From Succinivibrionaceae bacterium (GTDB lineage: Bacteria > Pseudomonadota > Gammaproteobacteria > Enterobacterales > Succinivibrionaceae): a DNA stretch of 64,000 bases. The notes below the pieces were generated by a model, which did no database searches, was not told where the DNA came from, and worked only from the letters and a program-made list of their open reading frames with translations. The stretch spans positions 2 through 64,001 of the forward strand of contig JAFURY010000049.1 of assembly GCA_017480795.1 (NCBI GenBank). The letters run 5' to 3'. Both the position numbers and the translations under genes were made by a program. Below, piece after piece: positions 1 to 64,000 of this stretch (its first letter is position 1; every line of letters begins with the position of its first letter).

Positions 1-190
1 TCGTTACTCTTCGTCACCTCCTTCAGCAGGGTAGGAGGGGCGGATGCTACGGCTCAGTTTTCCGCTCCTGTCACGCTGCCGTCATGGGTGGGGACGTTGC
101 ATTTGACACCCATCCATGGGGTGTGAATAGTAACAATTTTCCGGTTTCTGTTTGCGGATCCGGCAATTCTGACGAGCGGCAGATCCGGCG

Positions 191-1372
191 CTACCGCGTT
201 TGTATCCTTTTGCTTCCGAAATCCTCCACAAGCCTCTCTCCCGCCGCGCATGCATCCCGCTCCTCGGTGGTTTCTCTGTTGAAGCCGCCGTAGTGCTCTC
301 GCGCTTTGGCGGTTCCGGCCTTGCGCGCCATCAAATACATTTTTTCGGTGTCCGCGCCGACGGTGTAGCCCAGATTTACGGCATCCACGATATCGGCATA
401 TTCAGCGGAAGACAAATTCTGCTTTGAGCCATAATTTCGAGGCCAGCACCAGCAGAGAAAGTCGATATCCCGGTATTCCTCCTGTCGCAGGCGACAGAAA
501 TATCTGTTTTTGAGGATCATGACAAGTTTCCTGATGTTTTCAGTCCACTGGTCGAAGCCTACGCGTCGTCTCAGATGCTCGGTGTATTCGGTGGTGAAAA
601 AGATCGCTTTTCTGGTTCCTGTTTTTTCTATTCTGTATCTCAAAAAGGTTTCGCCAATGCAGATGGTCTCGTCGTCATACTGCCGGCATCCGATCTTTCC
701 GTCAAGGACCGACTGCGCCAGACGGCAATCCATATCCGAAAAAACGTTGTACGAGGAGACGAATCTGGATCCGAAAGCCCATGACAGGTCGCTGTCATCA
801 ATGACGACATAGTTCTGCACCTGGCCGGCATGCTCTTCCAGCCAGTCAAGAATGATCACCTGCTTCTCCTTCTCGATGCCTCCAAGTCCGTACTGTCGGG
901 CTTTCCTTTCGTAAAAGGAATCGCGGTCCGGTTCGCGGAAGTGGCTGCGGCAGGCATCCAGCACGCAGTCGCCCATGCCGTGAAGTTCAAAAAACAGTCT
1001 CAGGCGCTCGACGCTGCTGCAGTCGATCCAGGACGAGTGCAGCACGATGCGCGCGCCGTTGCGTCTGCAGAGCCTGGCGACACTGTCAAGTGCGTCCTCG
1101 TCCCAGTCGTAGTACGCGGCCAGAATGTCGTAGTTTTCCCCCTCGTCCACAAGCTCCCGCGGGTATTTGTTCCGAAGCATTTCCATGGTGAGCTCCTTGG
1201 AGTGCTCAAACCTTAGCTGGCTGCCATAAGGCTGCAGCACGCCGTCGATATCAAGAAAGACGATGTTCTTTTTGCCGGCGTCAGGTCTGACGCGAGATTT
1301 CTCGCAATTCAGCCCGCCTGAGCGGCGCGGTTTTTCTTTCTCTTGAGCCGGCTGTTCAAAACCCTTATGCAT
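191..1372 (-). CDS. HAD-superfamily phosphatase-like protein with unrecognised ~180-aa C-terminal domain
   Basis: ORF 191..1519. I moved the start to the ATG at 1372, which is preceded by GGAGGA. The N-terminal half has HAD motifs in order: FLDIDGVL (DxDxV), VLHSSW, VVIDDSD. The C-terminal half is not recognisable. Confidence 0.6.
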   Translation of the reverse strand: MHKGFEQPAQEKEKPRRSGGLNCEKSRVRPDAGKKNIVFLDIDGVLQPYGSQLRFEHSKELTMEMLRNKYPRELVDEGENYDILAAYYDWDEDALDSVARLCRRNGARIVLHSSWIDCSSVERLRLFFELHGMGDCVLDACRSHFREPDRDSFYERKARQYGLGGIEKEKQVIILDWLEEHAGQVQNYVVIDDSDLSWAFGSRFVSSYNVFSDMDCRLAQSVLDGKIGCRQYDDETICIGETFLRYRIEKTGTRKAIFFTTEYTEHLRRRVGFDQWTENIRKLVMILKNRYFCRLRQEEYRDIDFLCWCWPRNYGSKQNLSSAEYADIVDAVNLGYTVGADTEKMYLMARKAGTAKAREHYGGFNRETTEERDACAAGERLVEDFGSKRIQTR

Positions 1373-1985
1373 CTGTTCCTCCAAACTCCAAAATGACACG
1401 CGACTCCGACGCGCAGGCATGATCTGACGCTCCCAAGCCGCCCCGCTCGCAACGACGCGCCAATCCCGCGCAGAAACGCGACAGGCTGACCGCCAAAACG
1501 GCATACGACTCCGTCTCAAATCGCGCGCGTATCTGTTAAATATAATCCAACAGCAACCCGTTCCAGGTTAGAGAGACGTTATATCAATCAGGCGGTTTCG
1601 TTTATTTCCGCATCAGACTCGTATCCGAACCGGAAACAGAAGCGCGTTTGACTCATTATCATATCCGTTCCATCCTTTTGCAACATCTTTTTAAAAACCG
1701 TGACCATCAAGTTCAAAAACCATTCAGCACCCTTCATCGAGGATAAACATTTCAGTTTTTACAACCTGTCTGTTACCATAAATGTCATACCGTGTATCGG
1801 AATACCCAATTTACGGATATCGCGTTTCAACATCTGAATGTGCAGAAACATACACATTCAGACGCGCGGCCAGGCAACCTTGCGACAGCATGCGACTTGC
1901 CCGCGGAATTGCGGTAAAATGACGATACAACCGCATTGGCCTGATCCGGCATCACGCGCAACAAAAACGCACTGCCCTCAGGTCC

Positions 1986-4900
1986 ATGTCGTACCAGCCA
2001 GGAATCCTCATCCCCATGAACAGCCCTCAAGCTTCCATCAGCAACGATCCTGCAGCCCGCAAAACGGCGGAAAGCGCTTACATCGCCTCCCTGCTGGAGC
2101 GACTCTCAATACTCACCGAAGAAAACCTTGCTCTCAGGCGGCAGCTGCTGGATCTTGGAGCGACGCCGGCGGCGCCTCCTGTCCGGGCGCCAGGCGCGCC
2201 CCGCGCCATGCCTCCAGGATATGAGGGATATTTCCCGACAGCGATCGACTCTCCTCCGCCAGAGCCCGACTCTCCTCCGCCAGGGCTCTTCTTTACTCAG
2301 CCTCGGCTCGACTCTCCTCCGCCGTCACCGCCACCGCCGGATGAACCGCCTCCGTTTTTGCGGCGCTATAACTACGATGCGCGATCCGAAGAAACCCCCT
2401 TCGCTCCCCAACCTGCAGCCGCGCCTGTTGGGCCGGCCGCATGGCCTCGGCAAACGCCGGCCGCGCCGCCGCGGGATCCGGTCGTCCTTCGGCAGTCTCC
2501 GCCTTCCTGCCCCGGCGCCACTATCGACAGAGCAGGCGCCTTGCGACAGTTTCAGGGAGGTTTTCAGTCCGCGCCTGGTTCATTCGCCCGGCAGTCCGGG
2601 CCTGCCCGCCCCGGGACTTCTCCTGCTCCAGGCGGTTCTCAGATCACGCCGCGGCCTCAGATCCCCTGGCCGCAACAGGTTGCGCCTCAGCCTGCGGCCG
2701 CCTCTCCGCATGGCCTGACGGGCTCCGCCGGCTTCGCTCCTCACGCGCCAGCCTTCAGCAATCAAGCGCCATCCTGCACTCCTCCGGCCTCATCTTTTCC
2801 TCCTCATGCGCCAGCCTTCGCGCCATCCGCCTGCCAGCCTGCGCCGACGCCCCAGCAGCTGCAGCTGTTCAAATCGTATTTCAGCGGTCGTCAGGACGTG
2901 TTCGCCAAACGCGGAAAGACCAGATCCGGCGGCAGAGCCGGCTACTTTCCGCAGTGCAAAAACTTCTATCAGGAAGGCTGCCGCCGCAGGGAAGACTCCC
3001 GCTTTCCCTGCAGCGAATGCCCCCTGCACCAGTACCGTCCGCTGGAGGACATGTTTCTCGTCAGGCACCTGATGGGAGCAAGTCCGGATTTCACGGACGT
3101 CATCGGCATCTATCCCATGCTGCCCGACAGCACCTGCCGCTTTCTGGTGTTCGACTTCGACAATCACGAAGCCGCCTCCGGACAGGAGGCGAAAGCAAGA
3201 AAGCTCCCCGCCGCCATCAGAAGCAGGAAGGCAGCGAAAGACGCGTCCCCACCTGCCGCAGCGCAGAGCGTCCCAGACGCCAAGCCCCAGCTCCGGTCTC
3301 AGAGCAGGACGCCGCCCGATGCGGATCAGCTGCTCAGGCAGGAGGTGTCAGCCTTTCTTGCCATCTGCGACGGCGCCGGCATTCCGGTCCTTGTCGAGCG
3401 ATCCCGCTCCGGCCGGGGCTACCATGTCTGGATGTTCTTCACCGAACCCGTTCCCGCAAAACTGGCGCGACAGCTGGGACAGTCCCTCCTTTCAAGAGCC
3501 GCCGCGGAGATCTCTCTGTCAGGCTTCGCCTACTACGACCGCATGATCCCCGAGCAGGACAGCCTGCCCGCCAGAGCCAGAAAGGAAAGCATCGGCAACC
3601 TGGTGGCCCTGCCTCTGCAGGGAGCGAAAATCCCGGAGGGCAACAGCGTCTTCATCGACCGCACCTGGCATCCATATCCGGATCAGTGGCAGGCTCTTGC
3701 CTCCACCGCAAAGCTCACCCCGGGTCAGCTCTCGGCCTTCGTCGGTCTTTTTGGCCAGGCTCCCGAGCTGGGCTGCGACTTCCTGGCGCAAGAAGGGGAG
3801 CCGGCCGCAGGCCAGAGCGCGCTGCGGTTTTCTCATGAAACCGGCACCACCGCAGAAAACGGCGGCGCCGGATCCTCCCTGACGCCAGGCTCGGATCGGA
3901 CCGGATCCTCGGAAGTCCCGTCCCCGCACGCGGGAACGCGGTGCGCGCAAGGCTCCCGCCAGGAGGCCGGCCAGAGCGCAATGGGACTCAAGCCATGGCA
4001 GAAATCCCTGAAGATAGAAGCCTCGGATCTGCTGGCGCCAAAGCTGGAGATCACTCTTGCCGACGGGATCTACCTGCCGCTTGATGCCATGAAACCCCGG
4101 CTTCAGAACCGTCTCAGACGCCTTGCAGCCTACCAGAACCCCCAGTTCTACCAGAAATACAACGCAGGCTTCTCCACCAAAGGCATCCCCCGTATCGTAT
4201 ATCTGGGCTACGATCAGGACGGGTATCTGTGTCTGCCCCGGGGACTGTTGGAGCCGCTGATCCGCATTCTGCAGGATGCCGGCATCCCCTTTGCGGCGGA
4301 GGACTGCCGCGACGGGGGCAACCCGCTGGAGGTGTCCTTTTCAGGCCAGCTGCGTCCCCGGCAGCAGGAGGCGGCGGATGCCCTGCTTCGTCACGACTGC
4401 GGCATTCTTGAGGCAGCCACCGCCTTCGGCAAAACCGCGGTAGGCGCCTGGCTGATAGCAAGGCTTAAAACCTCCGCCCTGATCATCACCCACACCCGGG
4501 CGATACAGGATCAGTGGATGGAGAGTCTACGAAGATTTCTCAGCTTCGGCGGCGCGCAAGCATCCCAACCGGAGACAGCCCCCGCCGAAAGCCCAGGCGT
4601 CGCGCCTCCGGCGAACCTTGCGACACCTGAAGCCGATGCCGCATGCGATACCGAGAAAAAGCCCGGCAGGAAGGCCGCAACTGTCGCCAAAGGCCGCAGG
4701 GACGAGGATCCGAACAAGAGCATGATAGGCAGCCTCAGCGGCGCCGGACGCCGTCTGACCGGCATGGTGGACGTGGTCATGGCCCAGTCCCTGAATTCGG
4801 CGCTGGAGGAGATCCTCTCAAACGGCTACGGCCTGGTCATCGTGGACGAATGCCACCATGCCACCGCCGGAGCCATCGACGGTTTTCTGGACGTCTCCTC

Positions 4901-6287
4901 CGCCCTGCATATCTACGGACTCTCCGCCACCGCCAGGCGCAGAGATCGGCAGGAGATGCGTTTCTTCATGAGCATCGGACCGGTGCTGCACCGCTTTGGC
5001 GCTCTGGAGCAGATCAGAGGGCAGAACATTCCCCACTACGTGGTTCCCCGCTTCTGCGCCGCCTCGGCCCCGGCCGACTTCAATCCACAGAACATGTACC
5101 AGAGCCTTGCCGCCATAGAAGCGCGCAACGCCATGATCATTGCGGACGTGGAGGAATGTCTGAAGCGCCAGCGCACTCCCCTGGTTCTCACCAGGCGCCG
5201 GGAGCACGCCAAATGCCTTGCCAAAAGCCTTGAGGGCGACGATCGCAAGGTGCTGCTGATCCTCGGCGGAGCAACGGAAAAGCAGAGAAGGGAAACACGG
5301 GAAATTCTTGAAAGCGTCGCGAATACGGAAAGCGATGGCGGGAAACTCGCGCTGGTGGCTGTAGACAGCTGCATCGGGGAGGGATTCAACTTTCCGCGGC
5401 TTGACACTCTGTTTCTGACCATGCCGGTCAGCTGGTCCGGAGCCATCATCCAGTACGCGGGACGTCTGCACCGGGAGTACGAAGGCAAGCGGAACGTGAT
5501 CATCTACGATTACGTGGACATTCAGATCCCGCATCTGGAAAGAAGCTACCACCGGCGGATAAAAACCTACCGGCAGATGGGATACCGCGTCGGCGCGGGG
5601 CCCGAGACGGCGCCGACGGACATCCGAAACATCTTCGACATCGGTAGCTGCCGCAGGGCGCTGGTGCAGGATCTTGAAGAGGCGAAGGAGACGGTCCTCG
5701 TCTTCGCGCCGACGCTGGAGGATTCCGCCCGAACGCCCCATGCCGACCCGCCTCCGGCTTCCCATCCGAACGAAAAGACGCCGGAGGCGCCCGGGATCCG
5801 CGAATCCGAATGCGCAGACGGAGACTCCGCTCCGGACATGGGAAGGAATTTGCTCGCGCGCGCGGCAAAAGAGCCGGCCGCGGATGCGTCCCTGCCTGGC
5901 AAAGAACGTCCGGTCTCCAGGGATGACGAAAGCGGAAACATTCCTCCGGATCTGCTTGCGACGCTGGAAGCGATCCAAAGCCGGGGCGTGAAGGTGACCT
6001 TCATAACCTCCGAGGCTCAGAAGCGGTTGCCTGAACGCCTGCTGAAGTCGCAGGCGGCGCACAAAAGGATCAGGGGCATGCACGAAAACCTTGTCATCAT
6101 AGATCGGAGGATCCTGTGGTACGCCGGCGCGGGGTTTCTGTCAGACGGGCCGCGGGATGAAACCGCCATCAGGCTTCCCGATCCGAAATCGGCCCGGGAG
6201 ATGGAGCAGCTGCTGATGACACGCGCCTACCGGCTGCCCGCAGTTCCAGCGACAGGATCCGATATGCGTAATTTTGAACTGTTCTGA
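1986..6287 (+). CDS. Archaeo-eukaryotic primase-polymerase (AEP) / SF2 DExH helicase / PLD-like fusion protein with Pro-rich N-terminus
   Basis: 1433-aa ORF. AEP motifs: GYFPQC..C..CSEC cluster, FLVFDFDNHE (nt ~3141-3170), SRSGRGYHVWMFF (nt ~3409-3441). Helicase motifs: ATAFGKT (nt ~4414), VIVDECHH (nt ~4837), SATARR, QYAGRLHR. C-terminal MHENLVIIDRRILWYAGAGF is PLD-like. The start is uncertain: 1986 or the ATG at 2016. Confidence 0.8.
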   Translation: MSYQPGILIPMNSPQASISNDPAARKTAESAYIASLLERLSILTEENLALRRQLLDLGATPAAPPVRAPGAPRAMPPGYEGYFPTAIDSPPPEPDSPPPGLFFTQPRLDSPPPSPPPPDEPPPFLRRYNYDARSEETPFAPQPAAAPVGPAAWPRQTPAAPPRDPVVLRQSPPSCPGATIDRAGALRQFQGGFQSAPGSFARQSGPARPGTSPAPGGSQITPRPQIPWPQQVAPQPAAASPHGLTGSAGFAPHAPAFSNQAPSCTPPASSFPPHAPAFAPSACQPAPTPQQLQLFKSYFSGRQDVFAKRGKTRSGGRAGYFPQCKNFYQEGCRRREDSRFPCSECPLHQYRPLEDMFLVRHLMGASPDFTDVIGIYPMLPDSTCRFLVFDFDNHEAASGQEAKARKLPAAIRSRKAAKDASPPAAAQSVPDAKPQLRSQSRTPPDADQLLRQEVSAFLAICDGAGIPVLVERSRSGRGYHVWMFFTEPVPAKLARQLGQSLLSRAAAEISLSGFAYYDRMIPEQDSLPARARKESIGNLVALPLQGAKIPEGNSVFIDRTWHPYPDQWQALASTAKLTPGQLSAFVGLFGQAPELGCDFLAQEGEPAAGQSALRFSHETGTTAENGGAGSSLTPGSDRTGSSEVPSPHAGTRCAQGSRQEAGQSAMGLKPWQKSLKIEASDLLAPKLEITLADGIYLPLDAMKPRLQNRLRRLAAYQNPQFYQKYNAGFSTKGIPRIVYLGYDQDGYLCLPRGLLEPLIRILQDAGIPFAAEDCRDGGNPLEVSFSGQLRPRQQEAADALLRHDCGILEAATAFGKTAVGAWLIARLKTSALIITHTRAIQDQWMESLRRFLSFGGAQASQPETAPAESPGVAPPANLATPEADAACDTEKKPGRKAATVAKGRRDEDPNKSMIGSLSGAGRRLTGMVDVVMAQSLNSALEEILSNGYGLVIVDECHHATAGAIDGFLDVSSALHIYGLSATARRRDRQEMRFFMSIGPVLHRFGALEQIRGQNIPHYVVPRFCAASAPADFNPQNMYQSLAAIEARNAMIIADVEECLKRQRTPLVLTRRREHAKCLAKSLEGDDRKVLLILGGATEKQRRETREILESVANTESDGGKLALVAVDSCIGEGFNFPRLDTLFLTMPVSWSGAIIQYAGRLHREYEGKRNVIIYDYVDIQIPHLERSYHRRIKTYRQMGYRVGAGPETAPTDIRNIFDIGSCRRALVQDLEEAKETVLVFAPTLEDSARTPHADPPPASHPNEKTPEAPGIRESECADGDSAPDMGRNLLARAAKEPAADASLPGKERPVSRDDESGNIPPDLLATLEAIQSRGVKVTFITSEAQKRLPERLLKSQAAHKRIRGMHENLVIIDRRILWYAGAGFLSDGPRDETAIRLPDPKSAREMEQLLMTRAYRLPAVPATGSDMRNFELF

Positions 6288-6414
6288 CATGTTCGACTGC
6301 GCTTTCCGGGTATGTTTTCCTGCGTGAACCTTGTAAATCTGTTTTTTTATTGTAGAATTTACTTAGTAATATTACTTTGTTTACATCGTATTCAATCAAC
6401 AATGGAGCGTGTTT

Positions 6415-6678
6415 ATGAAATCCGATTTGGTTACTTGCTCATTTGTCATGGACAGAGACGTCTACAACACTTTCAAAAGCATTGTCTGCAAGCATGGCCA
6501 GAATGTGAAAGGAAACATTGTGAACTACATGAAAAGTGTTATTCAGTACGAAATCCCCAATGCGGACACTATTATGGCCATTCATGAGGTAGAAACTCTA
6601 AAAAAAGACGCAAACAAAAAAGTTTATAGTTCATTCAACGAACTTCTGGAAGATATGGAAACCGACGACGATGAATAA
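6415..6678 (+). CDS. dinJ: RelB/DinJ-family antitoxin
   Basis: Small ORF directly upstream of, and overlapping by 8 nt, a clear YafQ toxin gene. GGAG lies 7 nt before the ATG at 6415; the track start at 6409 is GTG. The tail is acidic (ETDDDE). Family call rests on context and size. Confidence 0.65.
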   Translation: MKSDLVTCSFVMDRDVYNTFKSIVCKHGQNVKGNIVNYMKSVIQYEIPNADTIMAIHEVETLKKDANKKVYSSFNELLEDMETDDDE

Positions 6679-6958
6679 CAAGCCAAAATACGGTATCATT
6701 GCGACCTCATTGTTCAAAAAGGATATTAAGTTGGCTAAAAAACGAGGGTATGACATATCTTTACTAACCTGTGTCGTTGATACTCTTGCCTATGGGCTTC
6801 CATTAAGCGAGAAGTACAAAGATCACAAATTAGTGGGTAACTATAAAGGATGTCGTGAGTGCCACATTACACCAGATTGGCTTCTAATCTATGAAATATC
6901 AAAAAACGACCTTATCCTATATCTTACGAGAACAGGCACGCACAGCGATCTTTTCTAA
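6671..6958 (+). CDS. yafQ: YafQ-family type II toxin (mRNA interferase)
   Basis: 95 aa with the family signature DHKLVGNYKGCRECHITPDWLLIY...LTRTGTHSDLF. Overlaps the upstream antitoxin gene. Confidence 0.85.
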   Translation: MNNKPKYGIIATSLFKKDIKLAKKRGYDISLLTCVVDTLAYGLPLSEKYKDHKLVGNYKGCRECHITPDWLLIYEISKNDLILYLTRTGTHSDLF

Positions 6959-7499
6959 ACTCATCTACCGTTTTTCACACTTGCGTCCATTGTGCACAGC
7001 AGTTCCCATTGCTTCATCTCTATGAAGCACGAAGTCTTTTCGGACTTTTGGTAATAGTTGGAGACAAAACAAAATCCGTTTTTGACTGACATGCATGCAG
7101 ACGGAATTCTTTGGATTTGTTGGCCTGTTGGTGTTGGCCGGATGCTGAAGATGCCGCTCTGTTGGGCGGGCATTCTCAGGAGTGGCTTTGTCGGTTTTAC
7201 GCTTGAACAAGATGCCTGAGCGCCTAGTTTCCGCGGCTGTCATCCGGCGTTCGGCCATCGTAAGTCTTGCCAACGGGGTGGGGATGATCTTCGGGTTCTT
7301 TTTGTTCCGACAGTCTACTTGTTGCTGATTTGATCCGTAGCGACAGGATCTTATTGCCACACTTTCACAATTCAAAAGGCAGCATACTCGCGCCTTTGCG
7401 CCTGGCTTCCTATCAGAGAAAGCTTAACTCGCCCCATCATGGCGCCAGTCAGATGAGCGAATATGCGTCTTGCGGTCAGAATAAGACTTTACGCAAGCG

Positions 7500-7928
7500 C
7501 TATTTCCGTCGCCTTTGCCTTCCGATTTCCATCAGATCATCGATTGCGATATCAGGATCGAAGGTGTGAAACGCCATATAGTTGCGCCTCATGGCGCTTG
7601 CCGGCGCCCATCGGTATATCTGCCTGCTTTTCTCAGAACGGGAGCATGCCCAGTACCGGTAAATATACCCAGTCCAGTACAGAACCTCCGGGCTATATAT
7701 TTCTCCCGTCGCCTGCAGCGCGATTTCATCCTGCAGTTCCTCCATAAGATACTCTTCGCCCATCCACTGAAGTTTGTTGTAGGGAGAGTCCAAATGCTCC
7801 GCAACCTCCGAATTCATGAAACCCCGGATAAAACTTTCGCTGGCGAATGCGGTGGATCGCTCAAATAATCGGCCTTGGATATCGCAAAACTTTAACTGTA
7901 AGCAGTCCATTTTACACATCTCCATCAT
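7500..7928 (-). CDS. DUF3791-like protein (C-terminal half), partner of the DUF3990 gene
   Basis: Its ATG (7926-7928) directly abuts the TAG (7929-7931) of the upstream gene. The C-terminal segment YWTGYIYRYW...YMAFHTFDPDIAIDDLMEI matches my memory of the DUF3791 pattern (..Y.aLHT.g..yivdDl..yi). The N-terminal ~65 aa are unassigned. Confidence 0.5.
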   Translation of the reverse strand: MMEMCKMDCLQLKFCDIQGRLFERSTAFASESFIRGFMNSEVAEHLDSPYNKLQWMGEEYLMEELQDEIALQATGEIYSPEVLYWTGYIYRYWACSRSEKSRQIYRWAPASAMRRNYMAFHTFDPDIAIDDLMEIGRQRRRK

Positions 7929-8789
7929 CTAGCCATTATTCAGAATCTCGTCAAAAAAGAGGCCTTCTCGCCGCCACTGTCTGCAAATTTCGTTAGCCAG
8001 GTTTACGCCTCTGACGCGCCTGGCCCCGCTTGCATCACGAAGAAACAGTCTTTCAAGACAGGATAATTCTATCTCGGCCTCTATCGCAGCATGACTGCAG
8101 GCCTTCTCGGTTTTCGCCACATACTGCTGTCCAAGTTCAAGAGCGGACAGACTCATTACAAGAGCCTTGTCGGTAATATTGCCCAAAAAGAAATTGTCCA
8201 GCACATAGAACATCCGATCATCTGCTATGCACCCGACAACCACGTCATACCCGTCGGCCAAAGTGGAGAAACGCTGGTAAAGTTTGGTGCCTTTTGCAGG
8301 ATCCAATTTACCTCTGTAATAGGCCACCAGCATTGCCCATTGGATATCAGGCGCAATTTGCATAACCCGAAGTCCCGTCAGATCCAGACGGATGACATAG
8401 AACTTGGATTGTTCAAAATCACTGATCAGAGTTAACGGCTGAGAGGGATCTGTTCCCATGTAAAAGCCTTTGCCAAAATCGCAGCGGCTGCGACTTGCGG
8501 GAGCAATCGGTCCTTTTATCCCTGATTTGGAGCCATGATATAAAACCATGCTGTCAGCCACAGGCTTTAAAGAGGACACTACGCTGTCGACCTTTGCAAG
8601 AACAAGATCTTCCAGATTTACTCCCTTGTTCCGGCAAATGTCGTAGAGCAGCATCTGGCAGGCTTTACCTGGACGGGAATGCCCGCGTTCCCACTTGTTT
8701 ACTGTTGCGACTGAGGTTCCGATCATCAGCGCAAGTTGCGTTTGGCTAATATCCAAGCGGTTTCTGATTTCATAAATATATCTTTGCAT
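7929..8789 (-). CDS. XRE-family HTH fused to a DUF3990 domain
   Basis: N-terminus ISQTQLALMIGTSVATVNKWERG is a Cro/C1-type HTH. It is followed by DUF3990 hallmarks: LYHGS, DFGKGFYMG, YDVVVGCIADDRMF, LGQQY. Start taken at ATG 8789 (MQRYIY); the ORF is open to 8900. Confidence 0.7.
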   Translation of the reverse strand: MQRYIYEIRNRLDISQTQLALMIGTSVATVNKWERGHSRPGKACQMLLYDICRNKGVNLEDLVLAKVDSVVSSLKPVADSMVLYHGSKSGIKGPIAPASRSRCDFGKGFYMGTDPSQPLTLISDFEQSKFYVIRLDLTGLRVMQIAPDIQWAMLVAYYRGKLDPAKGTKLYQRFSTLADGYDVVVGCIADDRMFYVLDNFFLGNITDKALVMSLSALELGQQYVAKTEKACSHAAIEAEIELSCLERLFLRDASGARRVRGVNLANEICRQWRREGLFFDEILNNG

Positions 8790-9058
8790 GGGAAGCCTGG
8801 GACATGAGAATTCTTGCTCAGAAATTATAGCGTCAGTTGTACCGCAGGTCGACGAAATGAACTGAACATTTTCGCCCAGACGCGAGGCGTCAACTTGCAA
8901 GCAAGCTCATAAAAGCATCGCAAGCACCTGATGGATAGGAAAACACCATTGACGGTAAAAGCCGAACGAGACCCTAGGCTGAAAAACGTCATCGCGTCGC
9001 GCAAACTATGGCTAAATGAGGAACGGAATAAAAAAAACAGAGAGAGACAGAGTCGAAA

Positions 9059-9146
9059 TGGCGGATAGGCTGAGATTCGAACTCAGGAAGGATTGCTCCT
9101 CGCCGGTTTTCAAGACCGGTGCATTCAACCGCTCTGCCACCTATCC
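9059..9146 (-). tRNA. serT: tRNA-Ser (anticodon UGA), copy 1
   Basis: The reverse complement reads GGATAGGTGGCAGAGCGGTTGAATGCACCGGTCTTGAAAACCGGCGAGGAGCAATCCTTCCTGAGTTCGAATCTCAGCCTATCCGCCA. It has a 7-bp acceptor stem, anticodon loop CTTGAAA (UGA), a long variable arm, a T-loop GTTCGAATC and an encoded CCA. It closely resembles E. coli serT as I remember it. Confidence 0.92.
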
Positions 9147-9166
9147 GCATGGAAAGTTCATGAAGA

Positions 9167-9254
9167 TGGCGGATGGACTGAGATTCGAACTCAGGAAGGA
9201 TTGCTCCTCGCCGGTTTTCAAGACCGGTGCATTCAACCGCTCTGCCACCCATCC
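9167..9254 (-). tRNA. serT: tRNA-Ser (anticodon UGA), copy 2
   Basis: Same 88-nt structure, 20 nt from copy 1. It differs only in the acceptor stem: GGATGGG/TCCATCC versus GGATAGG/CCTATCC. Confidence 0.92.
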
Positions 9255-9862
9255 GCTTTATGAAACGGATGTTATGATAACGAACAACACGTTTTTTGTA
9301 AACAGGTTTTAGCATTTGCTCTGAGAATACTCTGAGCAAACACAGATAACCGGTCGAAATTGATGATTCTATGTTCGCGCAGGATCAAAAGCAAATTACA
9401 CACAAGCCATTCGCATCACTGCTATTTGGAGTTATCTCGCAAGGAAGTTTAAATACTCCTAAAATCAGGCACTCGCAAATTTATGACTCAGGCAGAATAA
9501 CTGAATTTGTATAATTAGGAGAATTCTGGATAATTATTAAAAAAGACATTTTCAGTAGTCACTAAAAGCTGAATTTTAAAAATCAGAAGTTCACACGGAT
9601 TCTTTGAACAAATCTCTATATTAATGGATTACAGATCAACCAAGATCTGTTATAATAGAAAAAGTAGATTGAACTGCTTGAAAACCATCTTAAAATCATG
9701 GATCAGCCGAGTAGAAACAACAGTTCCTACATACCCATAGTAGTCTGTATAGTTGTAAATTCAGTTGCAGACACGTATGAAATAAAGATTAAGAATTTAG
9801 GATGCCGCCATAAATTTGTGAACTAATCTTTAAATCACGCATATGATAAAGGAAATATTTAA

Positions 9863-11083
9863 ATGGGAAAAATACTTGGTTTACGCGTGCAAAATTACGG
9901 ACCCCTAAAAGATATTAAGATGGGACATACGCATGCTGACAAAAACAGCAAGCCGCTGGATGATTTAGTCGCAATAATTGGACCAAGCGGAACAGGAAAG
10001 AGTTCGTTTGCAGATGTATTTGACTTTATTTCAGACTGTCTGAATTCAAATATTGAGACTGCTTGCGACTCTAACAATCGAGGGGGATATTCCCAACTTG
10101 TATCTCAAGGCGCCTCATGCGACATGCAATTCGAGATATGTTACAGGGAAAACAATAATTCTCAGCCAATCACATACGAACTTACAATAGGACCAGATAA
10201 CATTAACCGGCCATGCGTAATATCTGAGCGATTAAGGCAATCTGTCGATAACAGGGAATACGTTCTGACATTTTTATCTCTTGTGGATGGAAAAGGATTT
10301 GCCTATATCGGAAACGAAGGAGGTCAAGATGATGAAACAGGAAATGCGGTTGGAGAAAAAATTGAGATTGAACTTAGTGATACAAAAAAATTAGGTATTG
10401 TCACTCTTGGAGAATTTAAACAATACGAACGCATAAACAAATTTTTACGATTTTTAAAAAGTTGTTTTTTGTGTTATTTTTCTCCAGCCAGCGCTAGACA
10501 AGTTCAGACAACCGCGCCGGCTCCATATCTGAATCGCATTGGCAGCAATCTTAATAATGTTGCGCAGTATATGTATCGCGAAAATCCCAAGAAATTTGCG
10601 GAGGTATTGTCAGAAATTCAAGACAAAATTCCAAACATTACCAGGATTGCGCCAAAAGAAATGCCAAACAAACAGATTGTTTTGGAATTCTATCAGAAAG
10701 GATTTGAGAAGCCCTTCTATTCAAACCGCATGTCGGATGGCACGCTAAAACTGTTCGCATATTATATGCTTATGAACGAGAATAATCCTAGACAGCTGGT
10801 ATTTATAGAAGAACCCGAGAATGGATTATATCACCAGTACTTATCAGATTTGGCCATTGACCTTGCAAATAGTGTCGGAACTGGCTTCTCCAAACAAATT
10901 TTTGTCACCACCCACAGTCCATTTTTCGTAAACGCCTTACGTCCTGATCAAATATGGGTACTAGAAAAAGATAAGACCGGTTTTTCAGTAATTAAAAATG
11001 CAACCGATTACGATTTCGTAAAAGAAATGGTTGAAGAAGGAGCATATTTAGGAGATCTTTGGAATAGTAAATTTTTTGGGTGA
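9863..11083 (+). CDS. ABC-type (AAA_21-like) ATPase, OLD/PARIS/AbiL-class
   Basis: Walker A GPSGTGKSS, signature-like MSDGTLKLF, Walker B LVFIEEPENGLY, H-loop VTTHSPF. AAGGAAA lies upstream of the ATG. The gene is AT-rich compared with the backbone. Confidence 0.8.
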   Translation: MGKILGLRVQNYGPLKDIKMGHTHADKNSKPLDDLVAIIGPSGTGKSSFADVFDFISDCLNSNIETACDSNNRGGYSQLVSQGASCDMQFEICYRENNNSQPITYELTIGPDNINRPCVISERLRQSVDNREYVLTFLSLVDGKGFAYIGNEGGQDDETGNAVGEKIEIELSDTKKLGIVTLGEFKQYERINKFLRFLKSCFLCYFSPASARQVQTTAPAPYLNRIGSNLNNVAQYMYRENPKKFAEVLSEIQDKIPNITRIAPKEMPNKQIVLEFYQKGFEKPFYSNRMSDGTLKLFAYYMLMNENNPRQLVFIEEPENGLYHQYLSDLAIDLANSVGTGFSKQIFVTTHSPFFVNALRPDQIWVLEKDKTGFSVIKNATDYDFVKEMVEEGAYLGDLWNSKFFG

Positions 11084-11095
11084 GAAACATAAAGC

Positions 11096-11746
11096 ATGCA
11101 TTTCCAGTTTCTGGTAGAAGATGTGTCAAGTGCCGTTCTTATAAAAAAGGTTATGGACACAATCATTGGCAAACATATTAAGAACACATATAATTGCAAA
11201 TCATTTAAAGGCATAGGCCATTTTATAAAGAAAAATACGGCAAAAGAAACGCGTACAGGTAAATTGCTGAATGATTTGGCAACCTACATGAGAGGGTTCC
11301 AAAGAAGTTTGCAAGGAATAAGCGCTTCTCTTATCGTTGTTCTCGATAACGATGACAAAGATCCACAAGAATTCCAAAAATCATTACAAAATATTGCTAA
11401 GACAAATTCAATAAATATGGATTATGTTTTCTGTATAGCAGTTGAGGAAGTAGAAGCGTGGTTGTTAGGTGATGAGGCAGCTATACGGAAAGCTTATCCG
11501 GATTATAAGAAGAAGATATTACATGATTATAAACAAGACAGCATATGTGGTACATGGGAATTGTTGGCTGATGTAGTCTATAAAGGCGGTATGCAGGAAA
11601 TTCAGAAACGAAAGATGTCATATATGGAAATAGGTAAACTAAAATCCGAATGGGCAGATAAAATTAGTGACCAAATGACGTTTGAGGTTAATAAGTCTCC
11701 AAGTTTTCAGAATTTCTATAAAGCTATCTGCAATAGGGTAGAGTAG
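11096..11746 (+). CDS. DUF4276-like (TOPRIM-like) protein
   Basis: Starts 12 nt after the ATPase stop. Ordered acidic motifs FLVEDVSS, LIVVLDNDDKD and CIAVEEVEAWLLGDE match my memory of DUF4276 (..veElEAWlLaD..). Confidence 0.65.
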   Translation: MHFQFLVEDVSSAVLIKKVMDTIIGKHIKNTYNCKSFKGIGHFIKKNTAKETRTGKLLNDLATYMRGFQRSLQGISASLIVVLDNDDKDPQEFQKSLQNIAKTNSINMDYVFCIAVEEVEAWLLGDEAAIRKAYPDYKKKILHDYKQDSICGTWELLADVVYKGGMQEIQKRKMSYMEIGKLKSEWADKISDQMTFEVNKSPSFQNFYKAICNRVE

Positions 11747-12331
11747 GAAATGGAAGGCATTTTGAGCGACAAAGTTTTGTCGCAATTGAAATACCAATTA
11801 TTTAATTTGTGAATTAACTGAATAATACAAGTATAAAAATATTTTTCCATAAAACCAACTAATTTGCTGATCTGATAAATCAAAGACTCATATCTATATT
11901 CTCAACAGGAAAACTTTGATTTTGCTTTGAAAAGGGAACATCCAGGCAAGTTTGGAAAAATCATACCGTCGGTTTACGGAAATTTCGTCAGCAACTTTTC
12001 GAAAAAGCTGCTTAAATCAGGCAAAAGCAATCCTGAAAGCCAAGCACGCCGGGTACTTCCGACACCATCAGACATGCCGCTTTGCCCGGCCTGTAGCGCT
12101 TTTGGGCCATAGCAACCACGGAAATGACTCTGCTCCAGCGAACCCTGAACCTCCCGCCGCATTGCGTCGGCAACTCGCCCGCGCCAGCCGAAGCCCGCAC
12201 AGCAGACGCAAGCGGAAGGAGCAACTGCCTGCAGTATAGGGCAAAGATGTCTGACGCACCGAAGTACCTGTTCCCGATAGGCAAATCAGCCAGCCAGCCA
12301 AACCATCAGAGAAAAAAGAGGAGAAAAACGA

Positions 12332-12649
12332 ATGCTGGAAGACATACCCCGCGACAGCGAAGGCTACCTGAAGTCAGACCAGGACTGGAACCGCCAGATT
12401 GCCCAGGAGCTGGCGCAGGAGGAGGAGATAACCCTGACCGACGAGCATTGGGAACTGATAGAGTTCGTGCAAAGTTTCTACCGCGCCTACAACACCACCC
12501 CTGCCATGCGCATGCTGGTCAAGGCGGTAAAGGAGAAATACGGCGAGGAAAAGGGCAACAGCATATATCTTCACCGGCTGTTTCCCAAGGGGCCCGCCAA
12601 ACAGATCTCCAAAATAGGCGGTCTGCCTAAGCCGGTGAAATGCATATGA
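12332..12649 (+). CDS. tusE: TusE/DsrC-family sulfur relay protein
   Basis: 105 aa ending ...[10 protein letters not shown] (conserved C-terminal Cys arm). Internal motif [23 protein letters not shown] lies upstream of the ATG. Confidence 0.85.
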
Positions 12650-12665
12650 AACCGGTGAGTTTCTC

Positions 12666-13256
12666 TCAGATGTCCCTGATGAGATAAACCCAGGCCTTGA
12701 TGATGTACTGAACCATGGAGAAGATGGTAAGGATCACCGCCACGTACAGCAGCGCCACCGAAGCGTAAACCATCCAGTCGGCGGTGCGCCAGATGAGGCC
12801 GCCAATGGCCAGCATCTGAAAGGTGGTCTTCCACTTGCCGATCCACTTGACGCCAACCTCGTCCCGCTTGGCCATTTCAGCCATCCATTCTCTCAGGGCG
12901 GAAATGATGATTTCCCGGCAGATGATCACGATGCACGGCACGGTGATGAGAGCGGGATAGGAGATCAGCTCGGAGGCCACGGAGTAATTCTGGACAATCA
13001 GCACCAGAGCCGTGCAGACAATCAGCTTGTCGGCCACCGGATCAAGAAAGGCCCCGAAACGGGTGTTCTCGTTGAGACGCCGGGCGAGAAAGCCGTCGAT
13101 GAGATCGGTTATGCAGGCAATACCGAACACCAGACAGGCGTAAGGATTGGACTGATCCGGATTCTGCATGGCGTAGCACAGGATCACGAAGACCGGTATC
13201 AGGATCACCCGGAAGGTGGTGAGAATATTGGGTATATGCTTGGGTATTGCCATCAT
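12666..13256 (-). CDS. pgsA: CDP-diacylglycerol--glycerol-3-phosphate 3-phosphatidyltransferase
   Basis: NILTTFRVILIPVFV..., CDP-alcohol transferase motif DLIDGFLARR...GAFLDPVADK. Conserved uvrY-uvrC-pgsA order. Confidence 0.9.
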   Translation of the reverse strand: MMAIPKHIPNILTTFRVILIPVFVILCYAMQNPDQSNPYACLVFGIACITDLIDGFLARRLNENTRFGAFLDPVADKLIVCTALVLIVQNYSVASELISYPALITVPCIVIICREIIISALREWMAEMAKRDEVGVKWIGKWKTTFQMLAIGGLIWRTADWMVYASVALLYVAVILTIFSMVQYIIKAWVYLIRDI

Positions 13257-13643
13257 CAGAAGGCGCCTTGGCGCCGTCTCCCGCTAAAACAAATCAAACT
13301 CGCCGAAGGTTAGGAAAAGCGATCGAAAACACGATCGGAAACGCCGATCCGGCAACATGACATATCTTACCACATTCGGCCCCGCACCTATGAGAGGCAA
13401 GAACGAGAAACGCAACGCAGATATCACAACTGACGGCGGATTGGACGGTTTCAGAGACAGGAGGAGGACTGGAGGCGGCGCTCAAAAGCGCGCCTGGGGA
13501 CACGGGGTGCGAGCCTCAGAGGATCTGGAATGCCGGGCCTGTGACGAACCCGCCGTCGACTGCCTGCCGCAAGAGCCTGCTCAGGCGCCAGCCACATGCC
13601 TGCGACAACCTGCCTCAGGCATGTCCCGGCCGGCGGCCGGATC

Positions 13644-15518
13644 CTAGGAGGAATCCGTATGATGAAGCCAGTCGTAGATCACCCCGGCAAGCTTGTCGCC
13701 GATGCCTTCCACCTTGGCGATCTCGTCCCGGCTGGCGCTTGCGATCTCCTTGAGACCTCCGAAGCGGTTCAGCAGATCCTGGCGCTTTTTCTTTCCCACT
13801 CCCGGGATCTGCTCCAGCCTGCTGACGATTTTGTGGGCGCTGCGCTGGCGGCGATGATTGGTGATGGCGAAACGGTGGGACTCGTCGCGGATATGCTGGA
13901 TCAGCAGAAAGGCGGGGGCGTCGGGGGCCGGATTGAGTTCCTCTCTGGTGTAGCCCATATGCAGGGTCTCCAGTCCCGGCTTGCGTCCCTCACCCTTGGA
14001 AACGCCCACAATGAGAGGATTGTAGCCTGGGAATTTCTCCCTGGTTTCTGACACGATTTCCTCGGCCTGAGCCAGCTGACCGTCGCCGCCGTCGATAAAC
14101 AGAATGTCCGGAAACCCGTCGTCGGAATCCGCCTTCAGAAACCGCCGCTCCAGAGCCTGGCGCATGGCGGCGAAATCGTCCCCGGGAGTGATCCCCGCGA
14201 TGTTGTAAAGACGGTACTTGCCGTTTTCGGGACCCTGACGGCCGAACACCACCTGCGAGGCCACGGTCCGCTCCCCGAAGGTATGGGAAATGTCGTAGCA
14301 CTCCATGCGTCCCACGCTGCCAGGCGCCAGGGCGAAAAGTTTCTCCAGATCCTCCATCCGCTCCTGCTGCAGTTTCGATGACTGCAGGCGGGCGTCAAGA
14401 GCCGCCTTTACGTTGTCGCGTCCCATTTCCACCAGTCTTGCCAGCCGCCCCCGCTGGGGAGAGACGAAGGAGAGTGTCTGCCCCAGAGCCGAGGACAGGG
14501 TTTTCGCGAAGTCCTCGTCAGGACGCAGATCCCCCGCCGAGGCCGAGGCATCCAGCGCCACCTCCTGCGGCACGCCGAAGGCGGGCTTTGAAAGGTAATA
14601 CTGCTCAAAGAAGATCCGCAGGATCTCAGGAAGCTGGGACTTGTCGGCGCAGGGAAGAAAATAGTTGGAGGAGCCCAGCAGACGACCGTCCCGCATGAAG
14701 ATCACGTTGATGCAGGCAAGAGCGGATCTGCAGGCGGAGGAGACGATGTCCACGTCCCCCGCCCCGTCGCCGTCGATGACCTGCTGCTGCTGAACTCTTC
14801 TGAGGGCGAAGATCCGATCCCGGATCACCGCCGCCTCCTCGAAGCGGCACTCTTCTCCGGCCTTGATCATTTCAGCGGTAAGATCCTGCAGAATTTCGTC
14901 ATGGCGACCTTTCAGAAAGAGCTCGGTCATGGCCACGTTGCGACGGTACTCCTCGTCCGACACCAGTCCCTTCACGCAGGGACCCAGGCACTTTTTCATC
15001 TGCCAGTAGAGACACGGCCTGCTTCTGCCGAAAAAGGTGTTGTTGCCGCACTGGCGCACGGGAAAGATGCTTTGCAGAAACTTCAGGCTCTCCTTGACGC
15101 TTGTGGCGTCGGGATAGGGCCCGTAATAGCTGCCCCTGATCTTTTTCGGCCCCCGGTGGGAGAGGATCCGGGGATACTCGTCCGCGGTCACCAGAATGTA
15201 GGGATAGGACTTGTCGTCCCGCAGGAGAATGTTGTAACGGGGCTTGTGCTCCTTGATGAGGTTCTGCTCCAGGATCAGTGCATCGGCCTCAGAGGGGGTC
15301 ACGGTGTACTCGATGGATGCGATGTTGGACACCAGCGCCCTGGTTTTGGCCGAGGGAAGATTCGATACGAAATAGGAATGGAGACGGTTGGAGAGATTTT
15401 TGGCCTTGCCCACGTAGATCACCGTCCGATCACCGTTGTACATACGGTAGACTCCGGGGAGATCCGGAACGGTCTTCAGGAACGAGCGGTGATCGAAAAC
15501 AGCATTGCCGCCGGTCAT
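13644..15518 (-). CDS. uvrC: Excinuclease ABC subunit C
   Basis: 624 aa. N-terminal GIY-YIG (PGVYRMYNGDRTVIYVGKAKNLSNRL) and a C-terminal HhH region. Collinear with E. coli UvrC. Confidence 0.95.
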   Translation of the reverse strand: MTGGNAVFDHRSFLKTVPDLPGVYRMYNGDRTVIYVGKAKNLSNRLHSYFVSNLPSAKTRALVSNIASIEYTVTPSEADALILEQNLIKEHKPRYNILLRDDKSYPYILVTADEYPRILSHRGPKKIRGSYYGPYPDATSVKESLKFLQSIFPVRQCGNNTFFGRSRPCLYWQMKKCLGPCVKGLVSDEEYRRNVAMTELFLKGRHDEILQDLTAEMIKAGEECRFEEAAVIRDRIFALRRVQQQQVIDGDGAGDVDIVSSACRSALACINVIFMRDGRLLGSSNYFLPCADKSQLPEILRIFFEQYYLSKPAFGVPQEVALDASASAGDLRPDEDFAKTLSSALGQTLSFVSPQRGRLARLVEMGRDNVKAALDARLQSSKLQQERMEDLEKLFALAPGSVGRMECYDISHTFGERTVASQVVFGRQGPENGKYRLYNIAGITPGDDFAAMRQALERRFLKADSDDGFPDILFIDGGDGQLAQAEEIVSETREKFPGYNPLIVGVSKGEGRKPGLETLHMGYTREELNPAPDAPAFLLIQHIRDESHRFAITNHRRQRSAHKIVSRLEQIPGVGKKKRQDLLNRFGGLKEIASASRDEIAKVEGIGDKLAGVIYDWLHHTDSS

Positions 15519-15521
15519 GGC

Positions 15522-16160
15522 TTATTCGCTTACGATATTGTAGCGGATGGCAAGACGGGTCAGTTCCACATCTCCGGAAATGTGAAGCTTTTCAAAGATC
15601 CGGTAGCGGTAGCTGTTGACGGTCTTGGGACTGAGACAGAGCTTTTCGGCGATTCCGGCGGCCTTCATGCCCTTGGTGATAAGCAGCGTGATCTGAAGTT
15701 CCCGTTCGGACAGCTCCTTGAAGGGGTTTTCGTTCTCTTTGGCGTCGAAACTGCTCAGAGCCATCTGCTGAGCTATTTCCTGGGAGAGATATTTGCGGCC
15801 CTGGGCCACGGTGTTGATGGCGGATATCATTTCATCGGGACTTGCCGCCTTGCTGAGATAGCCGAAGGCTCCGGCCTGCATGACCTTGGACGGGAAAGGA
15901 TCCTCGGTGCGCATGGAAAGCACCAGGATCCGCGCCTCCGGCCGAACCCGCAGGTACTTGACCGTGGCCTCAAGCCCGTTGATGCCCGGCATCACCATGT
16001 CCATCAGCACCACGTCTGCCTTGTTGCCCCTGGCCCAGGCCACCGCCTCCTCGCCGGTGGTGGCCTCGCCCACCACCTTGAAGTTTCCGCTGTCTTCAAG
16101 TATCCGGCGCACCCCGGTGCGCACCAGCTCGTGATCATCAACCAGCAGTACGGTTATCAA
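15522..16160 (-). CDS. uvrY: Two-component response regulator UvrY/GacA/SirA
   Basis: MITVLLVDDHELVRTGVRRILED..., LuxR-type HTH SERELQITLLITKG..SPKTVNSYRYRIF. Lies immediately upstream of uvrC. Confidence 0.9.
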   Translation of the reverse strand: MITVLLVDDHELVRTGVRRILEDSGNFKVVGEATTGEEAVAWARGNKADVVLMDMVMPGINGLEATVKYLRVRPEARILVLSMRTEDPFPSKVMQAGAFGYLSKAASPDEMISAINTVAQGRKYLSQEIAQQMALSSFDAKENENPFKELSERELQITLLITKGMKAAGIAEKLCLSPKTVNSYRYRIFEKLHISGDVELTRLAIRYNIVSE

Positions 16161-16756
16161 TTTATTTATCCCTTCGTGATTTGTAGTATTTGTTGTTTCA
16201 GCCCGCAGTTCTTCATTCTACAACAGAAATTTCCCAATCAGTCATGCAAATTCAAATCAGGTAGCCGAAATTTGACTGTGAAAGCAATTTCAGTCATGAA
16301 ATCGCCGAAAGCGGAACAAGAAACGAAAGACAGGAAAGAAAGACAGCGAAGAATGAAAGAGCGCCATGAAAGAAACCGCGCCCAGAGCAAAAACAAACCG
16401 GATGAAAATCCGATAGCGCCGCCAGAACCGCCGCAGTCGGGTCCGAAAACCTCGACAGGCTGGGGCGAACGGGAGATCTTCGTCAGAAAGAAGAGCCGAA
16501 CCTTAAGAAAATCTGCCGGATCAGCGGGAAGCGGCCCGCATGAGCCTTTTCGGGCCGGTACCAGATCCATGGGAGCGAGCATCGGAACGGCAGTCTGAAA
16601 CCATAAAAAAAGCCCGCGCAACTCAGACTCTTTTCTGAACTTGGCGCGACTGCCGAAGTCGCAGGATTCCGGCCCCCTGCTCCAGGTTCCTTTCTCGGGA
16701 TCGTTTCCCCCGTCAGAATCAGACCTGACGGGAGAGGAGCGAAGACCGGGAAAGGA

Positions 16757-18721
16757 TCAGTTCACCTGATCCGAATTGTCCTGGGTCTCGTACTGTTTCA
16801 GAGCGAAGGAGTTGATTTCGATGTCCGAATCCTCTCTCAGCTGCTGACGCATGAGCGCGGTGTCCCTGACGCTTCCGATCTGCTTCAGCTGGGTGCTAAT
16901 CATCATGGTCTGATCGGCGCTGAGTTTTGAAACGTCCTCCTCTTTCACCGACTTCAGCACCACCAGGTACCGGTTGCCGTCAAGACCGTCCACGTCCCCG
17001 GCGTTGAGACCGGATGAGGTCTTAGGCAGAGAGAAAGCCTTCTCCACCACCGCCGGATCGAATTCGGAGGAAATTCTTTCGATTTCGCTGCCGCTGGTGA
17101 GCTTGACGGAGTTGGCGGAGAGAAACTCATGAACGCTCTTGCTACCTGCCAGAAGATCCCTGAGCTCGCCGATCTTCCCGGCGGCCAGAGTCTTGGCCTT
17201 TTCAAGGCGGTAGTCGCCGGAAACTCTGTCCTTGACCTCCTCCAGGCTTCTGACGTACTGAGGCTTGAATTCGGCGACTCTGAACACCAGAGCGTTGGCG
17301 TCGTCGATTCTGATGGCTTCGGAGTTCATGGCGTCGTCGCGGAATGTCTGGCTGAAGGCCAGCTGCTTGAGCTGGCGGTTGTCAAAAGGCGCCACCGTGG
17401 TGTTCTCGTCAAAGAGTTCGGAGTGTTTTACCTCCAGTTTCAGCTCGGTTGCGATGGATTCCAGATCGTCAGGGAATTCGTTGGCAAGATTAACCAGACG
17501 GTCGTAGGCCTTGACGTACTCGTCTCCCACCTTGTTCGATGCCACATAGCCTCTGATCTCGCCTGCGACCTCTTCCACAGGCTTGGCCTTGTCGGCCTTG
17601 ATGCCCATGAACTTGATGATGTGGTAGCCGTACTTGGTGTCAACTATGCCGGAAATGCGGTTGTCGACGGAAAGCTTTCTCACCGCCTCGTCGAATTCGG
17701 ACTCAAGCACGCCGAAACGCTGCCAGTCCAGATCGCCGCCCTTTTTGGCGGTCAGCACGTCCTCGGAGTATTTGGTGGCGACCTCCTCGAATGGAGTTCC
17801 GGAGGCGATGGCCTTTTCAGCCTCGGTGATCTTGTCCAGCTGCTTCTTCTGAGCGGCCTCGTCCTTGCCCTTGTTCACGTAGATGTGCTCCACATGGAAT
17901 TTGGCAGGCTCGGTGAACCGATCGGCGTGCTCCTTGTAGTAGGCTCTGATCTCCTCGTCGGTTACCGTCTGCGCCTTCTCAAGCTCGGAACGGTTGAGAA
18001 GCACGTAGTCGATTTTTACCTGATCAGGCTGAAGATATGAGCTCCGGTTGGCCTCGTAATAGGCGGCAAGCGCCTTGTCGTCCACGGAAACGGATTTGAC
18101 CAGATCGGCAGGATTCAGAGTGTAGACGTCCACCGCCCGCTTCTGTCTGAACAGGGCTGTGGCATGAGCGGTTTCATATGGCAGAACGAACTGGGAATTG
18201 GTGAAGCTGTTCTGATAGAGATCGTCCACAAACTGGTACTTCAGCTCTCTGGCATACTGGCCGGCGGATGCGTAGCCGGCGCGGGTGATGAGACTGAGAT
18301 ACCGGTCGTTGCTGAATTTTCCGTCCACCTTGAAGGCGTCGACCTCCTCCACAATGAATTTCTGGATGGCGGCATCGCTGATGTGGAAGCCAGCCTTCGC
18401 GGAGCGCTGATCCAGGATCACGCTGTCGATCATGTTGTTGAGAACCTGCATTCTCAGCTTGGACAGAAACTGGGGATCTGCGGCCAGCAGCTGACTGAAA
18501 TGCTCGCCGGCCTGATTCTGCATGCTCTGACGCTGCTGGCGGAAGGTCATGTCGAACTTCATCGCATCGATGGTGACGCCGTTCACTTCAGCCGGATCGG
18601 TGTTGGGCTTTCTTACCGCATATGTGCCTATGCCGGCAAGAGCAAAGGACACCATGATCACCACGAAGATGATTTTCGCGGCGGTGCTCTGGGCCCCCTG
18701 TCTCATCTTATCCATTAACAT
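16757..18721 (-). CDS. ppiD: Periplasmic chaperone / peptidyl-prolyl isomerase PpiD
   Basis: 654 aa. N-terminal membrane anchor AAKIIFVVIMVSFALAGIG and a parvulin-like segment (KYGYHIIKF). GAGGA lies upstream of the ATG. Confidence 0.88.
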   Translation of the reverse strand: MLMDKMRQGAQSTAAKIIFVVIMVSFALAGIGTYAVRKPNTDPAEVNGVTIDAMKFDMTFRQQRQSMQNQAGEHFSQLLAADPQFLSKLRMQVLNNMIDSVILDQRSAKAGFHISDAAIQKFIVEEVDAFKVDGKFSNDRYLSLITRAGYASAGQYARELKYQFVDDLYQNSFTNSQFVLPYETAHATALFRQKRAVDVYTLNPADLVKSVSVDDKALAAYYEANRSSYLQPDQVKIDYVLLNRSELEKAQTVTDEEIRAYYKEHADRFTEPAKFHVEHIYVNKGKDEAAQKKQLDKITEAEKAIASGTPFEEVATKYSEDVLTAKKGGDLDWQRFGVLESEFDEAVRKLSVDNRISGIVDTKYGYHIIKFMGIKADKAKPVEEVAGEIRGYVASNKVGDEYVKAYDRLVNLANEFPDDLESIATELKLEVKHSELFDENTTVAPFDNRQLKQLAFSQTFRDDAMNSEAIRIDDANALVFRVAEFKPQYVRSLEEVKDRVSGDYRLEKAKTLAAGKIGELRDLLAGSKSVHEFLSANSVKLTSGSEIERISSEFDPAVVEKAFSLPKTSSGLNAGDVDGLDGNRYLVVLKSVKEEDVSKLSADQTMMISTQLKQIGSVRDTALMRQQLREDSDIEINSFALKQYETQDNSDQVN

Positions 18722-19077
18722 TGTAATAATTCCTCTTGTGTTGCGTCGGCTTCTTCCGCCAAAGAGAAGAAGCCACTGAGGCTCCGGCGCCCGTAATCGG
18801 CCGTCTTGACATTGACCGGCCGGCGCTCTGAACCCATTGTCGGATTTTGTGAATTATACAACAGCGGGCCTGTTTTTTAAACCTGAGCCGCCGGGACGGC
18901 CGGGGCGTCCAAACGAGCAGACTGAAACAGGAAAGGCGAAAACGAAAGGATGACAAGGCCAATGCGGCGCCAAAGCGCGGGAGCGATGATGTATATGACA
19001 CGAGGAAATGTCGATCTGCAGCCACAGATCATGAACAGAAAGACGGCAGCGACTGATATGACGAACCGTTATTGCGA

Positions 19078-19188
19078 CTATTGTCCGAAAAGGTAGGAAG
19101 ACAAAACCTTGAGCGACGATTTGGAGATGCTTTGCATTATTTCCGCAATCATTTCATTGTTCAGCCGGCTGCCGTTTGGATCGGCAAA
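19078..19188 (-). pseudogene. 3' remnant of a second EcoRI-family restriction endonuclease gene
   Basis: Translates to ..PNGSRLNNEMIAEIMQSISKSSLKVLSSYLFGQ*. By my hand alignment this matches about 18 of 33 residues of the C-terminus of the intact nuclease at 19496..20329 (GDGSQWSEDEMAEIMLGIAKTSLKVLASDLFGQ). No upstream homology is visible. Confidence 0.6.
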
Positions 19189-19198
19189 CACCATAATC

Positions 19199-19444
19199 TC
19201 AGGAAGTCGAGCTGCGTTTGTCACCGACATACTCGCGCCTCCCATCCGGATATTCAAGATAGGCTCGATTAGACTCTGTGTCGTATCTGGCAACGGGAAG
19301 CCCCTTTATTCTTCTAATTTCGTCATCGATTCTGATGGATTCCTTGAACAACCTCGTAAGTTCCTCATCGGAAATTCCGCAGGTCGAATCTAATTCATTG
19401 CCTTCTTCCAAACAAGTCTCGTTTTCTTTGATTTCATTACACAT
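19199..19444 (-). CDS. Small hypothetical protein downstream of the R-M pair
   Basis: 81-aa ORF starting 52 nt after the nuclease stop, same strand, GGGG 6 nt before the ATG. Acidic N-terminus, conserved-looking core KGLPVARYD....AYLEYPDGRREYV. No family assigned. Confidence 0.4.
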   Translation of the reverse strand: MCNEIKENETCLEEGNELDSTCGISDEELTRLFKESIRIDDEIRRIKGLPVARYDTESNRAYLEYPDGRREYVGDKRSSTS

Positions 19445-19495
19445 TAAATGCCCCGAAATTGTGCAAAAGACGAAATTGAACCATACTGCAATTTG

Positions 19496-20329
19496 TCACT
19501 TTGCTTCTGTCAGTTGTCCAAAAAGATCCGAAGCCAAAACCTTCAATGATGTTTTGGCTATGCCGAGCATTATTTCTGCCATCTCGTCCTCGCTCCACTG
19601 GCTCCCGTCTCCCTTGGTATAAATCGAAACAGCCTGAAGCATCAGCAGCATATTGTTGACGGTTGCAAATCTGTTCTGGCAAAGATTAGTGTTGATTGGC
19701 AAACCAAAATTTGATGCGGTCAGCCGATCAAGGCGGTTGATTTTTCCGTCGGTGTAATTCAACGTCACCGTGGTTCCGTCCGGTCTGGTGACAACTATAT
19801 TCTGAGTCAGAAAATTGGATCCTTCTAGAAAAAGAACATAGGGGAAATGTTTTTCGCCAATCATGAAATTGGCAAATTCGCTTATGTTTTTATAGGCCCG
19901 TTCTATTGCATTGCCGGCAGGCATCAAATCGCGATCCTTGTTTTTACCTACCAGCACTCCATTGCGAATATTCTCCATGTCCTTACCCTGCTGCTTGGCT
20001 TCCGACACCAGGACTACCCGCCAGCATCCGTTATCATCTTTAACCTCGATTATTCCGCCATCAGGCCAGATGCTCGAATTCGGAACAAACAACGTCTGAC
20101 CTAGGCTCGGATCGATGCTGCTTAAAACCCGGTTTACCTCATCCTTTGGAAGATCGGGTCTAAATCTGAAGGTCAGACGAGGAAAGCATATTTTCAGACG
20201 TTCCGGCATCATTTGAGACACCTTGCCCACCTTCTTGTCCAGAGATCTGGCCTTCTCATGAAAAATCGATTCATTCGCCTGAGTCTGTTTCTGCTGTTCA
20301 GACAACCTGCCTGACTGACTTACGCTCAT
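19496..20329 (-). CDS. Type II restriction endonuclease, EcoRI/RsrI family
   Basis: Collinear with R.EcoRI as I remember it: GRLSEQQKQ.., SSIWPDGGIIEVKDDNGCWRVVLVSEAKQQGKD, MPAGNAIERAYKNISEFANFM, HFPYVLFLEGSNFLT, INRLDRLTA, SLKVLASDLFGQLTEAK. Its start ATG overlaps the methylase TGA (ATGA). Confidence 0.9.
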   Translation of the reverse strand: MSVSQSGRLSEQQKQTQANESIFHEKARSLDKKVGKVSQMMPERLKICFPRLTFRFRPDLPKDEVNRVLSSIDPSLGQTLFVPNSSIWPDGGIIEVKDDNGCWRVVLVSEAKQQGKDMENIRNGVLVGKNKDRDLMPAGNAIERAYKNISEFANFMIGEKHFPYVLFLEGSNFLTQNIVVTRPDGTTVTLNYTDGKINRLDRLTASNFGLPINTNLCQNRFATVNNMLLMLQAVSIYTKGDGSQWSEDEMAEIMLGIAKTSLKVLASDLFGQLTEAK

Positions 20330-21264
20330 GCAATCCCCCATGTTTTAACAGCAGATATCTGAGTCGTATCCGACACCATGTTGAACTCTGCGCCGGGGTA
20401 GGATGATTTCAGATTTTCCAGATGTTTGCTGAAAAATTCGTGGATCTGCTCATTGCTGTCGCACATGAGGCAATGCCTGCCCAACGGTATGCATGCTCTG
20501 CCCGTTGTTCCGCTACCGGCAAAAAAATCCAGAACCACAGATCCGGGATAGGACATGGATTTAACTATCCGCTCAATGAGTTCGACCGGTTTTTGGGTCG
20601 GATGACCGGTTCTCTCCCTGCTGTTGCCGTTCAACCGGCCAATTTCCCATACATTGGTGGGATTTTTTCCTTTAATGACATTGTCAGGGTTGAGCCGTTT
20701 GTCTCTCAGAGCGTTCTGCAACTGTTCTTCCGAATACGGAACTCTGACCGAATCAAGATCGAAATAGTATTTGTCGGATTTTGCGACCCAGATTATTTCC
20801 TCATGACGGTTGGCAAAATATCTGTAGGCGGACATGCCGTTTTTATAGTGCCAGACAATGGTGTTGATGAGTTTGAATTTGGTGTTGTGACGCATGTAAT
20901 GAATTATGTCAAGCAGATCCCCTGATTTGGCATCGCGGAACTGAATCCCGCCGAATATCGCCATATTTCCGTCTTTGGTCAGAACCCGATACGCCTCGGT
21001 GAGCCACTTTGCGGCCCAATCAATGTAGTTATCGTAAACGTCCCACATGGCCAACTCAAGATTATACGGAGGATCGATACAGATGAGCTGCACTGATTCA
21101 TCCGGCAGTTTTTTCAAAAACTCGCAGCAGTCCATGACCGAAATTGCGATATTGGGTTTTGCCGGAATTTGAAAATAACAATCATTATCGAGCGAGCAAT
21201 CTCTGCTCTGCCGGTTTAAATACATCAGAGCGTGATTGTGGTGTGATCTGTTATGTATCGCCAT
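20326..21264 (-). CDS. N6-adenine DNA methyltransferase, beta class (M.RsrI-like)
   Basis: SVQLICIDPPYNL (DPPY), FANRHEEIIWVAK, RLNGNSRERTGHPTQKP, VLDFFAGSGTTG (FxGxG). Collinear with M.RsrI as I remember it. Start taken at ATG 21264 (MAIHNRSHHN). Confidence 0.9.
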   Translation of the reverse strand: MAIHNRSHHNHALMYLNRQSRDCSLDNDCYFQIPAKPNIAISVMDCCEFLKKLPDESVQLICIDPPYNLELAMWDVYDNYIDWAAKWLTEAYRVLTKDGNMAIFGGIQFRDAKSGDLLDIIHYMRHNTKFKLINTIVWHYKNGMSAYRYFANRHEEIIWVAKSDKYYFDLDSVRVPYSEEQLQNALRDKRLNPDNVIKGKNPTNVWEIGRLNGNSRERTGHPTQKPVELIERIVKSMSYPGSVVLDFFAGSGTTGRACIPLGRHCLMCDSNEQIHEFFSKHLENLKSSYPGAEFNMVSDTTQISAVKTWGIA

Positions 21265-21605
21265 AATTTGAATCCGAGACAATGATACAATGCAAATTGA
21301 ACAATACTGCAATTACGCCAGCCACGAAACACCAACGAATGTCTCGGAGCATGTTTTGCGCAAATGCCGACTGGCGCCAGCAGCCAACGCGAAATTTTCA
21401 TCATGAACTTGCGGTACCAGGCGAAAATTCCATCGGCGCAGGCGAACATATTTATTATACACATTTACGCAACAAAAGAAAACTACGCAGAACAAAAATA
21501 TGAGCCTGACTGCAGAAATGAACCAGAAATCAGTTTCGCATCGCAAGAGACAGACATCAGCAGAAGCTGAAACATCCAAAGACAGATACGCGCAACTTTC
21601 AGACC

Positions 21606-22082
21606 ATGAGGCACGCCATGCATAAATTCATCAGAAACATTCTGATCGCTCTGGGGTTCGTCGCCCTGATTTCCACCTTCGCTCCCGCCGGCCTCTGCGA
21701 TGTCTACGTCAGGGAATACAGAACAGGCTCCAGAGTGCTGGAACTTGACGGTCACTTCATCAAAGACTACCGCACCGGCGCCCGCAAGCTTGAGATCAGA
21801 GGCAGGCACGTGCGGGACTACAAAACCGGCAGAATTCTGTTTGAAATGGACGGACGCTACATCAGGGATTACCGAACCGGCAAAAGGCTGATAGAAATCG
21901 ACGGCGGATACATCAGAGACTACCGCACCGGGAAAAGACTGCTGGAGGCTGACGGAAAATATCTCAGAGACTACCGCACCGGCGCCCGCAAATACGAGCT
22001 GAGCGGCTCGGGAGACGGCCTGGACGGGCTGTCTGCGGTTCAGGAATTCGCCATCCTGTACTGCGCGGAGCATTACCGGTAA
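21606..22082 (+). CDS. Secreted protein with six in-phase 17-aa repeats
   Basis: Signal-peptide-like N-terminus (KFIRNILIALGFVALISTFAPAG), then 6 x 17 aa ([YFH][IV][RK][DE]Y[RK]TGxRxxExxGx) over nt 21705-22010. An alternative start at ATG 21618 has GAGG 6 nt upstream. Confidence 0.6.
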   Translation: MRHAMHKFIRNILIALGFVALISTFAPAGLCDVYVREYRTGSRVLELDGHFIKDYRTGARKLEIRGRHVRDYKTGRILFEMDGRYIRDYRTGKRLIEIDGGYIRDYRTGKRLLEADGKYLRDYRTGARKYELSGSGDGLDGLSAVQEFAILYCAEHYR

Positions 22083-22358
22083 AAACAGCAGCATGAACAA
22101 AAGGACAAACAGCAGGACCGGCAAGGCGGCAAAGAAACTGACAGAGATCGGAAGAGACGCAGGGAACCAGGGAACTGACCAGGAACGGCAAGACATGAAT
22201 ACAGAAGAAGCCGCAACGCGCCAGGGCATGCGGCCTGTATGACGTGAAGGGGAAGACAACGGCAAGCGCCAGATCAGTCCCCCGGCGCGCGGATCTCGGA
22301 CGGCGCGCCTTCTGGCATGGCGCCCGGCGCCCCTTGCCTGTCGCGGCGCGCAAACGCC

Positions 22359-23669
22359 CTAGACCGCGACCGAGTCGCCCTGCAGCCTGGAGTTGCCGTT
22401 ATCCTTGGAGATAGAAGGATCCTCGGTAACGATCGGCGGACACTTGCGATCCGCAACATCCCGGTTCACCTCCACTCTGCCCCCGTGCTTCAGGGAAGGA
22501 ATGCGGAACATGGTGTCCATCAGCAGATCCTCCATGATGGATCTGAGTCCGCGGGCGCCGGTATCCTTCTTCAGAGCCTCGTCGGCTATGCGCTCAAGAG
22601 CGTCGTCGGTGAAATCCAGAGTGAACTTCTCCATTTCAAACAGCGCCTTGTACTGCTTCACCAGCGCGTTCTTTGGACTGGTGAGGATGCTGATCAGCGC
22701 TTCGCGGTCCAGCTTGGAAAGAGCGGTGATCACCGGCAGTCTGCCGATGAATTCGGGAATGATGCCGAACTTGACCAGATCCTCCGGCTCCACCTGGGAG
22801 AACAGCTGGGTAATGTCCTGGGAATGGTCGGCATCGATGTTGGCGTTGAAGCCGATGCCGGTGTCGACGTTGATCCGCTTCTCGATGATCTTGTCAAGAC
22901 CGGAAAACGCGCCGCCGCAGATGAAGAGGATCCGCGAGGTGTCCACCATGATGTTGTCCATCATCGGGTTCTTCCGCCCGCCCTTCGGCGGCACGGAGGC
23001 GAGGGTGCCCTCGATGAGCTTCAGCAGCGCCTGCTGCACGCCCTCGCCGGAGACGTCGCGGGTGATGGAAGGATTTTCCGACTTGCGGCCGATCTTGTCG
23101 ATCTCATCGATGTAGATGATGCCGCGCTGGGCCTTGATGGGGTCGAAATCGCAGTTCTGCAGCAGACGGTGGATCACGTTCTCCACGTCGTCGCCCACAT
23201 AGCCGGCCTCCGTCAGCGTGGTGGCGTCGGAGATGGCGAAGGGCACGTCCAGAAATCTGGCCAGTGTCTGGGCCAGCAGAGTCTTGCCAGAGCCGGTAGG
23301 ACCGATGAGAAGAATGTTGGACTTGTTGATCTCCACGTCGTTCTTGACGGATGACAGGCGCTTGTAGTGGTTGTAGACCGCCACCGCCAGCACCTTCTTG
23401 GCGTGATCCTGCCCGATGACGTAGCCGTCAAGATGAGCCTTGATCTCCTCGGGCGTAGGCAGGCTCTTCATGGACATCTGAGATGCCGCGGCCGGACGGC
23501 GCTTCTGATGCCGGGCCTTGAGCTCCTCGTTCTCGAACAGGATCTCGTGGCATTTCTCCACGCAGTCGGAGCAGATGTATCCCTCGATGCCGGAGATCAG
23601 GGGTCTGCCGTCAAGCTCGGCCTTGGTGGCGCCGCAGAAGGAGCAGTATGGAATGTTTTTTCTTGGCAT
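22359..23669 (-). CDS. clpX: ATP-dependent Clp protease ATP-binding subunit ClpX
   Basis: Zinc-binding N-terminus CSFCG...CSDC, Walker [18 protein letters not shown]. Confidence 0.97.
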
Positions 23670-23674
23670 CGGAT

Positions 23675-24277
23675 CTACTCTCTCTTTTCGATCACCTTGT
23701 CGATGAGACCGTACTCCCTGGCTTCCTGAGCCGAAAGGAAGTTGTCGCGATCGGTGTCGCGGGAAATCTCCTCGATGGATTTTCCGGTATGGTGCGCCAG
23801 CAGCGAGTTCAGTCGCTCCTTGGTCTTCTGGATCTCCTTGGCGTGGATCTGGATGTCCGACGCCTGGCCTCTGAAACCGCCCAGCGGCTGATGGATCATG
23901 ATGCTGGAGTTTGGAAGAGCGAAGCGCTTGCCTGCGGCGCCGCCAGCCAGCAGAAAGGAGCCCATGGAACAGGCCTGGCCGATACAGATGGTCTGCACAT
24001 CGGGCTTGATGAACTGCATGGTGTCGTAAATGGCAAGACCCGCCGTCACCGCGCCGCCGGGAGAGTTGATGTACAGATAGATGTCCTTCTCGGAGTTTTC
24101 GGCCTCAAGAAACAGCAGCTGAGCCACGACAAGGGAAGACATGTGATCCTCCACCTCGCCGGTGAGAAAGATCACCCGCTCCTTCAGCAGGCGGGAGTAA
24201 ATGTCATAGGCCCGTTCGCCTCTTGATGTCTGCTCGATAACGGTAGGCACCAGAGTATCGGTAATTAAACTGTCCAT
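23675..24277 (-). CDS. clpP: ATP-dependent Clp protease proteolytic subunit ClpP
   Basis: [29 protein letters not shown]..., YINSPGG, catalytic-Ser context [11 protein letters not shown]. Start moved to ATG 24277, which has AGGA upstream. Confidence 0.95.
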
Positions 24278-24429
24278 ACGATAATCCTGTATAAAGAAAA
24301 CACCGCAGGCGCCGTTGCCCGAACGCCGGGCGCGGCGTTCCTCCTGCGGATCAACAGAGCCGCTGAAGCGCGGCTCGTATATCGCGCCGTCATGCAGCGG
24401 CGAAGTCGGCATGACGGACTGATTGCGGA

Positions 24430-25737
24430 CTACAGCGATCTGTAAATGTCAGCCAGCTTGCCGAATTCCACATTTTCCTGGGTGACCTGCGCCTTGGAGA
24501 ACACCAGATCCACCGCGCTGTTCAAAGCCAGGGTGCCGCCAAAGTTCGCCATGGAACGCCGGTCCTTCTTCAGATGATGGAACACCTGCTCCGGCTCCTC
24601 GTAGGCGGAGGCGATCCTGTGGATGTATTCGTCCAGGGACTGCTCGGTAACCTTGATTTCGTACTTGCTGGTGAGAGCATCCATGAGCAGACCGTCTCTG
24701 ACCAAACTTTCGGCGCGCTGGCCGAAAACCTTCACGGCGTCGTTCCGTTTGAGGGAAGGATTCTTCTGTTTGCCGAAGATGTCGTCATAGATGGCCTCGG
24801 CCCTTTCCTTGACGGCCGAATCGGGAATCGCGACAGGATTGGCCTCGCGGAGAGCCTTGAAAACGCGCGCCTGGTTGATCTGGGACAGCAGATTGTCTCT
24901 TTCGCGGGTGATGTTCCGTCTGATCTCGTCTCTGAACAGTTCAACGGTGGTGGTTTCCTTGAGTTTGAGCAGCTTGAACAGCTCGCTGTTGATCTCATGA
25001 GGAACAATGCGTCTGTGTTCGGTGATCTCCACCTCGAACTTCATGATCTTCTCCCGGTACTTCTCGGGAGCCGTGTCCGGAAGTTTCAGTTCGAATTCGA
25101 ACTTCTCCCCATTCTTGTGGCCCAGAAGCTGATCGCTGAATCCCGGAATGACTTCTCCCGTTCCCACAACAATGCTTGCGTTGTTCAGCTTGTACTCTGA
25201 AACCGGCTCTCCGTCGATGGTTGGGCTGGAATTGATCTTCAGGAAATCGCCATTCTCCACGGCGGTACCCTCCGCAACATCCTCCAGATGTCCCAGCTGG
25301 CGCTGGATATTGGAAATGACGTCGTTGACGTCGTTATCGGTGATCTCGCAGAAGGTCCTGGTCACCTGGAGATCCTCCAGGCTCTTCAGTTCGAATTCGG
25401 CGAATTCGTCATACGAAAGATCAAAAATCAGATCCTTGCCAAACTCAACCTGGGTGAGCTGAATGGTCGGACGGCAGGCCAGGTTCGGCTGCTTCTCCTT
25501 CAGGTATTCGCGGTAGTTTCTGTCTGTGATGCTGTTGAGTGCCTCCTTCATGGCCTCGGAGCCGAAATATCTTTCGGTGATTGGCTTTGGCAGATTGCCT
25601 GGACGAAAACCCGGTATCTTTCTGGTTCTTGAAAGCTGCTTGAGACTCTTGTTGTATTCCTTGTCAAAGTCCGAAGCCGGTACGGTGATGGTAGCGACTC
25701 TTGAAAATTCGGACCGATTTGCAACTGAAACCTGCAT
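24430..25737 (-). CDS. tig: Trigger factor
   Basis: 435 aa, MQVSV... N-terminus, [11 protein letters not shown] ribosome-binding motif. Conserved tig-clpP-clpX order. Confidence 0.93.
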
Positions 25738-26042
25738 TCGTTATATCCTCAAAAATGTACGTATGACGTTCATATCAAAAAATATCACTATTATATTTGT
25801 CACATGCTTTTTAGTCCACTGAAAAAAAGAGAAAGGCAGGCGCGAAGGCCTGCCGCAGGAAAGAAAGCGAAAGACAGCTCCAGACAAACGGCCACAGCCG
25901 CATTGGTGAAATGTCCTTTTCCGTCGAACCGGATCTGCCGTGAGCAGGCCCTGCCAGCGTAAACACCGGTTGTTTGAGGCCGGACGCCGACGGCGGCTGT
26001 CTGCCGCCCTGTCCGGCAGCGCGCCCGGGGAGGACCAGGCGT

Positions 26043-26507
26043 TCAGACGGACATGAAATTGCCGAGAACCTCCGAGGCTCTCGTCTTTTCTTCTCCGTCC
26101 GCCGGCGCTGGAGACAGAGAAACATCCTTCATGATCTGCCGCCATATCTCGCATACGCTGATCAGGGTTTCGACCTCGCTGTACAGGCTGTCCTCCGACT
26201 GCAGCTTCAGCGGAAGATACTTGGTCAGCACCACGTGATCGTTGCTTTCGTTCAGAGCAATAGTCGAACCGCGGGTGGAACCGTACAGATAGTTGGCCTC
26301 CAGCATCAGTCTGAACAGTTTCTCGTGTTCAAACTCCGGCGGAGCGCCGATGTCTCCCATCAGAACAATCTGCTCGATCTCGTCCATGGCGACTATGGTG
26401 ACAAAAACGTCATCGACCTCAAAGTTGCAGGCGCTGTTCTCGTCCAGTTCCAGATCAAGGCCGAACCGGCTTCCGAAGGCCCTGATGATCTCTTCGCTGC
26501 TGCTCAT
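26043..26507 (-). CDS. CesT/SycE-like class I type III secretion chaperone
   Basis: ~154 aa, acidic. Pattern FGLDLELDENSACNFEVDD..V.I.....E..VLMGDIG.PP......LFRLMLEANYLY........ALNES...VVL.......L..EDSLYSEVETLISVCEIWRQI is typical of the CesT family. Located directly downstream of a large unassigned ORF. Confidence 0.6.
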   Translation of the reverse strand: MSSSEEIIRAFGSRFGLDLELDENSACNFEVDDVFVTIVAMDEIEQIVLMGDIGAPPEFEHEKLFRLMLEANYLYGSTRGSTIALNESNDHVVLTKYLPLKLQSEDSLYSEVETLISVCEIWRQIMKDVSLSPAPADGEEKTRASEVLGNFMSV

Positions 26508-26597
26508 GCGCTTCGATTCCCCCAAATGCTTTTCGAAATAACTGACTTCAGTCCGATCGCCGATCCGCGGACCGTTCGGCCGCGGGTAGCGTTTCCG

Positions 26598-27989
26598 CTA
26601 GAAGGCGAACACGGCATTGTACAGAAGTTTTCCGTTGCGGTCGATATCCTCGGCGGTCAGAGGTCTTACCACCGGCTTTCCGTTCTCGGTCACCTCGTTC
26701 ACCACCGGCTTGTTGTCACCGCCCAGCTTGGCCTTGCCGTTGTCGTCCACAACCTCGGTTACCGGATGCCTGGTTCCCAGCAGATGCTCCTTGACTATCG
26801 GGGCATACTCCTCCCATGATTCGAAATCCGCATATTTTTCATTTGCGGCAAGGCTTTCCAGTTCCGCAAAAATGCATTCATGCAGCGGCACATCCTCGCC
26901 GGTTTTGGCAATTCTGACGAGTTCGGCCGCCTCGGCCTTGTCCATATGCTCCTCCCTGGCCGGGAAATGCTTCTGATTGAATTCGATAAACTTCGTAACC
27001 TGGGCTTCGACGCAGGCGCCTGGCGCGCGGAAATGCTTGACATATTCATCCATTTTGCCGTGAATCTGCGCATTGTAGTAGTTGTCCACGGCGCCCTTGG
27101 TCAGCATGATCAGATGGTCGCGGATATAGTTCTTCATCTTCTCGAAGTCCTTGAGATTGGTTGCCTCCCCGAAATCGAAACTGCAGTTTTCCAGGTGCAG
27201 AAGACCTCCGCAACGCTTCATGACCATTTCAGAAACTTCAGCTGAAGAGCGCACCGTTTTGTATGCGCCGGTTTCCGGATCCAGAAACTGGAATTTCTCC
27301 GGGATGTCTATTTCCTCGTCCGCCTGACTGTCATCCCGCAAAAGCAGCTCGGCATCAAACTCCGGCGTAGGACGGAAGATGGTATCGATATTCTTGATAA
27401 AGTCCAGACATTTGCTGTAGAATTGGAATTTTTCGAAAACATCCTTCTGCGGTCTGGAAAGCTTGTCTTCGGCCTTTTTCAAAGCCTTGCCGTCCTTGAT
27501 CGCCTCCAGTTTGTCAAAACCCATTTCCTTTTTGGCGTTGGCCAGCTTCTGCTCATATTCGGCGGCGTTGAACTCCTTGTTGCTGCCCGCAAAAACCTTA
27601 ACCTTGTCCATGATTTCGGAAACGCGTCTTGCGGTCAGCGGCTTGCCGGAGGATACGGCGCCGCCGGCGGCTGGAACGCCGAAATCGCTCATTTTGAAGG
27701 CCGGTCCGATAAGCTTCTGAAGTTTCTGCATGAATTCGCGGCTGAAGGTGACCTTGCCGTTCTTTTCCTCCATGCCTGACAGACCGAAGGCGCTGCCCAG
27801 GGACTTGAGCAGCTCGGTGCGGGCCTCGTTGTTGGCGATCTTCGACGCCTTGCCTCTGAAAACGCTGAGGCCGTTTCTGGTGGTGCTGAGACTGCTGGTC
27901 TCCTTGTTCACATTGACCGCAAGATCCTTGTTCTCCTGGGAAAGTTCGGTAAATCTTTGAAGCGCGTTTGCATTGAAATCGATAGCCAT
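26598..27989 (-). CDS. Hypothetical protein, candidate type III secreted effector
   Basis: 463-aa soluble ORF with a polar Ser/Asn/Thr-rich N-terminus, followed 72 nt later by the chaperone-like gene. No domain recognised. Confidence 0.4.
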   Translation of the reverse strand: MAIDFNANALQRFTELSQENKDLAVNVNKETSSLSTTRNGLSVFRGKASKIANNEARTELLKSLGSAFGLSGMEEKNGKVTFSREFMQKLQKLIGPAFKMSDFGVPAAGGAVSSGKPLTARRVSEIMDKVKVFAGSNKEFNAAEYEQKLANAKKEMGFDKLEAIKDGKALKKAEDKLSRPQKDVFEKFQFYSKCLDFIKNIDTIFRPTPEFDAELLLRDDSQADEEIDIPEKFQFLDPETGAYKTVRSSAEVSEMVMKRCGGLLHLENCSFDFGEATNLKDFEKMKNYIRDHLIMLTKGAVDNYYNAQIHGKMDEYVKHFRAPGACVEAQVTKFIEFNQKHFPAREEHMDKAEAAELVRIAKTGEDVPLHECIFAELESLAANEKYADFESWEEYAPIVKEHLLGTRHPVTEVVDDNGKAKLGGDNKPVVNEVTENGKPVVRPLTAEDIDRNGKLLYNAVFAF

Positions 27990-28418
27990 GATCGTGACCC
28001 TGTTAAAAGCCCGGCCCGAAGGCCGGATAAAAACTCTAAAAATCCTTTCTGCGCTGATAACGGACCGGGCAGATCTTGGTTACAGCGGACGACGACGCCA
28101 AAGCCGCATTTCATGAAACGGGGTCTCTAACCTTGATCCGCGCCATCATGATCGGGATCATGCGGGGCGATCTGGCCCGGTTTGGCCCTGGCATTCGCCT
28201 GGACATGGGGCGGCGGATCGGCGACATGCGCGGCAGTCGTCCGTCCCGGCTCCGGCCGGCGGCATGAAGTCCCGGCCTCCCGGGTCGCCTCCGGACCCGC
28301 GGCGATCAGCCTCCGATATTCCGTTCATCTGATGGTCGTCCCGCATTTTTCGGATCAGAAAGGCGCCTGCTTCGCGACGCGGGGCCGGATGATGATGCCC
28401 GCAGTTTCGCATTGCGCG

Positions 28419-28988
28419 TCACGCATGCTGCAGGCCGGCCTCAGGAAGCTCAGTCGCCACCGCCAGGAGATCGCGGCGGACAAAATCGGGAGTTGCCCCC
28501 TGAAAATCAGGCAGAGGCTTGCCGGTGGTCACCAGAAAGGACTGTCTGCAGCCGGCGTTTCTGCCGGTCTCCACGTCGGTCATCCGATCTCCCACCATGT
28601 AGGAATCGGCAAAGCTGATGTCCAGATCCCGCCTGGCCTCCTCAAGCATGCCCGTTCCCGGCTTGCGGCAGCGGCAGGATGCCAGATACGGCGCCTGCCC
28701 CTTTGTGGGATGATGGGGACAGAAGTACACTCCGTCAAAGGCCAGATTCTCCCGGGCCAGCTCCTGCTGCATCCAGCCGGTCAGCGTCAGATAGTCCTCC
28801 AGCGCGTAATAGCCGTAGGCGATGCCCGCCTGATTGGTGACCAGCACCAGGAGATAGCCCTTGCCGCGCAGGATGCCAAGCGCCTCCTTGACTCCCGCAA
28901 TCCAGGCGAAATCCTCCACACGGTGCACATAGGCCCGATCCTCGTTGATGACTCCGTCCCGATCCATGAATACCGCCGCATGGCTCAT
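28419..28988 (-). CDS. gmhB: D-glycero-beta-D-manno-heptose-1,7-bisphosphate 7-phosphatase
   Basis: AVFMDRDGVIN (DxDGT/V), LVLVTNQAGIAYGYY, YFCPHHP..C.CRKP (zinc loop), MVGDRMTD. Start moved to ATG 28988, which has GGAGG 5 nt upstream. Confidence 0.85.
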   Translation of the reverse strand: MSHAAVFMDRDGVINEDRAYVHRVEDFAWIAGVKEALGILRGKGYLLVLVTNQAGIAYGYYALEDYLTLTGWMQQELARENLAFDGVYFCPHHPTKGQAPYLASCRCRKPGTGMLEEARRDLDISFADSYMVGDRMTDVETGRNAGCRQSFLVTTGKPLPDFQGATPDFVRRDLLAVATELPEAGLQHA

Positions 28989-29038
28989 AAAAACCTCCGC
29001 CCGATGGCAAAACCCTTGGTCCAAATCAAAAACCGGGG

Positions 29039-30679
29039 CTAGATTTCGGGATGCCGCGACAGACGCGCAAGCAGCTGGAACATGTCCCTCAAAAGCTTCG
29101 GCACGCCCTCCGGTCCCAGCCGATCCGCCCGCTCCACCACGTTGATGGCCAGCCCCGGCTTGCTGCGACGGTGAATGGCCCGCTCGATGATTTTGTTCAC
29201 CGCCATGTTCTGCGCGTCTCCGTATCCGGATTCCCTGCGGTAAACGCTCTCAAAGCCGTTGTGGAAGAGAAAATGCTCGATGTCCGCCTCCGGCAGCTTG
29301 GTGAGATGATCCTCCGCCCTCTGGCCGTGGCGGAGCTGTCCCTGGGCGATGGCGGCGTATTTGATGCCGGCCTCGTCCCCGTCGCAGAGCAGATGCCAGC
29401 TGATGCCGAACTGCCGGGCGAAGGCGATAAGGGGCGAGGCGCCGCACTGGGCGAATTCTATCACCCGGATCCCCTCGGCCTGCAGATTGATGCCGGCGAT
29501 GGCCGCCAGCTGCAGCATGAGCCAGATCTCGGTCTCCCCCTCCACCAGCAGCCACACCCGGGCGAACATGCTCATGGGACGGGTCAGACGGACATGGGAG
29601 GCCAGACGCCTGATGTCGTCGGTGGAAAAGGCGCGCTCGCCAAGAGCGTAGCATTTGACGTCGCCGTGCTCGTCGCGCACCATCCGGCGCATGTCCGACA
29701 GTCCCAGACAGGAAAGCAGATCCCCGGAGTAGGTGGAAAAAATCTTCTGAAAGCCGACATGCTCCAGAATGTTCATGAACATCATCAGGTACGACGGATG
29801 CAGACGGCTTTCCAGATCGCTCATGATGAGAATGGGAAAGCAGACTCTTGGCAGTCTGCGACGCCCCCGGGCCCTGAGCACCGCATCCTGAAAGATCACC
29901 ATGATGAGCTTCATGGTGCGGGTGGTGGATTCGAAAAGGCTCTGCAGCGTGCCCATGGCCGAAAGAGACAGAGGCCGGGAGGCGATTTCCCGGGCCGAGC
30001 GGTAGCGCATGGCGCGGGTTTCGCGGAAATCCGGAATGTAGGAGCCGATGATGAAGCTCAGCGCCTCGATGCCCTCGTCCACCGAGCGCCGATCAAGTCC
30101 GAGAGGATCCTGCTCGTCGTCCGAGAGCTTGTCAGCCAGGGCCGAAATCTTCTTTTCCCATTCGTTGCTGTAGTTGATCTGCCCCTTGGAGCGGTCCATG
30201 CGGCTGTCGCGGATCCTGAACACCGGACTCATGGCGATGAACTGGCTCACCGCCCGGCGGGTGGTGCGGATGGGCGCGCCGTCAAAGGCGCAGAAGCAGT
30301 GGCGGGTGGACACTCTGGTCCCCTTGCGCTGGGCATAGATGTGATAGTGAATTCTGCAGAAATCGTCCCGTCCCCGCTGCACGAATGGCCGGAAGTGCCG
30401 GAAGGACAGGGATCGTTCCATCTGCCCGGTCCTGCTTTCCCTGAACACCAGCCTGATCTCCATATGGGTCAGGCTTTCGCCGGTTTCCTCGTCGATGTAG
30501 AAGTCCTCGGCGCTGAAGCGGCATGGGGACATGCCGTTGCCGAACACCCTGGCCAGCAGGTTGAACAGGGAGCTTTTGCCCCATCCGTTCTCGCCGATGA
30601 GGGCGTTGACCCGATCCAGCCTGAGATCAAGACTGCGGATACCGAAATATCCTTTCACCACCACCTGTTCCAGGATCAT
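29039..30679 (-). CDS. ybjD: YbjD-like OLD-family ATP-dependent nuclease (ABC ATPase + TOPRIM)
   Basis: MILEQVVVKGYFGIRSLDLRLDRVNALIGENGWGKSSLFNLL parallels the E. coli YbjD N-terminus. The C-terminal TOPRIM reads VWLLVEGETEIWL...VIEFAQCGASPL...HLLCDGDEAG. The start ATG overlaps the OMF stop (ATGA). Confidence 0.8.
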   Translation of the reverse strand: MILEQVVVKGYFGIRSLDLRLDRVNALIGENGWGKSSLFNLLARVFGNGMSPCRFSAEDFYIDEETGESLTHMEIRLVFRESRTGQMERSLSFRHFRPFVQRGRDDFCRIHYHIYAQRKGTRVSTRHCFCAFDGAPIRTTRRAVSQFIAMSPVFRIRDSRMDRSKGQINYSNEWEKKISALADKLSDDEQDPLGLDRRSVDEGIEALSFIIGSYIPDFRETRAMRYRSAREIASRPLSLSAMGTLQSLFESTTRTMKLIMVIFQDAVLRARGRRRLPRVCFPILIMSDLESRLHPSYLMMFMNILEHVGFQKIFSTYSGDLLSCLGLSDMRRMVRDEHGDVKCYALGERAFSTDDIRRLASHVRLTRPMSMFARVWLLVEGETEIWLMLQLAAIAGINLQAEGIRVIEFAQCGASPLIAFARQFGISWHLLCDGDEAGIKYAAIAQGQLRHGQRAEDHLTKLPEADIEHFLFHNGFESVYRRESGYGDAQNMAVNKIIERAIHRRSKPGLAINVVERADRLGPEGVPKLLRDMFQLLARLSRHPEI

Positions 30680-32073
30680 CGCATCGCGCCTCCCAGAGCC
30701 TTGTACAGCATGGCGGAGGATTCCAGCTCTCCCCGCAGCTCGTTGAGATACTCCACGGCGGTGGCTCTGAGGGTTCTGCGGTTGTCCAGAAAATCCCCGT
30801 AGCTCATTTTTCCGCTTTCGTACCACAGTTTGTAATAACGGTCGTTCTCCTCCGCCAGTTCAAGGGCCTTTGCGGTGTTCTCAAGCCGCGCTCTGCCCGT
30901 CTCCAGCTGCACAAGATATTCCTTCACCTCGAACAGCGCCCCCCGGAGGGTCTTTTCAAAATCAAGCACCGCCTTTTCATAGGTGGCCTTTGACACGTTG
31001 CGGTTGAGGGTCAGATTTTTGTAGTTCAGAAACGGCGCCGCAAGAGTTCCCGCCACTGACAGATACGGATCATCGAAGAATTTCAGCAGCGCCGGGGAAC
31101 CGGCGCCCAGCGTTCCGGTGAGAGTCAGCGTCGGAAAGAAGCTCAGGGCGCTGGCATCAAATTCCGCAAGTTTCGACTTCAGAGAGTTTTCCGCGGATCT
31201 GAGATCCGGGCGGTTTTCCAGAATGTCGGCGGGGATGCCGGGCCTGATCCGGGGCACCTTCCGGCCCTTGAGAGTGAAGGCGGACGGATCGGTTTTCAGT
31301 TCGCCTGCGCTGTCGGCGCCCAGCAGCAGAAGAAGAGCGTCGGTAGACTCCTCCAGCTGCCGGCGGTAGGTTTCCACGTTGCTTTGGGCGTTCAGCTGCT
31401 GGCTCCTGGTGCGGTTGTAGTCGTAAAGAGAGATGGCGCCCTCGTCATACTTGAGCTTGGCAAGCCTGATGAGCACCTCGTATTCCCTGACGTTTTCCAT
31501 CTCGCTGGCCATGGCGTCGTTGAGATAGGCCGTCTTCCAGTAGGCGGAGGCGATCTGGGAGGTCAGGGCCAGCCTTACGGCCTGATAGTCCTCGTAGCCG
31601 GCCTCGTAGGCGAAACGGGCGGCATCCCGCTGGGCCTTGAGCCTGCCGAAAAGATCGATCTCGTAGGAGATGCCCAGGGAGGCGGATGACGACGGAGACT
31701 TGCGCCCGTCGTGATCCCAGGTCTTGGAGGAGGACAGTCTGGCGTTTGGCGTCGGCAGCAGGGAAAGATCCTCGATGTCGGCCCGGTAGGCGGCGATCTG
31801 GAGGGTCTTGGCGGCGGACTTCAGATCGGTTCCCGCCTCCAGCCCCTGCTCTATGAGCCCGGTCAGAACCGGATCCTCGAAATCAAGCCACCAGCTGCCC
31901 TCGGGACTGCGCATCACCGATTCGTACCCGGATTCGTCGTTCCAGGCGCCGGCGGTGTTCACCGCATCGGTGCGCTGATATTCGCTGCGGAGAATGTCGC
32001 AGCCCGATGATGCGGTCAGCGCCAGTCCCAGCGCCAGCGGGACGAGCGTTCTGCGCATGGAAATGTGTTTCAT
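30676..32073 (-). CDS. Efflux outer-membrane factor lipoprotein (NodT/TolC family)
   Basis: Lipobox LTASSGC. Two TolC-like repeat halves. Immediately downstream of macB (3-nt gap). Confidence 0.85.
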   Translation of the reverse strand: MKHISMRRTLVPLALGLALTASSGCDILRSEYQRTDAVNTAGAWNDESGYESVMRSPEGSWWLDFEDPVLTGLIEQGLEAGTDLKSAAKTLQIAAYRADIEDLSLLPTPNARLSSSKTWDHDGRKSPSSSASLGISYEIDLFGRLKAQRDAARFAYEAGYEDYQAVRLALTSQIASAYWKTAYLNDAMASEMENVREYEVLIRLAKLKYDEGAISLYDYNRTRSQQLNAQSNVETYRRQLEESTDALLLLLGADSAGELKTDPSAFTLKGRKVPRIRPGIPADILENRPDLRSAENSLKSKLAEFDASALSFFPTLTLTGTLGAGSPALLKFFDDPYLSVAGTLAAPFLNYKNLTLNRNVSKATYEKAVLDFEKTLRGALFEVKEYLVQLETGRARLENTAKALELAEENDRYYKLWYESGKMSYGDFLDNRRTLRATAVEYLNELRGELESSAMLYKALGGAMR

Positions 32074-32076
32074 AGC

Positions 32077-34068
32077 TTACTCCCTTGCCAGGGCCACGAT
32101 AGGATCAAGCCGGGCCGCGTTCTTGGCCGGCAGGTAGCCGAAAACCACGCCGATAAGGGTGGAGCAGGTCACCGCCGCCACAATGGAGAACATGGAGAAC
32201 ATCATGCTCATGGACTGCACGAAGTACGAGAAGATCACGCTCACCATATAGGAGCAGAAAATTCCCAGCACGCCGCCGATGATGCACACCAGCACCGCCT
32301 CGATGAGAAACTGCTGCAGAATGTCCGACTTTCTGGCCCCCACCGCCATGCGGATGCCGATCTCCTTGGTGCGCTCCGTCACCGACACCAGCATGATGTT
32401 CATGACGCCGATGCCGCCCACCACCAGGGAGATCACGGCGATGCAGGAGACCAGCAGCGTCAGTGTGCCGGTGGTTTCCTGAATGGTCTTCAAAATGGTG
32501 TCGCTGCTGCTGGTGAAAATGTCCTTGGCGTTGTGGCGGATGGTGAGAAAGTTGGTGATCTGCTGCTCCGCCACGGCGTTGGACCAGCCGTCCTTCACTC
32601 TCACCACAATGGTGCTGAGATGGTTGTCTCCGGTGACCCGGTAGATGGCCGAGGTGTAGGGAATGTACACCTTCAGCGCGTCGGGATTGCCGAAAGGCGA
32701 CTCCTCCTTTTCCATGACGCCGATGATGACGCAGGGCAGCTTGCCCAGAATGATGATTTTGCCCAGCGGATCAGTGTCCGGGAAAAACTTTTTGCGGGTG
32801 TTGTCGTCGATGACGGCCACCTGGGCCAGCTCGTTCACCAGCGACTTGTCGAAAAAGCGGCCGGAGGCCATTTTGATGCCCTTGACCCGGGCGTACTGAT
32901 CGCTGACGCCGTTGATCTGCCCGCTGGCCTCTGCGGTCTGATAGTAGAACACCGCCGAGGAGGTCACCGTGGGAGTAACGCTGTCCACGTAAATCTCTCC
33001 CCGCAGGGCCTCCAGATCGTAGACGGACAGGGACTTTATGCGGTTGGCCCGGACGTCGCCCCAGTCCTTGCCGGGAAAAATGCTGATGGTGTTGGTGCCC
33101 ATGGCGCTGATGTTGTCGGTGACCCGTTTGGAGGCGCCCTTGCCCAGCGCCACCACCGACACCACGGCCATAATGCCGATGATGATGCCCAGCATGGTCA
33201 GAAGGGTCCGCATGCGGTGGGAAACCATGGCGATCCAGGCCATTTTGAAGGCCTCCCGGAAACGCGACACGGCGGCGGCCAGGGAGCCCAGAGCGGACAG
33301 ACTCAGATCCGGAGCCTGATCCCGCTCCGCCCCGTCCGTCTCCTCGGCTGTCAGCGGCTCGGTGATGCTGTCGTTGGCCCGGTCGGAGATCACGTTGCCG
33401 TCGCGGATCTCGATGATTCTTCCCGCATGGGCGGCGATGGACGGATCGTGGGTCACTATGATCACCGTGTGTCCGGCGGCGTTGAGCTCCTTGAGGATGC
33501 GGATCACCTCACGGCCGCTTCTGGTGTCCAGGGCGCCGGTGGGCTCGTCGGCCAGGATCACCTGTCCGCCGTTCATCAGAGCCCGGGCGATGGAGACCCG
33601 CTGCTGCTGGCCGCCGGAGAGCTGGCTTGGCAGATGCTCCGTCTTGTCCCCCAGTCCCAGCCGTTCCAGCAGCTTCATGGCGTTCTCCTGGCGCCGGCTT
33701 CCACCGACTCCTGCATAAATCGCCGGGATTTCCACGTTGCTGGCGGCGCTGAGATGGGACAGAAGATGATAGCGCTGGAAAATGAACCCGAAATAGTTGC
33801 GCCTCAGGGCCGCGAGATCGTCGGATTTAAGGGTCCGGATGGACACTCCGTCGATAAGGTATTCCCCCTCAGAAGGCTTGTCCAGACAGCCGATGATGTT
33901 CATCAGGGTGGACTTGCCGGAGCCGGAGGCGCCGATGATGGCCACCAGCTCCCCCTGGTAGATGTCAAGACTGATGCCGTGGAGCACCTCGATTTTCTGA
34001 TCTCCCGACGGATAGGAGCGCCGCACCTCCTTCAGGGACAGCAGCGGCTTTTTCTCTTCTTCGGTCAT
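32077..34068 (-). CDS. macB: Macrolide/peptide export ABC transporter ATP-binding/permease MacB
   Basis: N-terminal ABC domain (GASGSGKST, LSGGQQQRVSIARAL, ILADEPTGALD) fused to an FtsX-type permease. ATGA overlap with macA. Confidence 0.92.
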   Translation of the reverse strand: MTEEEKKPLLSLKEVRRSYPSGDQKIEVLHGISLDIYQGELVAIIGASGSGKSTLMNIIGCLDKPSEGEYLIDGVSIRTLKSDDLAALRRNYFGFIFQRYHLLSHLSAASNVEIPAIYAGVGGSRRQENAMKLLERLGLGDKTEHLPSQLSGGQQQRVSIARALMNGGQVILADEPTGALDTRSGREVIRILKELNAAGHTVIIVTHDPSIAAHAGRIIEIRDGNVISDRANDSITEPLTAEETDGAERDQAPDLSLSALGSLAAAVSRFREAFKMAWIAMVSHRMRTLLTMLGIIIGIMAVVSVVALGKGASKRVTDNISAMGTNTISIFPGKDWGDVRANRIKSLSVYDLEALRGEIYVDSVTPTVTSSAVFYYQTAEASGQINGVSDQYARVKGIKMASGRFFDKSLVNELAQVAVIDDNTRKKFFPDTDPLGKIIILGKLPCVIIGVMEKEESPFGNPDALKVYIPYTSAIYRVTGDNHLSTIVVRVKDGWSNAVAEQQITNFLTIRHNAKDIFTSSSDTILKTIQETTGTLTLLVSCIAVISLVVGGIGVMNIMLVSVTERTKEIGIRMAVGARKSDILQQFLIEAVLVCIIGGVLGIFCSYMVSVIFSYFVQSMSMMFSMFSIVAAVTCSTLIGVVFGYLPAKNAARLDPIVALARE

Positions 34069-35252
34069 AGACGTGGCGGTCCTCTGCGCTTCTTGTTCTT
34101 CTCGTTGGCCATGGCGGCGTTCTCGGCGGTCTCCACGTCGTCCCCCAGAATCAGCAGATCGTTCTCCTCAAGCCCCGAGAGCACCTCGATGCTGGACTGA
34201 TCCCGAAGTCCGGTCTGGACGATGACGGAGGCGGGCCGGTTGTTTTTCAGCACCGACACCCGGTAGCGGTTCTCCCCCTCGGTTCCCCTGAGGGAGGAAA
34301 TCGGGATCAGCAGCGCGTTCTTGTGCTCGTCGAGAATGATCCGGCATTCGGCGGTCATGGAAACCCGGAGAGTGCGATCATCGTTGGGAATGTCGAACTC
34401 GGCGTTGTAGTAGATGGCGGATGAGGACGATGAAGACGAGGTGGTGGTGGTGGATGCCGCCGAGGAAGGAGCCGGCTCCACCTTCTTCAGCACGGAGGTG
34501 AAGGTGCGGTAGGGCTGGCCGAGAATGGTGAAGTTCACCTTCATGCCGGGTCTGACTTTTACCACGTCGGCCTCGCTGATCTCCGCCTTCACCGTCATGG
34601 TGTCCATTTTGGCCAGTTTGAGAATGGTGGATGCGGTCTGGTTGGACACCACGGTCTGGCCCTCGTCGGTGACCACCGCGATGACCACGCCGTCAATGGG
34701 CGCCGAAATCTGGGTGTAGCCCACGTTGATCTTGGCGGTGTCCACCTTGACGATGGCCTGCTGGATCTGCTGCTCCACCACGGTGACCTGGGCCCTGGCG
34801 GATTCCAGCGCGGCCTCGGCGGCTTCGAAATCCGCCCGGGCGCCGGCGTTCTGACCGGAAAGCCGCTCCTGGCGCCGGTATTCCAGCTGGGCCTTTTTGA
34901 GAGAGGCTTTGGCGGCGTTGAGCTGGGCCCGGTAGGTGCTCAGCTGGGCCTGGGCGTCCTTGAGACTGTTCTCCTGGGTGCGGGAGTCGATCTGTGCCAG
35001 CAGCATGCCGGCCTTGACCTCGTCGCCGGTGTCCACATAGAGCTTCTGCAGCTGGCCGGAAACCTGGGCGCCCACGCTCACCTGCTTGGATCCCTCAAGA
35101 GTGCCGGTGGCCTCCACTCCGGAAACGATGTCGCCGCGCTTCACCTTGATGGTCATGTACTGGCGCCGGGCCTCCGGCTCCGGGGCGAAGCGCCAGTAGC
35201 ACACTCCCGCCAGGACCGAGGCCAGTATCAGGATGGCGATTAATTTTTTCAT
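34065..35252 (-). CDS. macA: Periplasmic adaptor (membrane fusion protein) MacA
   Basis: Signal anchor, coiled-coil hairpin region, lipoyl/beta-barrel segments typical of HlyD/MacA. Operon partner of macB. Confidence 0.85.
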   Translation of the reverse strand: MKKLIAILILASVLAGVCYWRFAPEPEARRQYMTIKVKRGDIVSGVEATGTLEGSKQVSVGAQVSGQLQKLYVDTGDEVKAGMLLAQIDSRTQENSLKDAQAQLSTYRAQLNAAKASLKKAQLEYRRQERLSGQNAGARADFEAAEAALESARAQVTVVEQQIQQAIVKVDTAKINVGYTQISAPIDGVVIAVVTDEGQTVVSNQTASTILKLAKMDTMTVKAEISEADVVKVRPGMKVNFTILGQPYRTFTSVLKKVEPAPSSAASTTTTSSSSSSSAIYYNAEFDIPNDDRTLRVSMTAECRIILDEHKNALLIPISSLRGTEGENRYRVSVLKNNRPASVIVQTGLRDQSSIEVLSGLEENDLLILGDDVETAENAAMANEKNKKRRGPPRL

Positions 35253-35342
35253 GAATTCCCCGCAAATATCAAAGAGTCGTGCATCTCACTCCTGACAATT
35301 GAGAGTGTGACAGACGTCAAAATGTTCCCAACAACCCGCCGG

Positions 35343-35642
35343 CTATTTCTTCAGCCAGTTTTTCATCTGCTCCGCGGTCACGCCGTCGCCGATGATTTCG
35401 TCATCCCCGTCGTCGCCTTCAATTCCGTCAAAGAAGGCCTGCTGTGAATCCGCCTTCCGATCCTCGGACGGCCTTGCCGGAAGAGCCGAGATCTCGAAGG
35501 GTATTTTCTGCTCCCGAACCAGCTGGGCGGCGTAAACGTTCATCAGCGCCGAAAAGCTCATGTGCAGCTTTTTCGCCAGCTCGTCCACCTGTTTTTTCAG
35601 ATCGGAGTCGATTCTGAAATTCACTTTGATGGTTTTTCCCAA
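35343..35642 (-). CDS. Orphan RelB/DinJ-family antitoxin-like protein
   Basis: KVNFRIDSDLKKQVDELAKKLHMSFSALMNVYAAQLVREQKIPFEIS matches the DinJ ribbon-helix-helix pattern. The tail is acidic. Probable TTG start at 35642, 5 nt after GGAGG; the track start at 35657 is also TTG. Confidence 0.6.
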   Translation of the reverse strand: MGKTIKVNFRIDSDLKKQVDELAKKLHMSFSALMNVYAAQLVREQKIPFEISALPARPSEDRKADSQQAFFDGIEGDDGDDEIIGDGVTAEQMKNWLKK

Positions 35643-35752
35643 TTGAACCTCCTGCAACAGCCGTCGGCCGCCAGAACGCCGCCGTCGCGCGCGACCTGTT
35701 TCTGGCGCCCCGCCGGTCGAACGATCTCAACGCCTGCCTTGAAAACACGGCG

Positions 35753-36049
35753 TCATGAATGGCCGGCGCCTCGTTTCCCCGTCCCGCCGAATTTTTCATC
35801 CAGCATTTTCTCCACCTCGTCGGGCTCCCTGAGACACAGATGATAGCCCCGGGATGCCAGCGCCTGCGCCAGAACATCCCGGTCAACCTGAACCAGGCGT
35901 CCCACCTTTTTAGTGTCGAAAGCCATGATTTCCCGCGTTCTGCCCAGCAGTTTTGCAAGCTCGTCGGGCAGATGCAGCTCGCCAATAGGCTTTGCCGAAT
36001 ACAGCCATGCCCCGGGATGGCTCAGACTGCGATAAACGATGCACTTCAT
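35753..36049 (-). CDS. ycgL: YcgL-domain protein
   Basis: MKCIVYRSLSHPGAWLYSAKP...LPDELAKLLG parallels E. coli YcgL (MFCVIYRSSKRDQTYLYVEKK..VPEELMKGFG). Adjacent to minCDE, as in E. coli. Start at ATG 36049. Confidence 0.75.
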   Translation of the reverse strand: MKCIVYRSLSHPGAWLYSAKPIGELHLPDELAKLLGRTREIMAFDTKKVGRLVQVDRDVLAQALASRGYHLCLREPDEVEKMLDEKFGGTGKRGAGHS

Positions 36050-36239
36050 ACAAAATAACAACCTCAGGGATCGCGCGTCAAAGGCCGATGCCCGCGATCT
36101 TTCCTGCCCATGTCCTGCCCGGTCATGTCTCATCGCCAAGGCTGCATGGACAACAAAAAACCGGAGTGATTCCCATCATTCCGGCTGCGAAAAACGGCAT
36201 GCCCCGGCCACGGGGCCGGGAACTGCAGAAACAGACGGA

Positions 36240-36557
36240 TCAGCGTCCGCCGGCGCCATTGTCCGGAATGGATACCTTGACCTCGCCGCCGAGATCAGGA
36301 AGATTGACCTGCAGATCAATGTAGGTGGTGTCGTTTTCCTTCTTGAGGTTGGTGCATACGTTGCCGATGTCGATGTTGGCCTGGTAATGCTCGTTGAGCA
36401 CCTTCAGCACCGCGATCTGAATCTTCTTGATGAGCTCTGAAGGATCGTTGCCCTCCTCCACCGGATGCGTGATGAGGATCTCCAGCATTCGCTGCTTGGC
36501 TATCTGCGCCGAAGACTGCTTGTCGTTCTTCTTGCGGAACACGTCAAAAATACCCAT
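36240..36557 (-). CDS. minE: Cell division topological specificity factor MinE
   Basis: N-terminus FDVFRKK....SAQIAKQRMLEIL. Position after minD. Confidence 0.85.
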   Translation of the reverse strand: MGIFDVFRKKNDKQSSAQIAKQRMLEILITHPVEEGNDPSELIKKIQIAVLKVLNEHYQANIDIGNVCTNLKKENDTTYIDLQVNLPDLGGEVKVSIPDNGAGGR

Positions 36558-36571
36558 GACCTATCTCCCTG

Positions 36572-37396
36572 CTACTTCTTAGAGAATATACGGCTCAGCA
36601 GTCCGCGCTTCTTCTCGATCTCGGTGAATCTCATCGGGATGTTGGAGCCGTCAAGACGCTCCACCGTGTCCTGATACGCCTGTCCGGCGCGGCTTTCGCT
36701 GTTCATGATCACCGACTCGCCCTTGTTGGAGGCGTCGATGACGTCCTGGGATTCGGGAATGACGCCCAGCACAGGCACCTTCAGAATTTCAAAGACGTCC
36801 TCCACCGACATCATGCCGCCCACGGCCACCCGGCTGGGATCGTAGCGGGTGATGAGCAGATGCTCCTTGATGGGCTCCTGGCCCGTTTCGGCCCGCTCGC
36901 TTTTGGAGGAGAGGATGCCCAGAATGCGGTCGGAGTCGCGGATGGAGGAGACCTCGGGGTTGGTCACCACGATGGCCTCGTCGGCGAAGTACAGCGCCAT
37001 CAGGGCGCCCTGCTCGATGCCGGCCGGGGAATCGCAGATGATGTACTCGAAGCCCATCTGCCTCAGCTCGCCTATGACGCGGCGCACCCCGTCCTTCACC
37101 AGGGCGTCCTTGTCCTTGGTCTGGCTGGCGGCCAGAATGTACAGCTGGCCGTTGGCCACATGCTTGTCCTGGATCAGAGCCTGGTTGAGATTGGCATCCC
37201 CCTGGATGACGTTGATGAAGTCGAATACGACTCTGCGCTCGCACCCGAGAATAAGATCCAGATTGCGCAATCCCACATCAAAATCAATTACCACGGTTTT
37301 GTGGCCCTTCATGGCCAGACCGGTTGCAATCGCGGCGCTGGTCGTGGTTTTTCCTACTCCACCCTTGCCTGAGGTTACAACGATTACGCGTGACAT
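36572..37396 (-). CDS. minD: Septum site-determining ATPase MinD
   Basis: VIVVTSGKGGVGKTTTSAAIATGLA (deviant Walker A), IICDSPAGIE, C-terminal amphipathic helix KRGLLSRIF. Confidence 0.97.
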   Translation of the reverse strand: MSRVIVVTSGKGGVGKTTTSAAIATGLAMKGHKTVVIDFDVGLRNLDLILGCERRVVFDFINVIQGDANLNQALIQDKHVANGQLYILAASQTKDKDALVKDGVRRVIGELRQMGFEYIICDSPAGIEQGALMALYFADEAIVVTNPEVSSIRDSDRILGILSSKSERAETGQEPIKEHLLITRYDPSRVAVGGMMSVEDVFEILKVPVLGVIPESQDVIDASNKGESVIMNSESRAGQAYQDTVERLDGSNIPMRFTEIEKKRGLLSRIFSKK

Positions 37397-37399
37397 AAA

Positions 37400-38161
37400 C
37401 TATTTTTCCTTTTCTTTAAAATCAAAATATTTGAACTTGTTGTTCTCAAGACTGATCTGCACCGCCTTGTGACGGAACTGGGGCTCGATGGCATCGCCGG
37501 GCTTGTAGATGCCGCCGATGGAAATCAGTTCGGCATCAAGATTCATGCACACGATGTGGGCATCTTCGTTCTCGTCCCTGACTCCCGCCAGCGCCTTGCC
37601 TCTGAGAGCCCCCAGCACCGTGATGTCGTAGTCCGCGTACACCACGGCGCCGTTGCTGACGTCGCCCTTGACCAGAAGGGAGCAGCCGGCGGCTCTGATC
37701 TCGGTTCCAGAACGGACGTTGCCCTCCACCACCTTGGTGTTGCCGCAGGAGGACACCACCTGGGTCACCACCTTCACCTGCGGCTCGGCCTGAGCCGGAG
37801 TCGCAGAGGCGGCAGAAGCGCTTGGCGCGGCGGCCTGGGGCTGAGGCACGTCCCGGGCGCCCAGGGCGTTGAACACCGGATAGCCGGCGTTGAAAATTCT
37901 TACCTTGATGTCGTTCCTGTCGTTGACCCCGGAAAATCCCACCAGAATGAAATTGTACTTGTCGGTGATCTTTCTGATCTCGGCAATGTCCGGAATATCG
38001 TCGACCTCCTGGATGTTGATGATAAGAGCGCTGTTGTAGAAATAGCTCTTGTAGGCCTGCGTCTTTTCGTCAAGCGCCCGCTCGATGTCTCCGAGATTCG
38101 CGCTTCTGAGAAACAGACATGTGAAAGGCAGAGTCTGAGTCCTCACCTCGTTGCCAGACAT
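37400..38161 (-). CDS. minC: Septum site-determining protein MinC
   Basis: 253 aa, Pro/Ala-rich linker, C-terminal beta-helix segment (VRSGTEIRAAGCSLLVKGDVSNGAVVYADYDITVLGALRGKALAG). Upstream of minD. Confidence 0.85.
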   Translation of the reverse strand: MSGNEVRTQTLPFTCLFLRSANLGDIERALDEKTQAYKSYFYNSALIINIQEVDDIPDIAEIRKITDKYNFILVGFSGVNDRNDIKVRIFNAGYPVFNALGARDVPQPQAAAPSASAASATPAQAEPQVKVVTQVVSSCGNTKVVEGNVRSGTEIRAAGCSLLVKGDVSNGAVVYADYDITVLGALRGKALAGVRDENEDAHIVCMNLDAELISIGGIYKPGDAIEPQFRHKAVQISLENNKFKYFDFKEKEK

Positions 38162-38543
38162 TTTTCCCCCTAATCGACAGCAATAATCCGAACTTCTGCA
38201 ACCTCCTCATTATATCAAACGGCAGGGATGCGCAAAAGTGCCACAAAAGACGCGAGAGCCGGGAGTCATGAGATCGGCGGGGCGGGAACCCGTCCATCGG
38301 AGCCGGCATGCCGGGCGCGAGGTTCCGCTTCCGGCCCCGTTCCGTCTCCGGGACCGCCGGTTTCGGGAAATTTTGCGCTCTGAGCGCCCATATCCGGTCT
38401 CCGCCCCGCTCTGACCGCGAAATTCCGGACGTCTTGAAGGCAATTTTGTGAAGCGGCGGGCAGTTTTGAGTTATAATCGGCGATGCCATTGATTTGGTTC
38501 ACAATTTTGTATTTTTGTTTGATTTGCAGGCAGATTATTTACT

Positions 38544-40259
38544 ATGAGCGGCTGTCTACTGCTGATAATCGCCGTGGTTTACTTCACGGCGTTTTATTTC
38601 ATATACGGAAAATTCATCTCCAGGGTGCTGGGCGTCGATCCGTCCCGGCCCACCCCGGCGCACACCAGAAACGACGGCGTGGACTACACGCCGGCCCGGC
38701 CGGCGGTGCTGTTCGGACACCACTTCGCGTCCATCGCGGGATCCGGTCCCATCCTGGGTCCGATCTTCGCATCGGAACTGGGATGGGGACCGGCGATTCT
38801 GTGGATCCTGCTGGGCAGCGTGTTCTTCGGCGGACTGCACGACTTCGCGGCGCTGTTTCTGTCGGTCCGTCACGAAGGAAAGTCGATTTCCAGCGTCATA
38901 GAAGAGCTCATCGGCTACGCCGGCAGAATGCTGTTTTCCATTTTCTGCTGGACCACCCTGGTGCTGGTGGTGGCCATGTTCGCCCTGATGACGGCCGAAA
39001 TTTTCATCGCCACGCCGTCGGCGGCCACAGCCTCGCTGATCTTCATTCTGCTGGCTCCGGTTTACGGCTTCTTCGTCAACAAGGGAATTCTCAGCGTTCT
39101 GACCGCCTCTCTGATATTCGTGCCGCTGACATTCCTGACGGTGTACGTGGGCATGCTCTTGCCCTGCGATCTGACGGCCATCGGAAGTTACTTCGGACTT
39201 GAACTGAGCCATGGCGCCTGCAGCATCATCTGGCTTGCGGTGCTGGGCGTTTACGTGTTCATCGCCTCCGTAACACCGGTGCAGTGGCTGCTGCAGCCGA
39301 GAGACTTTCTCAATTCGTTCCTGCTTTACGCCATGCTCGTCATCGGCTTTTTCGGCATTGTGCTCTACAATCCGCACATCGCCCAGGACGCCTTCCATGG
39401 TCTGGTGGTGCATCTGCCCTCAGGCGCCGACAAGTCGGTGTTCCCTACCCTGTTCATCGTGATCGCCTGCGGCGCCTGCTCCGGCTTCCACTCTCTGGTG
39501 GCCTCCGGCACCACCTCCAAGCAGGTGAGCTCCGAAAAGGACATCCAGCTGGTGGGCTACGGCGGAATGCTGCTGGAGGGCGTGCTGGGAGTGATCTCTC
39601 TGATCTCCGTGATTTATCTTTCCGGCAGCGACTTCACCGCAGCTGTGGCCAAACCGCAGCTGGCTTTCGCCAGCGGCATCGCCACCTTCTCGTCGGCTCT
39701 GGGCTTCAGCGCCGAGGTGGCCGGTCCGTTCATATCCCTGGTGCTGGCCGCGTTCATGATGACCTCCCTTGACACCGCCACCCGTCTGGGCCGATTCATA
39801 TGGCAGGAAATCCTTCTTGGCAGAAGCGACCGGAGACAGAGCGGTCCTCAGACCCTGCCTGCGGCCAGACGCTTCCTGTCCAACTCCTACGTCGCCTCGG
39901 TCATCATCGTCCTGGTTGCCGTGCTGCTGTGCGTTTCCGGCAAGGCAGGAGCCATCTGGCCGGTATTCGGCGCCTCGAACCAGCTTCTGGCGGCGCTGAC
40001 CCTCCTTGGCATTTCACTCTTCCTGCTGAAGTACCGCAGCCGCTCCTACATCGCCTTCATACCCATGATTTTCATGACGGTGATGAGCTGCTGGGGTCTT
40101 GGCATGATGATGACCAGCTCCTCCACCGCGCTGATGCTGGTGGTGATCTGCGCCGTGCTGCTGCTGCTGACGGCTCTGCTGATGACGCTGGCGGTAAAAT
40201 CGGTGCTGAAGATCAGAAAAGCCCGCCGCATAAGCGGACTGAAGCCTTCGGAGCAATAA
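38544..40259 (+). CDS. CstA-family (carbon starvation / peptide-pyruvate) transporter
   Basis: 571-aa polytopic membrane protein with the CstA signature VLFGHHFASIAGSGPILGPI. Confidence 0.85.
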   Translation: MSGCLLLIIAVVYFTAFYFIYGKFISRVLGVDPSRPTPAHTRNDGVDYTPARPAVLFGHHFASIAGSGPILGPIFASELGWGPAILWILLGSVFFGGLHDFAALFLSVRHEGKSISSVIEELIGYAGRMLFSIFCWTTLVLVVAMFALMTAEIFIATPSAATASLIFILLAPVYGFFVNKGILSVLTASLIFVPLTFLTVYVGMLLPCDLTAIGSYFGLELSHGACSIIWLAVLGVYVFIASVTPVQWLLQPRDFLNSFLLYAMLVIGFFGIVLYNPHIAQDAFHGLVVHLPSGADKSVFPTLFIVIACGACSGFHSLVASGTTSKQVSSEKDIQLVGYGGMLLEGVLGVISLISVIYLSGSDFTAAVAKPQLAFASGIATFSSALGFSAEVAGPFISLVLAAFMMTSLDTATRLGRFIWQEILLGRSDRRQSGPQTLPAARRFLSNSYVASVIIVLVAVLLCVSGKAGAIWPVFGASNQLLAALTLLGISLFLLKYRSRSYIAFIPMIFMTVMSCWGLGMMMTSSSTALMLVVICAVLLLLTALLMTLAVKSVLKIRKARRISGLKPSEQ

Positions 40260-40379
40260 CGTCGGGCGCGGATTCGAAATTCCGGGACCGAAAATTTAAG
40301 GATCTGAAATTTTAAACTGGAAGCTGGAGTTTGACGAACAAAACTCCGGCTTCGACTGATCCCGCATGACGCAAGGCTG

Positions 40380-41215
40380 CTGTCGATTCTATCCATCCGC
40401 TGCGGAATTCAACCGGCCGGCGTCAGGCTCTCGGCGTCCGTGTTCCATCGATATGCATACTAATTTTCTAATCCGATAAAACGTAGCAAACCCTTGCCGC
40501 GCAAGGGTTTATTGCACAAGATTTCAGCCGCCTGCTGCGGAATGCCGCATGCAGTCGTCAGGCCATCGGCACCCGTGTTCCATCGATATGCATACTAATT
40601 TTCTAATCCGATAAAACGTAGCAAACCCTTGCCGCGCAAGGGTTTATTGCACAAGATTTCAGCCGCCTGCTGCGGAATGCCGCATGCAGTCGTCAGGCCC
40701 TCGGCACCAGTGTTCCATCGATATGCATACTAATTTTCTAATCCGATAAAACGTAGCAAACCCTTGCCGCGCAAGGGTTTATTGCACAAGATTTCAGCCG
40801 CCTGCTGCGGAATGCCGCATGCAGTCGTCAGGCCCTCTGCAGCCGTGTTCCATCGATATGCATACTAATTTTCTAATCCGATAAAACATCGCAAGCCCTT
40901 GCCGCGCAAGGGTTTATGGCACAGACTTCAGCCGCCTGCTGCGGAATGGCGCAGACAGGCGTCAGGCTCTCGGCGCCCATGTTCCATCGATATGCATACT
41001 AATTTTCCAATCTGATAAAACATCGCAAACCATTGCCGCGCAAGGGTTTATGGCACAGACTTCAGCCGTCTGCTGCGGAATGTCGCCGGCAGGCGTCAGG
41101 CCCTCGGCAGCCGTGTTCCATCGATATGCATACTAATTTTCTAATCCGATAAAACGTCGCACCCCTTGCCGCGCAAGGGTTTATGGCACCAGATTTCAGC
41201 CGCCTGCTGCGGAAG
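40380..41215. repeat. Tandem array of six ~135-bp non-coding units plus partial flanking copies
   Basis: Unit starts (TGTTCCATCGATATGCATAC) at 40441, 40576, 40711, 40846, 40980 and 41114. Each unit holds an AT-rich block, the hairpin AAACCCTTGC-cgc-GCAAGGGTTT (first copy at 40488-40510) followed by TTTAT, and a second imperfect hairpin around CTGCGGAAT. The six-frame track lists no ORF within 40397..41165 (end of ORF 40046..40396 to start of ORF 41166..41459). Confidence 0.9.
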
Positions 41216-41364
41216 ACAGCTGCTTGCGCCGCTGTTTGGTCACCCGCAGCGTCAGGGAGCAGCTCTTCAGCCAGAGAAGCGCCCTGGGATCATGAAAGCG
41301 GCGAAAAGATCAGACACCCGGAAACGATTTCGGCACCGAGGAGATTGTATCCCAGGATGCGGAT

Positions 41365-42525
41365 TTAAAACGGCAGCATTGCCGCCAGCGGCAGCAGCAG
41401 GGTATCCAGCGCAAACAGCAGCGCCAGAGTCAGACCGACCCATACGGCGGCGGCCATAAACGAAGGAGCGCTGGGCTGGCGACCGTCGGTTACGGCGTTA
41501 AGGGCGATGCGCACCGTGAAATACCGCAGCATCAGCCAGACGGTCAGCGGGAGACAGAGATTGAATGTGGCAAGCAGCAGCAGACTGCTGCGGACAAAAA
41601 GCAGACTGAGAACCGTCAGCGCGCACGCCGAGGCGTTTACTGCGGCCAGCAGGCTGATCCGCCCGCAGAGGGAGGACCAGATGTACTGCCGGGCCTTCAG
41701 GAAGCAGATCTTGAGGCGCTGGGCGCTGAGACAGGCGGCGACGCTGTAGATGCCGGTGACAACCGCAGGAATGCTCAGGATCACGAAGAAAGCGAAGACG
41801 GTATGGCGCCAGACGCTTGTCACGTCGCGGGCGATGCCGGCATAGGATTTCAGCAGCGCGGCAAAGCTGTCAGCGTCGTAGACCCCGGCGTCAAGAAAGG
41901 ACATCAGCGGCTTGACGGACTGTTCCAAAAGCGACAGCGTCCCTTCGTAAACCATGGACACGATCCTGAAAGTCGAGAAGATCATGAACAGGAAGCAGAT
42001 ACAGGCCAGCGCGGTAAGGCCTCCAAGGATCCACAGCTGAACCTTCAGACCGAAACGAATTCTGCCGGCGGTTCTCTGCAGCTGTTCGTCCCAGACGAAA
42101 GCGCCGTTTGCGGAGTCGCCGCAGGCGGCGTTGCGGGACAGATCATCCCCGGCGTCAGTCCCGGACGTCGCGATCAGCGCGCAACTGTCCGACCTGCCAG
42201 GCTCCGCGGCGCTTTCGGGCGGCGCGCTCTGTCCTCTCTGACCTGTACTGGCCGACGCGCCATCATGCTCCTGGGTTTCCGCCGGACTTTTCTCAGATCC
42301 GTTCCTGGAAAACCTCTCTCCGTCGCCGGAGTCGGAGTCCGATGTCGCATCGCCGCATGAAGCATCCTTCGGGGACAAAGCCTCCCCGGCGCCGGCCGCC
42401 GGCCTGTTTTCGGCGTTCCGGCCGTCCGCGCAGCTTCGGCCCTGATCCGCGCCTTCAGGAGAATTCCGGTTTGAACCGTTTCCAGGATTTTCTTCGGTCC
42501 CGGATACCGGGCTGTCCTGCCTCAC
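41365..42525 (-). CDS. Hypothetical polytopic membrane protein with disordered N-terminus
   Basis: 386 aa: ~150 aa of low complexity (S/G/D/A-rich), then about 5-6 hydrophobic helices. The start overlaps the rnd stop by 4 nt. Confidence 0.5.
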   Translation of the reverse strand: MRQDSPVSGTEENPGNGSNRNSPEGADQGRSCADGRNAENRPAAGAGEALSPKDASCGDATSDSDSGDGERFSRNGSEKSPAETQEHDGASASTGQRGQSAPPESAAEPGRSDSCALIATSGTDAGDDLSRNAACGDSANGAFVWDEQLQRTAGRIRFGLKVQLWILGGLTALACICFLFMIFSTFRIVSMVYEGTLSLLEQSVKPLMSFLDAGVYDADSFAALLKSYAGIARDVTSVWRHTVFAFFVILSIPAVVTGIYSVAACLSAQRLKICFLKARQYIWSSLCGRISLLAAVNASACALTVLSLLFVRSSLLLLATFNLCLPLTVWLMLRYFTVRIALNAVTDGRQPSAPSFMAAAVWVGLTLALLFALDTLLLPLAAMLPF

Positions 42526-43805
42526 CCCGCATCTCCGCTGTTGATGCTGCCGTCGCCTGCGGCGGAGGCGGTTTTGTCCGGAGCGTCGCCTGCGCCCTGC
42601 GGCGCCGATTCCGTCCGCGCATACCGCCCGACGTCCACATGCAGAAAGCTCAAATCGCTGTCGCCGAACTCCTGCGAATCCCTGAGAATTTTTTCAAGAA
42701 ACTCTGTTTTCCACGGAGAGTACAGCACCGGCGGGGTTTCCAGCTGCTCGCGCATGTCGCAGCCGAGCCAGAGGCACAGATCGGAGGTTTCTCGTCTGCT
42801 GACGCCGGCATCCCGGTGAATGCCGCGGCTGTCGCAGAAGGCGCGGATGTCCTCGATGAGCATGTTTCCGAATTTCGAGTATTCGGAATTCGGGATGAGA
42901 GAGCCGGTGAAAATGCCATCCTCGTCCAGATGGCTGCTGTAGAGAATGTCGAGGATGTCATGACCGTACAGCTTCACCGCCTTGGGATGCATTCCGGCGA
43001 TAACCAGGGATCTGCCGTCATGCATGCGGGTCTTCACCAGTTTGGGCAGCGCCGCGCCGGGAATGATCCTCGACAGCGCAATGTTCTCCTCCTCCCCCTT
43101 GCGCCGGCGGTAGCGGACCAGCTCCCTGAGTCTGGCCATCTGCCTGACGCTCATGGAGCTGTCGGCATGCTTGAGATAGGCCTTGTCGGGATCCGCGGGA
43201 TGAAGCGTCCTGATGACCATCACCATGACGTCCTGGTCGTAGTAACGGCTGTGACCGTTCGCATCAATCCTCTCCTTAAGGATACGGTACATGTCAAGCA
43301 GATAGTAGACGTCAAGGGCGGCGTAGCGGATCTGCTGGGAGTTCAGAGGTCTGGTCATCCAGATGCTGGTGGTCTGATCCTTGAGGATCTCCACTCCCAA
43401 TAACAGTTTGATGATGGCGGCAAGCCCCAGCTTTCTGGTTTCGCCGACATACGGCAGCATCATCTGAAGATCGTCGATATGCTTGGGAAGGGATCCGCTG
43501 CAGTGGTAGATGACCTCCAGATCCTCCCGCATGGAAAAGAACACGAACCTGGCATCGGATGCCACAAAGGCCTTCCAGAAGGCGTCCCGCTGCTTCATGT
43601 CAAGGGAGATCACATCCACCAGATACACCCTTTTGCCGTCGTAAAGCTGCACCAGGGCGACAAGGGGATACAGCGTCTCGATGCGCACGAATTCGGTATC
43701 CACCCCGATAAGAGGCTCGGTGGCAAGGCACTTCAGCACCTCGCCCAGCTTCTCCTGACTGTCGGCGTAGCACACCGGCATGTCGAGACTGTCGTTAACG
43801 GTCAA
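42522..43805 (-). CDS. rnd: Ribonuclease D
   Basis: DEDD 3'-5' exonuclease motifs (IGVDTEFVR, FFSMREDLEV, YAALDVYYLL). Conserved rnd-fadD adjacency. TTG start at 43805 with AGGAG 7 nt upstream. Confidence 0.8.
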   Translation of the reverse strand: MTVNDSLDMPVCYADSQEKLGEVLKCLATEPLIGVDTEFVRIETLYPLVALVQLYDGKRVYLVDVISLDMKQRDAFWKAFVASDARFVFFSMREDLEVIYHCSGSLPKHIDDLQMMLPYVGETRKLGLAAIIKLLLGVEILKDQTTSIWMTRPLNSQQIRYAALDVYYLLDMYRILKERIDANGHSRYYDQDVMVMVIRTLHPADPDKAYLKHADSSMSVRQMARLRELVRYRRRKGEEENIALSRIIPGAALPKLVKTRMHDGRSLVIAGMHPKAVKLYGHDILDILYSSHLDEDGIFTGSLIPNSEYSKFGNMLIEDIRAFCDSRGIHRDAGVSRRETSDLCLWLGCDMREQLETPPVLYSPWKTEFLEKILRDSQEFGDSDLSFLHVDVGRYARTESAPQGAGDAPDKTASAAGDGSINSGDAG

Positions 43806-43849
43806 ATTTCTTCTCCTTGAATCATGCTGTTCCAGACCGACGCGCGCCG

Positions 43850-45535
43850 TCAGTCACCCCGGCGTCCGGCCGCCTGCTCCTCCATCTGCCTGAGCCTTGC
43901 CCGGAGGATCTTGCCGATGTTGCTCTTGGGCAGCGAGTTTACAAACTCCACATGCTTTGGCACCTTGTAGTGGGCCAGATACTGGTAGCAGTAGGCGACG
44001 AGCTCCTCCTCCGTGAGACTGGCGTCGCGTCTGACCACGAAAACCTTCACCCGCTCTCCCGAGCTGCTGCTGGGCACGCCGATGGCGGCCGCCTCGGCCA
44101 CTTTGGCGTTGGTGCAGATCACCTCTTCGATTTCGTTGGGGTAGACGTTGAAACCGGAAACCAGGATCATGTCCTTCTTGCGATCCACCAGCCGGATGAA
44201 GCCGTCTTCTTTCCATACCCCGATGTCCCCCGAATGAAACCAGCCGTCGGTGAAGGAGGAGGCGTTGTCCGACTCCCGGTTCCAGTAGCCCCGGGTCACC
44301 TGAGGTCCCTTGATCCAGAGCTCGCCCGGAGTGTCCCGATCATGAATGTCGCATCCCTTCTCGTCCACGATTCTGATTTGGGTAAACCGCGTGGCCCTGC
44401 CGATGGATCCGGTGTAGGTCTTCTGCTCCACGGGGCCCACGCATACCAGAGGGGAACACTCCGTCATGCCGTAGCCTTCGAGAATGAAGGTGCCGGTGAT
44501 CCTCTGCCAGCGTTCGGCCACGGATTTCTGCACCGAACAGCCGCCGCCCACCACCAGTTTGAGACTGGAGAAATCGACTTTCGCGAAATCACGGTTGAAG
44601 GTCAGAGCGTTGTACAGCGTGTTGACGCCGGTCATGATGGAGGGCCTGAAATCCCGGAACACCTTCACCAGATACCGGATCTTCCGGGGATCCGGCACCA
44701 GGCAGCTGTGGGCTCCGACCCAGGTCACCAGAAGAAAATTCACGGTGAGGGCGAAGACATGATACAGAGGCAGGGCGGAAATGATCCTCTCCCGGCCGTT
44801 CTCAAGCACCGGGCCGTATTCCAGCAGCGCCTGCTGAATGTTGGCCAGAAGATTGTAGTTGCTCAGCACCGCGCCCTTGGGGATGCCGGTGGTGCCGCCG
44901 GTGTACTGGATAAAGGCGATGTCGTCGGGATCGGATTTCACCGGCTCCACCGGCGCCTGCCGGCCAAGTTTCAGGGCCTGCCTGAAGGAGCAGTAGCCGC
45001 CAAACCTGACGCCGCGGCCGGTTTTGTTGAGTCTGCGGTTGACGAAGTCCAGCGCTCTGCCCTTCACCGGTCCCAGCAGATCGCCAAGACGGGTGACGAT
45101 GACGTGCCGCACCATGGTGTAATCGATGATTTCGGCGAGACGATCGGCGAAATTCTCAAGAATGACAATGGTGGTGACGCCTGCGTCCAGCAGCTGGTAG
45201 TGCATTTCCCGGGAGGTGTACTGTGGATTGACATTGACTATCACCAGCCCTGCTCTGAGCGCGCCGATGATGGCCACGGGCATCTGCAGAATATTGGGCA
45301 TCACCAGCGCGATGCGATCCCCTTTTTTCATGCGCAGCCGGTTTAGAAGATAGGAGGAAAAGCAGATGGAAAGATGGCCGATGCGGCCGTAGGTGCAGGT
45401 GGTGCCGAAGCAGGTGGCCATGGGGCGATCGGCGTAGGCGGAGCAGGCATGGGCGAACATGTCGGCAAGAGATCGGAAGGGGACCTCCAGTCTGCCCTCG
45501 TTTTCAGCGGCTCCCGCCTCGTTGCAATCTACCAT
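43850..45535 (-). CDS. fadD: Long-chain-fatty-acid--CoA ligase
   Basis: AMP-binding motif YTGGTTGIPKGAVLSN, GYGMTE, GDIG..DEDGF..I.DRKKDMI.VSGFNVYP. Confidence 0.9.
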   Translation of the reverse strand: MVDCNEAGAAENEGRLEVPFRSLADMFAHACSAYADRPMATCFGTTCTYGRIGHLSICFSSYLLNRLRMKKGDRIALVMPNILQMPVAIIGALRAGLVIVNVNPQYTSREMHYQLLDAGVTTIVILENFADRLAEIIDYTMVRHVIVTRLGDLLGPVKGRALDFVNRRLNKTGRGVRFGGYCSFRQALKLGRQAPVEPVKSDPDDIAFIQYTGGTTGIPKGAVLSNYNLLANIQQALLEYGPVLENGRERIISALPLYHVFALTVNFLLVTWVGAHSCLVPDPRKIRYLVKVFRDFRPSIMTGVNTLYNALTFNRDFAKVDFSSLKLVVGGGCSVQKSVAERWQRITGTFILEGYGMTECSPLVCVGPVEQKTYTGSIGRATRFTQIRIVDEKGCDIHDRDTPGELWIKGPQVTRGYWNRESDNASSFTDGWFHSGDIGVWKEDGFIRLVDRKKDMILVSGFNVYPNEIEEVICTNAKVAEAAAIGVPSSSSGERVKVFVVRRDASLTEEELVAYCYQYLAHYKVPKHVEFVNSLPKSNIGKILRARLRQMEEQAAGRRGD

Positions 45536-46191
45536 ATCCCTTGTCGTGTCCCGGCGTTTTCAAAATATTCCTGCAGATCCCCGCAGCGCGACTGCATGGG
45601 AACGTCCGACGCCTGCCGGCGGCAGGCTTCAGTCAGGCGCGGCTTTGGTTTATGAAACCCTCCGGCGGCCATCAGGCGACGGCCGGAGCGGATCGCCAAC
45701 GAAGCAAACATGACGAAACAGCGCCGGCAGGCGGAAGAAAGCCGATACCGGAATCAGAAACCAGATCCGCGCATCGGTTTATATTCTTAAAGAAATCGCT
45801 CCGGTAATCAAGAAAACGCCGCTTAAAACTTAACACAATTCAAAGATGCGATCGAAGGATGAAACCAAAGCGCCAGCTCAAGCGGAGTTCTGATGAAAAA
45901 TCATCCGCCGTGGCGCCTGATGAGGTATCGGCGAAGATCCGTCATCCCGTCCTGGCTGGTATTGGCAAATATCCGTCATCATGCCGGGCGGTTCTGAAAG
46001 CGCATGCGCAAAGGAATGATTGCGGAAGATAGCCTGCAGCCCGGGCGGGCATCGCTTCGGCGGCAGAGCGGAAAAATGACAGCAAAATCAAAGGCGACGA
46101 AAAGCGCGTCTTCCGCCGTTTTCCGTCGCCGCCAATGAGCCATAACATCCCCCTGCAGTGACCTTTGCGTCATCTGCGGGAAGATGCGGCC

Positions 46192-47712
46192 TCAGTTGTC
46201 CTCGTTGTACAGCTCCAGATCGGTAAGACCCTCGTTCCACGCCTTGTCGGCCTTGGCATCGTCGTTGCGCTGGCGATCCAGATAGGTCAGGTACTCCTCG
46301 GTAATGTCGCCGGTAATGTAGTTTCCCGTGAACACGGAGGTTTCAAATTCGGTCAGGGCGGGATTCTCCTGTCTCACCGCCTTTTCAAGATCCTCCAGAT
46401 CCTGATAAACCAGCCCGTCGGCGCCGATGAGACTGCAGATCTCCTGGTTGGATCTGCCATAGGCGATCAGCTCGCTGCTGGTCGGCATATCGATGCCGTA
46501 GACGTTGGGATAACGGATCTCAGGAGCTGCGGATGCGAAATACACCTTCTCGGCTCCGGCCTCCCGGGCCAGATCGATGATCTGGCCGCTGGTGGTGCCG
46601 CGGACGATGGAGTCGTCCACCAGCAGCACCTTTTTGCCCTTGAACTCGCTCTTGATGGCGTTGAGCTTGCTGCGCACCGACTTCTTGCGCTGCATCTGTC
46701 CCGGCATGATGAAGGTGCGGCCGATATAGCGGTTCTTCACAAAGCCCTGACGGTACTGAATTCCAAGACATTTGGCGATTTCAAGGGCCACGTCGCAGGA
46801 GGTTTCCGGAATTGGAATGATGACGTCGATGTCAAGATCCGGCCAGATCCGGCGGATCTTCTCGCCCAGAAGACGGCCCATGTTCACCCGGGAGGCGTAA
46901 ACCGAAACGTCGTTGAGGAAGGAATCCGGACGGGCGAAATAGACGTACTCGAATATGCACGGACGCAGCCGCACGCTGGCGCAGCACTGCATTGAGTGAA
47001 ATTCGCCGCTTTCGGTGACGTAGATGGCCTCCCCAGGCCTCACGTCCCGTTCGAGGGTGAAGCCGAGAATGTCAAGAGCCACGCTCTCGGATGCCGCCAT
47101 GTACTCCTTCCTGCCGTTCTCAAGGGTTCTTGAGCCGTAAACCAGGGGACGGATGCCGTTGGGATCCCGGAAGGCCACCATGCCGGCGCCGATGATCAGA
47201 GCCACCACCGCATAGGCGCCTCTGATCTGGGCGTTCACCGCGGTCACCGCCCTGAAAATGTCCTCGGGGAGAGGATGCTTGTTTTCGGTCTTCTCCAGCT
47301 CGTATGCGAAAACGTTCAGAAGCAGCTCGGAGTCGGAGCTGGTGTTGATGTGGCGGCGCGTGACCTCCAGCTGCTGCCGCTTCAGCTCCCGGGCGTTGGT
47401 GAGATTGCCGTTGTGGGCCAGGGCGATGCCGAAGGGGGAGTTCACGTAGAATGGCTGCGCCTCGGCGGCGGAGGAGGAGCCGGCGGTAGGATAGCGCACA
47501 TGGCCGATGCCGATGTTGCCCCGCAGCCGGTGCATGTGCCGGGCGGCAAAGACATCCTTGACCAGACCGTTGGCCTTGCGCTGGCGGAAATTGCCGTTGT
47601 CCAGCGTAAGAATGCCAGCGGCATCCTGACCGCGGTGCTGAAGCACCGTAAGAGCGTCATAAAGAGCCTGATTTACCGGAGTCGATCCGACTATGCCTGC
47701 TATGCCACACAT
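46192..47712 (-). CDS. purF: Amidophosphoribosyltransferase
   Basis: [10 protein letters not shown]-terminal nucleophile, PRTase motif [13 protein letters not shown]. Confidence 0.97.
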
Positions 47713-47794
47713 ATGTCACCTGAAGTAGTTTGCGAAATTTCTGTTCTGAATTCATGCGTCTGTGGAAAGAAAGGTCCGCTTCTGAAAAAAGAGG

Positions 47795-48541
47795 CTACTT
47801 GCTTTCCTGAACGATTCTGTCCACATCCTGCGGATTTATCCCCAGTTTCGCCGGGTCCACCACCACCTTGCCGTCCGGGGTCACCGAAAAGGCCGAAGGA
47901 TCCACCCCCTGGCCTCCCAGGGCGGGATCGAGGGCATGACCTGCGGCGCCGGCCTGATCGGAAAGCGGGAGAGAAAGTCCCGACGATGAGACTCCGCTCT
48001 GCTGCGGGTCAAGCGCGGAGTTCACCACGTCGTTGATGACTCCGGTAACATTGATCTTGTCAAAGAACCAGAAGACCACCTTGTTGAATTCGGGAATGAA
48101 GGCGGAGTTCTCCCAGAACGGCATTTTCTGGATGAAGGAGAAGAGCCCCAGATTGAACAGGATGTTGCAGACCGCAAGGGCGGCGCAGATCATCATCACG
48201 CCCCTGAGGGCGCCGAAGCACATGCCCAGGATCCGGTCGGTGACGCTCAGCGTGCCGTCGGTTTTCCTGAGGATCCGCACCACGAAATACACCGCCACGG
48301 CGCCCAGGATCAGCGAGGTGACAAACAGCACCAGAATGGACACCGGGATCCTGAAGTCCGCCTGCATGGAAGCCATCAGGGCGGACTGCGACAGATCGTA
48401 ATAAAAGAACTTGGCTATGGCGAAGGCCATGAACCAGTTGATAATGGACAGACACTCCTTGACGAAGCCGTTCATTATGCTGAAAAGAGTGGAAATCACC
48501 ACTATCGCGATTATCACCCAGTCGGTGAGAATAAGCTCCAT
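47795..48541 (-). CDS. cvpA: Colicin V production protein CvpA with extended C-terminus
   Basis: Four-helix membrane N-terminal part (DWVIIAIVVISTLFSIMNGFVKE...). Conserved cvpA-purF order. Confidence 0.8.
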   Translation of the reverse strand: MELILTDWVIIAIVVISTLFSIMNGFVKECLSIINWFMAFAIAKFFYYDLSQSALMASMQADFRIPVSILVLFVTSLILGAVAVYFVVRILRKTDGTLSVTDRILGMCFGALRGVMMICAALAVCNILFNLGLFSFIQKMPFWENSAFIPEFNKVVFWFFDKINVTGVINDVVNSALDPQQSGVSSSGLSLPLSDQAGAAGHALDPALGGQGVDPSAFSVTPDGKVVVDPAKLGINPQDVDRIVQESK

Positions 48542-48554
48542 GAGGGGCGACCCG

Positions 48555-49883
<1,329 letters not shown>

Positions 49884-50128
49884 TTAATCTGTGGGTATTC
49901 TACCAAAAAACACCGGCCGTTAGCAGGGCTAAACCGTTTTAATCGGCAGATTTTGCGTTTGCGAAAATTGCGCGCGAAGCGCTGAAAGATAGAAAAACAG
50001 ACGCCCCAGAAAGACTAAAAAGAAAAAAGGACAACAGAATCAACGCGTTGCGCGCGGTGGTCAGGCAGGATATCGGAATTCGCGCCGAGCGCCTGCCATG
50101 GCGTGAAATCGGGCGCTTGCGAATTTGG

Positions 50129-51226
50129 TCAACTGTTCAGGAGGGACAGGGCGATCTGCGGCTGCTGGTTCGCCTGGCTCAGCACGGTGGTGGCTCCCTG
50201 CTGAAGAATGTTGTACATGGTCTGCTTTGCCGTCTCGCAGGCGAAATCGCAGTCTCTGATCCGGCTTCTTGCGTCGGAGACGTTTTCTATGACGTTCTCC
50301 TGATTGCTGATGGCCGACTCCAGACGGTTTTCAACGGATCCCATTTCCGCGCGGTGACTGTCGATGGTCCTGACAAAGCTGTCGCAGATCTCGATGGCTT
50401 TCTGCGAGGCGGCGGCGGTGGACACGTCCAGAGTCAGAAGACCGTCGTTGCCGATGCACATCCCCGTCTGATGACTGGTGGAGAAATCGGTGTTCGCATC
50501 GATGGCCGGCTCCACCAGAAACGCCGGATTGTCGATGTCAACCGCCGAGCAGTAAAGCCCGTTCATGTCAAAGCCCAGCAGCGCTTTGGTAGGAAAGGTG
50601 TTCCCGCATCCGGCGTTGCAGTACACCTTGTCGTAGTGAATGCCCAGGGTGAAATCGATGGTATGGCCCGCATAGGCGCCGGCCTGAATGGTTTTGCGCT
50701 TTTCCGTGTGGGAGGGATCCCGGCAGGAGACGTTGGGATCGCTGGGATGGCTGTTGCTCATGGGCATGATCTTCCTGGTGGCGGGAAAATACTTGTATTC
50801 CTGCTCGCCGTCGAGAATCGGCTCGCCGCCCCAGGTGGTCTGCTTGGCGATGCGGTTAACCTCCTGGGACAGCTGCTGCACCTCCTGCTGCAGAGCCAGC
50901 CGTTCGTCCTGGGAGTTGGCGCCGTTGGCCGACTGCACCGCAAGAGTCCGCATCCGCTGGATCATGTTTGTGACCTCGTCCAGGGCGCCTTCGGCCACCT
51001 GAAGCAGAGAAATTCCGTCAAGACAGTTGCGGTTGCCCTGGGTAAGACCGTTGATCTGCGCCATCATGCGATCTGAAATCTGCAGTCCGGCGGCATCGTC
51101 CTTTGCGCTGTTGATCCTCAGTCCCGAGGACAGCTTCTGATAGGCGCCGTCCAAATTCCGCGTGGCGGAGGCCAGACGGCCCTGTCCCCAGATGGAGGCG
51201 ACGTTGGTGTTTACATAAAGAGCCAT
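50129..51226 (-). CDS. Flagellin-family protein (isolated, cysteine-containing)
   Basis: Canonical D0/D1 ends: MALYVNTNVASI...LSSGLRINSAKDDAAGLQISDRM and ...ILQQGATTVLSQANQQPQIALSLLNS. About ten Cys across the middle and C-terminal D1. GGGGA lies upstream of the ATG. Confidence 0.8.
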   Translation of the reverse strand: MALYVNTNVASIWGQGRLASATRNLDGAYQKLSSGLRINSAKDDAAGLQISDRMMAQINGLTQGNRNCLDGISLLQVAEGALDEVTNMIQRMRTLAVQSANGANSQDERLALQQEVQQLSQEVNRIAKQTTWGGEPILDGEQEYKYFPATRKIMPMSNSHPSDPNVSCRDPSHTEKRKTIQAGAYAGHTIDFTLGIHYDKVYCNAGCGNTFPTKALLGFDMNGLYCSAVDIDNPAFLVEPAIDANTDFSTSHQTGMCIGNDGLLTLDVSTAAASQKAIEICDSFVRTIDSHRAEMGSVENRLESAISNQENVIENVSDARSRIRDCDFACETAKQTMYNILQQGATTVLSQANQQPQIALSLLNS

Positions 51227-51479
51227 ATGTTTCCCCGTGATATCCGCGCGCCTGAGGCGCTGACAAAACCTCCTTCCGGTACGGACAAATCCGGAAAATT
51301 TCGTTTCAGAGAAATACTAGCAATATCAGTGCCAAAGAACAGAAATACAGATATGTCAGTCCCGCGCAGCAGCAGACAGACATCAGATCAGATCGTATCC
51401 GGCATGGCGCGCGCAAGCGGCTTCCGGCGCGCCGGCGCCGGATGTTGAGGAAGAAAGCAGACGGGAGCCGCTGATGATT

Positions 51480-52706
51480 TCAGCGGTCGGAATCGGCGCC
51501 GCAGGCGCTTTCCAGGCGCCGGGCGCGGCGGACGTACATGCGGGAGAGCACGAAGGATGCCAGCGCAAGAAACGCGCAGACAAAGATAGTGTAGGCGAAG
51601 GGAAGCGCGTCGCCGGTTTCGAAGGAGTTGAGAGCAAAGCCGGCCAGCGCGCCGCCGGCGAAGCGGAGAAAACCCATGGCGCCGGATGCGGTGGCGGCCT
51701 TGTCCTTGTAGATGCCCAGAATGTAGGCGGTGGAATTGGAGCCCACGATGCCCACCACGCAGATGAACATCACCACCGGGATCACGATGGAGAACACGCT
51801 TTCAAACCGCGCGTGGGCGCTGACCACCAGCAGCGCCGATCCAGCGAAGCTGAAGATCAGCGCCCCCAGCATCACTTTAAGCGGGCTTGATCGTCTCACC
51901 AGAAAGGTGTTGAAGGAGGTGCCGACGACTATGGACACGATATTGGCGGCGAAAAGCAGACCGTACATGGACTCGCTTATGCCGTAAAGGCTCATGTAGA
52001 CATAGGGGGATCCGGCGATGAAGGCGAACATGCCGGCGCCGTTGGCCATCTGGGCGAAAATGACGCCGAAGGATTTGGCGCTGGAGAGAATGCTGCGGTA
52101 GTTGCTCAGGATCTCAATGGGTCTGATGGACTGCCGGTTGCTTTCGTCCAGCGTCTCCTTGAGACCCAGTCTTACCACGCCCATAAGGCACAGGGCGTAA
52201 ATGGAAAGGATCACGAAAACCAGCCGCCAGCCAAGAGGCGCGATAAGACCGCCCAGGGTCGGCGCCACCAGAGGCGCGATATTGATGGTGAGCATGGTCA
52301 CCGTCACCGCCCTGACAAATTCCAGACCGTCGAACATGTCCCGCATGATGGCGTTGATCACCACCACTCCGGCGGAGGCGCCCAGGGACTGCAGCAGGCG
52401 CAGACCGAAAAAGAGCCGGAAGTCGTCCGCCCAGATGGCGGCGAAGGAGGCGACGAAAAAAATGAAAGAGCCGACGAGAATGATTTTCCGTCGTCCGAAG
52501 GCGTCCGCCAGGGGGCCGTAAATCACCTGTCCGAAGGCCATGCCCAGAAAGAAGATGCTGACGGTGGTCTGCATGGTGGGAACGCTGGTGGCAAGATCGG
52601 AGGCGATTTTTGGAATCGACGGCAGATACATGTCGGTGGACAGAGGTCCCAGGGCGCAGATCATGCACAGGATGGCCAGCACCCGCGCGAAATTGGCTTT
52701 TTGCAT
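51480..52706 (-). CDS. Bcr/CflA-family MFS drug efflux transporter
   Basis: 12-TM MFS with LGPLSTDMYLPSIP and GPLADAFGRRK motifs. Confidence 0.8.
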   Translation of the reverse strand: MQKANFARVLAILCMICALGPLSTDMYLPSIPKIASDLATSVPTMQTTVSIFFLGMAFGQVIYGPLADAFGRRKIILVGSFIFFVASFAAIWADDFRLFFGLRLLQSLGASAGVVVINAIMRDMFDGLEFVRAVTVTMLTINIAPLVAPTLGGLIAPLGWRLVFVILSIYALCLMGVVRLGLKETLDESNRQSIRPIEILSNYRSILSSAKSFGVIFAQMANGAGMFAFIAGSPYVYMSLYGISESMYGLLFAANIVSIVVGTSFNTFLVRRSSPLKVMLGALIFSFAGSALLVVSAHARFESVFSIVIPVVMFICVVGIVGSNSTAYILGIYKDKAATASGAMGFLRFAGGALAGFALNSFETGDALPFAYTIFVCAFLALASFVLSRMYVRRARRLESACGADSDR

Positions 52707-52776
52707 ATGGTTCTCGATCCGGGAGGAAAAATCCCGGGAAACAGTCTAAAATTCAGGCCCAAACGCCGCAGAGCCG

Positions 52777-54156
52777 TCAGTTCTGGTAGCGCTTGTTGGG
52801 ACTCTGCTCATCCAGCAGCTTCAGATCGGCCAGCTTCCTGGCGATTTTGGCCTCGATGCCCCGCTGGGTTGGATGATAAAGCTCGCTTCCGGCAAGCTTT
52901 TCCGGGAAGTAGCATTCCCCGGCCGCATAGGCTCCCGGCTCGTCATGGGCGTAGCGGTAGCCCTGGTGGTAGCCGAGATTTTCCATCAGCCTGGTGGGAG
53001 CGTTTCTCAGATGAAGCGGCACATCCAGATCCCCTGTGGCCGCCGCCAGCTCCTGAGCCTTGTGCCAGGCGGTGTAGACGGCGTTGCTTTTCGGCGCGGC
53101 TGCAAGATAGACGATGGCCTGGGCTATGGCCCGCTCCCCCTCGGCGGCGCCGATACGCTCGAAGCAGTCCCAGGCGTTGAGGGCCACCCGCATGCCGTTG
53201 GGATCGGCGTTGCCCACGTCCTCGGAGGCGATGGCCAGGAGGCGTCTGGCCACGTAAAGGGGATCGCCGCCGCCTGCGAGGATCCGGGCATACCAGTAAA
53301 GGGCGGCATCGGGAGCCGACCCCCGGATGGATTTGTGAAGGGCCGAGATGCAGTTGTAGTAGTTCTCCCCCTTCTTGTCGTAGTTTGCGGCCCGGGCTCC
53401 CAGCACCTCTCCCAAAAGGCGGCCATCGATGATCACGCGCTCGTCCTGTCTTGGAGCGCAGTCGATGAGCGCCTCAAGAAAATTAAGAACCCGCCGGCCG
53501 TCTCCCGATGCGTGATCCGCAAGAGCATCGAGACTGCCGTCAGCAAATTCCACTCTGAGCTTTTTGAGGATCTCGTCGGTTTCAAGGGCGCGGGCTACTA
53601 TTTTCTTCAGCGCGTCGGCGCCCAGGGGTCTGAGCACATACACCCGCAGCCGGGAAAGCAGCGCGTTGTTGAGTTCGAAGGAAGGATTTTCGGTGGTGGC
53701 GCCGATGAAGCAGATGGTGCCGTCCTCGATATGCGGCAGAAAGGCATCCTGCTGGGTTTTGTTGAAGCGGTGAACCTCGTCCACAAACAGCACGGTCTTG
53801 CGCCCCGCCAGCCGGTTGTTCCGGGCCTCCTCCACCGCCTCCCGGATGTCCTTGATGCCGGAGGTCACGGCGGAAAGTTTCTTCACCCGGGCATGGGCGC
53901 CTTTTGCCATGATTTCGGCCAGGGTGGTCTTGCCGGTGCCCGGAGGCCCCCAGAAGACCAGTGACTGGCAGAGCCCGGCGTCTATGATCCGTCTCAAAGC
54001 CCGTCCCGGACCGGTGATGTGCTCCTGGCCGATGTAGTCGTCAAGGCGCGACGGCCGCATTCTTGCGGCAAGAGGCGTGAATTCCGCTTCGGACACCTCA
54101 GACGATCCGCCGCCTGCCGGCTCCCGTCCGTCCTGTTCCATGGAGAAAAGATCCAT
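52777..54156 (-). CDS. rarA: Replication-associated recombination protein A
   Basis: [19 protein letters not shown], Walker [21 protein letters not shown], MgsA C-terminal domain. Confidence 0.95.
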
Positions 54157-54789
54157 TTAGCGTCTGTCGTCCACCGCGGCGCCGTTAGGCATGAGAAACA
54201 CGAATTCCACCGACGGAATGGTGCGGATGAACTGGCGGTCGCTGAGCTCGTAAACCACTTTCTGCCCGTTCTGATCCTTCATTTCGGCGCCAGTGAGTCC
54301 CTGATCGTCAAAGGACAGGAAATACTCCGCGCCCTGGCCGTCGCCTGAGGGCTCCTTTTCCTTCAGATGAAAGACGCCCTTGCCGGCTCTGGTGATACTG
54401 TAGCGATCAAGACTTCCTGCGTCATGCTCCAGCACAATCCAGAAGGGGGATGCGCGGCTGATGGAATCCATGCCGTAGATGGTTACCTGATCCACGGCCT
54501 CCTCGTAGTGGTAGATGTCGCGTCCGTTGCAGGTCAGCAGGCTTTTCTCCGGTTTCTGGGTGTCGATGTAGAAGGATGAGGTATCGGAGTTCAGTTTGAA
54601 GCTGCCTGAGGATTTTTCCAGTTCCAGCCCGTCCTCGTCGTACACGCGCTGCACGAAGGAGGCGGTGATGCCATGCAGCCGGGACACTCTGTCCCCAAGC
54701 TCCTGGGCCGGAGTCTTCCCCAGGGCCGGACAGGAGGCAAGTCCGGCAAGAAGCGCCGCCAAGGCGCATATTTTTCCTGAAACGCTCAT
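54157..54789 (-). CDS. lolA: Outer-membrane lipoprotein carrier LolA
   Basis: Signal peptide, then L..R......ASF.Q. C-terminus F.F..P.G..VDD.R. Conserved ftsK-lolA-rarA order. Its stop directly abuts the rarA ATG. Confidence 0.8.
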   Translation of the reverse strand: MSVSGKICALAALLAGLASCPALGKTPAQELGDRVSRLHGITASFVQRVYDEDGLELEKSSGSFKLNSDTSSFYIDTQKPEKSLLTCNGRDIYHYEEAVDQVTIYGMDSISRASPFWIVLEHDAGSLDRYSITRAGKGVFHLKEKEPSGDGQGAEYFLSFDDQGLTGAEMKDQNGQKVVYELSDRQFIRTIPSVEFVFLMPNGAAVDDRR

Positions 54790-54896
54790 TTAAATCTCCT
54801 GTGTCCAGTCAGTACTCTTTTCATCAGCGCTCTTTTCAAACGCCGTTCACGCGCAAAATTTTTTCCGCATAAAAGCCTTCGCGGTCAAAAGTCAGG

Positions 54897-57800
54897 CTAC
54901 AAATTCGCCAGATAGCTTTCGTCCACCAGCACCTTGCGCTTGCCGGCGGCGTTCTGCGGCTGGGAAATGCATCCGGCCTGCTCCAGCTCGAACAGGAGCT
55001 TGGCCGCCCGCGGGTAGCCCACGCCCATGCGGGTCTGCAGCACCGAGGTGGAGGCGCGGCCGGTTTCGATGATCACCCTGACGGCGGTGGCGAAATCGTC
55101 GTCCCGCTTGCTGGCGGCCTCCAGATCCTCGGCGATCTTCGGCTTCTCGCTTGGAAGCGCGTTTTCCTCGGTGACCTCGTCGTCAAGGATCTTGTCCACG
55201 TACTCAGGGGCGCCCTGGGATTTCCAGAAACCCACAATGCGGTCGATCTCCTCCGGTGTCACATACGCGCCGTGGATACGGGCGATGTCCCGGGCTCCGG
55301 TAGGATTGAACAGCATGTCGCCGTTGCCCAGCAGCGTTTCGGCGCCCATCTGCTCAAGGATAATGCGGGACTCCGTGCCGTTGGCCACGGTGAAGGCCAG
55401 GCGGGACGGAATGTTGCTCTTGATGAGACCGGTGAGAACGTCTGCGCGTGGAGACTGTGTGGCGATGATCATGTGAATGCCGGCGGCGCGGGCCTTCTGG
55501 GCCAGACGGGCGATAAGCTCCTCCACCTTCTTTCCGATCTGCATCATCATGTCGGCCAGCTCGTCGATGACCAGCACGATGTAAGGAAGCTTGCCCAGAT
55601 ACGGACGCTTGTCCGACAGCTGCCCGGTGCGCTCCCACAGCGGATCCGGAATCGGCTTGCCGGCGTCGATGGCCTCCAGCACCTTGGCGTTGTAGCCGTC
55701 GAAGTTCTTCACGTTGATCTTGCTCATGATCTTGTAGCGGCGCTCCATTTCCCCCACGCACCAGCGGATGGCGCAGGTGGCGTCCTTCATGTCGGTGACC
55801 ACCGGCGTCAGCAGGTGCGGAATGCCGTCGTAGGATGAGAATTCCAGCATTTTCGGATCGATGAGGATCATGCGCAGATCGTCGGGAGATGACTTGTAGA
55901 GCATGGAGAGGATCATGCCGTTGACGCCCACGGACTTGCCGGAGCCGGTGGTGCCCGCCACCAGAAGATGAGGCATTTTGGCAAGATTCATGGCCTGCGG
56001 CTTGCCGATGACGCTGCAGCCCAGACCGCATGTCAGCTTGTGAGGACTGTCGCGGAAGCCCTGGCTGTCGATAAGTTCTCTGAAGTACACGGTCTGACGC
56101 TTCGGATTCGGTATCTCGAGACCGATGTAGGTGGTGCCCGGGATCACGTCCACCACGCGCACCGACTGCACCGCCAGCACCCGGGCCAGATCGGCGCTGA
56201 TGTTCTTGATCCTCGACACCTTGGTGCCGGCCGACGGCTCCACGGCGAAACGCGTGATGACAGGACCCACCTCGTAGCCCTGAACCTTGACCTCGATGCG
56301 GTACTCCCTGAGCTTGTCCTCGATTCTCACGCTCATGGCCGCAATCTCCTGGGAGGAGATCAGAGAAGGCTTCGGCGGCACAGGGTTGAGCAGATCGATG
56401 GACGGCAGACGGTTCGGGTCGTAGCGGCCCCTGAGGGAGGCCAGCAGCTGAGGGGTAACCTCCTGATGCAGCGAGGTGAAATAATCGTCGATGTTTTCGC
56501 CGTTTTCAACGTTTTCGACGATTTCGACGCCGGAGACGTCATCGTCCTCAGCGGATTCTGACAGATCAAGCGCCGCTGCGTCGGTAACCGGCAGCGGCCT
56601 GACAGCGGCCGGAGCGGCGCCTGTCGGCGGAAGACTGCCGGCGTCAAACTCCTCGTAATCGTCGTCCAGCACGGATTTCTGTCCCGGAGGCAGAAAATCA
56701 GGAATGTCGTCAAAACCCGTGTCTCCGGCGCCGGAAGAAGGCTCGTCGGAATCGGCGAAATCGTGAGCGCCGAAATTGCTGGAGGTCTGGTAGGAGGAGC
56801 AATCCCTTTCCTCATCATCCTCGCCTGATGTTCTCATGGCGGAAAGATCCACCGCCACCCCGGAATATGCGGAGGAAACGCCTCCGGCCTCGCCCGCCCC
56901 GTCATCAGGATCCGTCGCCGGATAAGCGATCCCGGAAGCGGCAGATGGGAAAGATGCGCCGGCGACGGTTTCGGCGTCGCCAGGGGCTGCAGAGCCGGCC
57001 TCCGCGCTCCGGGCGAAGTCGGACGATCCGGATTCGGAGCTCAAACCTGAGCCGAAGGCCCGACATGAGACAGACGCCCCGGAAGAATCCGACGCGGAGG
57101 ACGCATCGGTCCAAACCTCGACAGAGCCGTCGGATCCGCCGTATGCCGTATCGGAATCATCGGAGGACATCAGCGAGGAGATATCTCCAAGAGGCACATC
57201 CCGGTATTCCAGATCGTCCCGGCCTGCTGACTTTGAAGAAGCCGAGGCGGCAGGCGCGGATGAGGAAGATGCGTCCATGGAACCCACAGGCGCAGAAAAA
57301 CTTGAGACAGGCGCGCCGGATGCGGCCCTGACGGAAGCCTCCTCCGCCGCATGGGCGGTGGCGCCCCACGGAATGTCCGGAACCGGCTCGCGCTTCGCAT
57401 CATCCGCCATCCCTGGAGCCTCGGATGCGCTTTCGGCCGCTTTTCTTTCGGCAGCTCTCCTTTCCGCCACGTCGGACTTCAGCTGCGGATCGTCGTCGTC
57501 GTCATAGGATGAGCCCACATATCGGATCTCGTCGTCGTCCCGCAGATAAATGGAAAAGCCGGTGGCCTCGTCAAACACCGTGGCCTGCCCCGCTTCGTTT
57601 TCCTCCTCAAGTTCGTCCTCGATGCTGCGGCGGCTTTCGGCGTTGGCGGCCAGCTGCATTTCAGCCTTCCGCCGCTGGCTGTAGGAACGATGGAACGCCA
57701 GCGCGAAAAACAGTTCGCCGGTGGCGTCGCAGAGAGACAGCAGAGACACGCCGGTAAAAAGGGGAACGCTGCAGAGCATCATGGCAAGAAACAGCAGAGA

Positions 57801-58340
57801 GGTTCCCATCTCGCCGAACCAGCTGATGAAAAAGGCCGCCAGAAGATTTCCGATGATGCCGCCGGAAAGAAAATCCCCGTGAACAATGTTCATGCTCATC
57901 AGGCACAGCAGCGACAGCGCCAGACAGATGTAGCCGATGATCCTCAGGCCCACGGTGAAGAAATCCACCTCGAAAACGCTGTAGCGTTTTACAAACAGGC
58001 AGAAGCCCAGATAAATCAGCGTCAGAGGAACGATGAAGGCGCCGTAGCCGAACAGAAACAGCAGCAGATCGGAAACCAGGGCGCCGGCGGAGCCCATAAG
58101 ATTGGCCACGGCGTCGCCTGTGGCGGTCTGAGACCAGCCCGGATCCGCCGAATCGTGGGAGCAGATGGCCAGAAACAGGAAAACCGAGAACAGCACCATG
58201 ATAATGAACACGGACTCCAGAACTCTTCTGGGACCGCTCAGCTTTTCACCGTTGTTTAGATCCGATACGTAGCTCAGCATGCCGTAACATCCATAAAAAA
58301 CAAAAAGCGCCGCGCTGACCGGATCGGAGGCGTATTCCAT
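54897..58340 (-). CDS. ftsK: DNA translocase FtsK
   Basis: N-terminal 4-TM domain, ~500-aa low-complexity linker, C-terminal motor (VAGTTGSGKS, VLVIDELADMM) and gamma winged helix. The start is uncertain: 58340, or ATG 58280, which aligns better with E. coli. Confidence 0.93.
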   Translation of the reverse strand: MEYASDPVSAALFVFYGCYGMLSYVSDLNNGEKLSGPRRVLESVFIIMVLFSVFLFLAICSHDSADPGWSQTATGDAVANLMGSAGALVSDLLLFLFGYGAFIVPLTLIYLGFCLFVKRYSVFEVDFFTVGLRIIGYICLALSLLCLMSMNIVHGDFLSGGIIGNLLAAFFISWFGEMGTSLLFLAMMLCSVPLFTGVSLLSLCDATGELFFALAFHRSYSQRRKAEMQLAANAESRRSIEDELEEENEAGQATVFDEATGFSIYLRDDDEIRYVGSSYDDDDDPQLKSDVAERRAAERKAAESASEAPGMADDAKREPVPDIPWGATAHAAEEASVRAASGAPVSSFSAPVGSMDASSSSAPAASASSKSAGRDDLEYRDVPLGDISSLMSSDDSDTAYGGSDGSVEVWTDASSASDSSGASVSCRAFGSGLSSESGSSDFARSAEAGSAAPGDAETVAGASFPSAASGIAYPATDPDDGAGEAGGVSSAYSGVAVDLSAMRTSGEDDEERDCSSYQTSSNFGAHDFADSDEPSSGAGDTGFDDIPDFLPPGQKSVLDDDYEEFDAGSLPPTGAAPAAVRPLPVTDAAALDLSESAEDDDVSGVEIVENVENGENIDDYFTSLHQEVTPQLLASLRGRYDPNRLPSIDLLNPVPPKPSLISSQEIAAMSVRIEDKLREYRIEVKVQGYEVGPVITRFAVEPSAGTKVSRIKNISADLARVLAVQSVRVVDVIPGTTYIGLEIPNPKRQTVYFRELIDSQGFRDSPHKLTCGLGCSVIGKPQAMNLAKMPHLLVAGTTGSGKSVGVNGMILSMLYKSSPDDLRMILIDPKMLEFSSYDGIPHLLTPVVTDMKDATCAIRWCVGEMERRYKIMSKINVKNFDGYNAKVLEAIDAGKPIPDPLWERTGQLSDKRPYLGKLPYIVLVIDELADMMMQIGKKVEELIARLAQKARAAGIHMIIATQSPRADVLTGLIKSNIPSRLAFTVANGTESRIILEQMGAETLLGNGDMLFNPTGARDIARIHGAYVTPEEIDRIVGFWKSQGAPEYVDKILDDEVTEENALPSEKPKIAEDLEAASKRDDDFATAVRVIIETGRASTSVLQTRMGVGYPRAAKLLFELEQAGCISQPQNAAGKRKVLVDESYLANL

Positions 58341-58409
58341 GGCGTGAAAAGCAGCCCATGGCAGGAAGGCATCCGCAGGAATTCCGGGTCGACAGGCGCC
58401 GCAGCCTTG

Positions 58410-58449
58410 AAAACAAAAAAACAGCTTTGACAGACGCTGTCAAAGGCTG
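58410..58449 (-). terminator. Intrinsic terminator between infA and ftsK
   Basis: The minus strand reads CAGCCTTTGACAG-cgt-CTGTCAAAGCTG followed by TTTTTTTGTTTT. That is a 12-bp stem with one bulge and a long U tract. Confidence 0.6.
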
Positions 58450-58475
58450 AAAAGAAACCCTATTTGACGCGTTCA

Positions 58476-58504
58476 ATACTACCGCAAAGGTGCTGAAAAT
58501 TCAA
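58476..58504 (-). promoter_or_regulatory. Putative sigma70 promoter just upstream of the 58410-58449 terminator
   Basis: Minus strand: TTGAAT (58504-58499), a 17-nt spacer, then TAGTAT (58481-58476). Found by eye only. Confidence 0.3.
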
Positions 58505-58766
58505 GAATCAAGCGGGTTTGTCCCATATTCCGGAGGGGAACGCAACGCAGCTTCGGCAGCAGGAAACAGGCTTCGGGACGAAGCCGAAAAGAAAGACTCT
58601 GCGGGCAGACGCGAGAATTCCGGTTCATGAGGAAATTTTCGCATCCGCTGGCGCGCTCCGGCCGGGATCCCGCATGTGCCCTGGCGCGCAAGCGTCAGGC
58701 GGGACAGGCCGGAAAAACGGGGGAAACTAAAACCGTCCAGAAAACCGCAGGATCACCCCCGGGCTT

Positions 58767-58808
58767 GAGACAAAAGAAACACTGCCGGAAGATGTTCAAA
58801 CCTTCCGG
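58767..58808 (-). terminator. Probable infA terminator
   Basis: Minus strand: CCGGAAG-gtttgaacat-CTTCCGG followed by the T-rich CAGTGTTTCTTTTGTCTC, about 30 nt after the infA stop. Confidence 0.45.
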
Positions 58809-58839
58809 CCGGCGGGATGAAACTGCGAGGAGTCGGGGA

Positions 58840-59058
58840 TCAGCGGGCTCTGAAGACGATGCGACCCTTGCTGAGATCGTAAGGCGTGAGCTGAACGGTA
58901 ACCTTGTCGCCGGTGAGAATGCGGATGTAGTTCTTTCTCATTTTGCCGGAAATGTGAGCAACAATCTCGTGACCGTTGTCCAGCTGAACTCTGAATGTGG
59001 TATTGGGCAGGGTTTCGATAATGGTTCCCTGCATTTCTATACTGTCTTCCTTGGACAT
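58840..59058 (-). CDS. infA: Translation initiation factor IF-1
   Basis: [70 protein letters not shown] is near-identical to E. coli IF1 as I remember it. Start moved to ATG 59058. Confidence 0.97.
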
Positions 59059-59270
59059 AAAACCTCGTAGCAAAAAAAGTTAAGCAATTTTGCCAAAAAA
59101 CTTTTTCTTTGTAAAGAAAATTAGAATTCGCCCGACTCCGCCCAAAGCGCCATGAAAAGCCGCGTAAGGCAATAGCGCCCCCGGGGAGAAACCAAAGCGC
59201 CGGGGCCAAGGCTCCGACGGGCGCGGATTTCCCGGCGAAGCTCCGGGGCGAAAGGATCAGACCGACGGTA

Positions 59271-60038
59271 TCAGACCGGAGCAAACAGCGTCAGGAGCCG
59301 GTCAAGGAAGTCCTCCCGGGACAGAGCGGGATCGGGATAGATCTGCCGCATCCGGAGAAAACCCTCAGGGATCTGCCTCCGGACGTTCTCATTGAGAATT
59401 TTCCGGTAGATACGGTTTGCGATAACCTCGCAGCCCAGGGACCGGGTATGGGGGTTGATGATCTGGGAATCGAAGCACTCCATGCCGAACAGCCGGCACT
59501 GCAGCATCATCATGTGGAAGGCGAGCTTGGAGACGTTGGTCTCAAGACTGAACATGGATTCGCCGGCGAAAAGACGGCCCAGGGCAAGACCGTAAAGTCC
59601 TCCCACCAGCCGATCGTCCCGGTCGCAGACCTCCACGGAGACGTAGTTGGGCATGGACGGATAGATCCGGACGAAATCGTCGTTGATCCAGGTATCCTCC
59701 TCCCGGCCGTGAACCTCCATGCAGGCCCGGATGACATCCCGGGGGCGGCGGTTGATCCAGACCGTGTACGCATCAAGACTTCTGCGCATGAACTTCATCA
59801 TGGAGCGGCTCGGACGGATCCTTTCCGGGAAAAACACCGCCCTTTCGTCGGGATACATCCAGATCACGCTTTCGGGATCCTCGGTAAGAGCCATGGGGAA
59901 AACCCCATGGCTGTAGGCGTATTCCAGCCACGGCCTCGAGATGACGGCGCTTGGAGTGAAGATCCCCCGCAAGGGCGTCTTTTCAAGCAGCTCCGGACGG
60001 ATGTAATTCTCAGGTCCGTCAGACCGTTCTTCCGCCAA
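59271..60038 (-). CDS. aat: Leucyl/phenylalanyl-tRNA--protein transferase
   Basis: AYSHGVFPM, PDERAVFFPE..RPSRSMMKF, GESMFS motifs. Conserved infA-aat adjacency. Apparent TTG start at 60038 with no nearby in-frame ATG. Overlaps the trxB 3' end by 20 nt. Confidence 0.8.
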   Translation of the reverse strand: MAEERSDGPENYIRPELLEKTPLRGIFTPSAVISRPWLEYAYSHGVFPMALTEDPESVIWMYPDERAVFFPERIRPSRSMMKFMRRSLDAYTVWINRRPRDVIRACMEVHGREEDTWINDDFVRIYPSMPNYVSVEVCDRDDRLVGGLYGLALGRLFAGESMFSLETNVSKLAFHMMMLQCRLFGMECFDSQIINPHTRSLGCEVIANRIYRKILNENVRRQIPEGFLRMRQIYPDPALSREDFLDRLLTLFAPV

Positions 60039-60963
60039 GGAACGCCTCCACGTCCAGGGCGGCGCGGCAGCCGGCGCCTGCGGCCACGATGGCCTGCTGA
60101 TAGCGGTGATCCGCCACGTCTCCCGCCGCGAAAATGCCGGTTACCGAGGTGGCGGTGGAAAAGCCGGTTTCCGGATGAAGTCTGATGTAGCCGCCGTCGG
60201 TCTCCACCAGATCCCCAAGGAAGCCGGTGTTGGGATCGTGGCCGATGGCCTCGAAAACGCCGTCGGCCGCTACCAGGCTTTCCTCCTGGGTCTTCAGATC
60301 CCGGATCCTCACTCCCTCAAGGACCTCCCGGCCTTCGAAGCTCAGGGGAACGCAGGAAAGATGCAGCCGGATTTTTCCGCTCTCCACCGCCTGATAGAGC
60401 TTGTCGGTCAGGATCTTCTCGCAGCGGAACTCGTCCCGACGGTGAATCAGGTGAGTCTGGGCGGCAAGATTGGAAAGATATAGCGCATCGGTCACCGCGG
60501 TGTTGCCGCCGCCGATGACCGCCACGGTCTTTTTGCGGAAGAAAAAGCCGTCGCAGGTGGCGCAGGCTGATATGCCGCCGCCTCTGAACCGATCCTCTCC
60601 GGGCAGTCCCAGGTATCTTGCGCTGGAGCCGGTGGCCACAATCACTGCCCTTGCGTTTATCACGCTGCCGTCGGTCAGAGCGATGGCAAAGCCGTCTTCG
60701 GCTCTGGCGACGCTTTCGACGTCGTCGCTGACGCATCTGACGCTGAACTTCTCCACATGCAGTCGCATGGATTCCATGAGATCAAGTCCCGACGGAAAAT
60801 CCGACGCTCCCGGCCAGTTTTCCACGCTTGAGCTCTGGGTCAGCTGTCCCCCCTGGGACAGGCCGGTGATGAGCACCGGATCAAGATTGGCTCTTGCCGT
60901 GTAAAGAGCCGCGGTGTAACCGGCGGGGCCGGATCCGATAACGGCAACATTGCTGATTTCCAT
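60019..60963 (-). CDS. trxB: Thioredoxin-disulfide reductase
   Basis: VAVIGSGPAGYTAALYTARA, redox-active CATCDG, VAVIGGGNTAV. Start moved to ATG 60963, which has AGGAAG upstream. Confidence 0.95.
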   Translation of the reverse strand: MEISNVAVIGSGPAGYTAALYTARANLDPVLITGLSQGGQLTQSSSVENWPGASDFPSGLDLMESMRLHVEKFSVRCVSDDVESVARAEDGFAIALTDGSVINARAVIVATGSSARYLGLPGEDRFRGGGISACATCDGFFFRKKTVAVIGGGNTAVTDALYLSNLAAQTHLIHRRDEFRCEKILTDKLYQAVESGKIRLHLSCVPLSFEGREVLEGVRIRDLKTQEESLVAADGVFEAIGHDPNTGFLGDLVETDGGYIRLHPETGFSTATSVTGIFAAGDVADHRYQQAIVAAGAGCRAALDVEAFLGGRTV

Positions 60964-61024
60964 TAAAGCTTCCTTATGTTTCAAAAACGCCCTCATGCCG
61001 CCAGGCGGTCTGAGAGCTCAAATC

Positions 61025-63430
61025 TCAGATACTGACCGAGGCATCGCCGTCCGAGGACGGATCGGATGGCGTTGCGACCCTGAGTTCTTCCCTGATTTCG
61101 CCCTCGGTCTTCTCTGGCGCCTCCTCCCGGGCCTCCGCGCCGGCGGAAACGGCGTCCACACTCATGTCCTCAGGCTCCGGTGCGGGATTTGACACATAGT
61201 CGAAGGTGAAGTCGCGGCCGTCGTAGCCGATGCTCACCCTGCCGCCGTAAAGCAGACTGCCGAAGAGGATCTCCCGGGCCAGCTCCTTGTGCACCAGATT
61301 GCGGATGGTGCGGCGCATCGGCCGGGCGCCCATGCTGCGGTCGTAGCCCCGGCGAACCAGCTCCCGCCGCGCCTCGTCGGAAATCTCCGCCTCCACGTTC
61401 TTTTCCTTCAGCTGGGTCATCAGTTCCTGCCAGAGCTTGTCGAAAACCATGTCCACCACCTCAGGGGACAGATTCTTGAACCAGACCACGGCATCAAGCC
61501 GGTTTCTGAATTCTGGAGAAAAGGCCTGACGGATGGCGGAGGTGGAATCGAAACTGGAGCTGCCGGCGGTAAAGCCGATGGAGCCGCGCTCGATCTCGCT
61601 GGCGCCGCAGTTGGTGGTCATCACCACGATGGTGTTGCGGAAGTTCACGGTGACGCCGATGGCATCGGTTATCATGCCGTTGTCCATGATCTGAAGCAGC
61701 ACGTTGTAGATGGAGGGATGCGCCTTCTCCAGCTCGTCGAACAGCACCACGGAGCGGGGAGCGTTCTTCACCTGATTGGTGAGAATGCCGCCCTCGTTGT
61801 AGCCCACATAGCCCGGAGGCGAGCCAAGCAGCTTGGACACGGTGAACTCGCTGGAATACTCCGACATGTCAAGCCGTATGAGCTTCATGTTCAGCAGGGA
61901 GGCCAGCTGCAGCACGATTTCCGTTTTGCCCACGCCGGTAGGTCCGGCAAAAAGGAAGCTGCCGATAGGCCGGGTGGCGTTGTCCAGTCCCGAGCGGTTC
62001 ATTATCACCGCGTCCACCACCGCCGACACCGCCTCGTCCTGACCGAAGATCCGCTTGAGAAGATTCTTTCTCAGATCGCGGTAGACCGCGGTGTCGTCCT
62101 CCTTGAGATCCACCGGGATCTTCAGAATTCTGGTAAAGGCCCGGGCCACGTCCTCGGCCGAGACGATATGCACGTCATGACTGCCGGCGGGACGGGAGAT
62201 CCTGAAAAAGGAGCCGATGTCGTCGATGACGTCGAACACCTTGTCCGGCAGAAACCGGTTGTACATGTACTTCTCGGACAGCTGGATGGTCTTTCTCAGC
62301 ACCGCATCCGGATAGCTGACGCCGTGGAACTTCTCGTACTGCTCCCGGCTGCGGGAGAGGATCTCGAAGGTCTCGTCCTCGGTGGGAGGGGTCAGATCCA
62401 GCTTGTGAAAGCGCCGCGCGAAGCCGGCGTCCCGGGAGAAAATCTTGTTGTAGTCCTTGAATGTGGTGGCGGCGATGCAGTGGAGATTGCCCCGGAGAAG
62501 GTCGGACTGGATCATGGAGGCGCCGGTGGCCGCATCCGAGGAATTGGTGGAAAACAGCTGCTGCACGTCGTCGATGAAAAGGATGTTGGTGTCCTTCTCC
62601 TGAATGAAGGCCACCACCGCCTTCAGGCGCTTCTCGTAGTCGCCGCGGAACTGGGTTCCCGAGATCACCCCGACGGTGTCCAGGGCGTAAACCGTGAAGT
62701 CCTTGAGAAATTCCGGAACCTTCTTGTGGACGATGTTCCAGGCCACGCCCTCGGCCAGGGCGGTCTTGCCCACTCCCGGCTCCCCCACGATGAGAACGTT
62801 GTTCTTCTTCTTCCGGCCCAGCACCTCGTAGATTCTGGCAAGGTCATCCTCCCTGCCCACCAGCTGCTCCACCTTCCCTTTCATCACCATGTCGTTGAGA
62901 TTGGTCAGGCAGTTTTCAAGGCCCTCGGGGATCGCGCTGCTTTCCGCGGAGGCTGGAGCTTCTCCGCCTGCCGGCGCGGCGCCGCTTTCGGCCGTTTTCC
63001 CGTGCAGGCGCTGGCAGTACTTGCGCACCGAGGCCCTGGCGATGTCCAGACTCTGGGTCAGAAGCAGGGAAACGAAGCTGTCCCGCTCGGGGAACATGGC
63101 GTCCAGCACGTCAAGCCCGTAGATCTGGGTGCGGTTGGAATACTGGGCCACGAACACCGCCCGTTCGAGAACCCGCTTGAAGGTTGGCGAAACGGTGGGC
63201 TTGCGGCCGCCGACGCTGCGGGGACTGTCGGAAAGAATGTGATCGGAGATGACGTCCATCACCGAATTCGGAGCGTAGCCCTCCTTCATCAGAAAGGCGC
63301 TGACCTCCTCGTCGGTTTCGATCAGAGCGTAAAGCAGATGATCCAGCGACACGATGCTGCTGCCGAACCTCACCTCCGCCAGTTCCTCGGCGCGGCTTAC
63401 CGCCTTCTGTAGCATTTCGCTTTCAATCAT
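61025..63430 (-). CDS. clpA: ATP-dependent Clp protease ATP-binding subunit ClpA
   Basis: Two AAA+ modules (GEPGVGKTA; GPTGVGKTE), N-domain repeats, ~45-aa acidic C-terminal extension. Overlaps the clpS stop. Confidence 0.95.
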   Translation of the reverse strand: MIESEMLQKAVSRAEELAEVRFGSSIVSLDHLLYALIETDEEVSAFLMKEGYAPNSVMDVISDHILSDSPRSVGGRKPTVSPTFKRVLERAVFVAQYSNRTQIYGLDVLDAMFPERDSFVSLLLTQSLDIARASVRKYCQRLHGKTAESGAAPAGGEAPASAESSAIPEGLENCLTNLNDMVMKGKVEQLVGREDDLARIYEVLGRKKKNNVLIVGEPGVGKTALAEGVAWNIVHKKVPEFLKDFTVYALDTVGVISGTQFRGDYEKRLKAVVAFIQEKDTNILFIDDVQQLFSTNSSDAATGASMIQSDLLRGNLHCIAATTFKDYNKIFSRDAGFARRFHKLDLTPPTEDETFEILSRSREQYEKFHGVSYPDAVLRKTIQLSEKYMYNRFLPDKVFDVIDDIGSFFRISRPAGSHDVHIVSAEDVARAFTRILKIPVDLKEDDTAVYRDLRKNLLKRIFGQDEAVSAVVDAVIMNRSGLDNATRPIGSFLFAGPTGVGKTEIVLQLASLLNMKLIRLDMSEYSSEFTVSKLLGSPPGYVGYNEGGILTNQVKNAPRSVVLFDELEKAHPSIYNVLLQIMDNGMITDAIGVTVNFRNTIVVMTTNCGASEIERGSIGFTAGSSSFDSTSAIRQAFSPEFRNRLDAVVWFKNLSPEVVDMVFDKLWQELMTQLKEKNVEAEISDEARRELVRRGYDRSMGARPMRRTIRNLVHKELAREILFGSLLYGGRVSIGYDGRDFTFDYVSNPAPEPEDMSVDAVSAGAEAREEAPEKTEGEIREELRVATPSDPSSDGDASVSI

Positions 63431-63743
63431 CGCCGATATCCTCCACCTTGCACACCAGCGGATAGCCGTTCTGTCTGGCTTTTGACACGGTTTCCTCCAC
63501 CTTCACCTCGGCCACCTCCCGGGAGTATCTCCCCACCTCGGCGCTGCCGGTGTGGTGAATCAAGTCCGTCAGCGCCGCGGCGGTAGGCTGATCCTTGTCG
63601 AAGATCTCCATCAGCACCCCGATGACGAAGTCAAAGGTGGTGACATCGTCGTTGTACATCACCACCGCATACTTCGGAACCTTTGGAGTCTTGATTTTTG
63701 TGGCCACGGCCACATCTGTCTGGTTTACGCTCATCACTCCCAT
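63423..63743 (-). CDS. clpS: ATP-dependent Clp protease adaptor ClpS
   Basis: KYAVVMYNDDVTTFDFVIGVLMEIF...AEVAEVKV...GYPLVCKVE. Start chosen at ATG 63743 (106 aa, GGAGG 11 nt upstream). The ORF is open to 63782, but that ATG lies inside a TATAAT box. Confidence 0.85.
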   Translation of the reverse strand: MGVMSVNQTDVAVATKIKTPKVPKYAVVMYNDDVTTFDFVIGVLMEIFDKDQPTAAALTDLIHHTGSAEVGRYSREVAEVKVEETVSKARQNGYPLVCKVEDIGDD

Positions 63744-63782
63744 GACTGACAATTCCTCCGGATAAACTTTTGCACGCCTCAT

Positions 63783-63801
63783 TATAGCGTTTTTATTATA
63801 C
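63783..63801 (-). promoter_or_regulatory. Putative clpS-clpA promoter -10 elements
   Basis: Two TATAAT hexamers on the minus strand (63801-63796 and 63788-63783), 40-58 nt upstream of the proposed clpS start. No convincing -35 was seen. Confidence 0.3.
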
Positions 63802-64000
63802 CCAATTTTTGCAGGACGGCTAAATTCCGCCCCGGCACGAATGGAAATCCGTACGCCCGTGGTTACTATTCACACCCCCGGGGACAGCCTCCCCGGATGG
63901 GCATAGCACCAGCCAATACACCTCACACGCAACAACCCTGTCTACTACCCTAAAATACCCAAAAAATGTGATACAAGGATCAAATTTGAAAAATAATTTG

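Follow-up and report, generated by a model that had tools for sequence, protein, structure and literature searches.

In a 64,000-nt window of a Succinivibrionaceae contig (GCA_017480795.1, JAFURY010000049.1) we analysed an open reading frame of 1433 codons that begins with ATG and is a genuine, intact gene for a large fusion enzyme, joining a primase-polymerase, an XPB-like motor and a dead PLD-type domain (Table 1). Every motif listed in the original prediction was located in the translation, and its domain calls (an AEP with a Cys cluster, a full SF2 helicase and a degenerate PLD-like module) proved correct by Pfam and Foldseek, with significant HMM matches for both AEP-TOTE (E 4.7e–72) and ResIII (E 2.4e–15). 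The backbone-like GC also ascribed to the gene applies to its core GC3 (0.75) but not to its overall GC (0.63, slightly above the backbone at about 0.58–0.60).

Table 1. Features of the fusion gene; nt, position in the window; aa, position in the 1433-aa translation
Feature	nt	Strand	aa	Remarks
Whole ORF: fusion of primase-polymerase, XPB-like SF2 motor and pseudo-PLD	1986..6287	+		1433 aa
Putative N-terminal amphipathic/coiled-coil helix	2070..2159	+	29–58	May correspond to the N-terminal helix conserved in the family
Pro/Ala/Ser/Gly-rich low-complexity linker	2187..2855	+	68–290	21-nt tandem arrays at 2245–2323 and 2732–2821
AEP-TOTE primase-polymerase domain	2856..3734	+	291–583	Pfam PF22548
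Cys cluster	2955–3020	+	324–345	C324/C332/C342/C345
FDFD (AEP motif I)	3150–3161	+	389–392	
40-aa low-complexity insert within AEP domain	3198..3317	+	405–444	Absent in 27 aligned homologues; pLDDT <50
SGRGYHVW (AEP motif II)	3408–3431	+	475–482	
YDRMIP (AEP motif III)	3534–3551	+		
51-aa Gly/Ser/Ala/Thr-rich insert, AEP-to-helicase linker	3795..3947	+	604–654	Homologue alignment and AlphaFold
Domain ahead of motor, LPRG motif	4008..4346	+	675–787	Confidently folded in AlphaFold model
SF2 ATPase/translocase core	4347..5540	+	788–1185	ResIII, DEAD and Helicase_C matches
ATAFGKT (Walker A)	4416–4436	+	811–817	
34-aa Ala/Pro-rich insert, Walker A to Walker B	4548..4649	+	855–888	
DECHH	4845–4859	+	954–958	
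SAT	4923–4946	+	980–982	nt range includes RED-like RRRD
QYAGRLHR (motif VI)	5451–5474	+	1156–1163	
C-terminal PLD-fold domain without catalytic HxK	5541..6284	+	1186–1433	Foldseek on separate model
71-aa Ala/Pro/Glu/Asp-rich insert dividing PLD-fold domain	5718..5930	+	1245–1315	
HENLVIID..WYAGAG (degenerate PLD motif)	6081–6134	+	1366–1383	

The identity of the AEP domain is supported by Pfam, whose name for PF22548 is the AEP-TOTE label that the original prediction had given, together with NCBIfam matches, the PADLOC model for CRISPR-associated PrimPol (E 4e–58) and the PDB sequences of CAPP (7nqd/7nqf, E 2e–17). Its DxD/H/D set (D390, D392, H480 and D518) and Cys4 are invariant across 28 and 40 aligned sequences. 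The domain is a Cys4-bearing AEP of the CAPP_A/AEP-TOTE subtype, its predicted catalytic residues intact. CAPPs, the closest solved AEPs, act in experiments as DNA-dependent primases and polymerases and assemble as homodimers (PMC8211822).

The motor is an intact XPB-type SF2 ATPase. XPB is closest by sequence (XPBII at 3.6e–22 among PDB sequences, with SauUSI 7clg, UvsW and RadD also matched), by fold (XPB/Ssl2 at the top in Foldseek, UvsW/RadD also matched) and by the RED-like RRRD motif, which lines up with ERDD of StXPBII; GK816, DECHH, R985/D987 and QxxGRxxR are invariant in 28–40 family sequences. Foldseek alignments to XPB/Ssl2 cover 530–670 columns, exceeding the two RecA lobes alone, and the domain ahead of the motor is probably the counterpart of the XPB N-terminal domain, an equivalence drawn for the domain and not residue by residue. 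The AlphaFold model behind these comparisons (aa 291–1433) has a pTM of 0.70, with folded domains mostly at pLDDT 80–97. At the C-terminus, where a single degenerate PLD-like strand had been described, Foldseek on a separate model finds a complete PLD-fold domain, with NucT as a match (6ehi, E 1.6e–7, TM 0.65 on the target) alongside Nuc, Zucchini and the non-catalytic PLD-like TrmBL2 and FAM83. PLDc_2 scores weakly in this protein (E 0.013) and is recorded for most homologues, and the catalytic HxK is missing from the motif columns here and family-wide; as modelled, the domain is a true PLD fold that has lost its catalytic His-Lys pair.

Relative to 27 homologues the protein carries ~430 aa of low-complexity inserts at five sites, one at aa 68–255 and the four internal ones of Table 1; each of these four coincides with an AlphaFold segment of pLDDT <50. 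Composition at aa 60–290 is 27% Pro and 16% Ala, and a 21-nt tandem array includes the 15-mer CGACTCTCCTCCGCC, which is present in exactly three copies (starting at 2246, 2267 and 2309; chance would give ~0.03), in agreement with the three copies reported near 2245–2322. Interruptions of the AEP and C-terminal modules had likewise been seen correctly; the interval between Walker A and Walker B, put at ~75 aa, is lengthened by ~34 aa against the family and ~60 aa against XPB. The inserts are real but less unusual than claimed: other members carry long ones at several shared sites, N/S-rich in apparently AT-rich genes, so that such expansions are a trait of the family. The disordered Pro/Ala/Ser/Gly-rich sequence has probably grown where linkers and loops of the family tolerate insertion, with 21-nt tandem duplication accounting for part of it. 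The inserts leave every catalytic residue intact.

How much of the N-terminus is translated depends on the start codon. The database annotation (P0001, 1129 aa) begins at GTG 2898, aa 305, which implies translation from downstream of the Pro-rich region, but this start is almost certainly wrong, because it would cut off the invariant F299, G301, R302 and D304 and shorten the Pfam domain by 14 residues. Since the stretch from aa 187 to aa 304 offers no in-frame ATG, GTG or TTG, translation has to begin no later than aa 186 and to include at least ~105 low-complexity residues; the exception would be initiation at a rare CTG (aa 292/294). The start is probably ATG 1986 or 2016. We consider it unlikely that all or most of the Pro-rich N-terminus goes untranslated, an artefact of ORF calling in GC-rich sequence, with initiation at ATG aa 75, TTG aa 125 or 186, one of the CTGs or the annotated GTG. 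That reading has on its side, besides the public annotation, the lack of an in-frame codon-usage signal in the linker and the long alternative-frame ORFs of the same stretch, yet the internal inserts, which are necessarily translated, are equally devoid of signal. No strong Shine-Dalgarno was found ahead of ATG 1986, and whereas homologues all begin with an LExENxxLKxLLDxAGIxY helix, aa 29–58 resemble it without significance (the family HMM gives them 5–6 bits at E about 1.5, which ranks second among loci in a six-frame scan of the window). Against this, the in-frame coding signal of segment 1986–2186 amounts to +0.40 bit/codon, a level reached by 0–7% of non-coding and 0.4% of off-frame windows, and five other members (P0002, P0004, P0144, P0189 and P0255) join the helix and a long low-complexity linker within one ORF.

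The gene lies in a mosaic toxin-antitoxin/defence island beside two tRNA-Ser genes, with neighbours of 35–50% GC: a YafQ toxin with an 89-aa ORF upstream that presumably encodes the antitoxin, genes for DUF3791 and HTH-DUF3990 that match candidate models PDC-M13/M42, HEC-01A/B and a HAD_SAK_2 gene. All contigs with the gene break ~190 bp past the upstream gene, as expected of a repeat, e.g. an insertion sequence. Long residence with no mobile context had been proposed, and indeed the 13.5 kb around the gene show neither an integrase nor an att-like repeat or replication gene; given the mosaic tRNA-Ser island and the occurrence of relatives on elements, the proposal is overstated.

The family is widespread: GTDB species genomes yield 576 confirmed matches, most of them from gut and rumen, and it is patchily spread across Bacillota, Bacteroidota, Verrucomicrobiota and Aeromonadales of the same habitats; no full-length relative was found among 50,697 phage genomes. 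The protein is an elongated member, newly added to an existing kind of defence-island and mobile-element fusions, and a literature search found no experimental work on the AEP/SF2/PLD architecture, in line with the original prediction. Its stand-alone nature was upheld: when the neighbouring genes at 76 homologue loci were clustered, no conserved partner emerged, and no cluster occurred in more than 8 of the 76. Neighbours include AbiEii/AbiEi, AbiD, HEPN, AAA_14-DUF4143 (PDC-S01), Schlafen-like proteins, JetA, GmrSD and ParE. Pfam censuses covering 300 neighbours show such Abi, toxin-antitoxin and defence genes dispersed among housekeeping genes; the latter are many, which speaks against a role in conflict. 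TOTE systems as defined comprise TPR, OB, TBP and an effector (PMC12458937); neither the query locus nor the homologue loci have an adjoining TPR-OB or TBP gene, and the neighbour census has no recurrent TPR, CSD or TBP family. We therefore reject a TOTE system in the defined sense.

In the PLD-containing clade, to which the query belongs, integrase, transposase or relaxase families occur in few of ~76 loci and at no fixed position, but 13–14 IMG/VR loci are integrative mobilizable elements with a full-length member beside a tandem pair of integrases. A few Bacillota loci have serine recombinases at their flanks, and in Bacteroidota-like integrative elements the gene stands apart from the DUF5906/AAA_25 genes, once adjoining AbiTii; judging by their family names, these genes probably encode the element's own replication functions. 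A PLD-less sister clade (~813 aa, AEP-TOTE E 1e–96 to 1e–99) lies on plasmids beside transposase or recombinase genes. Its gene is the last of an rve/Mu-like-TniB-TniQ operon with 4-bp overlaps in L093, directly follows TniQ in L090, abuts a tyrosine recombinase trio in L089 and L091, and abuts an integrase in L092. This tight linkage to transposition and recombination fits a role in element replication at least as well as one in conflict.

Of the original interpretation, the domains and the stand-alone gene survive; any TOTE-system sense of the label, the absence of mobile context and the unusualness of the inserts call for revision. The likeliest reading, to which we give an even chance, is a stand-alone, single-polypeptide conflict enzyme that would open DNA and prime on it, travelling horizontally and residing in defence islands and the cargo regions of elements. 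The XPB-like motor would translocate on duplex DNA, opening or remodelling it, while the non-catalytic PLD-fold domain, perhaps with the N-terminal helix, would anchor the motor; the exposed strand would pass to the fused primase-polymerase for priming and extension. Target DNA would be affected by unscheduled synthesis or its product rather than by cleavage, serving anti-phage or anti-plasmid defence or, as cargo, benefiting the carrier element. The enzyme is probably dimeric; anchoring or dimerisation by the PLD fold and bubble opening are suggested by analogy with Nuc-type dimers and XPB. We infer the defence role from gene context only. It counts against conflict that no established route exists by which a system lacking a nuclease, a toxin and an evident sensor could stop a phage.

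Host repair or damage tolerance, in which an XPB/RadD-like helicase would bring the primase-polymerase to lesions or stalled forks for repriming or gap filling, seems to us improbable. The motor's nearest characterised relatives are the repair helicases XPB, RadD and UvsW, PrimPols work in damage tolerance, and core codon usage is near that of the host (0.79 vs 1.05 ± 0.13 bit/codon); a PrimPol-RT hybrid is reported to contribute to an oxidative-damage response (PMC12439943). However, the patchy, habitat-linked distribution across phyla and variable location are typical of an accessory gene, the neighbours are toxin-antitoxin and defence genes, and the locus of the closest relative (beside aspS, a yebC-type gene and recC) is not syntenic. 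That uvrC lies 7 kb away is explained by the position of the island, which has the pgsA-uvrC backbone on one side and the tRNA genes on the other. Rather unlikely, and still the better of the two alternatives, is a replication or establishment protein that primes synthesis for an integrative element, transposon or conjugative plasmid (e.g. in replicative transposition or complementary-strand synthesis), the query copy being an element gene or its remnant. AEP-helicase fusions are classic mobile-element replication initiators, and the sister-clade operons, the IMG/VR elements, the recombinase-flanked Bacillota loci and the shared contig end all fit. Known AEP replicases, though, use a hexameric SF3 or DnaB-type helicase, unlike the monomeric XPB-type SF2 motor here; the query's own clade seldom adjoins mobility genes, the Bacteroidota-like elements already hold DUF5906/AAA_25, and both the phage genomes and the surrounding 13.5 kb gave negative results. 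Genes following tniQ in Tn7-like elements can also be cargo.

The ATG-initiated ORF at 1986..6287 (+), of 1433 aa, contains in its translation every motif quoted in the original prediction, and its product is established as a fusion that joins an intact primase-polymerase of CAPP_A/AEP-TOTE type, an XPB-type SF2 motor and a PLD fold that is non-catalytic. Both enzymatic domains, on whose HMM support the prediction had staked its reading, were recognized by Pfam (AEP-TOTE, ResIII and DEAD). The AEP-TOTE label given in the original prediction was confirmed by model PF22548, matching aa 291-583 at E 4.7e-72 and 242.8 bits (cut-off 27) and spanning model positions 2-228 of 230. The CRISPR-associated PrimPol model was the top PADLOC match for the fusion protein (4e-58), and a family profile matched the CAPP structures 7nqd/7nqf in a PDB search (E 2e-17). 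AEP motifs I (DxD), II (sxH) and III (hD) are intact, with D390, D392, H480 and D518 invariant in both family alignments (28 and 40 sequences), as are four cysteines (C324, C332, C342 and C345). This AEP subtype is a predicted primase-polymerase, the activity itself having been demonstrated for related CAPPs.

In the motor, ResIII and DEAD passed the curated Pfam threshold and Helicase_C fell below it; GK816, DECHH 954-958, AT 981-982, R985/D987 and Q1156..R1163 are invariant among the same 28 and 40 aligned sequences. By sequence, the solved structures closest to it are archaeal XPB (3.6e-22), 7clg (which we take to be SauUSI), UvsW and RadD, and an AlphaFold model of aa 291-1433 (pTM 0.70, folded domains mostly at pLDDT 80-97) returned XPB/Ssl2 (probability 1.00), UvsW and RadD as top Foldseek matches. 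A RED-like R-x-D lies past motif III, where RRRD in the query aligns to ERDD of S. tokodaii XPBII (StXPBII). The motor is an XPB-like SF2 enzyme, with motifs I, II (DExH), III and VI and two RecA-like lobes, and is not an XPB orthologue; the NCBIfam XPB repair helicase model NF045503 gave 33 bits against a cut-off of 610. Pfam, NCBIfam and PDB profile searches found no SF3 or PriCT domain in the protein. A pseudogene reading was dropped because every family-invariant residue is still present.

The degenerate PLD-like module predicted at the C terminus proved to be a PLD fold when the last 243 aa were modelled separately: Foldseek matched the model to NucT 6ehi (E 1.6e-7, TM 0.65 on target), to Nuc 1byr, Zucchini and PLD3/4, and also to TrmBL2 and FAM83, whose PLD-like domains are non-catalytic; PLDc_2 is recorded in most homologues. 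The catalytic HxK(x)4D is lost family-wide; among 28 sequences the His position holds H, C, R or Y and the Lys position is never Lys (H/R/N/Q), our protein having HEN...D, with AGAG replacing GSxN. With no active nuclease in the family, any biological effect must therefore stem from DNA synthesis or remodelling, and no plausible chemistry is left to the protein beyond synthesizing DNA and ATP-driven translocation on it. An effect by that route would be a mechanistically new defence or element-maintenance activity.

The gene is also established as a stand-alone member of a large, horizontally spread family. We found 562 clusters at 90% identity (E <= 1e-10), whose typical members have 950-1030 aa with AEP-TOTE, ResIII and PLDc_2, and, among GTDB species representatives, at least 576 confirmed matches; the matches listed are mainly from gut and rumen Lachnospiraceae and other Bacillota, plus Bacteroidota, Akkermansia and Aeromonadales/Ruminobacter. 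The AEP domain alone gave 454 clusters at 50% identity (E <= 1e-30). Cultured strains with compact homologues include Oribacterium asaccharolyticum ACB7, Anaerotignum neopropionicum DSM 3847, Acetitomaculum ruminis DSM 5522 and Dorea hominis NSJ-36. No other member aligned over the length of the fusion protein exceeds about 43% identity to it, the closest full-length relative being from an Aeromonadales rumen MAG. The best AEP-domain identity, 52%, was to P0121, a 494-aa fragment from the 50% identity library with internally duplicated blocks (DVVGIYPLFEDGTCRFIVFDFDDHEND occurs twice, for example) that look like an assembly artefact rather than biology.

The original prediction of a stand-alone enzyme was borne out by a homologue survey that found no conserved partner: the most frequent neighbour cluster was present in 8 of the 76 GTDB loci that had flanks, at variable positions. 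Censuses of neighbours of the PLD-containing clade by Pfam and PADLOC, at positions +/-1-2 and +/-3-4 with 150 proteins each, included AAA_14/DUF4143 (PDC-S01), AbiEii/AbiEi, Abi_2 (AbiD), HEPN and Schlafen-like proteins, JetA, GmrSD, ParE and Fic, together with a few serine/tyrosine recombinases and many housekeeping genes. No Cas families were found beside the fusion gene or in the homologue loci. Phage genomes yielded no full-length relative, only distant helicase-only matches at about 23% identity.

The architecture is already known, being present in Pfam-annotated databases and noted in the CAPP paper, where Zabrady et al. (2021) mention Prim-Pol plus helicase architectures outside CRISPR loci (PMC8211822); our protein is a divergent, expanded copy of the kind expected in an already catalogued family. 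The family is nonetheless unusual in pairing a primase-polymerase with an XPB-type motor, not a ring helicase, and in having lost its nuclease. Its AEP subtype is shared with CAPP_A, as in the Marinitoga piezophila CAPP (7NQD/7NQF); DNA primase and polymerase activity is proven for CAPPs, and MpCAPP is homodimeric (PMC8211822). The fusion protein differs from them in having no TPR or PriCT domain, in the position of its Cys4 cluster, N-terminal to motif I, in being joined to an XPB-like motor and a pseudo-PLD domain, and in the lack of a CRISPR array or cas genes near its gene. It scored 69 bits with the NCBIfam model NF040561 (PrimPol_Msp, CAPP type A1), whose cut-off is 200, and judging from sequence we consider its AEP homologous to the CAPP domain but not of the same protein family.

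The Pfam model matched by the AEP (PF22548, 243 bits) is named after TOTE systems, and the UniRef name of one homologue follows suit. Where PMC12458937 cites Aravind, Iyer and Burroughs (2022), TOTE is expanded as TPR, OB, TBP and Effector; by this definition the fusion gene shares only the effector-type domain and does not belong to a TOTE system, whose defining TPR-OB(CSD) and TBP genes are missing beside it and beside its homologues. No TPR-OB/cold-shock-domain gene occurs among the window neighbours and none is conserved across the 76 loci; no CSD family appeared in the censuses, TPR_12 was present in only 3 of the 150 proteins at +/-3-4, and no TBP family was found among window neighbours or the 25 commonest families of either census. 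That article was the only relevant result of a literature search combining 'TOTE' with primase, AEP or conflict terms, and our search found no paper on a primase-polymerase/SF2/PLD defence protein.

For the motor, XPB/Ssl2 (TFIIH) is the best match in both sequence and fold. As in archaeal XPB-Bax1 it is paired with a nuclease-type module, here a fused PLD fold without catalytic residues and not the Bax1 nuclease; unlike XPB, the protein has an N-terminal AEP polymerase and is the product of an accessory bacterial gene. SauUSI-type Type IV restriction enzymes likewise combine a ResIII-type SF2 motor and a PLD fold in one chain (7clg, E 1e-16 with the family profile; PADLOC mREase_IV model, 4e-7), but the PLD of SauUSI is N-terminal, catalytic and accompanied by a modification-reading domain, whereas here the fold is C-terminal, lacks HxK and has a polymerase as the catalytic partner. 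Primase-helicases of the AEP-SF3 kind (pRN1 ORF904, P4 alpha type) are found in plasmids, phages and satellites, and resemble our protein in placing a primase-polymerase and an NTP-driven DNA motor in one polypeptide on mobile DNA; its motor, however, is XPB-type SF2 and not hexameric SF3, and PriCT/D5_N is absent. The PrimPol domain also matched the PADLOC RT_UG10_large model (E 2.4e-6). DRT7/UG10 is an anti-phage reverse transcriptase-PrimPol whose output is synthesized DNA, not cleavage (bioRxiv 10.64898/2026.04.18.719102), and the relation is distant, with a reverse transcriptase partner and protein-primed synthesis in place of the helicase.

Neighbours of the fusion gene in the window, and inserts in its product relative to 27 homologues
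Feature	Position	Strand	Remarks
HAD_SAK_2 protein, 442 aa	191..1519	-	divergent from the fusion gene; 'Swiss Army Knife' RNA-repair HAD
89-aa ORF and YafQ/ParE-family toxin (95 aa, E 3e-33)	6409..6958	+	overlapping, directly downstream of the fusion gene
136-aa ORF	after the toxin pair, before the DUF3791/HTH-DUF3990 genes		
DUF3791 (142 aa) and HTH_3-DUF3990 (323 aa)	7500-8900	-	PADLOC candidate models PDC-M42B, PDC-M13B/M42A
Two tandem tRNA-Ser(TGA)	9059-9254	-	97% identical, 108 nt apart, centrally placed in the low-GC island
HEC-01A/B pair: AAA_21/AAA_15 ATPase (406 aa) and DUF4276 (216 aa)	9863-11746	+	PADLOC candidate, E 2e-150 and 4e-94
pgsA, uvrC, response regulator	beyond the HEC-01A/B pair		
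N-terminal linker insert	aa 68-255		
Insert within the AEP domain	aa 405-444		
Insert in the AEP-to-helicase linker	aa 604-654		
Insert in the Walker A to Walker B interval	aa 855-888		
Insert within the PLD fold	aa 1245-1315		

In the window, GC falls to 0.32-0.50 across 6.4-12 kb, compared with about 0.58-0.60 elsewhere. In the core of the fusion gene GC3 is 0.75, and codon usage scores 0.79, close to housekeeping genes (1.05 +/- 0.13), while its island neighbours score low (-0.13 to 0.68); the gene is therefore nearly host-like and the neighbours clearly foreign. The first partner, an 89-aa ORF with no Pfam match, looks together with the toxin gene like a type II toxin-antitoxin module. The HEC-01A/B pair, which has about 36% GC and sits between the tRNA-Ser genes and pgsA, resembles a defence candidate of recent acquisition, the DUF3791 and HTH_3-DUF3990 genes may be a second such pair in the island, and the tandem tRNA-Ser genes are a likely integration hotspot. 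As the original prediction had noted, no integrase is visible, with none within 13.5 kb, and positions 1-13,500 contain no att-like or inverted repeats near the fusion gene and no CRISPR-like repeats. All 19 public contigs with the fusion protein end about 190 bp past the HAD_SAK_2 gene, and this shared stopping place indicates that an unassembled repeat probably lies there.

As to function, we give about an even chance to a role in inter-genomic conflict in which the motor would open or remodel duplex DNA on behalf of the primase and the PLD fold would serve as an anchor or dimerization module. The main rival, a function in the replication or transposition of mobile elements, seems rather unlikely. 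It is well motivated by the remark of Zabrady et al. on mobile and transposable elements (PMC8211822) and by the ties of a sister clade to transposition and recombination genes, and is poorly supported within the PLD-containing clade. Proteins of the sister clade, which plasmids carry, measure about 813 aa and combine AEP-TOTE (E 1e-96 to 1e-99) with the helicase, lacking the PLD fold. On Sphingobium plasmid pTB1 (locus L093, 987-9256) an operon with 4-bp overlaps runs from a 226-aa ORF through a rve/Mu-transposase-like protein, TniB and TniQ to a PLD-less primase-helicase (815 aa); such a Tn5053/Tn7-like transposon with a built-in primase-helicase would merit separate study. In Sinorhizobium (L090) the primase-helicase likewise comes after TniQ, and in Paraburkholderia it adjoins an integrase. 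At two further loci (L089, 7809-13769; L091, 6806-12711) it is convergent with a trio of tandem tyrosine recombinases, an arrangement conserved across genera, on Rhizobium and Sulfitobacter plasmids. Relatives also occur on 38 IMG/VR contigs, 13-14 of which are integrative mobilizable elements; their Arm-type integrases and a GC of 0.40-0.48 give these a Bacteroidota-like appearance. These contain a conserved operon of a 237-aa protein (no significant Pfam match), a DUF3307 membrane protein and the full-length primase-helicase-PLD fusion (for example at 8466-12766 of element locus L095, with about 12 similar IMG/VR loci), and they carry two tandem Arm-type integrases, HTH_17, DUF5906, AAA_25 and MobC/NikA; AbiTii is the gene immediately after the fusion in one of the elements. 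Neither the GTDB loci nor the window has this three-gene operon, and the 237-aa protein and DUF3307 are possibly a clade-specific partner set.

A host repair role would fit the relatives of the helicase and misfits the accessory distribution of the gene, and we hold it to be very improbable. The conflict role has a more specific version, on which we would not wager much: that the family is a one-protein immune effector without an active nuclease, practising an 'open-and-prime' defence on foreign DNA. The XPB-style motor would open the foreign duplex, needing no free end, and the fused primase-polymerase would then start unscheduled DNA synthesis, either blocking replication or packaging or making alarm or decoy DNA; the family may have originated by domestication of a transposon-borne primase-helicase to which a dead PLD domain was added. 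Such a logic, if true, would set the family apart from restriction and from reverse-transcriptase-based systems. With its Pfam 'conflict system' label and its frequent occurrence in bacteria of the gut and rumen, the family is an attractive candidate.

Compared with 27 homologues, the fusion protein consists of about 1000 core residues and about 430 inserted ones, and the four inserts in the modelled region lie within stretches whose pLDDT is below 50. Pro makes up 27% and Ala 16% of residues 60-290. The three copies of the 15-mer CGACTCTCCTCCGCC reported in the original prediction are exactly that number, at 2246, 2267 and 2309 (about 0.03 chance copies expected), and lie in a 21-nt tandem array at 2245-2323; a second tandem array occupies 2732-2821, and the 21-nt arrays suggest that the inserts may have grown by slippage. 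Pro/Ser-rich N-terminal linkers recur in the homologues P0004 (1303 aa) and P0002 (1129 aa), and three others (P0189, 1375 aa; P0255, 1489 aa; P0144, 1162 aa) have long inserts at several of the sites expanded in ours, rich in Asn/Ser/Asp/Lys as would be expected if their genes are AT-rich. We conclude that the insert sites are permissive family-wide, and that what fills them seemingly tracks the base composition of the genome. With about 430 disordered residues at five sites and the catalytic residues untouched, the protein shows how far linker expansion can go, and the tolerated sites should be useful for construct design. Further low-complexity proteins at 31.4-34.2 kb were considered and rejected: the + strand ORFs there, with very high first-position GC, are shadow ORFs over - strand genes, which from their translations alone we take to be efflux-pump genes.

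The public database entry for the identical protein (P0001, from a Succinivibrionaceae MAG) is annotated at 1129 aa, starting at the GTG for aa 305, which would cut 14 residues from the beginning of the Pfam domain as well as the invariant F299, G301, R302 and D304. The only in-frame ATG/GTG/TTG codons before it are at aa 1, 11, 75, 125 and 186, with in-frame CTG at aa 292 and 294, so that, unless a rare CTG start is used, at least about 105 low-complexity residues are translated. All homologues open with a conserved helix, LExENxxLKxLLDxAGIxY, which aa 29-58 of the ORF resemble by eye, the HMM similarity being below significance. A helix HMM built without the query, P0002 and P0004 gave 20-24 bits for the latter two and about 0 for the query; with a broader 55-sequence HMM the query scored 5.5-6.3 bits and ranked second among the loci of the six-frame window (E about 1.5), so homology of its N-terminal helix is suggestive only. 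Codon usage read in frame gives the segment 1986-2186 a signal of +0.40 bit/codon, a level reached by 0-7% of non-coding windows and 0.4% of off-frame windows and low for housekeeping genes. The linker has no such signal in any frame, and neither do the internal inserts, which must be translated. Other contigs carrying the gene, compared for linker variation, are 99.99-100% identical. We favour ATG 1986 or 2016 as the translation start; the database start codon is almost certainly wrong, and the public annotation merits correction.

Some homologues (P0172, P0192 and locus L027 at 9395-12892) have an additional globular region, about 180-280 aa long, N-terminal to the AEP, which could be a real fusion or a run-on ORF call; in L027 and P0172 it looks putatively GNAT-like. 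Within the fusion protein, aa 750-772 (window 4233-4300; LPRGLLEPLIRILQDAGIPF) scored 8 bits with the N-terminal-helix HMM, above the score of the N terminus itself, and in the family consensus the ending '..LL..AGI.[YF]' is found both at the N-terminal helix and at the counterpart of aa 750-772.

Follow-up and report, generated by a model that had tools for sequence, protein, structure and literature searches.

We sought to determine whether an AT-rich pair of genes in a 64,000-nucleotide stretch of DNA (the window) represents a defense system without a name, as an earlier note on this DNA had implied, or a member of a system that is already on record. The cassette is almost certainly a member of the PADLOC candidate defense system HEC-01 (Hma-embedded candidate 01, PADLOC-DB v2), a system that Payne et al. 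defined and assayed (bioRxiv 2024, doi 10.1101/2024.01.29.577857). The PADLOC comparison returned full-length matches to both HEC-01A and HEC-01B, and HEC-01 had already been assayed by Payne et al. and in a cold-seep study (PMC12881386), which overturns the implied lack of a name and of a characterization. Because the pair maps to this named system, the cassette is real but not novel. It is not a new kind of system, and HEC-01 is already catalogued as a candidate anti-phage system.

The two published phage assays of HEC-01 disagree. It was noted that the HEC-01 of Pseudomonas agarici gave no defense against a BASEL subset or classic coliphages (Payne et al., doi 10.1101/2024.01.29.577857), whereas E. 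coli B carrying a HEC-01 from a cold seep was protected from one or more of the phages T4, T5, and T7, published without a magnitude for HEC-01 and without mutants (Nat Commun 2026, PMC12881386). In some environments, HEC-01 is reported to rank with the most abundant candidate systems (PMC12881386). Both of the assayed HEC-01 systems are distant from the cassette examined here. The window supplies a clean, autonomous, and recently imported example of HEC-01.

A two-gene cassette of foreign composition

The cassette comprises two co-directional genes separated by 12 nt (Table 1), and the coordinates that had been read for both genes were confirmed. The description of the cassette as AT-richer than its backbone, non-coding flanks included, was borne out as well. 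GC content was 0.36 in the cassette stretch compared to 0.57 (0.566) in the window, with values of 0.385 for ORF1, 0.352 for ORF2, 0.332 for the upstream non-coding DNA (9255-9862), and 0.272 for positions 11747-11930. This 2.7-kb stretch is the GC minimum of the window, approximately 3.9 standard deviations under the mean of equal-sized windows. The GC3 of the cassette was 0.34, compared to 0.75-0.78 in tusE, pgsA, uvrC, and ppiD. The downstream flank, which the earlier note had ended at ~11930, is indeed AT-rich, although its edge was found slightly further on, at ~12000; the AT-rich segment extends from ~9450 to ~12000. With this foreign composition, and with nearest relatives that are mostly Bacillota, the cassette is horizontally acquired.

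Table 1. Coordinates of the cassette, its flanks, and its conserved sites (positions of the window).
Feature	Position	Strand	Remarks
tRNA-Ser(UGA), two tandem copies	9059-9146, 9167-9254	minus	the two copies differ at 3 acceptor-stem positions
28-nt imperfect direct repeat, left copy	9451-9478		21/28 identical, exact core AAATCAGGCA; left composition boundary
AT-rich non-coding leader	9479-9862	+	GC ~0.30
Best promoter-like site 5' of ORF1	9628-9656		ATTACA-17-TATAAT with TG extension
ORF1, HEC-01A, ABC-type (AAA_21/AAA_15) ATPase	9863-11083	+	406 aa; PADLOC, Pfam, motifs, AF2 model
ORF1 Walker A	9980-10006	+	residues 40-48
ORF2, HEC-01B, DUF4276 protein	11096-11746	+	216 aa; predicted Toprim-like metal-dependent nuclease effector; PADLOC, Pfam, AF2
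ORF2 invariant site E8	11117-11119	+	65 representatives
ORF2 invariant site D84-N-D86	11345-11353	+	65 representatives
AT-rich trailer	11747-12002		GC 0.21-0.38
28-nt imperfect direct repeat, right copy	12003-12030		right composition boundary; GC rises above 0.55

The cassette is positioned between the tandem tRNA-Ser(UGA) genes, which the earlier reading had correctly placed beside it, and tusE/pgsA/uvrC, and its neighbors are tRNA-Ser, HTH-DUF3990, tusE, and pgsA. A tRNA-targeted island was considered and rejected, because no integrase is present and the tRNA genes have the cassette on their 5' (promoter) side. Both composition boundaries were marked by copies of an imperfect direct repeat, with GC dropping below 0.30 from ~9450, the site of the left copy. 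As this repeat flanks the AT-rich insert, it is a possible insertion scar. An empty insertion site was sought among same-species contigs by means of identical TusE; all 23 of the 23 contigs read carry the cassette, and therefore no pre-insertion state was found.

The best promoter-like site ahead of ORF1 is in the leader, and approximately 10 nt separate an AGGA ribosome-binding site from the ORF1 ATG. No convincing intrinsic terminator was found in the trailer. Rfam recovered only the two tRNAs from positions 8900-12400; the 550-nt leader yielded no ncRNA, retron-like or otherwise. Conservation of the leader and non-coding flanks was absent in related loci outside the same species.

Family membership and conserved motifs of the two genes

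We determined that ORF1 is an ABC ATPase of the AAA_21/AAA_15 group, with all nucleotide-binding motifs in order and an SMC/Rad50-like head fold. It matched AAA_21 (3.4e-26) and AAA_15 (7e-16) in Pfam and, over residues 1-405, positions 1-400 of the 406 in the PADLOC HEC-01A profile PDLC04182 (2.1e-150, 499 bits). The full ABC/AAA_21 motif set that had been read from the sequence was upheld: GPSGTGKSS (40-48) is the Walker A motif, MSDGTLKLF (290-298) holds the ABC signature SDGT (291-294), FIEEPENGLY (314-323) begins with the Walker B FIEE (314-317), and TTHSPF (349-354) contains the H-loop His 351. Its key residues (G40, G43, G45, K46, and S47; S291, D292, and G293; E316 and E317; H351) were invariant in 46 homologues.

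The AF2 model of ORF1 (pLDDT 75) was without a long coiled coil, and a beta-rich insert occupies approximately residues 88-170. Among solved structures compared by Foldseek, the best PDB matches were to PtuA (6e-12), followed by Rad50 and cohesin heads; AriA, GajA, and OLD were missing from the top 50 structure matches. PDB sequence and profile searches with ORF1, A1, and A3 returned nothing meaningful.

ORF2 is assigned by its sequence to a divergent subfamily of DUF4276. It matched the PADLOC HEC-01B profile PDLC04206 (4.3e-94, 312 bits) over residues 1-215 and profile positions 1-216 of 219. The identification of ORF2 as a DUF4276 protein with a Toprim-like fold stood in part. Pfam DUF4276 (PF14103) was matched by every one of the 43 close and 65 distant members of the family (best 1.3e-14) and the Toprim signature was found, whereas ORF2 itself reached 28.2 bits (E 2.6e-6, profile positions 53-188 of 192), just missing the gathering score of 30.2, and the fold searches were non-significant. 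The acidic motifs that had been pointed out in ORF2, FLVEDVSS (5-12), VVLDNDDKD (81-89), and VEEVEAWLLGDE (116-127), proved to be conserved: among 65 representatives whose identity to ORF2 is 29-52%, E8, D84, D86, and E120 never vary, and neither do W122 and K183.

The AF2 model of ORF2 (pLDDT 86.4) has a core of four beta-alpha units, in which strands 2-7, 31-36, 77-84, and 109-115 alternate with helices. The invariant E8 follows strand 1, the DxD follows strand 3, and E120 follows strand 4, which is the Toprim arrangement. Loop 39-53 is highly conserved yet predicted to be disordered. Foldseek of this model against the PDB gave no match at E <= 1e-3 and none of significance to a solved Toprim structure; against BFVD, a phage RloB-like protein ranked second and was the best named match, with a probability of 0.96 but an E value of 1.6e-2. 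By hhalign, ORF2 profiles compared to P2 Old were non-significant; the more diverse profile sets E8 on the LLVEG motif of Old, at a probability of 2%. Sub-threshold Pfam matches among the 65 ORF2-family representatives were to RloB (5, best 6.6e-4), OLD-like_TOPRIM (4, 2.8e-3), and DUF4435 (1, 5.4e-3). DUF4276 has been placed in the Toprim superfamily in print, with Mad4 of MADS as a DUF4276 protein (PMC12065111; PMC11464382), and HEC-01B was called a TOPRIM protein by Payne et al. (bioRxiv 2024, doi 10.1101/2024.01.29.577857). Since neither Foldseek nor hhalign gave a significant match to Toprim structures, the Toprim assignment of ORF2 rests on motifs, topology, and these published analyses.

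We then compared the cassette with the HEC-01 pair that was tested from P. agarici. Both have the same two-gene layout, in which the ABC ATPase comes first and the DUF4276/TOPRIM-like protein second. ORF1 can be aligned with the tested HEC-01A from one end to the other (31% identity, 2e-61). When the tested HEC-01B is compared to the profile of the ORF2 family, its whole length is covered (probability 97.8%, 8e-13) and the E, DxD, and ExEA motifs coincide. The cassette nevertheless belongs to a different subfamily, which has its own PADLOC HMMs (PDLC04182, PDLC04206), and its proteins are only 31% (A) and ~20% (B) identical to the tested pair. At 216 aa compared to 192 aa, ORF2 is longer than the tested HEC-01B, and it carries the extra conserved segments KGIGxF...KLLNDL and QDSICGTWE. 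HEC systems came to light through genes that lie inside Hma, R-M, and BREX loci (Payne et al.; PMC12881386), whereas the cassette, adjoining tRNA-Ser, stands free between tRNA-Ser and tusE and is not inside an Hma, R-M, or BREX locus. The module has associations of a defense type, in line with the candidate defense system of the earlier note: both proteins match PADLOC models, and in some genomes the pair is embedded in type I R-M operons. To our knowledge, embedding in another defense system is not demanded by the HEC-01 rule of PADLOC.

Pairing, distribution, and comparison with other ATPase-nuclease systems

The co-occurrence check suggested in the earlier note was run, and it came out in favor of the pair. 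The DUF4276 gene is immediately preceded by the ATPase gene in 86 of the 87 related loci. Of these 87, 85 have both genes on one strand with 8-52 nt between them; in one locus (L070) the pair is disrupted by a 241-nt gap, and the last locus is cut by a contig end. Pairwise identities of the A and B proteins were correlated (r = 0.87; 999 permutations reached 0.16 at most). The two genes travel and evolve together, and they form an obligate, co-evolving, and horizontally mobile two-gene module. A third conserved gene was sought by clustering of neighbors and none was found, the commonest neighbor family (18/80 loci) being an ordinary ABC transporter. Among the 150 best ORF2-family representatives, which range from 95 to 352 aa, none was long enough for a fusion with the ATPase.

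Relatives of ORF2 were found in at least 524 species-level genomes and in 1,067 clusters at 50% identity. The subfamily of the cassette is centered on gut and rumen Bacillota, where it is widespread, and the distribution of the pair across phyla is sporadic and patchy. Carriage on mobile elements was rare; with one phage record (an unannotated fecal phage contig) and seven plasmid records, the family is mostly chromosomal.

It was previously proposed that the cassette is a split-OLD/PARIS-like system. This holds as an analogy only; no significant match of ORF2 to DUF4435/AriB, RloB, or the OLD Toprim domain was found. In PARIS, as in the cassette, the gene of an AAA_15/21 ABC ATPase precedes that of a small protein of the Toprim superfamily, a nuclease in PARIS and a predicted one in the cassette, and both pairs co-evolve (AriA-AriB: PMC11464382). 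The likely common logic is that of a sensor ATPase releasing or activating a nuclease. The effectors differ, however, with DUF4435 in PARIS and DUF4276 in the cassette, and among solved structures PtuA and Rad50 resemble the ORF1 model more closely than AriA does. ORF1 matched the PADLOC AriA models (6.9e-26, 7e-19), the profiles of which are generic and AAA_21/AAA_15-like; its HEC-01A match reached 499 bits compared to 90. ORF2 had no DUF4435 match at E <= 10 in Pfam and no AriB match at E <= 0.01 in PADLOC. Membership in PARIS was rejected for want of an AriB-type effector, and the profile results point to a place of ORF1 outside the AriA clade and of ORF2 outside DUF4435.

The Mad3-Mad4 pair of MADS also combines an AAA_15/21 ABC ATPase with a DUF4276 protein (PMC12065111; PMC11464382). 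ORF1 matched the PADLOC mad3 model at 1.8e-14 and the NCBIfam MAD3 model at 1.3e-25, with 90.5 bits compared to a cut-off of 420, and ORF2 had no mad4 match at E <= 0.01 in PADLOC. Eight genes make up MADS, whereas the cassette is an autonomous pair that adjoins no other MADS genes (methyltransferase etc.). Membership in MADS was rejected on the MAD3 score below the cut-off and the absence of other mad genes from the locus.

With AbiL/RloA-RloB, the cassette shares an ATPase match (AbiLi, 8.6e-25), and some of its homologues lie between hsdS and hsdR, as rloAB does. ORF2 matched RloB in Pfam at E 0.034, with 14.8 bits compared to a gathering score of 31.5 (best of its relatives, 6.6e-4), and had no AbiLii match in PADLOC at E <= 0.01. 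AbiL membership was rejected, as the ORF2 family is DUF4276 rather than RloB and the RloB score is far under the gathering score.

Septu/retron PtuA-PtuB, likewise a two-gene ATPase-plus-nuclease system, gave the best solved-structure matches of ORF1 (9nnb, 9e90, 8eea, and 8ee4; E 6e-12 to 1e-9), although the TM-scores were only 0.35-0.43 and the PADLOC PtuA matches were partial (residues 264-382). Septu membership was rejected, as ORF2 had no HNH or PtuB match in Pfam or PADLOC and the ATPase fold alone resembles PtuA. OLD nucleases of class 1 (P2 Old) and the GajA protein of Gabija follow the same logic of an ABC ATPase plus a Toprim domain, and hhalign aligned ORF1 with P2 Old over the region from Walker B to the H-loop (probability 81%, 1.2e-5). 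In OLD the ATPase and Toprim parts are fused, whereas the cassette has two separate ORFs; OLD class 1 was rejected on this count. The similarity between ORF2 and the Toprim domain of Old was non-significant as well. Gabija was also rejected, with a partial GajA match (residues 305-372, 4.8e-11) and no adjacent GajB UvrD-like helicase.

Possible function and alternative readings

An intriguing question is how such a pair might act. If PARIS, OLD/Gabija, and Septu/PtuAB are taken as guides, the cassette probably encodes a sensor ATPase that controls a Toprim nuclease in anti-phage defense. In this model, the two proteins would form a complex in which an ATPase oligomer keeps the small Toprim nuclease inactive and serves as the sensor. 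The variable inserts of the ATPase may detect a signal of phage origin, for which an anti-restriction protein, a DNA mimic, or nucleic acid of aberrant structure would be plausible, and ATP binding or hydrolysis would then license the nuclease. ORF2 would bind Mg2+ through E8, D84/D86, and E120 and cut nucleic acid (DNA or tRNA). The cutting would halt phage replication, probably at the expense of the cell, and such a phenotype would be expected of the subfamily of the cassette.

The pair may instead act as a guard of restriction-modification, like PrrC or RloAB, which monitors a type I R-M complex or senses anti-restriction proteins, fires only when restriction is inhibited, and later became free-standing in many genomes, including that of the cassette. 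We regard this as unlikely. The pair was found inside type I R-M operons, in the order hsdM-hsdS-[A-B]-hsdR, in 5 of 80 species loci (L011, L012, L019, L021, and L045), and type I R-M genes are also near L023, L039, L063, and L091; they occur within 10 kb in ~9/80 loci. In L091, among the closest relatives (73.5% DNA identity), the pair stands immediately ahead of hsdM-hsdS-hsdR-Mrr. The discovery of HEC systems inside Hma, R-M, and BREX loci points the same way. Payne et al. ran their assay in E. coli MG1655 as a restriction-deficient host, where an R-M-dependent trigger would account for inactivity. However, ~90% of related loci are without an R-M neighbor, the pair is kept as a unit with no third partner, and in the window no type I R-M gene adjoins the cassette, the nearest R-M genes lying at a distance of 8 kb and forming an EcoRI-like type II pair.

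A role outside defense, as a RecF/RecR-like or Wadjet-like DNA-maintenance module (repair, plasmid or mobile-element control) or as a selfish addiction module, was given a still lower chance. Most homologous loci lie amid housekeeping genes rather than evident defense islands, the assay of Payne et al. was negative, and the same-species contigs found by identical TusE uniformly carry the cassette. The logic of an ABC ATPase plus a Toprim protein also occurs in RecF-RecR and JetC-JetD. A core repair role is argued against by the patchy cross-phylum distribution and by the foreign composition in this genome. The pair also has no JetA/JetB-like partner, its ATPase model lacks a long coiled coil, it sits inside R-M operons of some genomes, and one phage assay was positive (PMC12881386).

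The least probable reading, and a very improbable one, is PARIS itself or a direct variant, in which an AriA-like hexamer would sequester an AriB-like Toprim nuclease that Ocr-type triggers release to cleave host tRNA: the AriA matches of ORF1, a gene order and sizes that resemble ariA-ariB, A/B co-evolution as published for AriA/AriB (PMC11464382), and the single DUF4435 match among the 65 ORF2-family representatives speak for it, but the AriA matches are generic and far exceeded by HEC-01A, ORF2 lacks AriB and DUF4435 matches at the thresholds above and has 216 aa compared to ~35 kDa for AriB, the top 50 structure matches of ORF1 are PtuA, Rad50, and cohesin, and the ATPases associated with DUF4276 (MADS3-4) form a separate group in the PARIS paper (PMC11464382).

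A further reading, the most novel one, can be proposed, to which we assign only a small chance. The subfamily would be an active defense with a mechanism of its own, distinct from PARIS and OLD, built from a PtuA-like ATPase assembly and a minimal DUF4276 Toprim nuclease; it would work either as an R-M guard sensing anti-restriction proteins or as a cutter of specific RNA (e.g. tRNA), with loop 39-53 of ORF2 as the latch to the ATPase. The window defines invariant residues for mutation in both proteins, namely K46 and E316/E317 in ORF1 and E8, D84, D86, E120, and K183 in ORF2.

Identity of the cassette and its encoded proteins

We determined that the two-gene cassette is a member of the catalogued candidate system HEC-01 ('Hma-embedded candidate 01', an ABC ATPase with a TOPRIM protein; Payne et al., bioRxiv 2024), from a distinct subfamily, and not an unrecognised system. 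ORF1 and ORF2 gave full-length PADLOC-DB matches to HEC-01A (PDLC04182, 2.1e-150) and HEC-01B (PDLC04206, 4.3e-94), respectively; the earlier note had read the architecture of a candidate defence cassette correctly, but the system was already catalogued. The other PADLOC matches of ORF1 were far weaker (AriA 6.9e-26, AbiLi 8.6e-25, mad3 1.8e-14, PtuA 7.9e-14, GajA 4.8e-11), and no PADLOC-DB model besides HEC-01 matched ORF2. It was noted that Mad4 of MADS is a DUF4276 protein (Menshen paper).

The DUF4276 version had been taken to be uncharacterised by experiment, but two HEC-01 representatives have been assayed. In E. coli MG1655 deltaRM, the HEC-01 of Pseudomonas agarici NCPPB 2472 was not protective (Payne et al. 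2024). In E. coli B, a cold-seep HEC-01 picked at random was reported to protect against one or more of T7, T5 and T4, with neither a magnitude nor mutants given (Nat Commun 2026, PMC12881386). The P. agarici HEC-01A is 31% identical to ORF1 end to end (2e-61), and its HEC-01B aligned to the ORF2 family profile with a probability of 97.8% and ~20% identity, the catalytic motifs being in register. Because identity to this tested pair is low, the pair in the window represents a different HEC-01 subfamily.

ORF1 matched Pfam AAA_21 (3.4e-26, full profile) and AAA_15 (7e-16). The full ABC motif set read from the sequence was borne out, as Walker A (GPSGTGKSS, residues 40-48), the ABC signature region (290-298), Walker B (FIEE, 314-317) and the H-loop His 351 are invariant among 46 homologues. 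The AlphaFold model (pLDDT 75) shows an ABC head with a beta-rich insert at ~88-170, and residues 206-229 are disordered. Its best solved-structure matches were PtuA of Septu and the retron Ec78/Ec83/Eco7 complexes (E 6e-12 to 1e-9), with Rad50 and cohesin heads ranking after PtuA; AriA, GajA and OLD were absent from the top 50 structure matches.

The assignment of ORF2 to DUF4276, with ordered acidic motifs, was also supported: its own Pfam match (E 2.6e-6, 28.2 bits) is slightly below the gathering score of 30.2, and DUF4276 was matched by 43/43 close and 65/65 distant family members (best 1.3e-14). Only E8, D84, D86, E120, W122 and K183 are invariant across 65 cluster representatives sharing 29-52% identity with ORF2. 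In the model (pLDDT 86), a four-stranded beta-alpha core is followed by a helical C-terminal half, with E8 after strand 1 and D84-x-D86 after strand 3; this placement is the Toprim catalytic arrangement. It supports the TOPRIM-like fold proposed for gene 2, but Foldseek returned no PDB match to the model at E <= 1e-3. Among named BFVD matches, a phage RloB-like protein was the best, with a probability of 0.96 and an E value of 1.6e-2, and the hhalign comparison of the family with P2 Old was insignificant, with E8 aligned to the Old LLVEG motif. Sub-threshold Pfam matches of family members to RloB (5, best 6.6e-4), OLD-like_TOPRIM (4, 2.8e-3) and DUF4435 (1, 5.4e-3) converge on Toprim families. 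Two papers have placed HEC-01B and DUF4276 in Toprim from structure predictions, and ORF2 is likely a Toprim protein, a reading based partly on these analyses by others. The ORF2 loop at 39-53, strongly conserved in the subfamily yet predicted to be disordered, is a candidate interface.

Distribution and pairing of HEC-01 relatives

Relatives of ORF2 are encoded in at least 524 species (one genome scanned per species). Among the best 80 of these, most belong to Lachnospiraceae, Oscillospiraceae, Selenomonadaceae and other Bacillota; the rest include Succinimonas, Synergistaceae, Treponema, Akkermansia, Bacteroidota, Myxococcales, Dehalococcoidia and others. An exhaustive profile search (E <= 1e-3) yielded 1,067 family clusters at 50% identity, of which the best 150 do not exceed 352 aa; therefore none of these is fused to an ATPase.

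The co-occurrence of the pair in other genomes was found as proposed. An ORF1 homologue (A) lies directly upstream of the ORF2 homologue (B) on the same strand in 86/87 loci, the sole unpaired locus being broken off by a contig end; 85 of the 86 paired loci have an A-B gap of 8-52 nt, and the disrupted pair of L070 has one of 241 nt. Pairwise identities of A and B are correlated (r = 0.87; maximum 0.16 in 999 permutations), and the two genes are inherited and exchanged as one unit. No third gene emerged as conserved when neighbours were clustered across 80 loci; the most frequent neighbour family (18/80) is an ordinary ABC-transporter ATPase.

Most related loci are placed among housekeeping genes. 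Type I restriction-modification (R-M) is the sole defence setting that recurs: A and B sit between hsdS and hsdR of an hsdM-hsdS-hsdR operon in L011, L012, L019, L021 and L045; L023, L039 and L063 have type I genes in the vicinity; and one of the cassette's closest relatives directly precedes hsdM-hsdS-hsdR-Mrr. By a rough estimate, this association is well over random-gene expectation. Few family members occur in the phage (1 record) and plasmid (7 records) collections. The lone phage-collection relative of ORF2 (MT836340.1 6364-7008, H1; 55.8% identity) is on an 11-kb contig recorded as 'Bacteriophage sp.', unannotated and derived from human faeces, a putative phage. Close cassette relatives adjoin an AAA_21/AAA_13 ATPase module (L094 3752-5544; 442 aa + 155 aa) and an AAA_13 protein (L092 1-187), which hints that ABC-ATPase defence pairs cluster together.

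Proposed mode of action and alternatives

The cassette combines an intact ABC ATPase with a small protein bearing an invariant acidic E/DxD/E constellation, always co-encoded and co-evolving. PARIS, OLD/Gabija and PtuAB serve as analogues for a proposed mechanism in which an ATPase oligomer would sense an infection cue and control a Toprim metal-dependent nuclease, which would then cut DNA or RNA and abort the infection. A possible role as a guard for R-M systems is compatible with this sensor-ATPase/nuclease model and would explain the negative HEC-01 assay in a restriction-deficient host. A non-defence RecFR-like or Wadjet-like module is unlikely given the patchy distribution and the embedding in R-M operons. 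True PARIS was rejected on the effector domain, as ORF2 is a DUF4276 protein matching only HEC-01 in PADLOC.

The tRNA-Ser locus and its surroundings

Features around the tRNA-Ser locus (window coordinates)
Feature	Position	Strand	Remarks
HAD_SAK_2 ('Swiss Army Knife' RNA-repair) protein	191-1519	-	442 aa; adjoins TOTE-type protein
TOTE-type AEP-helicase protein	1986-6287	+	1433 aa; primase domain PF22548 4.7e-72 + ResIII/DEAD helicase
Small overlapping gene pair	6409-6678 and 6671-6958	+	pocket of GC 0.38
DUF3791-like gene, HTH_3 + DUF3990 gene	7500-7928, 7929-8900	-	abutting, co-directional
tRNA-Ser(UGA) tandem pair	9059-9146 and 9167-9254	-	97% identical duplicates
Imperfect 28-nt direct repeat	9451-9478 and 12003-12030		21/28 identical, exact core AAATCAGGCA
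ORF1 (HEC-01A)	9863-11083	+	406 aa, ATG start
ORF2 (HEC-01B)	11096-11746	+	216 aa, ATG start
EcoRI-family endonuclease, adjacent N6_N4 DNA methyltransferase	19496-20341, 20326-21312	-	endonuclease PF02963 3.4e-120

The two co-directional genes are 12 nt apart, with no ORF longer than 69 aa inside them in other frames or on the opposite strand. As the earlier note had described, the cassette lies next to the tandem tRNA-Ser genes and is AT-richer than the backbone: GC is 0.385 in ORF1 and 0.352 in ORF2, and 0.332 (9255-9862) and 0.272 (11747-11930) in the flanking non-coding DNA, compared to 0.566 for the whole window. It is on the 5' side of the tRNA genes. The factual content of the earlier note was upheld throughout. 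The segment is the GC minimum among 2.7-kb stretches of the 64 kb (~3.9 sd under the mean), and GC3 is 0.34 versus 0.75-0.78 in the adjacent core genes tusE/dsrC, pgsA, uvrC and ppiD; it is compositionally foreign. Its edges fall near 9450 and 12000 (100-nt GC profile), and the 28-nt repeat copies, 2552 nt apart, lie exactly at both boundaries. This post hoc observation, with the chance of so exact a placement estimated at roughly 1-2%, may reflect an insertion scar, either a target duplication or a recombination scar. No recombinase gene was found within the cassette.

A hypothetical protein from a Succinivibrionaceae MAG has the same sequence as ORF2 (100% identity). Each of the 23 contigs retrieved via an identical TusE protein contains the cassette, with flanks that are also identical. 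None of them showed an empty insertion site, and the cassette is therefore fixed in this population. The nearest cassettes elsewhere share 73.6% DNA identity and 72-80% protein identity, and their non-coding flanks are unrelated to those here. All three positions at which the tRNA-Ser copies differ fall in the acceptor stem, where they make up one compensatory change and one G-U pair. The copies are probably served by a promoter-like site at 9302-9274 (minus strand).

The first 21 kb of the window is rich in conflict genes; the region around the tRNA-Ser genes is thus variable and rich in defence functions, although the cassette within it is autonomous. The TOTE-type and HAD_SAK_2 genes form a second conflict system, unrelated to the cassette and of native GC (0.63). 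The 95-aa product of the overlapping pair is labelled a YafQ/ParE toxin in the same-species locus L088, which makes a type II toxin-antitoxin module the probable identity of the pair. Another PADLOC candidate two-gene system, of intermediate GC (0.49), lies 3' of the tRNA-Ser genes and encodes the HTH_3 + DUF3990 protein (323 aa; PDC-M13B 6.5e-18, PDC-M42A 3.5e-11) and the DUF3791-like protein (142 aa; PDC-M42B 8.9e-7); the tRNA-Ser locus divides two different imported segments. The EcoRI-like type II R-M pair (GC 0.46) is likewise compositionally foreign.

Follow-up and report, generated by a model that had tools for sequence, protein, structure and literature searches.

What is the block of six almost regular, non-coding repeats that follows cstA in this Succinivibrionaceae genome? 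In the window, by which we mean the whole 64,000-nucleotide stretch of DNA that was analyzed, cstA (571 aa; 38544..40259, plus strand; Pfam CstA PF02554, E 5.2e-133) and a convergent ORF of 386 aa (41365..42525, minus strand), which has a hydrophobic C-terminal half and no family match, enclose a single array that Tandem Repeats Finder (TRF) places at 40421-41214, with a period of 135, 5.9 copies, 93% matches, and 0 indels. The preliminary description of this locus favored tandem small-RNA genes or RNAs derived from the 3' UTR of cstA, with a link to CsrA, and offered a stack of terminators or protein-binding sites and a lineage-specific minisatellite as alternatives. As we discuss below, comparative sequence evidence indicates that the array is in all likelihood a non-coding minisatellite derived from the right end of an IS1634-family insertion sequence (IS), with each 135-bp unit composed of ~100 nt of that end and a linker of 35-43 nt. 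The minisatellite and the stack of terminators or binding sites were the closest of the proposed readings, and the small-RNA option found no support.

The units are marked by an invariant 21-mer, TATGCATACTAATTTTCTAAT, whose starts at 40453, 40588, 40723, 40858, 40992, and 41126 were established from the sequence and by a genome-wide motif scan. The unit starts originally proposed lie 12 nt 5' of each 21-mer and define six plus-strand units with periods of 135, 135, 135, 134, and 134, as had been described. Unit 1 (40441..40575) contains the 21-mer at 40453-40473, a hairpin (hairpin 1) at 40487-40511, and a tip-like sequence, TGCTGCGGAAT, at 40534-40544, followed by the linker. Units 2 (40576..40710) and 3 (40711..40845, delimited by TRF and inter-unit identity) are 98.5% identical to each other, and the mutual identity of units 1-3 is 97.1-98.5%, consistent with their description as near-identical. 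Units 4 (40846..40979) and 5 (40980..41113), each of 134 bp, and unit 6 (41114..41219) are diverged, with 83.8-90.4% identity to all other units. No unit departs from the others in the 21-mer, its flanks, or the hairpin core, and the variable columns fall mostly in the 35-43 nt between a tip-like TGCGGAAT and the next 21-mer. Unit 1 is preceded by a degenerate partial unit (40380..40440, plus strand), recognized from its sequence and a junction alignment, that consists of a tip-like CTGCGGAAT and a linker. The decaying tail reported beyond the last unit did not hold up, as the tail and spacer before the convergent gene (41220..41364) do not resemble the unit significantly, with a score at least as good in 142 of 300 shuffles. 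At the convergent 386-aa ORF, a terminator-like hairpin occupies 41387-41371. Neither strand carries an ORF of at least 40 aa within 40397-41165, in agreement with the preliminary description. The nearest CstA loci come from one Enterobacterales bin and from Anaerobiospirillum.

Several observations tie the repeat to an IS1634-family IS that is present on contig C18 of this genome and across the Succinivibrionaceae, with ~100 nt per unit homologous to the right end of that IS. First, unit 2 aligned locally with the IS right end of L162 at a score of 39, ~20 SD above shuffled sequences (mean 8.6-8.7, sd 1.5; reached in 0 of 2000 shuffles), and with the C18 right end of its own genome at a score of 32 (again 0 of 2000). 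Second, BLAST aligned unit and right end at ~70% identity over 96-102 nt (E 2e-12 in a small database), and the unit 6 alignment stopped just 1 nt short of the IS tip (query 274-374, subject 159-259 of 260). Third, the same parts occur in the same order in the unit and in the right end, namely the 21-mer, an A-rich stretch, a hairpin with a conserved CCTTG, a T-rich stretch, and the tip. The IS counterpart of the 21-mer is subterminal and adjoins the transposase stop codon. Finally, unit 6 ends in the fullest terminal repeat of the array, CTGCGGAAGACAG, which matches the IS tip CTGCGGAACACAGG at 12 of 14 positions. In units 1-5, TGCGGAAT is retained and followed either by divergence or by an insertion of 7-8 nt, and in the internal units the canonical tip is missing its final ~6 nt. 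In substance, the unit belongs to a dispersed mobile-element family, as an IS1634-family end, an outcome that the preliminary description had counted against its own favored reading. The terminal and subterminal repeats within the units are presumed transposase-binding sites.

The parent element is ~2.4 kb long, with complete copies of 2382-2472 bp. A full-length relative encodes a 731-aa transposase (L180:286-2481) that matches the NCBIfam IS1634-family model NF033559 with 241 bits (cut-off 100). One metagenome contig carries two outward-facing copies of the end at a distance of 2.3 kb, and the one long ORF between them encodes a DDE transposase (Pfam DDE_Tnp_1). The terminal repeat of the element is TGCGGAAnACAGG, with the tip form CTGCGGAACACAGG at the C18 right end, and both element ends finish TGCGGAA(C/G/T)ACAGG (10 of 17 rows exact, one row chance-like); each IS end also has a subterminal hairpin. 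Metagenome loci resembling that of the same-genus genome G005 join one left flank to different right flanks directly after ...TGCGGAACACAGG. At E up to 1e-10, the C-terminal part of the transposase has matches in 51 of the 98 family genomes. In the present genome, contig C18 starts within the 3' end of the transposase gene (last 45 codons, 67% identity, E 9e-15) and continues into the right end, the last bases of which are ...CTGCGGAACACAGG; a query with the transposase N-terminus (488 aa) gave no match in this genome. Perfect direct repeats of 80, 229, and 91 bp flank three of the five intact IS copies examined; of the other two, one had no repeat in the flanks examined and one had flanks too short for a judgment. 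These long repeats agree with the behavior of IS1549 and IS1634, for which long, variable direct repeats of 8-514 bp are given in a 2008 review of the IS4 superfamily (PMC2266710). The same review tabulates the terminal pattern of the family as C-----YT, which the tip CCTGTGTT found here fits, and states that there is no model for the long variable duplications (PMC2266710).

Descent from an IS right end also accounts for the two hairpins of the unit. The 10-bp hairpin reported earlier, AAACCCTTGC-cgc-GCAAGGGTTT (hairpin 1), is present; units 4 and 6 have a changed A-run, and every unit retains GGGTTTAT. In two IS copies, a terminator-like site with a 15-bp stem and a T-tail lies just after the transposase gene on the sense strand, and different IS copies carry a hairpin at that place with differing sequences. 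Because the order of parts in the unit matches that of the IS right end, hairpin 1 is by homology the putative terminator hairpin of the IS transposase gene. The plus-strand terminator originally proposed from the asymmetry of the A- and T-runs finds no backing in a consensus terminator scan, which flagged the unit hairpins on the minus strand only, as 6 of the 9 sites found versus 1.6 expected. The outer stem and T-run of hairpin 1 have decayed in the array, and with the A-T base pairs opened the plus-strand tail reads TTTATTG or TTTATGG. With this decay and the minus-strand result of the scan, a plus-strand-specific terminator is plausible by descent at most. In hairpin 2, the IS tip CTGCTGCGGAA pairs with the beginning of the adjoining linker.

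Relative to known IS1634/IS1549 elements, the array agrees in that its unit is colinear with the right end of elements with an NF033559-matching transposase and in that intact copies of these elements show the long direct repeats of the family (80, 91, and 229 bp). It differs in that the end is reiterated head-to-tail six times with truncated internal tips and in that there is no transposase gene, left end, or flanking duplication. We rejected a complete IS1634-family element at this site, as all units share one orientation and no transposase gene lies between two inverted ends. A tblastn search of positions 38000-43000 with seven transposases (E up to 0.01) detected no transposase remnant, the left flank of the array has no DNA likeness to the transposase 3' end, and comparison of 780 nt on the left with 785 nt on the right revealed no flanking direct repeat, only chance matches of 11-14 nt. 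The linker bears at best a marginal likeness to transposase 3' ends, against which it scored best in comparisons equaled by 12 of 500 and 30 of 2000 shuffles, values that are the best of several comparisons and uncorrected, and its similarity to the linker of the G006 array was equaled by 149 of 2000 shuffles. The identity of the units to any sampled IS end is no more than ~70%. Because the GC content of the array is host-like (52.6% versus 54.6% for the genome) and that of the C18 IS end is 37%, the array either is old and has ameliorated or stems from a GC-richer IS outside the sample.

Is this array unique? In the 2.83 Mb of this genome, the motif scan found two unit loci and one true IS end; the second unit locus, which answers the earlier call for further copies, consists of two diverged tandem units at the start of contig C160. 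Among 40 relatives, BLAST at E below 1e-6 gave one clear match, in G005, and one further 22-nt match at E 0.006 is likely chance. A 17-nt pattern used on the sequence collection was too loose (at least 120 stretches), and among the matches listed for it (80 loci with full flanks) none was unit-like beyond the pattern itself. Of five stretches that a sharper pattern found in species genomes, only the G005 locus is from a relative. The 21-mer scan of metagenomes returned 28 stretches, about 13 of them true and all of the G005-like type; the GC-rich type of this window was represented by none of the 28.

A broader view came from a model of the end (R1) trained on 26 ends, including some array units, and based on sequence alone because RNAalifold gave no consensus pair for these ends. 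Matches of R1 to the array, such as that to unit 1 (40449-40547, 69.6 bits), follow by construction, since the units are partly in the training set. R1 matched 19 of 98 family genomes, and in 4 of the 19 the matches were tandem and on the same strand: the present genome, with six units of 134-135 bp on contig C174 and two units on C160; G004:C312, with 3.0 copies of 103 bp; G006:C36, with 6.6 copies of 128 bp; and G076:C56, with two units 168 bp apart. All six of the array units tested scored higher against right ends than against left ends (for example, 39 versus 21, 46 versus 18, 24 versus 16, and 32 versus 14), and the units of G004, G006, and G076 were each closest to the IS right end of their own genome (0 of 2000 shuffles in each case). 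Because tandem arrays occur in four genomes and each scores as a right end, the right end has been reiterated repeatedly in this IS clade, not just once.

IS-derived repeats, solo ends, and MITEs are well known, and the array resembles MITEs, solo IS ends, and MITE-borne minisatellites in being non-coding, IS-related, intergenic, restricted to a narrow lineage, and composed of tandem repeats. REP and BIME elements are likewise intergenic tandem palindromic units tied to transposase recognition sites, often between convergent genes; REPs are ~20-40 nt long, alternate in orientation, and are related to RAYT genes of the IS200/IS605 type. By contrast, the units described here are 103-135 nt long, share one orientation, and derive from the end of a DDE-type IS. 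With CRISPR arrays, they share a regular period and a palindromic element, but the entire unit repeats and unique spacers are absent, which upholds the earlier statement that the locus is not CRISPR-like. We also considered and rejected a MITE, for which the second inverted end is at best a 10-nt vestige (9 of 10 positions, by eye), there is no duplication, and only two loci exist. In BrickBuilt of Porphyromonas gingivalis, a 23-nt repeat lies inside a MITE with inverted-repeat ends that is present 19 times per genome (PMC4596501). Unlike that element, the array has as its repeating unit a whole ~100-nt IS end plus a linker and occupies two loci in this genome. A search of the full-text literature, in which few subscription journals are covered, found no description of a complete IS right end arrayed head-to-tail.

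How might such an array have arisen? We suggest that a single IS right end would have been left downstream of cstA and then duplicated, after which the array would have expanded and been partly homogenized by unequal recombination or replication slippage. Local amplification of this kind would fit the locus because the inner units 1-3 are young and the outer units diverged. The array is now probably a relic. Its most plausible present role would be residual termination between the convergent cstA and 386-aa ORF by up to six putative IS terminator hairpins, and it may still be bound by an IS transposase.

The strongest rival to passive amplification holds that the arrays were made by the transposition machinery itself, a proposal that we consider rather unlikely. 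An IS would insert at or beside a resident right end with a long target duplication (~100-135 bp), the incoming copy would be lost while the tandem duplicate of the end stayed, and repeated cycles would build an array; alternatively, the unit might be a tiny non-autonomous element that re-inserts beside itself. That four genomes have arrays of the right end alone, similar in their unit limits and each closest to its own IS, is not expected from random slippage and hints at a directed process, and the direct repeats of 80, 91, and 229 bp at intact copies span the array periods of 103-135 bp. Details at the unit boundaries point the same way: CCCGTGTTCC, 5 nt 5' of the 21-mer, agrees by eye with the inverted left-end tip CCTGTGTTCC in 9 of its 10 positions, a C160 unit (C160b) has CCTGTGACCCG at the left-tip-like place, and the last unit alone keeps the fuller tip. 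Against this proposal, we found no intermediate in which an IS is flanked by duplicated right-end units, none of the three long duplications examined contains a match to R1, and arrays lack a flanking direct repeat. Moreover, the spacer between the tip and the left-tip-like motif is homologous between C174 and C160 and is therefore part of the unit rather than a target duplication, a result that also weakens a model of a MITE plus target duplication for the two loci of this genome. Unequal crossing-over would account just as well for how alike units 1-3 are. In its general form, the proposal that IS1634-family elements themselves generate tandem right-end arrays, as a by-product of their unexplained long-target-duplication reaction, strikes us as doubtful, and local amplification of an IS right end is the reading that we prefer.

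The small-RNA reading fares considerably worse. It holds that the array consists of tandem small-RNA genes, or of RNAs processed from the cstA 3' UTR, each ending at hairpin 1, and it draws on a GC-rich hairpin followed by TTTAT in every unit, on the position of the array directly 3' of cstA on the same strand, and on the invariance of the 21-mer and hairpin core across the six units. Bacteria do carry tandem small-RNA gene arrays, such as LhrC1-4, OmrA/B, and PrrF1/2, which resemble the present array in having intergenic units of ~100-150 nt that each contain a terminator-like hairpin. Unlike those arrays, the units here have no promoter, covariation, or family match, and their conserved parts are features of IS ends. 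First, a sigma-70 promoter scan of 40200-41450 found a single sigma-70-like site, located outside the units, so that none of the units contains one, as had been noted before for promoters of this type. A plus-strand candidate picked by eye (TTGCCG, 17 nt, CAAGAT) was rejected, being below scan strength and having a -10 part that is not conserved between IS copies. Second, the Rfam search that had been advised gave no family match for the array at E up to 1; across 39800-41800 on both strands, the same threshold yielded two chance-level matches, none inside the array. Third, the covariation claimed for hairpin 2 was not found. Among nine junction sequences, none of the 11 pairs has changed on both sides, and the covariation score of 0.078 is matched or exceeded in 296 of 500 shuffles (mean 0.086). 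The 5' arm of hairpin 2 is nearly invariant and the differences are confined to its 3' arm; its two "alternative" pairings go back to a single imperfect palindrome that has decayed in different ways. Fourth, whole units show no unusual fold stability, with z = -1.6, -1.4, and +0.2 for the plus strand and -1.9, -1.6, and -0.4 for the minus strand, all no more than ~2 SD from shuffles. Finally, the invariant parts of the unit are those common to IS ends, and the closest cstA locus found (L131, with a protein 65.9% identical) has no such array. A search for RNA runs containing the locus found none. The favored option of the preliminary description, including its CsrA link, is thus unsupported, with promoter, Rfam match, and compensatory changes all absent, and we judge it very unlikely.

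We also rejected a type I toxin-antitoxin repeat of the Ibs/Sib- or Ldr-like kind and other small peptides. ORFs of at least 12 aa shift frame between units 1-3 and units 4-5, and the small ORFs within the units are not hydrophobic (GRAVY -1.4 to +0.5) and have no Shine-Dalgarno-like sequence upstream. We infer that the array encodes no independent small RNAs or peptides.

That the array or its copy number is an assembly artefact of a short-read metagenome bin is the least probable reading of all: the genome is indeed a bin (74.9% complete, 176 contigs), units 1-3 are nearly identical, and no Logan contig found spans the entire array, but arrays of the same design exist independently in other genomes and distinct unit junctions are present in Logan contigs from four DNA runs (of one study, possibly the source sample) at depths similar to those of the flanks, contigs that show presence of the DNA only, with word depths in run X1 of 1054-1824 at the junctions 40535-40601, 40674-40738, 40905-41009, and 41063-41136 and of 1702-2038 in the flanks.

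With the array traced to an IS end, a candidate small-RNA array drops out, and each element conserved in the unit is accounted for by descent. In practice, short-read assemblies are broken by arrays of this kind, which can also pass for RNA genes or CRISPR-like loci. Our results also document, in gut and rumen Succinivibrionaceae, an IS1634-family clade with structured ends of ~125 nt and perfect target duplications of 80-229 bp, of which the right end alone has been reiterated, in four genomes, into arrays of two to seven units. Right-end arrays in related gut bacteria are a modest curiosity for transposon biology. If they are products of transposition rather than slippage, they would be natural footprints of IS insertion at a resident right end, accompanied by a duplication of ~100-135 bp and followed by disappearance of the newly inserted copy; they could also serve as transposase sinks or multi-terminator insulators, and they would offer a handle on how the long, variable duplications of the family are made.

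Genomes G006 and G004 also carry arrays of IS right ends, and in both cases the units most resemble the right end of the IS resident in the same genome. In G006, 6.6 units of 128 bp occupied positions 403-1243 of locus L201 (contig C36) and most resembled the right end of the resident IS copy L184; the final unit was truncated short of the tip, the terminal repeat of the IS, and no transposase remnant was found upstream of the array. In G004, 3.0 units of 103 bp lay at 1968-2276 of L199 (contig C312), ~90 nt from the contig end, and were closest to the right end of the IS copy L179.

The window's own genome (G000) carries a second unit locus, with two diverged units at 147-bp spacing (L007 1-480, contig C160) and perhaps a third, more decayed unit at about 20-130. 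Because this locus starts at a contig edge, it may extend further. Another contig, C18, opens within the 3' end of a transposase gene and continues into an IS right end (L198 1-235), and the rest of this IS is unassembled in the G000 bin. As the GC content of this IS end is 37% versus 54.6% for the genome, the element looks like a recent arrival.

Short motifs near the IS ends and unit edges also bear description. An 11-nt subterminal motif, CCAATATGCA(C), occurred three times in metagenome locus L154 and twice each in metagenome loci L162 and L151, and its copy number therefore varies just inside the right end. The sequence CCCGTGTTCC was positioned 5-6 nt 5' of the invariant subterminal 21-mer in the units of the array downstream of cstA (contig C174; window 40441-40452 and the equivalent site in every unit), and CCTGTGACCCG had the same placement in unit C160b of the second locus (L007 about 335-345). 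Both are similar to the inverted left-end tip, CCTGTGTTCCG, a likeness that may mark a vestigial left end or may reflect chance.

From the stop codon of cstA to the start of the array (window 40260-40440), no plus-strand terminator-like site was flagged; in L131, the locus of the nearest cstA relative, a clear hairpin and T-run immediately follow cstA. On the other side of the array, a minus-strand ORF of 386 amino acids (41365-42525; true start uncertain) had a low-complexity N-terminal half, a hydrophobic C-terminal half, and no match in Pfam or NCBIfam.

The IS copy from the metagenome lies between two genes (L161 683-1270, plus strand; L162 1598-2641, minus strand) whose products share an HPF(x)(D/E)GNGR motif, which corresponds to the Fic-domain signature. 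Finally, three intact IS1634-family copies of 2382-2427 bp each lay between direct repeats with 100% identity, which measured 80 bp (L182, G067:C30), 229 bp (L183, G070:C1), and 91 bp (L186, G076:C47), extending the long-duplication trait of the IS1634 family to the Succinivibrionaceae.
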